The notes under the pieces: generated by a model
What the model saw: only the letters and a program-made list of their open reading frames with translations
Told to the model about the DNA's origin: nothing
Databases searched by the model: none
Position numbers and translations under genes: made by a program
Source: an uncultured archaeon
GTDB lineage: Archaea > Iainarchaeota > Iainarchaeia > Iainarchaeales > CSSED10-239
Reading direction: 5' to 3'
Assembly: GCA_964468895.1 (NCBI GenBank)
Contig: CAYXWT010000025.1
Span: forward strand, 1-11,122
Length of the DNA stretch: 11,122 nt
In this document: positions 1-11,122 of the stretch, in pieces
Layout of the letters: each line of letters begins with the position of its first letter
Numbering within the stretch: position 1 is the stretch's first letter

Positions 1-241
1 ATGGAATCCTGCTAACTTAGTAATTTTAGATACTCAATTTAGTGCAAATCCTAAAGTTATTGTTGGTGGATATTTAGTAAATACTTTAGCTGAAGGTATT
101 GGTTTAGAAGATGTTATAACAACTTCTGCTGACTACGTTGTTGGTAAAAATGCTACTGGTAATATAGTTGTTGCTGGTATGGATGCTGCTGACACTGAAA
201 CTGCTGCTAGAGAATTAATTACTGCTATTGAAGCAATGTAA
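1..241 (+). CDS. 3' end of a larger gene (5'-partial, frame 2). The C-terminus resembles the C-terminal region of Methanococcales-type S-layer proteins.
   Basis: The frame is open from the window edge to TAA 239-241: ...PKVIVGGYLVNTLAEGIGLEDVITTSADYVVGKNATGNIVVAGMDAADTETAARELITAIEAM*. Codons are GCT/GGT/ACT/GTT-biased and G+C is visibly higher than in the rest of the window, as expected for a highly expressed core gene. The product call rests on a remembered pattern (V.GG...IVVAG..A.DT..AA.ELI) and could not be searched. Confidence 0.5.
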   Translation, partial: WNPANLVILDTQFSANPKVIVGGYLVNTLAEGIGLEDVITTSADYVVGKNATGNIVVAGMDAADTETAARELITAIEAM

Positions 242-264
242 TTGTTTACTAACTAGTCTTAAAA

Positions 265-303
265 AAAGGAAATTTTATTTCCTTTCTTTTCTATTTTTTT
301 TTT
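265..303 (+). terminator. Hairpin plus oligo-T terminator after the first gene
   Basis: AAAGGAAAT (265-273), TTT loop, ATTTCCTTT (277-285), then T-rich sequence ending in a T10 run (294-303). It starts 24 nt after the stop codon. Confidence 0.45.
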
Positions 304-411
304 ATTTTGTCTATTTCTAATATTTAAAATTTATATTGTTAAAAATTCTTTTTATTTAAATAAATTCAAATTATATTAAAATTTAATTTATTTCAATTTA
401 ATAAATAGTTG

Positions 412-443
412 TTTTGCTATGGTTAATTATCCTTTAGCAAATA
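412..443 (+). repeat. Junction element copy J1 (most divergent)
   Basis: TTTTGCTATGGTTAATTATCCTTTAGCAAA matches the consensus TTTTGCTAYGGYCANYYAYCCTTTAGAAA. In this copy the ends TTTGCTA/TAGCAAA are perfectly complementary. Confidence 0.6.
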
Positions 444-845
444 ATATTGTTTTTGATATATATATTTTATATATGGATAAAAACAAATCTTTTATATTCT
501 TAAAAATAAAAATCTATTTAACTATAAAGTAAAACCAAGATGTTAAAAAATATAGTTTTTAATATAATAAAGTTATATTAAATATGTTATAATTGACTAA
601 TAAAATAAGCTTTTAGCACAATAATAAAAATTTGTAAGATTTACTTCAAAATAAATTATTATAGAAAGAATAGTTTGACTAATAAAGATGATCTTACAAA
701 AAACATCCAATTTTAAAATATAGATGTCTTAACTCACAAAATGATACTACCAAAAGATTTAAATATAACTTAGTTTATAATTATATTATTATGAGCCCTA
801 GAAATCCTAAGGGGTTTCTAGATGAATTTTATTTTTTTGATTTTT

Positions 846-1395
846 ATGAAAAATGTAATATTTTTTTATAGATAATGGATATTTAAAACTAATTATTAAA
901 GAATTTAAATATATTAAAATTGATATAAATAAATTATCTTTTGCTCTTTGTAAAAAATTAGATTTATGGTGTGATTCTATTTATCTTTATGATGCACCAC
1001 CATATCAAGATCCTAATTCTAAAAGTGATAGAAAAAGAAAAAGAAATTATGATAAGTTTATATCTAAACTTAAAGATAATAAAATTATTGTTAGAGAAGG
1101 TAGATGTCAAAAAATAAAAAATGAATTTCATCAAAAAGGTGTAGATACTTTATTAACTATGGATTTATTATCAGTCCCTGAAGATAAAAATATAAATAAT
1201 ATTGTTTTAGTTGCTTGTGATACTGATTTTGTTCCTGTTTTGAATAAAGTTAGGCAGAAGGGTCGTAAGGTTTATTTATTTCATTATAATGATTATAAAA
1301 GAAAATCTAAATTTTCTATGTCTAATTATTTAGAAACTGCTTGTGATAAAACTATTTTAATTAAAAGAGAAGATTTAGAAAATTCTAGATTATAA
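846..1395 (+). pseudogene. NYN/LabA-like (DUF88, PIN-like RNase) gene with a frameshift in a T7 run
   Basis: ATG 846 gives MKNVIFF and then hits a stop. Removing one T from T7 (861-867) joins it to frame 1 (868-1395): IDNGYLKLIIKEF...GRCQKIKNEFHQKGVDTLLTMDLLSVPEDKNINNIVLVACDTDFVPVLNKVRQKGRKVYLF. The FIDxxY N-terminus, KGVD and the D.DF.P...R..G..V motifs are typical of NYN domains. The ORF track shows only the last 78 aa. Confidence 0.75.
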
Positions 1396-1436
1396 AAACT
1401 TGTTTTTATAAGTCAGGTTAGATTTGGATTTGAAAA

Positions 1437-1570
1437 ATATTTCTAATATAGATACAAAAGTATTTGATCAAACAGTTAAAAGAAAGATTTTTAGATTTTT
1501 TAAAGAATTTTGGTTTCAATTAACAAAAAGAACTAAATTCTTTAAGATCACAATTTGTGACCTTAAAAAA
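1437..1570 (+). pseudogene. ORF6N-domain gene fragment (no start, no C-terminal part)
   Basis: It translates to NIDTKVFDQTVKRKIFRFFKEFWFQLTKRTKFFKITICDL. This is homologous to the VDTRILNQVVKRNISRFPKRFLFQLT... region of the other copies, and it retains the intragenic palindrome. Confidence 0.6.
1546..1562. repeat. Intragenic palindrome (ORF6N fragment)
   Basis: GATCACAA-T-TTGTGACC. The core TCACAA/TTGTGA is perfect and there is one outer mismatch. Confidence 0.8.
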
Positions 1571-1639
1571 AGGAAAAATATTTTATTGTAAAAAAATGAA
1601 TTGCTTTTTTATATTAGATATAGATGTAAATGATATTTT

Positions 1640-2102
1640 TGATAAATATGTTGTGTTTCAACAGGAAGATTAAATGAACAGGTTAAAAGAAATAAATCTA
1701 GATTCCCTAAAGATTTTGTTTTTCAATTAACCAAATCAGAAAAAGAGGTTATCGCAAATTGCGATAACCTTAACGATATTAAATATTCTCCAAAATCGTC
1801 TTTTGTATTTACTGAACAAGATGTAGCTATGCTTTCTGGGATACTAAATAGTAAAAAAGCAATAGAAGTGAATGTTCAAATTATGAGTGCTTTTGTAGCA
1901 ATGAGAAGATTTATATCTTCAAATACTTCTATTTCTAATAGATTAGAACATATTGAAAAAAAACTATAGATTATGACTCTAATTTTAAAAAAACATATCA
2001 TATAGGTGCTTCTCTTAAAGATCTTGGTAAAAAATGGTTTGCCTTTTCTAAACTTAACTTAACTTAGATATTAATAATATTTTAGATAAGTTAGATAAAT
2101 AA
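1640..2102 (+). pseudogene. ORF6N-family gene that is 5'-truncated and internally deleted
   Basis: Frame from 1670: LNEQVKRNKSRFPKDFVFQLTKSEKEVIANCDNLNDIKYSPKSSFVFTEQDVAMLSGILNSKKAIEVNVQIMSAFVAMRRFISSNTSISNRLEHIEKKL*. After the YDSNF region it jumps straight to ...YHIGASLKDLGKKWFAFSKLNL...DKLDK and TAA 2100-2102. About 324 nt are missing relative to 2167..3054. Confidence 0.75.
1746..1770. repeat. Intragenic palindrome (25 nt, perfect)
   Basis: AGGTTATCGCAA-A-TTGCGATAACCT, with 12-bp arms. It encodes VIANCDN. Confidence 0.9.
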
Positions 2103-2105
2103 TTT

Positions 2106-2134
2106 TTTTGCTACGGTCAATCACCCTTTAGAAA
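2106..2134 (+). repeat. Junction element copy J2
   Basis: TTTTGCTACGGTCAATCACCCTTTAGAAA. The T-run abuts stop codon 2100-2102. TTTAG at 2127 is 40 nt upstream of ATG 2167. Confidence 0.85.
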
Positions 2135-2166
2135 ATAACTCTTCTTTTTGAAGTCATATTATATTT

Positions 2167-3054
2167 ATGAGTAAAGATAAATTAAAAGTTGTTTCTTTAG
2201 ATAATGTTATTATCAGAAAAAAGATTTATACAATAAGAAATAAACAGGTTATGTTAGACCGAGATTTGGCTAGATTGTATGGTGTATCTACTAAAAGGTT
2301 AAATGAGCAAGTTAAAAGAAATATAGGTAGATTTCCTAAAGATTTTATGTTTCATATATATAAAAAAGAAAAAGATGAACTGGTCGCAATTTGCGACCAC
2401 CTCACATCTATTAAATTTGCATCTAGTTTGCCTTATGTTTTTACTGAACAAGGGGTAGCCATGCTTTCAGGCATATTAAATAGTAAGAAAGCAATAGATA
2501 TAAATATTCAAATTATGAGAGCTTTTGTATCTATGAAAAGATTTATTTCTTCAAATATTTCTATTTCTAATAGGTTAGAGTGTGTTGAACAAAAGCAAAT
2601 TAAATATGATTCTAATTTCAAAGAAATATTTGCAATTATTGATAGTAAAGAAAATAAATTAAAAGATCAAGGTATATTTTTTAATGGAGAAATATTTGAT
2701 TCTTATAAGTTTGTTGTTGATTTACTAAAAACTGCTAAAACCAGTATTATTTTAATAGATAATTATATTGATGAGTCTATTTTAACTTTATTTACAAAAA
2801 TAAATAAAAATATAAAAATTAAAATCTATACAAATATAAATAATAAAGTTAAATTAGATGTTAACAAATATAACTTTCAATATAATAATCTTGATGTTAT
2901 TGACTTTAAAGAGTCTCATGATAGATTTCTTATTATTGATAATAAAGAAACATATCATATAGGAGCTTCTCTTAAAGATCTAGGTAAAAAGTGGTTTGCT
3001 TTTTCTAAACTTAACCTAGATATTAATAATATTTTAGATAAGTTAGATAAATAA
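2167..3054 (+). CDS. ORF6N (KilA-N-like) domain protein with a C-terminal PLD-like (H-x-R) domain. This is the only full-length copy in the window.
   Basis: 295-aa ORF. The N-terminal part reads IYTIRNKQVMLDRDLARLYGVSTKRLNEQVKRNIGRFPKDFMF...PYVFTEQGVAMLSGILNSKKAIDINIQIMRAFV, which are classic ORF6N motifs. The C-terminal part reads SIILIDNYIDESILTL...SHDRFLIIDNKETYHIGASLKDLGKKWFAF. Confidence 0.8.
   Translation: MSKDKLKVVSLDNVIIRKKIYTIRNKQVMLDRDLARLYGVSTKRLNEQVKRNIGRFPKDFMFHIYKKEKDELVAICDHLTSIKFASSLPYVFTEQGVAMLSGILNSKKAIDINIQIMRAFVSMKRFISSNISISNRLECVEQKQIKYDSNFKEIFAIIDSKENKLKDQGIFFNGEIFDSYKFVVDLLKTAKTSIILIDNYIDESILTLFTKINKNIKIKIYTNINNKVKLDVNKYNFQYNNLDVIDFKESHDRFLIIDNKETYHIGASLKDLGKKWFAFSKLNLDINNILDKLDK
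2381..2399. repeat. Intragenic palindrome
   Basis: TGGTCGCAA-T-TTGCGACCA, with 9-bp perfect arms. It encodes VAICDH. Confidence 0.9.
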
Positions 3055-3057
3055 TTG

Positions 3058-3086
3058 TTTTGCTACGGTCAATCACCCTTTAGAAA
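3058..3086 (+). repeat. Junction element copy J3
   Basis: TTTTGCTACGGTCAATCACCCTTTAGAAA. It starts 3 nt after stop 3052-3054. TTTAG at 3079 is 40 nt upstream of ATG 3119. Confidence 0.85.
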
Positions 3087-3118
3087 ATAACTCTTCTTTT
3101 TGAAGTCATATTATATTT

Positions 3119-3480
3119 ATGAGTAAAGATAAATTAAAAGTAGTTTCTTTAGATAATGTTATTATCGGAAAAAAGATTTATACAATAAGAAATAAACAAG
3201 TTATGTTAGATAGAGATCTAGCATTTCTTTATAAAATTGAAAATAGAATTTTAAAACAAACAGTTAGAAGAAATCTAAAAAGGTTCCCTAAAGATTTTAT
3301 GTTTGAGTTAACTAATATAGAGATGGACTTTATGGTATCACAAAATGTGATACCTTCAAAAAAATATTTTGGCGGATCTAAACCATATGTTTTTACTAAA
3401 TAAGGCGTAGCTATGATTTTAGGTATCTTAAATTATAAAATTATTGTAAAGATAAATCTTCAAATTATGAGCTTTAGGAT
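3119..3480 (+). pseudogene. ORF6N-family gene with a premature stop and no C-terminal domain
   Basis: The first 30 codons are nearly identical to 2167..3054. The ORF stops at FTK* (3401-3403), where paralogs have FTEQGV. Homology continues out of ORF (GVAMILGILNYKIIVKINLQIMSF) to about 3480 and is then lost. Confidence 0.65.
3334..3354. repeat. Intragenic palindrome
   Basis: GGTATCACA-AAA-TGTGATACC, with 9-bp perfect arms. It encodes VSQNVIP. Confidence 0.9.
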
Positions 3481-3603
3481 AAAACTATTCTATAACTATA
3501 GTGTTGACCTTTTTTTCAAATATGTGTTTTTACCTAATAATATAATGTTTTTATTGTATTAATAATGTGTCTATAATATAAATAAATTTTCTAATAACAC
3601 TTG

Positions 3604-3632
3604 TTTTGCTACGGCCAATTACTCTTTAGAAA
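3604..3632 (+). repeat. Junction element copy J4
   Basis: TTTTGCTACGGCCAATTACTCTTTAGAAA. TTTAG at 3625 is 40 nt upstream of ATG 3665, although the spacer sequence differs from J2/J3. Confidence 0.85.
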
Positions 3633-3664
3633 TTAATATCATTAATTGTTTATATATATTATAT

Positions 3665-4415
3665 ATGGTTTCTAATAATTTCTCTGAATTACCTGTACAA
3701 ATAAATAATATAAAAAATAAAATATATATATTAAGAAATCAAGAAATAATAGTGGATAGAGATTTGGCCAAGTTTTATTGTGTAGATACAAGAATATTAA
3801 ATCAAGTTGTAAAACGTAATATTTCTAGATTTCCAAAAAGATTCCTGTTTCAATTGACTACTATAGAATTTAATATTTGGAAATCACAAATTGTGATGTC
3901 CAATAAAGAAAAAATGGGTCTTAGAAAAAATCCTTTTGCTTTTACTGAACAAGGTGTATCTATGCTTTCAGGTCTTTTAAATAGTAAAACTGCTATTGTG
4001 GTAAGTATCCAAATAATAGATGCTTTTGTATCTATGAGAAGATTTATATCTTCAAATACTTCTATTTCTAATAGATTAGAACATATAGAATAAAAAACTA
4101 CTGAATATGATTCTAATAGACAATTACATTGATGAGTCTATTTTAACTTTATTTACAAAGATAAATAAAAATATCAAAGTTAAAATTTATACAAATATAA
4201 ATAATAAAGTTAAATTAGATGTTAACAAATATAACTTTCAATATAATAATCTTGGTGTTGTTGATTTTAAGGTGTCTTATGATAGATTTCTTATTATTGA
4301 TAGTAAAGAAATATATCATATAGGAGCTTCTCTTAAAGATCTAGGTAAAAAGTGGTTTGCCTTTTCTAAACTTAACCTAGATATTGATAATATTTTAGAT
4401 AAGTTAGATAAATAA
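3665..4415 (+). pseudogene. ORF6N + PLD-like gene disrupted by a nonsense codon and a 140-nt deletion (track ORFs 3665..4093 and 4107..4415)
   Basis: TAA 4091-4093 sits where the intact copy has CAA. ...tatgattctaat|agacaattacattgatgag joins sequence equivalent to 2616 and 2757 of the intact copy. That is a 140-nt deletion (not a multiple of 3) between TAAT microhomologies. The downstream part is about 90% identical to the C-terminal domain of 2167..3054. Confidence 0.8.
3879..3901. repeat. Intragenic palindrome
   Basis: GGAAATCACAA-A-TTGTGATGTCC, with 11-bp arms and one mismatch. It encodes KSQIVMS. Confidence 0.85.
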
Positions 4416-4418
4416 TGG

Positions 4419-4447
4419 TTTTGCTACGGCCAGTTACTCCTTAGAAA
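4419..4447 (+). repeat. Junction element copy J5
   Basis: TTTTGCTACGGCCAGTTACTCCTTAGAAA. It starts 3 nt after stop 4413-4415 and lies about 80 nt upstream of the Bro-N gene. Confidence 0.8.
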
Positions 4448-4527
4448 CTAATATATTGTTTTGAATACATATGTATCTATGTTTAATAAGTATTTTTATT
4501 TTTTCTTAAATAATAAGAGGTGTTATT

Positions 4528-5373
4528 ATGTTATTAAAAGAAAAATCATTAGTTGTATTTCAAAATTCAAAAATTAAAAGAGCTTGGTTTAAAGATGAGT
4601 GGTATTATTCTTTGGTGGATGTTATTATGGTTTTAACAGAAAGTGTTAATCCTACTGATTATTTAAAAAAACTTAGAAAAAGAGATATTGAACTTAATAA
4701 TTACATAGGGATAAATTGTCCCTATGTGAAAATGTTAACTAAAACATATAAGGAGAGAACTTTTATTGCTGGAAATAATACAAACATTTTTCGTCTTATT
4801 CAATCAGTTTCAAGTAAAAAAGCTGAACCTTTTAAATTATGGTTAGCAAAAGTTGGAAAAGAAAGAATAGATGAAATAGAAAATCCAGAACTTGCTCAGA
4901 AAAGAATGAAAGAACTTTATAAAATGAAAGGATATTCTGAATCTTGGATTGAAAAAAGAGTTAGAGGTATTGTTATTAGAGATGAATTAACTGATGAGTG
5001 GAAAAAAAGAGATGTTCATACCAATAAAGAATTTTCTATACTAACTGCAGAAATTAGTAAAGAAACTTTTGGTATGATTCCAAGTGAGTTTAAAAATTTT
5101 AAAAGTTTAAAAAATGAAAACTTAAGAGATCATATGGATGATTTAGAACTAATATTTTCTATGCTTGGAGAAAAAGTTACAAATGAAATTACTGTTGCTA
5201 AAAATTCAAAAGGTTTTGATGAATGTGAAGTTTCTGTAAAGCAAGGAGGTCAGGTTGCAGGTAATGCTAGAAAAGATGCAGAAGACAAAATTGGAAGACC
5301 TATTATTACTAAGAATAATTTTAGAAAAATTTCTGAAAAAGATAAAACAATTTTATTAAAATCTAAAAAATAA
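4528..5373 (+). CDS. Bro-N domain protein of the DinD-like / phage-antirepressor-like family (copy A)
   Basis: 281-aa ORF with the RBS AAGAGGTG 5 nt before the ATG. The N-terminus reads VFQNSKIKRAWFKDEWYYSLVDVIMVLT (Bro-N). The C-terminal part carries SKKAEPFKLWLAKVGKERIDEIENPELAQKRMKELYKMKGYSESWIEKRVRGIVIRDELTDEW, a conserved family signature. Confidence 0.8.
   Translation: MLLKEKSLVVFQNSKIKRAWFKDEWYYSLVDVIMVLTESVNPTDYLKKLRKRDIELNNYIGINCPYVKMLTKTYKERTFIAGNNTNIFRLIQSVSSKKAEPFKLWLAKVGKERIDEIENPELAQKRMKELYKMKGYSESWIEKRVRGIVIRDELTDEWKKRDVHTNKEFSILTAEISKETFGMIPSEFKNFKSLKNENLRDHMDDLELIFSMLGEKVTNEITVAKNSKGFDECEVSVKQGGQVAGNARKDAEDKIGRPIITKNNFRKISEKDKTILLKSKK
4703..4727. repeat. Intragenic palindrome (Bro-N copy A)
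   Basis: ACATAGGGA-TAAATTG-TCCCTATGT, with 9-bp perfect arms. It encodes IGINCPYV. Confidence 0.85.
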
Positions 5374-5402
5374 GATTTATAAAAAGTAAATACTATTTAT
5401 AA

Positions 5403-6111
5403 TATTTATCTAAAAAACGGTTTGAGACATAAGTTAGTTAATAAAAAAGATTATATATCTAATCCTAAATCAGATGGTTATAGATGTATTCATTTAGTTT
5501 ATAGATTTGTTAGTGATAAAGGTAAACAAAACTATAATGGTTTACTTGTTGAAATTCAAATTAGATCTAAATTACAACATCTTTGGGCAACTGCAGTTGA
5601 AACAGTTGATTTTTTTACAAATCAAGCTATAAAATCAAATCAAGGTGACAAAGATTGGAAAGACTTTTTTAAATTAGTTAGTTCTGCATTTGCAAAACTA
5701 GAAAAATCTTCTACTATTGTAGAAGATACTCCTAATAATGAAAAAGAATTATGTTTGTGTATTAAAGAAAAAGAAGTTAAGTTAAATGCAATAAAGAATA
5801 TGAAATTATGGACTAAATCTATTAAATCTTTTGATGATTTAAAAAATAAAAAGCAAGATACAGCATTTTTTCTTTTAGAATTAGATGCAGGTTTAAATAG
5901 ATTGAATATATCTGCATATTCTAAAGCTGAAGAAGCTAAAGCTTTAGCTGATTATGCTTATTCTGAACAGAAAATTTATGGTCGTACTGAATGTGATGTT
6001 GTTTTAGTAGGTGTAGATAATTTAGTAGATTTAAAAGAAGCATATCCTAATTATTTTTTAGATACAGCTAAATTTATTAAACGTTTAGAGCGTATACTTA
6101 AAAAATATTAA
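5403..6111 (+). pseudogene. 5'-truncated RelA/SpoT-domain gene copy lacking the promoter and about 124 N-terminal codons
   Basis: 5403-6134 equals 9903-10634 at an offset of exactly 4500 nt, with a single mismatch (5430 T vs 9930 C). There is no ATG, and the track ORF 5422..6111 begins at an internal TTG (Leu in the full copy). The DIAGCRCVV motif region is missing. Confidence 0.85.
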
Positions 6112-6134
6112 TTAAAACTACTAATAATCATCAT
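5403..6134 (+). repeat. Near-identical direct repeat, copy A (732 nt)
   Basis: Line-by-line comparison with 9903-10634 shows 1 mismatch in 732 nt. Confidence 0.95.
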
Positions 6135-6148
6135 TTTTTTCTTTATTT

Positions 6149-6177
6149 TTTTGCTATGGCTACTTACCATTTAGTAA
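6149..6177 (+). repeat. Junction element copy J6
   Basis: TTTTGCTATGGCTACTTACCATTTAGTAA, preceded by oligo-T tracts downstream of the RelA/SpoT stop. TTTAG at 6170 is 39 nt upstream of the remnant ATG 6209. Confidence 0.75.
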
Positions 6178-6208
6178 TTAACACCGTTTTTAGATATCTA
6201 TTTTATAT

Positions 6209-6495
6209 ATGTATTAAAATAATTTAAAGGTTCTACTTTTAGAAACAGATATTATTAAGAAAAAGATTTATACAATAAGATAACAATTCATAATGTTAGA
6301 TAGAAATATTGCAAAATTATATAATGTTTTAACAGGGAGATTAAACAAATAAGTTAAAAGGAATATAAAAAGATTTCCTAAAGACTTTATGTTTTAATTA
6401 ACTGAATGTGAGAAAAAAGAGGTTGTCGCAATTTGCGATAACCCTAATAGTGTTGTAGTTTTACTTAAATTGTTATTTGTATTTGCAGAATAAGA
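6209..6495 (+). pseudogene. Heavily decayed ORF6N gene (several in-frame stops, truncated after the FTEQ region)
   Basis: IIKKKIYTIR*QFIMLDRNIAKLYNVLTGRLNK*VKRNIKRFPKDFMF*LTECEKKEVVAICDNPNSV...FVFAE*. This is clear ORF6N homology interrupted by stops, and the palindrome is retained. Confidence 0.75.
6421..6443. repeat. Intragenic palindrome (in the decayed ORF6N)
   Basis: GGTTGTCGCAA-T-TTGCGATAACC, with 11-bp arms and one G/T apposition. Confidence 0.85.
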
Positions 6496-6521
6496 TTTAA
6501 TATAAATGTAAGCTAATATAA

Positions 6522-6800
6522 TTAATCATATTTTTTAGTATAAATTTTATTTCTATGGTCAAAATATCTAAAAATAACTAAATTTATATTAGGTTTTATT
6601 TCAAAAATTAAAACAAATTTTTCAGTAATATGTACTCTCTTATATTTTTGAAGTGGTCTTCTAAGGTTTTTATAATGTTCGATATATTTAGAATTTTTAA
6701 TTTCTTCAATTTTGTGAATCAATATGGTTGCTAGTGTTTTGTCTTTTTGGGATAACTTTTTAATAATGTTATCTAGTTTAGGATGTATCTCATAATCCAT
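6522..6800 (-). CDS. RelE/ParE-superfamily type II toxin (mRNA interferase-like)
   Basis: 92-aa ORF with LSQKDKTLATILIHKIEEIKNS...YKNLRRPLQKYKRVHITEKFVLIFEIKPNINLVIFRYFDHRNKIY. This follows the typical RelE/StbE layout (K..L.g.l..y.R.+i...+rliy.i......v.i....hR...Y). Its start lies 1 nt after the stop of the upstream small ORF. Confidence 0.8.
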   Translation of the reverse strand: MDYEIHPKLDNIIKKLSQKDKTLATILIHKIEEIKNSKYIEHYKNLRRPLQKYKRVHITEKFVLIFEIKPNINLVIFRYFDHRNKIYTKKYD

Positions 6801-6801
6801 C

Positions 6802-7053
6802 TTACTCTAATTTATATCTTTTTTTAAGATCACCTAATTTATTAAATTTAAATCCAGAACCAATTTTATATTTTTTATCACCATTTTGTATCTTTTTTAT
6901 AAATTTTGGTTTTAATTTAGGTTCTAATTCATTTTTTGCATAATACCTTACAACCACTGATATTGTTTCAGCTTTGTTTTTTAGATTATTCTTTGCTTTT
7001 ATAATATTTAGAGTTTGGTTTATATCTGTAGGTAAATCTAATAACGCTTTCAT
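6802..7053 (-). CDS. Cognate antitoxin, archaeal DUF2683-like / RHH-like
   Basis: MKALLDLPTDINQTLNIIKAKNNLKNKAETISVVVRYYAKNELEPKLKPKFIKKIQ...LGDLKKRY. I prefer ATG 7053 over the track's TTG 7065, because GGTGAT (7058-7063) lies 4 nt upstream of that ATG. The family call is from memory of LN.VKAKYGLKNKSEAI...LEPELKPEF antitoxins. Confidence 0.65.
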   Translation of the reverse strand: MKALLDLPTDINQTLNIIKAKNNLKNKAETISVVVRYYAKNELEPKLKPKFIKKIQNGDKKYKIGSGFKFNKLGDLKKRYKLE

Positions 7054-7093
7054 AATAATCACCAAGCATCCCCAAAAAAAAGTTTTTAGGTGT

Positions 7094-7107
7094 TATTTAA
7101 ATATAAA
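7094..7107 (-). promoter_or_regulatory. Candidate archaeal TATA box for the toxin-antitoxin operon
   Basis: The minus strand reads AAAAG-TTTATATTTAAATA about 54 nt upstream of ATG 7053, followed by a leader containing GGTGAT. An AACCTA-N9-TAGGTT inverted repeat (7131-7151) lies just upstream. Confidence 0.3.
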
Positions 7108-7411
7108 CTTTTTTTTCTTTGTATGTTCTAAACCTAAATAGATTCTAGGTTCAGTATATATTATAAATAGAAATGTTAATAAATGTTAATATTAGTTAGG
7201 TTTATTTTTAAGCAGTTTCTAAAAAATAAAAAGAGTAATAAAAGTCTATTTACATAAATATGCTATTAGAGGATATATATTTTATTTAGAAGTTGTTGGT
7301 AATTATATATTTATTAAACCAAAATTTACTTAGAAGATTTTATTAATAAATTGTTCTTGCATTTACAGTTCTAATTATGGTTTTATAGGTTGAAATAAGA
7401 TGTTTATTTTA

Positions 7412-7440
7412 TTTTGCTAAGGCCATCTACCCTTTCGAAA
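7412..7440 (+). repeat. Junction element copy J7
   Basis: TTTTGCTAAGGCCATCTACCCTTTCGAAA. Its end lies 44 nt upstream of ATG 7484. Confidence 0.7.
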
Positions 7441-7483
7441 AGGATATCTAAATCAAATTCTATAGTATATCTGATGATTATTT

Positions 7484-8333
7484 ATGATTAGTAAAAAATC
7501 AATTAAATTATTTGAAAATAAAAAAAGTACGAGTTTCTTGGGATGAAGATAAAGAAGAATGGTATTTTTTTATAGTTGATGTAATAAAAATATTAACAGG
7601 GATTGTTTATTCTAATGCTTATTGGAGAAAATTAAAGCAAAGGTTAAAAGAAGAAGGAAATCAAACCGTGACAAATTGTAACACTTTGAAAATGCGTTCT
7701 CTTAATGGAAAAATGAGACTTACTGATACAGGAACTACAGAACAAATATTAAGATTAATTCAATCAATTCCTTCAAAAAAAGTTGAACCTTTCAAAATTT
7801 GGTTAGCAAAAGTTGGAAATGAAAGAATTAATGAAATGTATGCCCCTGAACTTGCAATTGAACGAGCTATGAATACTTATTTACAAAAAGGATATTCAAA
7901 AGATTGGATAAATCAAAGATTAAAAACTATTGAAGTAAGAAAAGAATTAACAGATGAGTGGGTAAGAGTAGGAATAGAAAAAAGAACATATTTTGCAATA
8001 CTTACAAATGAAATTATAAAAGCATGGTCTGGTAAGTCTATTAAAGATTATAAAAAATTAAAAAATCTTAAAAAAGAAAATCTTAGAGATAATATGAGTA
8101 ATCTTGAGCTTATTTTAAATATGCTTACTGAGGCAACTACCAAAGAAATCTCTGAAAAAGAAGATCCTTCTAATTTTAGTGAAAGTAAAGAGATTGCTAT
8201 AGAAGGAGGAACAACTGTAAAAGTTGCAAAGGATAGAATTGAAAAAAGATTAGGTAAAACAATAGTTACCTCTAAAAATGCAAAAGAAATTTGTTTTAAA
8301 GATAAGAAAAGATTATTAAAACCCAAAAAATAA
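7484..8333 (+). pseudogene. Bro-N/DinD-like gene (copy C) with a +1 frameshift in an A7 run. It could alternatively be an N-terminally shortened CDS from TTG 7512.
   Basis: ATG 7484 gives MISKKSIKLFENKK, the canonical Bro-N start. The frame then shifts within A7 (7520-7526). Removing one A continues as VRVSWDEDKEEWYFFIVDVIKILT...SKKVEPFKIWLAKVGNERINEMYAPELAIERAMNTYLQKGYSKDWINQRLKTIEVRKELTDEW. Confidence 0.7.
7668..7684. repeat. Intragenic imperfect palindrome (Bro-N copy C)
   Basis: GTG-ACAA-A-TTGT-(AA)-CAC. It encodes VTNCNT. This is the weakest member of the set. Confidence 0.5.
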
Positions 8334-8444
8334 TTATTAAAGGCAAAACATTGATAAATGGTTTTTTTATTTATATTTAATTATTAAACTATTAAATTTT
8401 ATTTATAAAGTAGTATCTATTATTAAATAATAAGAGGTGTTATA

Positions 8445-9302
8445 ATGTTATTAAAAGAAAAATCATTAGTTGTATTTCAAAATTCAAAAATTAGAAGAAC
8501 TTGGTTTAATAATGAATGGTGGTTTGTAATAAAAGACATAATTTCTGTACTTACAGATTCTAAAGATCCTTCAGATTATTTAAAGAAATTAAGAAAAAGA
8601 GATCCTTATTTACAAAAGATATTTAAAGGGGGGGGACAATTTGTCCCCCCCCTTGGTTTAGAGTTTGATACTGTTGGTGGTGTACAAATGATTCAATGTT
8701 GGAATACATCAGGTCTGTTTAGACTTACTCAATCTATATCTAGTAAAAAAGCTGAACCTTTCAAAAGATGGCTTGCTAAGGTTGGTTATGAAAGAATAAA
8801 AGAAATAGAAAATCCTGAACTTGCTCAAAAGAGAATGAAAGAACTTTATAAACTAAAAGGATATTCAGAATCTTGGATTGAAAAAAGAGTTAGAGGTATT
8901 ATTATTAGAGATGAATTAACCGATGAATGGAAAGAAAGAGATGTTAATACTAATAAAGAATATTCTATACTAACAGCAGAAATAAGTAAAGAAACTTTTG
9001 GTATGACTCCTAGTGAGTTTAAAGATTTTAAAAATCTAAAAAATGAAAACTTAAGAGATCATATGAATGATTTAGAACTAATATTTTCTATGCTTGGAGA
9101 AAAAGTTACAAATGAAATTACTATTGCTAAAAATTCAAAAGGTTTTGATGAATGTGAAGTTTCTGCAAAACAAGGTGGTCAAGTTGCAGGTAATGCCAGA
9201 AAAGATGCAGAAGACAAAATTGGTAAACCTATTATTACTAAAGATAATTTCAAAAAAATTTCTGAAAAAGATAAAAAAAGTTTGTTAAAATCTAAAAAAT
9301 AA
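8445..9302 (+). CDS. Bro-N/DinD-like protein (copy B)
   Basis: 285-aa ORF with the RBS AAGAGGTG. By eye it is about 90% identical to copy A over the C-terminal 190 aa and about 70% over the N-terminal 50 aa. The central patch is replaced (FKGGGQFVPPLGLEFDTVGGVQMIQCWNTSGLF). Confidence 0.8.
   Translation: MLLKEKSLVVFQNSKIRRTWFNNEWWFVIKDIISVLTDSKDPSDYLKKLRKRDPYLQKIFKGGGQFVPPLGLEFDTVGGVQMIQCWNTSGLFRLTQSISSKKAEPFKRWLAKVGYERIKEIENPELAQKRMKELYKLKGYSESWIEKRVRGIIIRDELTDEWKERDVNTNKEYSILTAEISKETFGMTPSEFKDFKNLKNENLRDHMNDLELIFSMLGEKVTNEITIAKNSKGFDECEVSAKQGGQVAGNARKDAEDKIGKPIITKDNFKKISEKDKKSLLKSKK
8626..8654. repeat. G8/C8 hairpin-forming palindrome inside Bro-N copy B
   Basis: AA-GGGGGGGG-ACA-ATT-TGT-CCCCCCCC-TT, with G8 at 8628-8635 and C8 at 8645-8652. 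The stem is 13 bp and the loop 3 nt. It encodes KGGGQFVPPL. Confidence 0.95.
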
Positions 9303-9531
9303 GATTTATAAAAAGTAAATATAGTTTATAATAAATTTGAAATTGTTTTTTAATTTTATGCGCAGTTTTGTGTTTTTTGAAAATGCAATTGCTATTTTAA
9401 TTTAGGTAGTATTCTATAGTGCTTATTTTAGTGATTGTTTTGACATAATTGTTTTTTTCAGTTTCTGCGCAAAACAACGTTTTTTTGAAATACACATTAG
9501 TTTTAAAACCATTTTGTTTAATAAATATATT

Positions 9532-10611
9532 ATGAAATATATAAACCCTAAACTATATTCTAAATCTAAAACTAATAAGGCTGCTGAACATCTTTGTCAT
9601 TTTACTGGTAATTATAAAGATATTTCTAAAACTGAAAGCAATTATTTAAAAATTATGGATAATTGGAGAAGTGCTCACAATTATCCTTTATCTATATTTA
9701 TAAAAAGATTAAAAAGAATAACTAAAGTTGCAGATTCTAAAAGTATTTGTAGTCAAAGACTTAAAAGAATGCCTTCTATTATTAAAAAGTTGAATAGATC
9801 TTATGTTGGTAATGAGCCTACTATGAGATATACTCAAATGCAAGATATTGCTGGATGTAGGTGTGTTGTTTCTACTTTAAAAAAAGTAAATACTGTATAT
9901 GATATTTATCTAAAAAACGGTTTGAGACACAAGTTAGTTAATAAAAAAGATTATATATCTAATCCTAAATCAGATGGTTATAGATGTATTCATTTAGTTT
10001 ATAGATTTGTTAGTGATAAAGGTAAACAAAACTATAATGGTTTACTTGTTGAAATTCAAATTAGATCTAAATTACAACATCTTTGGGCAACTGCAGTTGA
10101 AACAGTTGATTTTTTTACAAATCAAGCTATAAAATCAAATCAAGGTGACAAAGATTGGAAAGACTTTTTTAAATTAGTTAGTTCTGCATTTGCAAAACTA
10201 GAAAAATCTTCTACTATTGTAGAAGATACTCCTAATAATGAAAAAGAATTATGTTTGTGTATTAAAGAAAAAGAAGTTAAGTTAAATGCAATAAAGAATA
10301 TGAAATTATGGACTAAATCTATTAAATCTTTTGATGATTTAAAAAATAAAAAGCAAGATACAGCATTTTTTCTTTTAGAATTAGATGCAGGTTTAAATAG
10401 ATTGAATATATCTGCATATTCTAAAGCTGAAGAAGCTAAAGCTTTAGCTGATTATGCTTATTCTGAACAGAAAATTTATGGTCGTACTGAATGTGATGTT
10501 GTTTTAGTAGGTGTAGATAATTTAGTAGATTTAAAAGAAGCATATCCTAATTATTTTTTAGATACAGCTAAATTTATTAAACGTTTAGAGCGTATACTTA
10601 AAAAATATTAA
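9532..10611 (+). CDS. Stand-alone RelA/SpoT-domain nucleotide pyrophosphokinase (small alarmone synthetase / toxSAS-like) with an uncharacterised C-terminal extension of about 150 aa
   Basis: Synthetase motifs are present: YSKSKTNKAAEHL, MQDIAGCRCVV, SDGYRCIHLVYRF and LLVEIQIRSKLQHLWATAVE. There is no HD hydrolase, TGS or ACT region. I prefer ATG 9532 (MKYINPKLYSKSK) over the track's TTG 9514. Confidence 0.85.
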   Translation: MKYINPKLYSKSKTNKAAEHLCHFTGNYKDISKTESNYLKIMDNWRSAHNYPLSIFIKRLKRITKVADSKSICSQRLKRMPSIIKKLNRSYVGNEPTMRYTQMQDIAGCRCVVSTLKKVNTVYDIYLKNGLRHKLVNKKDYISNPKSDGYRCIHLVYRFVSDKGKQNYNGLLVEIQIRSKLQHLWATAVETVDFFTNQAIKSNQGDKDWKDFFKLVSSAFAKLEKSSTIVEDTPNNEKELCLCIKEKEVKLNAIKNMKLWTKSIKSFDDLKNKKQDTAFFLLELDAGLNRLNISAYSKAEEAKALADYAYSEQKIYGRTECDVVLVGVDNLVDLKEAYPNYFLDTAKFIKRLERILKKY

Positions 10612-10634
10612 TTAAAACTACTAATAATCATCAT
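9903..10634 (+). repeat. Near-identical direct repeat, copy B (732 nt)
   Basis: Partner of 5403-6134 at an offset of exactly 4500 nt. Confidence 0.95.
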
Positions 10635-10649
10635 CTTTTTCTTCATTTT

Positions 10650-10678
10650 TTTTGCTATGGCCACTTACCCTTTAGAAA
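10650..10678 (+). repeat. Junction element copy J8
   Basis: TTTTGCTATGGCCACTTACCCTTTAGAAA. TTTAG at 10671 is 40 nt upstream of ATG 10711. Confidence 0.85.
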
Positions 10679-10710
10679 AGAACTAGGTTTTTCATAGTGA
10701 TAGTATATTT

Positions 10711-11122
10711 ATGTCTAAAAATAAATTAGAAATTATTTCTTTAAAAGATTCTACTATTAAAAACAAAATTTACTTAATAAGAGAAAAACAAGTTATGATA
10801 GATCGAGATTTAGCTAAATTATATAGTGTGTCTACTAAAAGATTAAATGAACAAGTTAAAAGAAATATAGATAGATTTCCTGAGGACTTTATGTTTCGTA
10901 TAGATAAAAATGAAAAAGATGAGCTGGTCGCAATTTGCGACCACCTCAAATCTATTAAATTTGCATCCAGTTTACCATTTGTCTTTACTGAACAAGGAGT
11001 AGCTATGCTTTCAGGGATACTAAATAGTAAGAAAGCAATAGATATAAATATTCAAATTATGAGAGCTTTTGTATCTATGAAAAGATTTATTTCATCTAAT
11101 ATATCTATTTCTAATAGATTAG
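10711..11122 (+). CDS. ORF6N-domain protein, 3'-partial (runs off the window)
   Basis: The frame is open from ATG 10711 to the window end: MSKNKLEIISLKDSTIKNKIYLIREKQVMIDRDLAKLYSVSTKRLNEQVKRNIDRFPEDFMFRIDKNEKDELVAICDHLKSIKFASSLPFVFTEQGVAMLSGILNSKKAIDINIQIMRAFVSMKRFISSNISISNRL. It is close to 2167..3054. It is absent from the ORF track because there is no stop in the window. Confidence 0.85.
   Translation, partial: MSKNKLEIISLKDSTIKNKIYLIREKQVMIDRDLAKLYSVSTKRLNEQVKRNIDRFPEDFMFRIDKNEKDELVAICDHLKSIKFASSLPFVFTEQGVAMLSGILNSKKAIDINIQIMRAFVSMKRFISSNISISNRL
10925..10943. repeat. Intragenic palindrome
   Basis: TGGTCGCAA-T-TTGCGACCA, identical to 2381-2399. Confidence 0.9.

Follow-up and report, generated by a model that had tools for sequence, protein, structure and literature searches.

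The Thermococcales glycolytic motif TATCAC-N5-GTGATA is bound by TrmB-family regulators, and the attC sites of integrons are usually 57–141 nt long. The latter are structure-specific sites that fold single-stranded into an imperfect hairpin, and archaeal integrons are on record, some of them in Nanoarchaeota (PMC9668308). In archaeal promoters the TATA box is centred near −27 and preceded by an A-rich BRE near −33; an A/T-rich element follows near −10, the −1 base is a pyrimidine, and on leaderless mRNAs the ATG has no Shine-Dalgarno (SD) sequence (PMC5316973). Among defence genes, PDC systems are reported to be enriched in DPANN archaea (PMC12988326), and one PDC-S05 representative protected E. 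coli from T4, T5 and T7 (bioRxiv 10.1101/2024.09.26.614923). In the searchable papers we found no description of a cis element shared before PDC-S05, PDC-S13 and PDC-S33 genes.

The DNA studied here, referred to as the window, is the whole of an 11,122-nt stretch from an uncultured archaeon, in which a sequence-only reading had described eight co-oriented copies of a 29-nt element. These copies, J1 to J8, were confirmed: the consensus, allowing up to 3 mismatches, matches exactly eight times and always on the + strand, chance matches numbered 0 in 200 dinucleotide-preserving shuffles of the window, and a search with an nhmmer profile based on 21 unique instances (the eight window copies and 13 further ones from related contigs) recovers the same eight and none on the − strand. 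The neighbouring stops and T-runs are likewise as described, the stop codons at 2100–2102, 3052–3054 and 4413–4415 lying 3 nt before J2, J3 and J5 respectively, and T-runs after a RelA/SpoT stop preceding J6 and J8. The conserved unit in fact exceeds 29 nt and extends to an invariant TAT.TATG, the ATG of which is a start codon. The spacer layout seen behind J2 is common to every ORF6N-type copy. A CRISPR array was ruled out, as the spacings are 546–3238 nt and contain genes. Near-identical strains (L001, L002, L026 and L038) are collinear with the window.

Element copies and principal features of the window (unit ATG, first position of the ATG that ends the conserved unit)
Feature	Coordinates	Strand	Unit ATG	Description
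J1	412–440	+	473	Block runs to ATG 473–475, opening a decayed ORF6N remnant (MDKNKS...)
J2	2106–2134	+	2167	61 nt 5′ of the intact ORF6N/PDC-S05 gene 2167–3054; no SD
Conserved spacer (example)	2135–2169	+		In order: weak A/T 8-mer ATAACTCT, T5 run, A/T-rich ATATTATATTT, ATG
ORF6N gene, PADLOC PDC-S05 match	2167–3054	+		ORF6N DNA-binding domain, long helix, PLD-like C-terminal domain
J3	3058–3086	+	3119	61 nt 5′ of ORF6N pseudogene 3119–3472
J4	3604–3632	+	3665	61 nt 5′ of ORF6N 3665–4093
J5	4419–4447	+	4479	ORF6N-type block to ATG 4479–4481, then a 46-nt leader and Bro-N/PDC-S13 gene 4528–5373
RelA/SpoT truncated duplicate	5383–6111			
J6	6149–6177	+	6209	Most degenerate copy (3 mismatches); 60 nt 5′ of ORF6N pseudogene remnant 6209–6451
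Toxin-antitoxin pair	6522–7065	−		YafQ-type toxin
J7	7412–7440	+	7484	TTTCGAAA variant; 72 nt 5′ of Bro-N 7484–8333
Bro-N/PDC-S13 gene	8445–9302	+		No element copy upstream
RelA/SpoT-like gene (PDC-S33)	9532–10611	+		No element copy upstream
J8	10650–10678	+	10711	61 nt 5′ of an ORF6N gene that runs off the window

The window has three main gene families, matching the PDC-S05, PDC-S13 and PDC-S33 models with E-values of 1e-101 to 1e-110. Six of the eight copies stand before ORF6N genes or their decayed remnants and J7 stands before a Bro-N gene, while J5 is a hybrid in which an ORF6N-type block is joined to a Bro-N leader: its homology to J3 stops at the ATG, positions 4497–4603 match 8414–8520, and the leader carries a AAGAGGTG SD ahead of the Bro-N gene. 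Shuffled, mosaic genes abound in the array, and most of the window copies head pseudogenes, which makes the present-day function of those copies doubtful. The ORF6N gene behind J4 resumes its C-terminal part at 4104–4415, past a stop and an internal deletion, and the Bro-N gene behind J7 is frameshifted in an A7 run (7520–7526), its leader reading GATGA where the counterpart in contigs L039 and L043 reads GGTGA. The same two contigs have intact ORF6N genes with the MDK-type start of the J1 remnant, and L025 carries the J8-type ORF6N gene in full (296 aa), with a further copy of the element behind it. As a separate observation, the coding sequences of ORF6N and Bro-N hold a strongly covarying palindrome, in Archaea and Bacteria alike.

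An ORF6N or Bro-N start in the same orientation follows all eight window copies and 12 of the other 13 unique copies; in the one exception, L024:4583, the DNA downstream is unclear. The earlier claim that the element precedes unrelated families, and so is more than paralog flanking sequence, is supported by the Bro-N copies, which have a different leader. Its companion claim, that the element delimits the cassettes and always lies between them, does not hold for every cassette, as five other gene junctions are without a copy: those between the NYN gene and the ORF6N remnant (about 1395–1412), between the Bro-N gene of J5 and the RelA remnant, between the Bro-N gene of J7 and that at 8445–9302, between the latter and the RelA gene at 9532–10611, and around the minus-strand pair. 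Bro-N 8445–9302, which has no upstream copy, shows that not every junction carries the element. Besides this one Bro-N gene, the RelA, NYN and toxin-antitoxin genes of the window are not preceded by it, nor is any other gene of the scanned low-G+C loci (about 86 kb, overlapping copies included). The motif was also not found upstream of core genes, being absent from all eight of those on the related contig L051 (proteasome, Spt5, L11, SecE, FtsZ, aCPSF1 and others), and it is therefore not a general promoter motif; single ORF6N genes that adjoin core genes (in L051, L053 and L070), on the other hand, do carry it. A fixed position before one gene group and absence from the other genes scanned is the distribution of a regulon operator. 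We consider it fairly probable that the element forms the conserved core of an upstream control region specific to the ORF6N (PDC-S05) and Bro-N (PDC-S13) gene families, and on the best reading this control region belongs to a narrow clade of DPANN archaea that are very rich in A+T.

Conservation is concentrated in the element itself. Over the 21 unique instances the mean pairwise identity is 78% in the core, against 42% over the preceding 30 nt and 48–52% in the spacer, and among the related contigs the element is kept between genes that have unrelated flanks and whose products are only 69–72% identical. In these contigs, which come from related DPANN archaea, TTGCTAYGGCCA-N3-ACCC-TTTAGAAA variants occupy the same position. 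Box B is replaced by TTTCGAAA or TTCCGAAA in some copies, which argues against a TATA box and fits a BRE or factor site.

The distance from element to start codon differs between the two families, being 60–61 nt for the ORF6N type and 72–109 nt for the Bro-N type. In the 12 unique ORF6N-type copies with a recognised start the offset is 61 nt in 11 and 60 nt in one (J6, left unscored by the script, has its ATG at 60 nt), and 11 of these genes begin with ATG, that of L047 with GTG. An SD-like string is absent from ten of these copies, and the remaining two have GAGGT 12–16 nt upstream, which is too far. Bro-N-type offsets are 72, 85, 88 and 101 nt, with 109 nt at J5, and these genes mostly have an SD of the GGTGA/AGGTG type, decayed in the pseudogene at L053:1297. 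Fixed spacing without an SD in one family and variable spacing with an SD in the other are the pattern that an element setting the mRNA 5′ end would produce. At J2, J3 and J5, moreover, the upstream stop and the ATG are only about 64 nt apart, so any gene-specific promoter there must overlap the element.

The sequence-only reading had also offered a promoter or operator combined with a T-run terminator; of its options a shared promoter/operator, perhaps with the terminator, is the best supported. AGAAA starts 36–37 nt ahead of the ATG, and if transcription starts at the ATG then AGAAA (CGAAA in J7-type copies) falls at −37 to −33 and the weak 8-mer (ATAACTCT, ATAATATT, TTAATATC) at −32 to −25, while in ORF6N-type blocks ATATTATATTT occupies −11 to −1 with a T at −1. 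Features of a leaderless promoter are present in the ORF6N type, namely an A/T-rich tract near −10, the −1 pyrimidine, an ATG start (11/12 copies) and the lack of an SD-like string (10/12). A Woesearchaeota-labelled ORF6N homologue that has no element (L054) reads GAGAAA-TATATAAA, with AGAAA at −36 and the canonical TATA box TATATAAA at −31 to −24 from its ATG, a geometry that is the same as in the ORF6N-type blocks. In a genome of 80% A+T the 8-mer where the TATA box is predicted (ATAACTCT, AGAACTAG) is weak, and in an alternative register TTTAGAAA would be the TATA box and the leader would then be 9–10 nt, which makes this promoter anatomy provisional. From this arrangement we infer that the 5′ two-thirds of the element (TTGCTAYGGCCA-N3-ACCCTTT, about −59 to −38 from the ATG) would be the site of a sequence-specific factor, a candidate for which is the ORF6N or Bro-N DNA-binding protein itself, and that the A-rich 3′ end would act as a BRE-like element, to be followed by the weak A/T 8-mer at the TATA position and the A/T-rich proximal tract. 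ORF6N-type genes would then begin leaderless, or nearly so, with an ATG at a set distance, and in Bro-N types the SD leader would leave the ATG distance free to vary. As the block is common to co-oriented tandem paralogs, it would also provide homology for unequal crossover and gene conversion, with gene units starting exactly at its 5′ edge.

This control-region reading has to be weighed against the integron-like array with a recombinase site that had been proposed, which fails the tests applied to it, since the element is tied to the 5′ ends of two families and has no attC-like fold. A broader version, in which element-plus-gene units are cassettes cut and joined at a non-attC site by a recombinase encoded elsewhere, is unlikely, although the breakpoints fit it. 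In many comparisons the homology of units with different left neighbours begins 2–6 nt before the element (J8 with J2; L039 and L043 with J7 at 92% identity; L028, L047, L025, L039 and L043 with several window copies), the recent comparisons at 92% identity break within 3 nt of the 5′ edge as this model also predicts, the copies are co-oriented amid mosaic genes and the cargo consists of defence candidates. In the comparison of boundaries that the earlier reading had called for, breakpoints do coincide with the 5′ edge, so that recombination at or beside the element keeps some probability; other breaks fall at the ATG, which is recurrent (J3 versus J5), or inside genes, as in the hybrid Bro-N gene of L043, and homologous crossover at shared promoter blocks explains the breakpoints without a dedicated enzyme. 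The model is further opposed by the junctions that lack the element, its restriction to two families and its presence at single ORF6N genes beside core genes, and a conserved spacer and fixed ATG distance would be unneeded. An inverted-repeat core, covariation and a single-strand fold were all not found: the ends are partly complementary, as had been noted, yet the candidate helix has no excess covariation (83.6% paired versus 83.7% in shuffles), and in agreement with the view that this is no canonical attC only J1 of the seven copies tested folds better than its shuffles (DNA z −3.0, RNA z −2.0), the remaining six lying between −0.5 and +1.3 for DNA and RNA folds together and bottom-strand DNA folds between −0.46 and +0.65 in 6/7. 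The remark that no recombinase is in view stands, with no integrase, resolvase or HUH gene among the window ORFs or on the related contigs, which are short, that have gene and Pfam tables. It is comparably improbable that the element-to-ATG block is an exchange point for shuffling DPANN candidate defence genes as cassettes, in a system that is non-integron in both site and enzyme, the enzyme being a putative recombinase or the ORF6N-PLD proteins, which carry a nuclease-like domain of the PLD type alongside one for sequence-specific DNA binding; were they to make the crossover, the intragenic palindrome might be a second cis site of the system.

Three further explanations were weighed. The fixed distance to the ATG, the co-oriented genes with gaps of only 64 nt and the missing SD could reflect an element acting as RNA, whether as a 5′ leader, a polycistronic processing site or a translation signal replacing the SD. 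The transcribed 5′ RNA element of the earlier reading nevertheless finds no structural support, since six of the seven copies fold no better than shuffles and differently from copy to copy and the sole plausible helix does not covary; no Rfam 15 family matches the element (three sub-threshold chance matches lie elsewhere in the window), and leaderless-type initiation belongs to monocistronic or first genes (PMC5316973), all of which makes it very unlikely. Passive flank, copied functionless by recent tandem duplication of ORF6N, would account for the predominance of ORF6N paralogs and for J2/J3 and J6/J8 lying within obvious segmental duplications; it is made highly unlikely by a core conserved far beyond either side, by retention in other organisms before proteins just 69% identical and by the Bro-N genes headed by the same element. 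As for a terminator or insulator of the upstream gene, 7–8 T precede GCTA at J2, J6 and J8 and an exact T5 occupies element positions 40–44 in nearly all ORF6N-type copies, but five window copies have a leading run of just 4 T and relatives have none (ATTTACTA, TATTGCAA), the information lies in the G/C-containing boxes rather than in the T-runs, and no intact gene immediately precedes J1, J4 or J7. We regard this as the primary function with very little confidence indeed, and the block may terminate transcription as a secondary function.

Compared with the known systems, the window resembles the single-gene defence islands of PADLOC in its three main families (PDC-S05, PDC-S13 and PDC-S33) and in the YafQ-type toxin pair among them, and differs in that its gene copies are mostly pseudogenes. 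With integron arrays it has in common co-oriented short genes with a repeated element between them, unit boundaries at the repeat, defence cargo and copies that are more alike within one genome. Integrons, however, have an adjacent IntI-type tyrosine recombinase with attI and Pc, whereas no integrase or other recombinase was found on the window or on the tabulated related contigs, which are short; attC lies at the 3′ end of every cassette and folds single-stranded, whereas the element lies 5′ of two families, 60–109 nt before the start, is without such structure and at 29 nt is below the usual attC length. The element also differs from the TrmB motif of Thermococcales in that it is not palindromic, has a weak TATA position and a promoter role that is predicted, and the TrmB regulon comprises dispersed metabolic genes where here there are tandem paralogs, many of them decayed. 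It is like an archaeal BRE/TATA promoter with a regulon-specific factor site in being short, conserved and fixed in position ahead of several genes, in having an A-rich box where the BRE is expected and an A/T-rich tract close to the start, in the −1 pyrimidine and the SD-less ATG, and, as for regulon factor sites, in its confinement to one functional gene group.

The sequence-only reading had listed eight co-oriented copies of the 29-nt element (J1–J8), and all eight stand, as its consensus at up to three mismatches matches the window eight times, always on the + strand, and finds nothing in 200 dinucleotide-preserving shuffles at the same threshold. A profile built from 21 unique instances likewise recovers J1–J8 only. 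J2, J3 and J5 each follow a stop codon by 3 nt, and J6 and J8 follow T-runs, also as that reading had it. Alignment of the copies with their flanks reveals that the conserved unit exceeds 29 nt, since an invariant TAT.TATG lies about 32 nt beyond the element and supplies, as its ATG, the start codon from which the downstream gene or remnant is read. Within the element the informative positions are G5, C6, A8, G10, G11, C12, C13 and A14, then A18, C19, C21, T22–24, A25, G26 and A27–29. What does not survive is the proposal that the element delimits cassettes generally: copies occur only before ORF6N and Bro-N starts, and five other gene junctions have no copy.

Features of the window (mapped with Pfam and tblastn) and of other contigs and loci compared with it (L-numbers)
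Feature	Position	ATG of TAT.TATG	Strand
S-layer-like gene, tail	2-241		
J1, then decayed ORF6N start	412	473	
NYN gene	822-1395		
ORF6N fragments	1412-2099		
J2, then intact ORF6N gene	2106; gene 2167-3054	2167	
J3, then ORF6N pseudogene	3058; pseudogene 3119-3472	3119	
J4, then ORF6N in two pieces	3604; pieces 3665-4093, 4104-4415	3665	
J5, then Bro-N	4419; gene 4528-5373	4479	
RelA/SpoT, truncated	5383-6111		
J6, then ORF6N remnant	6149; remnant 6209-6451	6209	
YafQ-type toxin and adjoining DUF2683 protein	6522-7065		-
J7, then frameshifted Bro-N	7412; gene 7484-8333	7484	
Bro-N	8445-9302		
RelA/SpoT	9532-10611		
J8, then ORF6N	10650; gene from 10711	10711	
Pseudogene load in these families	3119-3472, 3665-4415, 5383-6111, 6209-6451, 7520-7526; L053:1382-1800; L024:3821-4030		
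ORF6N palindromes, window	1538-1570, 1746-1770, 2381-2399, 3340-3360, 3888-3905, 6420-6442, 10925-10943		
ORF6N palindromes, elsewhere	L043, L047, L028, L051, L070, L072, L054, L074-77		
ORF6N palindromes, bacterial plasmid loci	L129, L130, L132, L133, L135		
Bro-N palindromes	window 8626-8654, 7668-7682, 4710-4724; L051:2242-2270; L039:1798-1812; L024:4002-4018		
Palindrome read in two frames, window	2381-2399 vs 3888-3905 (…LRSQIATS… and …ELVAICDHL…)		
Palindrome read in two frames, elsewhere	L043:553-579 vs L072:1575-1593		

Judging from the nearest named relatives of the intact ORF6N protein, labelled Woesearchaeota and Nanoarchaeota, and from the archaeal core genes (proteasome, Spt5, aCPSF1, L11, SecE and FtsZ) adjoining the ORF6N and Bro-N genes of the related contig L051, the host is a DPANN-group archaeon. 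L051, a relative with 23.5% G+C and ORF6N proteins 69% identical, carries two ORF6N genes and one Bro-N gene; the window has about 22% G+C. PADLOC matches the intact ORF6N gene to PDC-S05 (8e-107), Bro-N to PDC-S13 (3e-101) and the RelA/SpoT-like gene to PDC-S33 (1e-110), and with the YafQ-family toxin/DUF2683 pair these candidates give the window the look of a defence island. In E. coli, one PDC-S05 representative is reported to confer protection against T4, T5 and T7 (bioRxiv 10.1101/2024.09.26.614923), and single-gene PDC candidates are reported to be enriched in DPANN archaea (PMC12988326). Pseudogenes are very numerous in these families: codons for Trp, Gln and Glu have become stops (e.g. 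TGG to TAG/TAA, CAA to TAA), and the window shares the +1 frameshift in the A7 run at 7520-7526 with L001 and L038, making three independent assemblies. A segmental duplication of about 90% identity (4497-6438 against 8414-10940) comprises Bro-N, RelA/SpoT, element and ORF6N; in the first copy, the N-terminal half of RelA and the region upstream of it have been lost. Upstream of the intact RelA/SpoT gene lie two similar boxes of 25–27 nt, TGCGCAGTTTTGTGTTTTTTGAAAA at 9359-9383 and CTGCGCAAAACAACGTTTTTTTGAAAT at 9465-9491, which may be that gene's own control region.

Across the 21 unique instances mean identity is 78% in the core, 42% in the 30 nt upstream and 48–52% in the spacer, and by this comparison the core is selectively conserved, beyond what shared descent alone would give. 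The earlier reading would have given way to an ordinary promoter motif had the element stood before many unrelated core genes; the eight core genes on L051 all lack it, so it is not a general promoter motif. True copies in the metagenome scan were found only on low-G+C contigs (0.20–0.25) from a few samples, and the remaining matches were chance ones in coding DNA of higher G+C. A strict pattern requiring TTTTGCTA, too narrow for the relatives found later, gave 18 singleton chance matches in unrelated taxa among the GTDB species genomes, a set from which this lineage is absent, and three IMG/VR scans (strict pattern, looser core, protein-guided) returned no true relative. Contigs fetched via ORF6N homologues yielded the further variants ATTTACTACGGCCAATTACCCTTTAGAAA, TATTGCAACGGCCATTAAGGGTTTAGAAA and TATTGCTATGGCCAACAGGTGTTTAGAAA, the most divergent being GCTTGGCCAGGTACCCTTCCGAAAG; a loose regex also matched the FTEQGVA coding motif on its minus strand, which was judged to be chance. 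At L024:4583-4840, close to a contig end, an element copy is followed by three units of the tandem repeat AAGGCCCAAGC and no recognisable ORF6N or Bro-N start. Upstream of a Nanoarchaeota-labelled ORF6N gene of 31% G+C (L074:2249-2358, identical in L075 and L076) lie the palindrome ATGGCTAATATAGGCCAT, then AGAAAG-N3-ATATAAAT, then a leader bearing a Shine-Dalgarno sequence; this region may be distantly related to the element (GCTA…GGCCA…TAGAAA), with a canonical TATA box attached.

The distance between element and gene differs by family. ORF6N-type start codons lie 61 nt from the element's first base in 11 of 12 unique scored copies and 60 nt in the twelfth (J6, outside the scored set, also has its ATG at 60), and ten of the 12 have no Shine-Dalgarno-like string, the other two carrying GAGGT 12–16 nt upstream of the start. 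At J5 the Bro-N-type offset is 109 nt, and in the other Bro-N-type copies it is 72, 85, 88 or 101 nt; most of these copies have a GGTGA/AGGTG-type Shine-Dalgarno, decayed in the pseudogene L053:1297, and the L051 core genes likewise use GGTGA-like sequences. Were the element to define where a leaderless or near-leaderless mRNA begins, a distance fixed only where the Shine-Dalgarno is missing would be expected. In published archaeal promoters an A-rich BRE near −33 accompanies an 8-bp TATA box centred near −27, an A/T-rich element sits near −10 and position −1 is a pyrimidine; leaderless mRNAs start at ATG with no Shine-Dalgarno (PMC5316973). Taking the ORF6N ATG as transcription start, AGAAA, the element's A-rich 3′ end, falls at −37 to −33, a weak A/T 8-mer at −32 to −25 and ATATTATATTT at −11 to −1, with T at −1. 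The same register is seen at L054, a Woesearchaeota-labelled ORF6N homologue with no element, where GAGAAA is followed by TATATAAA and 23 nt separate the TATA box from the ATG.

An alternative register, in which TTTAGAAA is the TATA box and the mRNA has a 9–10 nt leader, is conceivable, and is weakened by two observations: the position would be 10 nt too far from the ATG, and box B, one of the element's sub-boxes, becomes TTTCGAAA and TTCCGAAA in J7-type copies and L072, variation that suits a BRE or factor site and speaks against a TATA box. Weakness at the TATA position, together with the highly specific G/C-containing 5′ part of the element, suggests that transcription would depend on a factor binding upstream. 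As far as sequence can tell, the closest functional parallel to the element is a regulon-specific upstream site coupled to an archaeal core promoter. A sigma-70 scan was uninformative in DNA of 78% A+T (94 sites against 90.5 expected), and the host is archaeal. The partly complementary ends noted in the earlier reading do not behave as a helix: pairing is 83.6%, and 83.7% after shuffling, compensatory changes are no commoner than expected, and neither the change of T7 to A nor that of A25 to C is compensated. DNA and RNA folds of the blocks (element plus spacer up to the ATG) differ from copy to copy and, except for J1, are no better than shuffles; on these pairing, covariation and fold tests a hairpin or attC-like reading was rejected. 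Neither Rfam nor the literature searched contains the motif.

Site-specific recombination at the element would place breakpoints beside it, and many are there: among paralogs and more distant strains homology starts 2–6 nt before the element with differing left neighbours, as in J8 against J2, L039 and L043 against J7 (92% identity) and many others. Other breakpoints lie at the ATG (J3 against J5) or inside genes (L043's hybrid Bro-N), the window is collinear with near-identical contigs of its own population, and no recombinase gene was found on the window or on related contigs with gene tables. We consider a site-specific mechanism improbable, and read the breakpoints as probable homologous crossover and gene conversion between the shared promoter blocks of tandem paralogs. 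Such crossover would yield cassette-like units with no dedicated site.

A strong palindrome with stems of up to 14 bp lies within the ORF6N and Bro-N coding sequences, about 170–235 nt after the ATG, and its outer stems covary. In most ORF6N genes examined it has stems of 5–13 bp around a constant centre CAA-W-TTG, about 200–260 nt after the ATG, and it is absent or weak in three of eight bacterial plasmid genes. In a set of 28 sequences drawn from DPANN archaea, from IMG/VR contigs and from plasmids of bacteria (Bacteroides, Segatella, Legionella, Treponema, Sulfuricurvum), the share of paired cells is 90.8%, compared with 62.5% after shuffling, figures to be read with caution as centres were picked by maximal symmetry in a short search range; slid controls reach at most 42%. 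Double-sided changes number 93 against 29.7 expected, a count reached in none of 500 shuffles. The Bro-N palindrome, 171–210 nt after the ATG, has a constant core ACAA-W-TTGT and arms that are very different between copies, as in AAGGGGGGGGACAATTTGTCCCCCCCCTT and TCAGTTGGCTACAAATTGTAGCCAACTGA, both with 14-bp stems; the peptides encoded vary to match. Two ORF6N subfamilies read the palindrome in two frames, LRSQ[IF][AV]TS and ELV[AT]xCD[HQ]L, amino-acid changes follow the partner arm (S-TCG/A-GCG, S-TCA/V-GTG, A-GCA/C-TGC, T-ACA/C-TGT), and the codons used are rare in this 22% G+C genome (CTG 2%, GTC 4%, GAC 9%, TGC 9%). Together these features point to selection on the nucleic acid rather than the peptide. 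The pattern TGGTCRCAAWWTGYGACCA occurs on 51 IMG/VR viral contigs (L078–L128), against about five by a rough chance estimate, with an ORF6N context in three of the 51 by a test that reads one fixed frame. The palindrome has no Rfam entry, and no mention of it was found in the literature searched. The truncated ORF6N remnants 1412-1561 and 6209-6451 stop within about 10 nt past their palindromes, and these two cases, the only ones, suggest that it may be a breakpoint hotspot.

Sequence searches of the ORF6N protein against PDB and NCBIfam gave nothing useful. In the AlphaFold model of the intact protein (mean pLDDT 81.7), a DNA-binding domain at the N-terminus is followed by a helix of about 50 residues and then by a C-terminal PLD-like domain in which H251-D252-R253 and D258 are invariant. 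The best whole-chain Foldseek matches are TrmBL2 and TrmB (E about 1e-5, with low TM-scores), which share this domain order; for the C-terminal domain the matches are Zucchini, NucT and Tdp1. The palindrome shares its TCAC-N5-GTGA layout with sites to which the TrmB/TrmBL2 family binds, and binding of the ORF6N protein at its own palindrome is a candidate, testable idea. A likeness between the element and the palindrome half-site (GGYCAAT against GGTCRCAAT) is too weak to claim.

How DPANN archaea regulate their genes is almost unknown, and no better understood are the single-gene defence candidates that their small genomes favour. A motif so sharply defined and specific to its gene families could serve to probe for the regulator, to mark out arrays of this kind and to test how leaderless promoters are built in this group; we rate its interest as moderate, given candidate defence genes in a group with unexplored regulation. 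Tandem defence genes that share a promoter block can resemble cassettes, which calls for caution in integron-style readings of repeat-punctuated arrays. The integron-like array proposed from the sequence probably comes down to such a resemblance: it shares the look of an integron, but lacks, as far as the window and related contigs show, three testable defining features of one (archaeal integron criteria in PMC9668308). We class the element, a motif new to the libraries and literature searched, as a further apparent case of a regulon-specific upstream site combined with an archaeal core promoter.

Follow-up and report, generated by a model that had tools for sequence, protein, structure and literature searches.

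A G+C-rich palindrome located within the coding sequence of ORF6N and Bro-N genes shows nucleotide-level conservation in bacteria, archaea and phages, despite differences in the reading frame in which it is translated. Its arms covary, it persists through the change of frame, and non-coding copies occur 5' of some of the genes. The palindrome could be regarded as a cis element of KilA-N-type (ORF6N/Bro-N) coding DNA capable of forming a hairpin or cruciform, with selection perhaps acting on its nucleotides themselves. No prior description of such an intragenic palindrome was found.

Palindromes of the window

The window, a stretch of 11,122 nucleotides from an uncultured archaeon, contains these multi-copy, mosaic genes as seven ORF6N and three Bro-N copies, the majority of which are truncated. 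The G+C-rich palindrome (Table 1) occupies the homologous codon position in 7/7 ORF6N copies and in 2/3 Bro-N copies. The original prediction placed it in every copy, which is correct for ORF6N and for two of the Bro-N genes, while the site at 7668 is a degenerate remnant; homologues bearing VTNCN have the perfect form GTTACAA-A-TTGTAAC. The palindrome type of the Bro-N site at 8626 is also found in homologues L177 (17-bp arms) and L167. The predicted persistence in pseudogenes holds for the 3334 and 6421 sites.

Table 1. Palindromes of the window and their principal host genes
Feature	Position	Strand	Structure or domain	Host and translation	RNA fold (kcal/mol; z)
ORF6N palindrome GATCACAA-T-TTGTGACC	1546..1562	.	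degenerate: 6 perfect pairs, one mismatch, 1 more	5' ORF6N fragment 1424-1591; ORF6N homology stops right after palindrome	z -3.7
ORF6N palindrome AGGTTATCGCAA-A-TTGCGATAACCT	1746..1770	.	perfect 12-bp arms	ORF6N fragment, about 1672-1969, both ends truncated; E-V-I-A-N-C-D-N-L	-17.1; z -7.3
ORF6N palindrome TGGTCGCAA-T-TTGCGACCA	2381..2399	.	9-bp arms, perfect	sole full-length ORF6N gene of the window; L-V-A-I-C-D-H, class A frame; rare codons CTG, GTC, TGC, GAC, CAC	-14.2; z -4.5
ORF6N palindrome GGTATCACA-AAA-TGTGATACC	3334..3354	.	9-bp arms, 3-nt loop; also fits TATCAC-N5-GTGATA	ORF6N pseudogene 3119-3403, premature stop; V-S-Q-N-V-I-P, class B frame	z -4.7
ORF6N palindrome GGAAATCACAA-A-TTGTGATGTCC	3879..3901	.	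7 perfect pairs, one mismatch, 3 more	truncated ORF6N gene 3665-4093; W-K-S-Q-I-V-M-S, class B frame	z -4.1
ORF6N palindrome GGTTGTCGCAA-T-TTGCGATAACC	6421..6443	.	11-bp arms including one G.T	ORF6N pseudogene, about 6240-6490, several stop codons	-15.3; z -7.2
ORF6N palindrome, same as 2381..2399	10925..10943	.	9-bp arms, perfect	ORF6N copy starting at 10711, continuing past window end	-17.7; z -5.4
Bro-N palindrome ACATAGGGA-TAAATTG-TCCCTATGT	4703..4727	.	9-bp arms, 7-nt loop; as RNA, 13 pairs including U.G, triloop	Bro-N gene 4528-5373; Y-I-G-I-N-C-P-Y-V	-16.9; z -5.8
Bro-N palindrome GTGACAA-A-TTGTAAC	7668..7682	.	degenerate remnant: 4 perfect pairs, G.A mismatch, 2 more	Bro-N gene 7512-8333; V-T-N-C-N	z -0.68, not significant
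Bro-N palindrome AAGGGGGGGGACAA-T-TTGTCCCCCCCCTT	8626..8654	.	14-bp arms, G8/C8	Bro-N gene 8445-9302; K-G-G-G-Q-F-V-P-P-L	-27.5
ORF6N host gene	2167..3054	+	Pfam ORF6N aa 18-102, E 2e-30		
Bro-N host gene	8445..9302	+	Pfam Bro-N; PADLOC candidate PDC-S13, E 3e-101		

The contig has 23% G+C, and a palindrome scan found the ORF6N/Bro-N sites to be its sole G+C-rich palindromes. Six palindrome centres (arms of at least 7 bp with at least 4 G:C pairs) were counted in the window, whereas first-order Markov shuffles averaged 0.045 and gave at most 1. Codons that are the rarest in the contig (CTG 2%, GTC 2%, TGC 6%, GAC 9%) make up the arms, and the sites fold as RNA with z from -3.6 to -7.3 in 9/10 cases.

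One 17-mer, GGTCRCAA-W-TTGYGACC, is common to two frames and is read as V[AT]NCD (class A) or SQ[IF][AV]T (class B). As originally predicted, five copies of the window encode [IV][AT][IN]CD and two encode SQ[IN]V[IM]. The predicted distances from the conserved Phe codon to the core are also confirmed, at 34 nt (copies 1, 3 and 6) and 36 nt (copies 4 and 5); in copy 2 the distance is 31 nt. Since the palindrome is kept at the nucleotide level despite the differing frame, the V[AT]NCD and SQ[IF][AV]T signatures would largely represent the translation of a nucleic-acid element rather than a protein motif, and the function of this element is probably regulatory.

Constraint across ORF6N and Bro-N homologues

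Nucleotide-level constraint with compensatory changes in the arms, proposed from the window, has strong support and holds for hundreds of homologues. The ORF6N sample spans Bacteroidota, Omnitrophota, Cloacimonadota, Patescibacteria, Melainabacteria, Methanosarcinales, DPANN and phages, and host genomes with the site range from 23% to 70% G+C. In 112 ORF6N genes the mean number of contiguous Watson-Crick pairs is 8.07, against 1.12 upon synonymous-codon resampling (highest resample mean 1.54; p<=0.05 in 103/112 genes), so that a conserved peptide combined with A+T-biased codons does not explain the pairing. When 103 distinct sequences are compared, the paired fraction of cells is 86.1%, versus 62.5% after shuffling (0/500) and 28-42% for slid controls. 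For the same sequences the covariation score, a check suggested along with the original prediction, is 0.562 versus 0.172, and both sides vary in 11/14 pairs.

Codon usage within the arms is coordinated. Ala GCA is matched by Cys TGC (20/20 cases) and Thr ACA by Cys TGT (19/19), a perfect covariation (39/39), and the third base of the Val/Ile codon is compatible with pairing in 39/39 cases versus 8.3 expected. Ser TCG is combined with Ala GCG in 31 cases, and Ser TCA with Val GTG in 19. Pairing-compatible synonymous codons number 39/39, 57/61 and 59/64, with 8-12 expected. The "symmetric insertions" described earlier are whole codons substituted in pairs, as in CTG GTC...GAC CAC versus GTT ATC...GAT AAC, and involve no indels.

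Stems are from 4 to 17 bp long; the arms often match perfectly along 12-17 bp, and G.U pairs or mismatches are few. In 1.3 Mb of fetched loci the palindrome tip is present in 84/195 distinct long palindromes (arms of at least 8 bp); when arms of at least 7 bp were scanned, 133/168 palindromes with this tip were located at ORF6N/Bro-N gene sites. The palindromic segment is duplicated in tandem and in frame in homologues L109, L145, L149 and L153, and L113 is a gene fragment terminating at the palindrome, like 1424-1591 of the window.

Hairpins with varied arms and loops (1 to 9 nt) are found at the homologous site of DinD-like and classical Bro-N genes. The longest arms of the DinD-like genes measure 17 bp; among classical antirepressors the hairpin is significant at p<=0.01 in 20/78, for example in Propionibacterium phage E6 (13-bp arms) and Che9d (10-bp arms). 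Bro-N genes of phi11, ICP1, mEp515, phiMMP03 and Ralstonia phage YL2 have no significant hairpin at this site, and thus the element is dispensable in some lineages.

Stand-alone copies and host proteins

Stand-alone copies are located in non-coding DNA right before some ORF6N and Bro-N start codons. They are present in about 11/76 ORF6N genes (~14%), and none occurs in the window itself. The centre of the upstream copy lies 27-31 nt 5' of ATG in L090, L088, L105, L160 and L098; L105, L160, L110 and L116 have two tandem copies, and in L105 the upstream copy abuts the Shine-Dalgarno sequence and the start codon. One gut-phage family has the same upstream arrangement. Arm types of coding sites recur in non-coding copies, for example AACTGGTCACAAWTTGTGACCAGTT in L110, L129 and the L339 family. 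At the Bro-N locus L277/L295 the upstream and in-gene copies are identical. The L339 phage family combines an upstream site of class A type with an internal site of class B type. The 17-mer also occurs as terminator-like hairpins beside unrelated phage genes.

In the AF2 model (pLDDT 80) the product of 2167..3054 (PADLOC candidate PDC-S05, E 8e-107) has an ORF6N domain that is followed by a long helix and by a PLD-like C-terminal domain. Top Foldseek matches are TrmBL2/TrmB and Zucchini/NucT; TrmBL2/TrmB are the best structural matches, the architecture is TrmB-like, and the modelled protein looks like a dimeric regulator. Alignment identifies 4528-5373 and 7512-8333 as paralogues of 8445..9302.

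The palindrome had been placed at a domain junction, which is incorrect: it encodes aa 72-78 within the ORF6N Pfam envelope (aa 18-102) and aa 61-70 within that of Bro-N (aa 15-112). The encoded peptide is inserted between strands of the core and, in the class A model, forms the turn of a helical hairpin. This predicted position fits a protein that tolerates residues dictated by DNA.

Possible roles of the element

The VTNCD and SQIVT peptides are intrinsically quasi-palindromic at fixed codon positions, and the palindrome could be taken for a by-product of a conserved peptide and codon bias, or for a chance structure. Such an origin has next to no probability and is ruled out by 8.1 versus 1.1 pairs, by synonymous codon choice and by 6 versus 0.045 palindromes in the window. 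A somewhat unlikely origin, which the original prediction raised as well, is a self-perpetuating mutational structure, in which template switching during replication, a form of intra-strand gene conversion, would re-perfect and extend a quasi-palindrome at a permissive protein loop. Protein selection would veto changes on the non-synonymous side, and complementarity, rare codons and apparent covariation would appear without any hairpin function. Quasipalindrome correction by template switch is an established mutational mechanism (PMC7202029). Perfect 12-17 bp arms in a family whose stems vary from 4 to 17 bp, loss of the hairpin in some lineages, inconsistent sense-strand wobble bias, retention in pseudogenes, the tandem duplications and the fragments ending at the palindrome agree with this mechanism. 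Palindromes are known hot spots for duplications and fragment ends. However, template switching must span the divergence of ORF6N class A/B and Bro-N in genomes of such different G+C content, and it leaves unexplained both the preferred upstream distance of stand-alone copies in unrelated lineages and the reuse of arm sequences by non-coding copies. The centre-adjacent pair is kept though impossible in a strand folded back on itself (the Asn codon is AAT in 32/32, never AAC), and ordinary coding regions lack such conserved palindromes, as the counts over 1.3 Mb indicate.

An element acting in RNA is likewise somewhat unlikely. The mRNA hairpin, situated for upstream copies in the 5' UTR near the ribosome-binding site, would limit or time the translation or the mRNA decay of a toxic gene, either by itself or by serving the encoded protein as a translational operator. 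The strong predicted folds of the window sites, covariation of the kind typical for structured RNA and the proximity of upstream copies to the Shine-Dalgarno sequence and start codon are consistent with this role, as is the variable Bro-N loop size, which a hairpin tolerates. Pair 9 is a conserved U.G wobble in 21 class A genes (Arg is always CGG), and the Bro-N 4703 site reaches its triloop only when a U.G pair is allowed. Against it, Rfam gave no match, most stems are purely Watson-Crick, and wobble tolerance is not strand-consistent, with sense-strand A.C mismatches in Bro-N exceeding G.U by 10 to 1. Complementarity also reaches the centre, where a triloop requires none, and KilA-N/APSES-type domains are known to bind DNA, not RNA (PMC4257102). 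A recombination hot spot, at which the palindrome would promote breakage, gene conversion or module exchange among ORF6N/Bro-N paralogues, is very improbable. The mosaic, mostly truncated copies and the fragments terminating at the palindrome speak for it, and bro genes are associated with rearranged regions of baculovirus genomes (PMC2830988). Yet the site lies within the domain, away from its boundary, identity among the paralogues of the window shows no sharp change at the palindrome, and one clear mosaic breakpoint, between copies 3119 and 2167, falls ~35 codons after the gene start and thus far 5' of the palindrome; the breakpoint mapping gave no support to the domain shuffling suggested earlier. 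Upstream copies next to intact gene starts would also remain unexplained.

The reading preferred here, tentatively, is that the palindrome would act in cis, as a hairpin or operator to which the encoded nucleic-acid-binding domain binds. The most likely role of the palindrome would be that of a cognate site for the protein of the surrounding gene, bound as duplex DNA, as cruciform or hairpin DNA, or as RNA. The Bro domain binds DNA, and over-expressed Bro/Ant proteins are toxic (PMC4257102); DNA binding has also been described for bro genes (PMC2830988). This putative self-operator gains indirect support from the stand-alone upstream copies together with the TrmB-like dimeric architecture. The wide variation of arm sequences among homologues argues against a self-binding operator, and perfect arms of 12-17 bp are larger than the usual operator footprint. 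Differing arms and Bro-N loop variation favour a hairpin over a duplex operator of fixed spacing, and recognition would need structure-specificity or co-evolution. Strict matching of self-type fails because of the upstream and internal types of L339. The lack of upstream copies in the window, their presence in just ~14% of ORF6N genes, the Bro-N lineages with no significant hairpin and the terminator-like 17-mers beside unrelated phage genes likewise count against this role.

The intragenic site could make the domain a portable self-regulating module, accompanying it through shuffling or transfer, and the stand-alone copies just 5' of the start codon may tighten autoregulation of genes that are toxic when over-made. 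The phenomenon is far more general than is visible from the window alone, extending to bacteria, archaea and phages.

Nucleotide-level constraint on the palindrome

The palindrome, a hairpin-forming DNA dyad inside ORF6N and Bro-N coding sequences, is constrained at the nucleotide level in two reading frames, two protein families and three kinds of genome. An exhaustive search of the window for perfect inverted repeats recovered the palindromes of the original prediction where it had placed them, and they are the contig's only G+C-rich ones. Six centres combine arms of 7 bp or longer with four or more G:C pairs, against an average of 0.045 such centres, and never more than 1, in first-order Markov shuffles. 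The arms consist of the contig's rarest codons (CTG, 2%; GTC, 2%; TGC, 6%; GAC, 9%). The palindrome had been reported in every ORF6N and Bro-N copy; nine of the ten window sites fold far better than dinucleotide shuffles (z from -3.6 to -7.3), the exception being the degenerate Bro-N copy at 7668, for which no such advantage was found. The two reading frames also agree with the earlier description, as do the distances from the conserved Phe codon to the core, which measure 34 nt in ORF6N copies 1, 3 and 6 and 36 nt in copies 4 and 5; for copy 2 the distance is 31 nt. The arm differences read there as symmetric insertions are actually paired substitutions, codon for codon. The site, placed there at a domain junction, is located within the Pfam envelopes of both ORF6N (amino acids 72-78 within 18-102) and Bro-N (61-70 within 15-112).

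Two side features are found at the window sites. An intact Bro-N gene contains a G8 and a C8 run in a genome of 23% G+C, and these runs are potential slippage tracts; the same G-run/C-run palindrome also occurs in two homologous loci (L177 and L167). Antisense ORFs across the site read '...VVANCDQF...' too, because the site is palindromic. They are probably meaningless and show the strand symmetry of the element.

Protein search among ORF6N homologues revealed two peptide classes at the site, ELV[AT][NKI]CD[HRQ][LF] and L[RK]SQ[IFN][VA][TI]S. Since GTCACAAATTGTGAC gives VTNCD in one frame and (G)SQIVT when shifted to the next, both ORF6N 'motifs' are readings of a single palindrome. DNA was sampled from 80 viral loci and 80 loci from different species' genomes, with phyla including Bacteroidota, Omnitrophota, Cloacimonadota, Acidobacteriota, Patescibacteria, Melainabacteria, Methanosarcinales and DPANN. 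Nearly every gene carries a perfect palindrome with arms of 6-16 bp at the same position. As a null for the effect of coding, the peptide of each gene was re-encoded with locus-specific codon usage. In 112 ORF6N genes, 8.07 contiguous Watson-Crick pairs were observed at the site versus 1.12 expected (highest resample mean 1.54), with p<=0.05 in 103 of the 112.

The compensatory arm changes of the original prediction were borne out by 103 distinct 35-nt ORF6N windows. Paired cells amount to 86.1%, versus 62.5% in shuffles (0/500) and 28-42% with slid partners; the covariation score of 0.562 compares with 0.172 for shuffles and no more than 0.175 for the slid controls, and at 11 of the 14 pairs both sides change. 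Codon choice follows the same pairing. In codon tables, Ala GCA occurs with Cys TGC (20/20) and Thr ACA with Cys TGT (19/19), and the third base of Val/Ile is compatible with pairing in 39 of 39 cases (expectation, 8.3). For the second frame the combinations are Ser TCG with Ala GCG (31 cases) and Ser TCA with Val GTG (19 cases). Asn at the site is encoded by AAT without exception. Synonymous resampling and the codon tables thus rule out the peptide combined with codon bias as the cause of complementarity, an explanation that the original prediction had named as fatal to its claim of nucleotide-level constraint.

Both frames share GGTCRCAA-W-TTGYGACC. Pairing extends to approximately position 13-16, and internal mismatches are lineage-specific; 21 'CDRF' genes have T.G at pair 9, and their Arg is always CGG. 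The ORF6N spacer is 1 or 3 nt and of no other length, and the alignment around the site is free of gaps. Within single genes, tandem in-frame duplication of the palindrome-encoded segment was also observed, e.g., 'NLQSQIATAKRHENLQSQIATS' (Table).

The Bro-N sample comprised 130 distinct relatives of the window proteins from metagenomes and viral contigs, and in most of them the palindrome lies 38-42 codons upstream of the SKKxEPFK anchor. The longest arms reach 17 bp (L177, TCCAAGGGGGGGGACAA-T-TTGTCCCCCCCCTTGGA). The tip is mostly ACAA-W-TTGT, with ACGA-AAATA-TCGT or CCGA-AAAAA-TCGG in some subfamilies, and the spacer ranges from 1 to 9 nt. A sizeable minority of the classical Bro-N antirepressors, from both cultured and uncultured phages, also have a hairpin at this position, with 20 of 78 reaching p<=0.01 against codon resampling; a significant hairpin is absent at the site in phi11, ICP1, mEp515, phiMMP03 and Ralstonia phage YL2. 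Across the superfamily it is the hairpin potential at the site that is conserved, and conservation of the tip sequence is found mainly within ORF6N.

Gene array of the window

The window, 11,122 nt in length, is an entire metagenomic contig of 23% G+C, in which gene cassettes, the majority of them damaged, lie in one direction. According to protein search, the closest named proteins to its products belong to Woesearchaeota and Nanoarchaeota (DPANN archaea). Only one of the seven ORF6N copies is full-length; the copy from 10711 is truncated by the window end, and the remaining copies are fragments or contain stops. Three Bro-N genes, a RelA/SpoT-like gene with a truncated duplicate and an NYN-domain remnant are also present. 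Pfam scores are 105, 87 and 96 bits for ORF6N (PF10543; curated cut-off 27.8) and 27.4, 34.1 and 44.8 bits for Bro-N (PF02498; curated cut-off 25.6). With matches to three PADLOC models of candidate single-gene defence systems (PDC-S05, PDC-S13 and PDC-S33), the contig resembles a defence island.

An element of about 29 nt, TTTTGCTAYGGYCAnTYACyCTTTAGAAA, recurs between cassettes in eight copies of a single orientation, after the stop of one gene and 30-110 nt ahead of the next start. It is non-palindromic and unrelated to the ORF6N/Bro-N palindrome, and may serve as a promoter or leader common to the cassettes, or else mark a cassette junction or recombination site in an array of integron type. 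The RelA/SpoT-like gene has a 5'-truncated duplicate; the identity is 98% across the 300-nt repeat unit reported, the products read identically over 229 common residues, and the downstream junction is the same. Pieces of the PLD-like C-terminal part of the ORF6N gene, with 92-94% identity, are repeated 3' of truncated ORF6N copies, which indicates recent deletions and duplications inside the array. The array's single minus-strand unit consists of a YafQ-family toxin gene directly 3' of a DUF2683 gene, probably a toxin-antitoxin pair.

Positions of features in the window and loci of related features outside it
Feature	Position or locus	Strand	Remark
ORF6N palindrome sites	1546, 1746, 2381, 3334, 3879, 6421, 10925
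Bro-N palindrome sites	4703, 7668, 8626
ORF6N-PLD-like protein	2167-3054	+	PADLOC candidate PDC-S05, E<=1e-100; sole full-length ORF6N copy
Bro-N proteins	4528-5373, 8445-9302		PADLOC candidate PDC-S13, E<=1e-100
RelA/SpoT-like protein	9514-10611		PADLOC candidate PDC-S33, E<=1e-100
RelA/SpoT-like duplicate	5376-6111 vs 9876-10611		Repeat unit 5376-5675 vs 9876-10175
Inter-cassette element, ~29 nt	412, 2106, 3058, 3604, 4419, 6149, 7412, 10650	+	Conserved sequence
Repeated PLD-like C-terminal pieces	2745-3044 vs 4106-4405, and 1986-2061
YafQ-family toxin gene and DUF2683 gene	6522-7065	-
G8 and C8 runs	8628-8635 and 8645-8652		Intact Bro-N gene
Antisense ORFs across the site	2299-2451, 10770-10949	-
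Tandem in-frame duplications	ORF6N genes L109, L145, L149, L153, L082; protein P0044		Palindrome-encoded segment
Propionibacterium phage E6 Bro-N			13-bp arms
Mycobacteriophage Che9d Bro-N			10-bp arms, 8-nt loop
Mycobacteriophage Juniormint Bro-N			10-bp arms, 7-nt loop
Xylella phage Xfas53 Bro-N			GGGTAAC-GAAGT-GTTACCC
Terminator-like 17-mer hairpins	Viral contigs L321, L329, L358, L366, L385, L395 and others		A-run, stem, T-run

Palindrome copies at gene starts and the encoded protein

Extra copies of the palindrome sit at gene starts. In loci from species genomes, palindromes of the same type occur in non-coding DNA immediately 5' of ORF6N genes, with the centre 27-31 nt ahead of the ATG in five loci (L090, L088, L105, L160 and L098) and farther upstream in four (L110, L116, L129 and L159); L105, L160, L110 and L116 have a tandem pair. 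An upstream copy is present in approximately 11 of 76 ORF6N genes versus roughly 0.2 expected, with the background estimated from counts. In a gut-phage family, ACTGGTCACAAATTGTGACCAGT is located about 60 nt 5' of the ORF6N start and the internal site is of a different type. In the Bro-N locus L277/L295, the upstream copy is identical to the in-gene palindrome. The non-coding copies have long perfect arms and reuse arm sequences of the coding copies (AACTGGTC, TTGAGGTC, TTGATATC and TTTAAGGTC). The inverted-repeat scan of the window itself found no upstream copies, and spacings between upstream and in-gene copies, hand-estimated from their centres, showed no consistent helical phase.

The 17-mer palindrome was also sought in viral contigs by exact scan. 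It occurs in at least 120 stretches (87 unique), versus 50 stretches (19 unique true palindromes) for a composition-matched control palindrome, which is rarer by at least 2.4-4.6 times; the excess is real, and these figures are a lower bound on its size. The 17-mer is not unique to ORF6N genes, as many of its matches adjoin unrelated genes: among the matches listed, about 15% of the unique ones lie inside ORF6N genes, and many are terminator-like or non-coding hairpins, about a third being terminator-looking. Terminator-like hairpins beside unrelated phage genes (e.g., gp32-like) may be due to chance or to a true link to ORF6N proteins.

The AlphaFold model of the 295-aa ORF6N protein (pLDDT 80) comprises the ORF6N domain followed by a helix of 50 residues and a PLD-like domain. 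Between two core strands of the model there is an inserted helical hairpin, and the residues encoded by the palindrome make up its turn. The best Foldseek matches are the dimeric archaeal DNA-binding regulators TrmBL2 and TrmB, as well as the PLD nucleases Zucchini and NucT. No solved structure of any sequence homologue of the ORF6N protein was found. For the other family, DNA binding is conferred by the Bro domain, and Bro and Ant proteins are toxic on over-expression (PMC4257102); bro genes are DNA-binding and clustered at rearrangement regions (PMC2830988).

Precedents, rival explanations and significance

Cis sites within the gene of their own binding protein include parS in parB/spo0J, purR O2, gal OI and lac O2, and the iterons of the lambda origin, located in gene O, are another such case. 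In these intragenic operators, as in the palindrome, a dyad site in coding DNA is inherited together with the gene of a DNA-binding protein, and several of them act jointly with a second site near the promoter. Resampling, covariation and codon tables show that the dyad is conserved beyond coding needs here as well. Each intragenic operator, however, is confined to a single gene or operon of a single lineage, whereas the palindrome recurs at one fixed codon position across two entire domain families of Bacteria, Archaea and phages, survives a change of frame, and has outer arms that are variable yet perfectly complementary. Its binding by the encoded protein is putative and is supported indirectly by the DNA binding of the Bro domain (PMC4257102) and by the TrmB-like fold of the host protein.

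Rickettsia palindromic elements (RPEs) and REP-like mobile palindromes are inserted in-frame in genes, so that palindromic DNA is likewise translated into protein at a structurally permissive surface segment. RPEs, however, are dispersed repeats of 100-150 bp with presence/absence polymorphism in many unrelated genes, in contrast to 15-35 nt at one homologous position within an aligned domain without length change. The confinement of the window palindromes to ORF6N and Bro-N genes and the lack of gaps in the ORF6N alignment around the site argue against a mobile repeat of this kind. An intrinsic terminator does not fit the in-gene copies, since no T-run follows them at any window site.

Structured cis RNAs inside ORFs (viral cre hairpins; translational operators of MS2 coat and T4 RegA) likewise combine a hairpin and covarying stem pairs with coding sequence, and the compensatory changes at 11 of 14 pairs are of the kind seen in RNA families. 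By contrast, the stems of the palindrome are almost purely Watson-Crick, with no consistent sense-strand wobble and with symmetry through the loop. Extra G.U and A.C pairs number 155 versus 69 in ORF6N and 25 versus 90 in Bro-N, opposite in the two families. A known RNA family was ruled out, as no relevant Rfam match was found at E<=1 in the whole window. The Thermococcales glycolytic motif (TGM) of TrmBL1 is TATCAC-N5-GTGATA (PMC4706686), and exact matches to it occur in 7 of 103 ORF6N palindromes, as well as at 3336-3352 and 1750-1766 of the window. The window ORF6N protein has a TrmB-like overall architecture, but TrmB proteins read DNA via a winged helix-turn-helix and the N-terminal domain of the window protein is ORF6N. 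The lack of this fold and the 7/103 matches argue against a TrmB-family regulator on a TGM site; the resemblance of the sites is a lead and may be coincidental. No earlier description of the element was found in the literature searched. Among precedents, intragenic operators together with parS-in-parB, hot spots of quasipalindrome type and in-frame palindromic repeats come closest to it, and all fall short of it in breadth, fixed position and independence of reading frame.

A folded form is favoured by the length of the complementary arms and by the varying loops of Bro-N, and the symmetry through the centre, together with the absence of strand-consistent wobble, favours DNA as the active form. 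The positional preference of the non-coding copies and their reuse of the coding arm repertoire argue for a cis-regulatory role tied to ORF6N/Bro-N genes; the products, which are nucleic-acid-binding and probably dimeric, point the same way. Taken together, placement, arm reuse and product nature favour the palindrome as a self-site bound by the encoded domain, a reading proposed tentatively, at somewhat below even chances. To our knowledge, a family-wide coding-region palindrome maintained over deep time has not been described before. Template switching alone might also maintain the element: at the quasipalindrome hot spots of the thyA and lacZ reporters in E. coli, where a spacer of 1-5 nt separates the arms of short inverted repeats, one arm can be copied onto the other (PMC7202029), which yields perfect arms and simultaneous 'compensatory' changes. 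The perfect arms and duplications described here are compatible with such a hot spot; the known hot spots, in difference, are mutational events observed in the laboratory. The outer arms may be functional or may be mutational extensions. Domain shuffling by recombination at the palindrome, which the original prediction had offered, is a weak explanation, because the site is off the domain boundary and a breakpoint comparison of window paralogues showed no sharp switch of identity across it.

Few domains of phages, prophages and defence islands are as widespread and as shuffled as ORF6N and Bro-N, and we know of essentially no recognition target for either. The element supplies a concrete and testable candidate, both for the ligand and for the logic of regulation, that applies to thousands of genes of antirepressor-like or candidate defence type. 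What looks like a textbook 'conserved protein motif' of two Pfam families is largely a translated DNA or RNA constraint, which bears on profile building, dN/dS analyses, codon optimisation and synthetic recoding. If the element is neutral and kept by templated mutation, few natural examples of palindrome maintenance in this way over deep time would be as clear. A slightly less likely extension of the self-site reading is that the palindrome rather than the peptide is the primary conserved object: an ancient hairpin or operator in the coding DNA of KilA-N-type domains that would predate the divergence of ORF6N and Bro-N, would have been kept through the frame change in Bacteria, Archaea and phages, and would act as a self-contained, gene-borne recognition site for the domain it helps encode. 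Phage antirepressors and the PDC-S05 and PDC-S13 candidates would then take with them, on every move, a regulatory or targeting site of their own.

Follow-up and report, generated by a model that had tools for sequence, protein, structure and literature searches.

CapRel is among the best-understood bacterial immune proteins that directly recognise a viral structural protein, and bacterial CapRels are often prophage-borne. CapRelSJ46 from a Salmonella prophage (7ZTB, 9ERV; PMC9712102, PMC11578894) is encoded by a single gene without a partner and accommodates, in ~373 aa, N-terminal helices, a toxSYNTH domain, anchors, a pseudo-zinc-finger, a YXXY motif and a C-terminal helix. Its pseudo-zinc-finger forms a sheet of three strands, with a helix between two of them and no cysteine ligands, and substitutions of Y352/Y355 render the protein constitutively toxic (PMC9712102). 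In split CapRel/PhRel systems (Mycobacterium CapRel:ATcapRel, phage Phrann gp29:gp30; PMC7229694), the toxin and an antitoxin that acts at the ATP donor site are encoded by two genes. Inhibition through pZFD/YXXY at the ATP donor site reportedly goes with tRNA-targeting toxSAS and not with (pp)pApp producers, which go with Tis1-like inhibition at the acceptor site (PMC11782079). The CapRel reports found in our literature search stem from bacterial phyla and phages only, with none from DPANN archaea or CPR bacteria, and the search returned no CapRel or alarmone synthetase specific to archaea or DPANN.

Here, we analysed a gene on a stretch of 11,122 nucleotides from an uncultured archaeon (the window) in which the domain layout, the fold and the residues that define the CapRel switch are all present (Table 1). 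We consider it likely that its product is a CapRel-family toxin-antitoxin fused into a single polypeptide, with a switch that blocks the ATP site until a viral trigger arrives and with tRNA as the modified molecule, although both substrate and trigger are extrapolated, given an identity of only ~30% to the sole characterised relative. The open reading frame is intact, running from an ATG at 9532 to a stop codon at 10609-10611. An in-frame TTG at 9514 would extend the product to 365 aa, yet alignments with 29 homologues begin at the ATG (M-K-x-I-N-P-K), which argues for the latter as the correct start. The only Pfam match of the 359-aa protein is RelA_SpoT (E 8.5e-20), with no hydrolase, TGS or ACT domain, as the first-pass annotation had stated, and the ~155 aa beyond the synthetase domain matched nothing in Pfam when searched alone. 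The synthetase motifs (QDIAGCR 104-110, DGYRCIH 148-154 and EIQIRSKLQHLWATAVE 174-190) and the C-terminal strings listed in that annotation were likewise recovered from the sequence. It had described the extension as devoid of recognisable motifs; this does not hold, for AYPNYF corresponds to the YXXY autoinhibition motif of CapRel.

Table 1. Features of the CapRel-type gene and of its truncated copy, in window coordinates.
Feature	Position	Strand	Basis
Full-length CapRel-type fused toxin-antitoxin gene (likely), 359 aa plus stop	9532..10611	+	ORF; Pfam; PADLOC PDC-S33; CapRelSJ46 match; AF2/Foldseek
N-terminal helical region before the catalytic core, residues 1-70	9532..9741	+	Model helices 11-22, 33-47, 50-67; CapRelSJ46 alignment begins at residue 14/15
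toxSYNTH catalytic domain, residues 71-205, with R76, D105, R110, G-loop Y150 and E174/Q176/R178	9742..10146	+	Pfam 75-187; residue mapping; all invariant in 77 relatives
Anchor helices joining toxin and sensor domains, residues 206-272	10147..10347	+	Model helices 207-223, 237-251, 253-261, 267-272; C-terminus-only profile vs CapRelSJ46 215-371
Pseudo-zinc-finger domain, residues 273-330, putative antitoxin and trigger sensor	10348..10521	+	Model: beta 277-285, beta 290-297, helix 298-315, beta 321-327
YXXY autoinhibition motif, Y338-P-N-Y341 within AYPNYF	10543..10554	+	Aligned to CapRelSJ46 Y352/Y355; invariant in 77 relatives
C-terminal helical extension, residues 342-359	10555..10608	+	Model helix 343-358; counterpart is the CapRelSJ46 C-terminal anchor helix
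AT-rich spacer between Bro-N and CapRel genes, 229 nt, several T5-T7 runs	9303..9531	+	Sequence reading
Remnant copy, 229-aa ORF with TTG start, equal to residues 131-359 of the full gene	5422..6111	+	Sequence comparison; Pfam
Deletion junction of the remnant, 12-nt AAAAAGTAAATA	5381..5392	+	Direct comparison; block alignment

Homology to CapRelSJ46 extends over the whole protein including the extension (phmmer match to the PDB chains 7ZTB/9ERV, E 6.3e-41, query 9-354 on chain 15-368), and a profile of the clade retrieved CapRelSJ46 with an E-value of 4.6e-60. A profile restricted to the C-terminal 154 residues had CapRelSJ46 (215-371, E 1.1e-11) as its sole PDB match, while the next PDB matches of the full protein, RelP and RelQ, covered just the catalytic core (1e-12 to 1e-14). 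Assignment to CapRel uses these PDB matches as a proxy for placement by the RSH subfamily HMMs or phylogeny of Jimmy et al. 2020, and no other PDB sequence scores nearly as well as CapRelSJ46. Besides, residues 7-357 matched the PADLOC profile PDC-S33 (E 1.1e-110, 368 bits, model positions 6-343 of 349), meaning that the family is already catalogued as a single-gene phage-defence candidate. The PDC-S33 entry carries no description, and our literature search found no paper that names it; the link to CapRel and the mechanism are drawn in the present analysis.

The AF2 model of the protein (pLDDT 84.3, pTM 0.85) had 7ztb and 9erv, annotated as 'Salmonella tRNA pyrophosphokinase CapRel', as top Foldseek matches (E 5.5e-22, TM 0.66-0.69, 360 aligned columns). 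The rmsd to the open CapRelSJ46 crystal form was 10 Angstrom, which is only consistent with a domain arrangement that may differ between model and crystal. Residues 277-327 were modelled as a beta-beta-alpha-beta unit, and the topology of the putative pseudo-zinc-finger agrees with the published description of this domain in CapRelSJ46. The two proteins are alike in length class, in the order of their parts (with a pseudo-zinc-finger that is cysteine-less in both) and in the single-gene format, but most members of the present clade belong to DPANN archaea and CPR bacteria, and viral contigs seldom carry them. As to the other relatives, the split systems share toxin family and antitoxin fold type with our protein, which however occupies one ORF without a small conserved neighbour. 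RelQ and RelP (5DEC, 6EWZ) share the RelA/SpoT core (~24-26% identity, TM ~0.75 when normalised to the shorter target), but are single-domain proteins of ~210-230 aa that lack both the N-terminal helical region and the C-terminal antitoxin/sensor half.

At the residue level, R79 and R116 of CapRelSJ46, which coordinate the ATP adenine, align with R76 and R110, the G-loop Y155 with Y150, and Y352/Y355 with Y338/Y341 (for the roles of these residues, see PMC9712102). The scaffold residues V338/L339 and A351 correspond to the identical V324/L325 and A337. All of these positions are invariant in the 77 relatives; the scaffold position that differs from CapRelSJ46 is A341, which is G327 here. Mean pairwise identity within the clade amounts to 58% for the pseudo-zinc-finger as against 73% for the catalytic domain (77 relatives). 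The sensor domain is fairly conserved within the clade and, in comparison with CapRelSJ46, less variable; a signature of an arms race is less obvious than described for enterobacterial CapRels, which speaks to some extent against the favoured reading. Taken with the full-length and C-terminus-only homology, the predicted fold and the lack of a separate antitoxin, the conserved residues argue for the CapRel-like fused toxin-antitoxin that the first-pass annotation had proposed.

By homology to CapRelSJ46, the C-terminal pseudo-zinc-finger would in the resting state fold onto the N-terminal RelA/SpoT-type pyrophosphokinase, with the YXXY turn (Y338/Y341) slotting between R76 and R110 so that ATP is excluded. 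A protein of an invading virus would then bind the pseudo-zinc-finger together with the anchor region and keep the domain off the active site, and the freed enzyme would use ATP to pyrophosphorylate tRNAs at their 3' CCA end, whereupon aminoacylation and translation would halt and the infection would be aborted. Pyrophosphorylation of the CCA end is predicted here from the coupling of pZFD/YXXY with tRNA-targeting (PMC11782079). The trait of the FaRel/Tas1 class, a Tis1-like or SAH partner acting at the acceptor site, was not detected among the window ORFs scanned and is not conserved in related loci; the protein has the donor-site YXXY instead. Nor did these window ORFs include an HD or Panacea-type protein, in agreement with the initial remark that no SAH or Panacea antitoxin adjoins the gene.

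The best 80 related genome loci comprised 70 archaeal ones, mostly DPANN, and 10 bacterial ones, with the clade also occurring in CPR bacteria; three viral contigs carried relatives. Archaeal-labelled and bacterial-labelled members were up to 86% identical. Across the related loci the gene occurs patchily, as a single copy and within islands, and does not belong to the core, and some homologues adjoin ribosomal-protein genes outside defence islands. Such locations, like the small number of viral contigs, weigh against the CapRel reading. The island had been called archaeal beforehand; relatives make this plausible, though the window itself does not show it. The exact CapRel protein has no database record, other proteins of the window are recorded without names, and the GTDB representatives returned did not include the contig.

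The first-pass annotation also regarded the gene as duplicated along with a Bro-N gene, but the second copy turned out to be a 5'-truncated remnant. Its protein is 100% identical to the corresponding part of the full gene, and the DNA at 5398-6145 is 99.5% identical to that at 9898-10645. It lacks the first 130 codons and with them R76, D105 and R110, and Pfam found only the second half of RelA_SpoT. In the full copy AAAAAGTAAATA occurs twice, at 9310-9321 and at 9881-9892; the remnant lacks the 571 bp that separate these sites. Going by these comparisons, the remnant is a deletion product that should be catalytically dead, as the ATP-binding half is missing. This arrangement recurs in other assemblies. 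The antitoxin/sensor half is complete in the remnant, which has survived in several assemblies that are independent of one another. Speculatively, it might be retained because it works in trans as an antitoxin or decoy, and might not be mere debris.

How the protein acts could be read differently. The same fused architecture might yield (pp)pApp or (p)ppGpp as the toxic product and arrest cells by ATP depletion or inhibition of purine synthesis, like FaRel and Tas1, and the catalytic core is indeed that of a generic RelA/SpoT nucleotidyltransferase. We nevertheless hold this to be unlikely, as the closest relative by far is the demonstrated tRNA pyrophosphokinase CapRelSJ46, the protein has the YXXY/pZFD donor-site type that accompanies tRNA-targeting (PMC11782079) without a Tis1-like domain, and neither Tas1 and FaRel nor Tis1 chains were among the PDB sequence matches listed at E <= 10. 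The least probable reading of all is a housekeeping small alarmone synthetase that makes (p)ppGpp for stress signalling and carries a C-terminal regulatory tail. Names of related database entries ('(p)ppGpp synthetase', 'GTP pyrophosphokinase') point that way, but the protein reached 62.2 bits with the NCBIfam RelQ/YjbM equivalog model, whose cut-off is 320, the gene's patchy, single-copy and island-borne occurrence does not fit a housekeeping role, and RSH enzymes are reportedly rare in archaea (PMC3153485). The first-pass annotation had set its own proposal against such a housekeeping enzyme and against a C-terminus belonging to a known unrelated domain; what we found is a score far below the RelQ/YjbM cut-off and a C-terminal half homologous to the antitoxin/sensor region of CapRel.

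Another reading concerns the immediate neighbour. A Bro-N gene (8445..9302) lies upstream of the CapRel gene and another one precedes the remnant, and viruses commonly carry members of the Bro-N family of DNA-binding domains, so that the upstream gene might be the sensor, regulator or antitoxin partner in a two-gene system, a functional link that had also been suspected from the sequence. Neighbourhood analysis largely refutes this, and we deem it very improbable. In tblastn searches with the three window Bro-N proteins, only 3 of the 80 related loci contained relatives, none of them immediately upstream (two ~4 kb downstream, one on the opposite strand), and Bro-N was rejected as a partner. 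More generally, no cluster of neighbouring ORFs of at least 70 aa recurred in more than 5 of the best 80 related loci, nor one of small ORFs (30-130 aa) in more than 6 of 81, and the lack of any gene conserved beside the homologues argues against Bro-N as well. The two window Bro-N copies are 91% identical, as against 99.5% for the adjacent CapRel segments, which suggests different histories, and a spacer with T-runs separates the genes. Furthermore, the window Bro-N proteins match PADLOC PDC-S13, a separate single-gene candidate, over their full length, and the remainder of the window consists of further PADLOC single-gene defence candidates. Each of the Bro-N and ORF6N neighbours is a single-gene defence candidate in its own right, located with the CapRel gene in one hypervariable island. 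Judging from the related loci, the CapRel gene appears to act alone. Alternatively, it might be a selfish module for addiction to, or stabilisation of, the mobile island, in which the C-terminal domain would only silence the toxin and activation would follow from loss or degradation, without virus sensing. The patchy distribution and the archaeal/bacterial identity of up to 86% would suit a mobile, self-propagating gene, as would its location in a recombining, decaying cassette array and the fairly conserved sensor domain. Yet a fused toxin and antitoxin could not be degraded differentially, making classical post-segregational killing mechanistically awkward, the characterised fused CapRels respond to phage proteins that they bind directly, and PADLOC lists the family as a defence candidate, with other such candidates around the gene; we thus regard the addiction reading as quite unlikely.

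If the gene is a virus-triggered, tRNA-modifying CapRel, as we favour, what is new is taxonomic, namely a CapRel clade whose sequences come for the most part from DPANN archaea and CPR bacteria. No new mechanism is revealed, and the novelty lies in the host range of CapRel. This large and highly conserved clade would extend the CapRel mechanism over the boundary between archaea and bacteria and provide a compact, single-gene handle on the conflict between viruses and hosts in DPANN and CPR, most of which have neither CRISPR nor restriction systems. The unnamed candidate PDC-S33, in turn, gains a name that reflects a mechanism, along with residues that can be tested (Y150, Y338 and Y341). A bolder interpretation, possible but doubtful at present, takes this mainly archaeal branch for the first tRNA-pyrophosphorylating immune sensor of RelA/SpoT type in Archaea, exchanged between DPANN and CPR and tuned to a protein of the viruses, as yet little known, that infect ultra-small cells; exchange could be free because the target, the universal CCA end of tRNA, works in both domains.

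Apart from the coding regions, the spacer upstream of the CapRel gene contains a TTTTAAAA box 24-31 nt 5' of the ATG. The spacer is likely the gene's own promoter region, an assignment that in DNA of 77% A+T carries no statistical support. An Rfam scan of the window gave no match. Also, an intergenic motif occurs in eight copies in the window. It was considered as an integron attC site and rejected, since no canonical R'/R'' cores (GTTRRRY/RYYYAAC) were seen by eye and the contig encodes no integrase. The motif is absent from other CapRel loci, and in a metagenome scan it was confined to contigs from a few related sample series; it is a candidate promoter, operator or recombination hotspot.

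The CapRel gene lies in very A+T-rich DNA (18-30% G+C in 500-nt windows), on a contig that the database look-up gives as 11,122 bases, i.e. the window itself. An in-frame TTG at 9514 would lengthen the ORF by six codons. Since 29 homologues begin at the ATG position, we consider the start at 9532 right, which bears out the coordinates of the first-pass annotation; the synthetase motifs it had quoted are likewise found in the protein (QDIAGCR, DGYRCIH and EIQIRSKLQHLWATAVE). RelA_SpoT is the sole Pfam domain (residues 75-187, E 8.5e-20), and no Pfam family matched the last 155 residues scanned alone. The entire protein matches the single-gene candidate PDC-S33 of the PADLOC library (E 1.1e-110), in which the CapRel family is already present as a defence candidate without a name. 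Feature coordinates are collected in the table.

Coordinates of the CapRel copies, ORF6N-type genes and intergenic motif in the window
Feature	Position	Strand	Remark
CapRel gene	9532..10611	+	intact ORF, 359 codons
CapRel remnant (copy 1)	5422-6111	+	TTG start at 5422 = residue 131; 229-aa product
Deletion junction of the remnant	5381-5392		from sequence comparison
ORF6N-type gene	2167..3054		intact, 295 aa
ORF6N-type gene	10711 to 11122		runs off the window end; goes on beyond it in sister contig L088
ORF6N-type decayed copy	3119..3403		premature TAA stop
ORF6N-type decayed copy	3665..4093 + 4107..4415		split into two ORFs
ORF6N-type family (PDC-S05), further sites	6145-6444; 1644-2100
TTTGCTAnGG motif copies	413-437, 2107-2131, 3059-3083, 3605-3629, 4420-4444, 6150-6174, 7413-7437, 10651-10675	+

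A PDB sequence search aligned query residues 9-354 with residues 15-368 of CapRelSJ46, the fused toxin-antitoxin of a Salmonella prophage (7ztb_A, E 6.3e-41; likewise 9erv_A), whose structure-library titles read 'Structure of the Salmonella tRNA pyrophosphokinase CapRel' and 'Salmonella CapRel bound to Bas11 Gp54'. This match spans the full length, whereas the next-best ones, the small alarmone synthetases RelP and RelQ, are confined to the catalytic core (1e-12 to 1e-14). A profile from 30 clade members found CapRelSJ46 in the PDB at E 4.6e-60. The extension, tested separately, is CapRel-like as had been proposed: with the last 155 residues as single-sequence query, CapRelSJ46 213-368 was the top PDB match (E 0.0028), and a profile of 15 C-terminal halves hit it at E 1.1e-11 with no second significant match in the PDB.

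An AlphaFold2 model built from a 30-sequence alignment was confident (mean pLDDT 84.3, pTM 0.85). It places four helices after the catalytic domain, then strands 277-285 and 290-297, helix 298-315 and strand 321-327, and finishes with a short helix and a last helix (343-358), between which residues 338-342 form an unstructured turn. This topology agrees with the published CapRel antitoxin part (PMC9712102): its three strands make up a sheet, a helix lies between two of them, the fold resembles a zinc finger yet lacks the cysteines, and anchor helices together with a C-terminal helical extension hold it in place. Foldseek against the PDB returned three CapRelSJ46 chains first (E 5.5e-22 to 2.9e-21, TM 0.65-0.69, 360-364 aligned columns); the rmsd of 10 Angstrom to the open crystal form suggests that in the model the two halves are placed differently relative to each other.

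The reference and its numbering were confirmed by A77, R79, R116, Y155, L307, V338, L339, A341, A351, Y352 and Y355, all of which fall on the expected letters in 7ztb. In the window protein, R76 and R110 align with R79 and R116, the arginines that coordinate the donor ATP through its adenine (PMC9712102), and Y150 aligns with the G-loop tyrosine Y155, whose alanine mutant served as catalytically dead control (PMC9712102). Y338/Y341 match the YXXY tyrosines Y352/Y355, the string AYPNYF around them being identical, and V324, L325 and A337 match the scaffold residues V338, L339 and A351; A341 and A77 are replaced by G327 and S74. In CapRelSJ46, substituting the YXXY tyrosines or interface residues renders the protein constitutively toxic (PMC9712102). 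Among 77 complete sequences (76 relatives from genome loci plus the window protein), R76, D105, R110, Y150, H154, E174, Q176, R178, V324, L325, Y338 and Y341 are invariant in 77/77, which argues that the gene is under selection for both catalysis and self-inhibition. Mean pairwise identity in this set is 58% in the pseudo-zinc-finger segment versus 73% in the catalytic domain, residues 261-280 being the most variable blocks. The fused CapRel-type toxin-antitoxin proposed by the first-pass annotation is supported by both the full-length homology and the YXXY switch; since the extension, in which that annotation had recognised no motif, carries this switch, its reading is in fact stronger than it could know.

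By homology (PMC9712102, PMC11578894, PMC11782079), the pseudo-zinc-finger domain would dock onto the synthetase, with the YXXY turn between the two arginines blocking the ATP donor site. A viral protein binding the pseudo-zinc-finger and anchor surface would stabilise the open state, whereupon the enzyme would pyrophosphorylate tRNA 3' ends, translation would halt and infection would be aborted. Donor-site inhibition (pseudo-zinc-finger/YXXY) pairs with tRNA-targeting enzymes and acceptor-site inhibition (Tis1-like) with (pp)pApp producers (PMC11782079), and this dichotomy favours tRNA as the substrate here. We regard the overall CapRel reading, mechanism included, as quite probable, although beyond architecture and residues it draws on homology; family membership appears surest, the substrate less so, and the antiviral role and trigger least.

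The gene stands as a unit of its own. No hydrolase, Panacea or other antitoxin-like domain adjoining it was detected in the window, and across 80 related loci from species-representative genomes, clustering of flanking ORFs of at least 70 aa within 4 kb gave no family in more than five, in line with the earlier view that no separate antitoxin is evident. Clustered ORFs of 30-130 aa within 500 nt recurred in at most 6/81 loci and have the look of spurious frames, arising where close relatives share conserved DNA. The Bro-N gene, previously named as the only linked gene, is not a conserved partner: relatives of the three Bro-N proteins encoded in the window turned up at 3/80 loci, two of them ~4 kb downstream and one on the opposite strand. 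A 229-nt spacer with several T-runs separates the Bro-N gene from the CapRel gene. In PADLOC, the Bro-N proteins match PDC-S13 (E 3e-101 and 4e-116), whereas PDC-S05 is matched by the ORF6N protein (E 8e-107); as these are different single-gene candidates from that of CapRel, the three are independent candidates on one island rather than subunits of one system.

The window protein adds a new, divergent member to a family that is known and whose mechanism has been solved; the mechanism is not new, and the interest lies in the distribution, a large clade of DPANN archaea and CPR bacteria with signs of cross-domain exchange. CapRel has been described in Cyanobacteria, Actinobacteria, Proteobacteria, Spirochetes, Bacteroidetes, Firmicutes and phages; RelA/SpoT homologues are reported to be rare in archaea (PMC3153485), and we found nothing specific in the literature on CapRel or an alarmone synthetase in archaea or DPANN. 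A word-indexed protein search gave 3,961 clusters with E <= 0.001, the best 120 of which (excluding the 229-aa remnant, P0001) measure 337-436 aa, mostly 350-370, at 55-62% identity over 95-100% of the query; Nanoarchaeota, Woesearchaeota, Aenigmarchaeota, Nanohaloarchaea, Kuenenbacteria and Dojkabacteria are among their source names. The genome collection yielded 149 stretches that code for relatives. By record title, 70 of the best 80 kept are archaeal, mostly DPANN, the others including Methanosarcinales-labelled bins, a Euryarchaeota bin and a Nitrososphaera, and 10 are bacterial (Gracilibacteria, Dojkabacteria, Moranbacteria, Saccharibacteria, Patescibacteria, 'bacterium' bins and two Gammaproteobacteria-labelled bins). 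Bacterial- and archaeal-labelled members share up to 86% identity, and mean identities within and between domains are about equal (0.64, 0.62, 0.60), which points to repeated transfer, though bins can be mislabelled. Relatives turned up on just three viral contigs. Within the clade the window protein is an outlier, sharing no more than 62% identity with any representative. A 2026 survey reported compact single-gene systems, several PADLOC candidates among them, to be enriched in DPANN archaea, and the window content fits this.

Bro-N and CapRel had been described as duplicated together. A second Bro-N/CapRel arrangement is indeed present, but its CapRel is a 5'-deleted remnant. Positions 5398-6145 and 9898-10645 are 99.5% identical (four differences), and the remnant protein equals residues 131-359 of the full copy (100%), whereas the preceding Bro-N genes are only 91% identical; this contrast suggests recent gene conversion or duplication. 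The remnant lacks 571 bp, which take in the spacer and ~121 codons from the start of the gene; the deletion runs exactly from one copy of the 12-nt direct repeat AAAAAGTAAATA (9310-9321) to the other (9881-9892). Its frame is open from 5383, the TTG being the first possible start. As R76, D105 and R110 are missing, it is unable to bind ATP the way the full enzyme can, and the whole antitoxin/sensor half is kept; it may be debris, a trans-acting antitoxin or a decoy. The truncated arrangement recurs at >=99% identity in ENA ERZ27316756, JGI 3300031657, JGI 3300031645 and Logan SRR5581655, so it did not arise through misassembly of this one contig.

Duplicated and decaying single-gene defence candidates stand in tandem along the contig, with three Bro-N genes and ORF6N-type copies that include untranslatable remnants. 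The NYN neighbour noted earlier exists, but is broken in the window: a 1-nt insertion at 861 frameshifts the gene (822-1395), leaving a 78-aa ORF (1159..1395), and sister contig L083 has it intact (190 aa). At 6522-7065 on the minus strand lies a small divergent gene pair, two adjacent ORFs that look like toxin and antitoxin. A weak, sub-threshold YafQ-like match (E 0.021) falls on one and a DUF2683 match (E 1.5e-5; 25.6 bits, below the cut-off of 27) on the other, leaving the former 'RelE TA' label plausible, not established. Within the Bro-N gene 8445..9302, a G8...C7 palindrome (GGGGGGGGACAATTTGTCCCCCCC, 8628-8651) is striking in 23% G+C DNA; there, this copy aligns with the 4528 copy in short fragments only. 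Sister contig L082 (9053-9287, 99.6% identical) departs abruptly from the window at window position 9126 within the same gene, which it shortens to 249 aa, followed by two small palindromes (TTTGAcGGCTacAGCCtTCAAA, GGCGGTTGCAACCACC) and a different ORF; the break marks either a site of recombination or a chimeric assembly.

The roughly 30-nt intergenic motif TTTGCTAnGGnnAnnnAnnnTTTmG occurs in eight same-strand copies (~0.01 expected by chance) and can form an imperfect hairpin. It marks gene-unit boundaries, 36 nt upstream of the ATG of the ORF6N genes 2167, 3119, 3665 and 10711 and 75-84 nt upstream of two Bro-N genes. It does not precede the CapRel gene in the window, is absent from the 80 other CapRel loci and, in a metagenome scan, occurred in a few related sample series only. 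It may serve as a promoter or operator common to these genes, or mark a recombination site or hotspot; an integron attC site was rejected, no canonical attC cores being seen by eye. Sister contig L093 (1-3543, against window 5861-7909) displays a strain-level cassette swap: after the CapRel 3' end, a 308-aa ORF6N-type gene replaces the minus-strand pair, followed by a 7512-type Bro-N gene. In window coordinates, its homology blocks start at 2102 and 7409, and the motif copies 2107 and 7413 follow 4-5 nt later.
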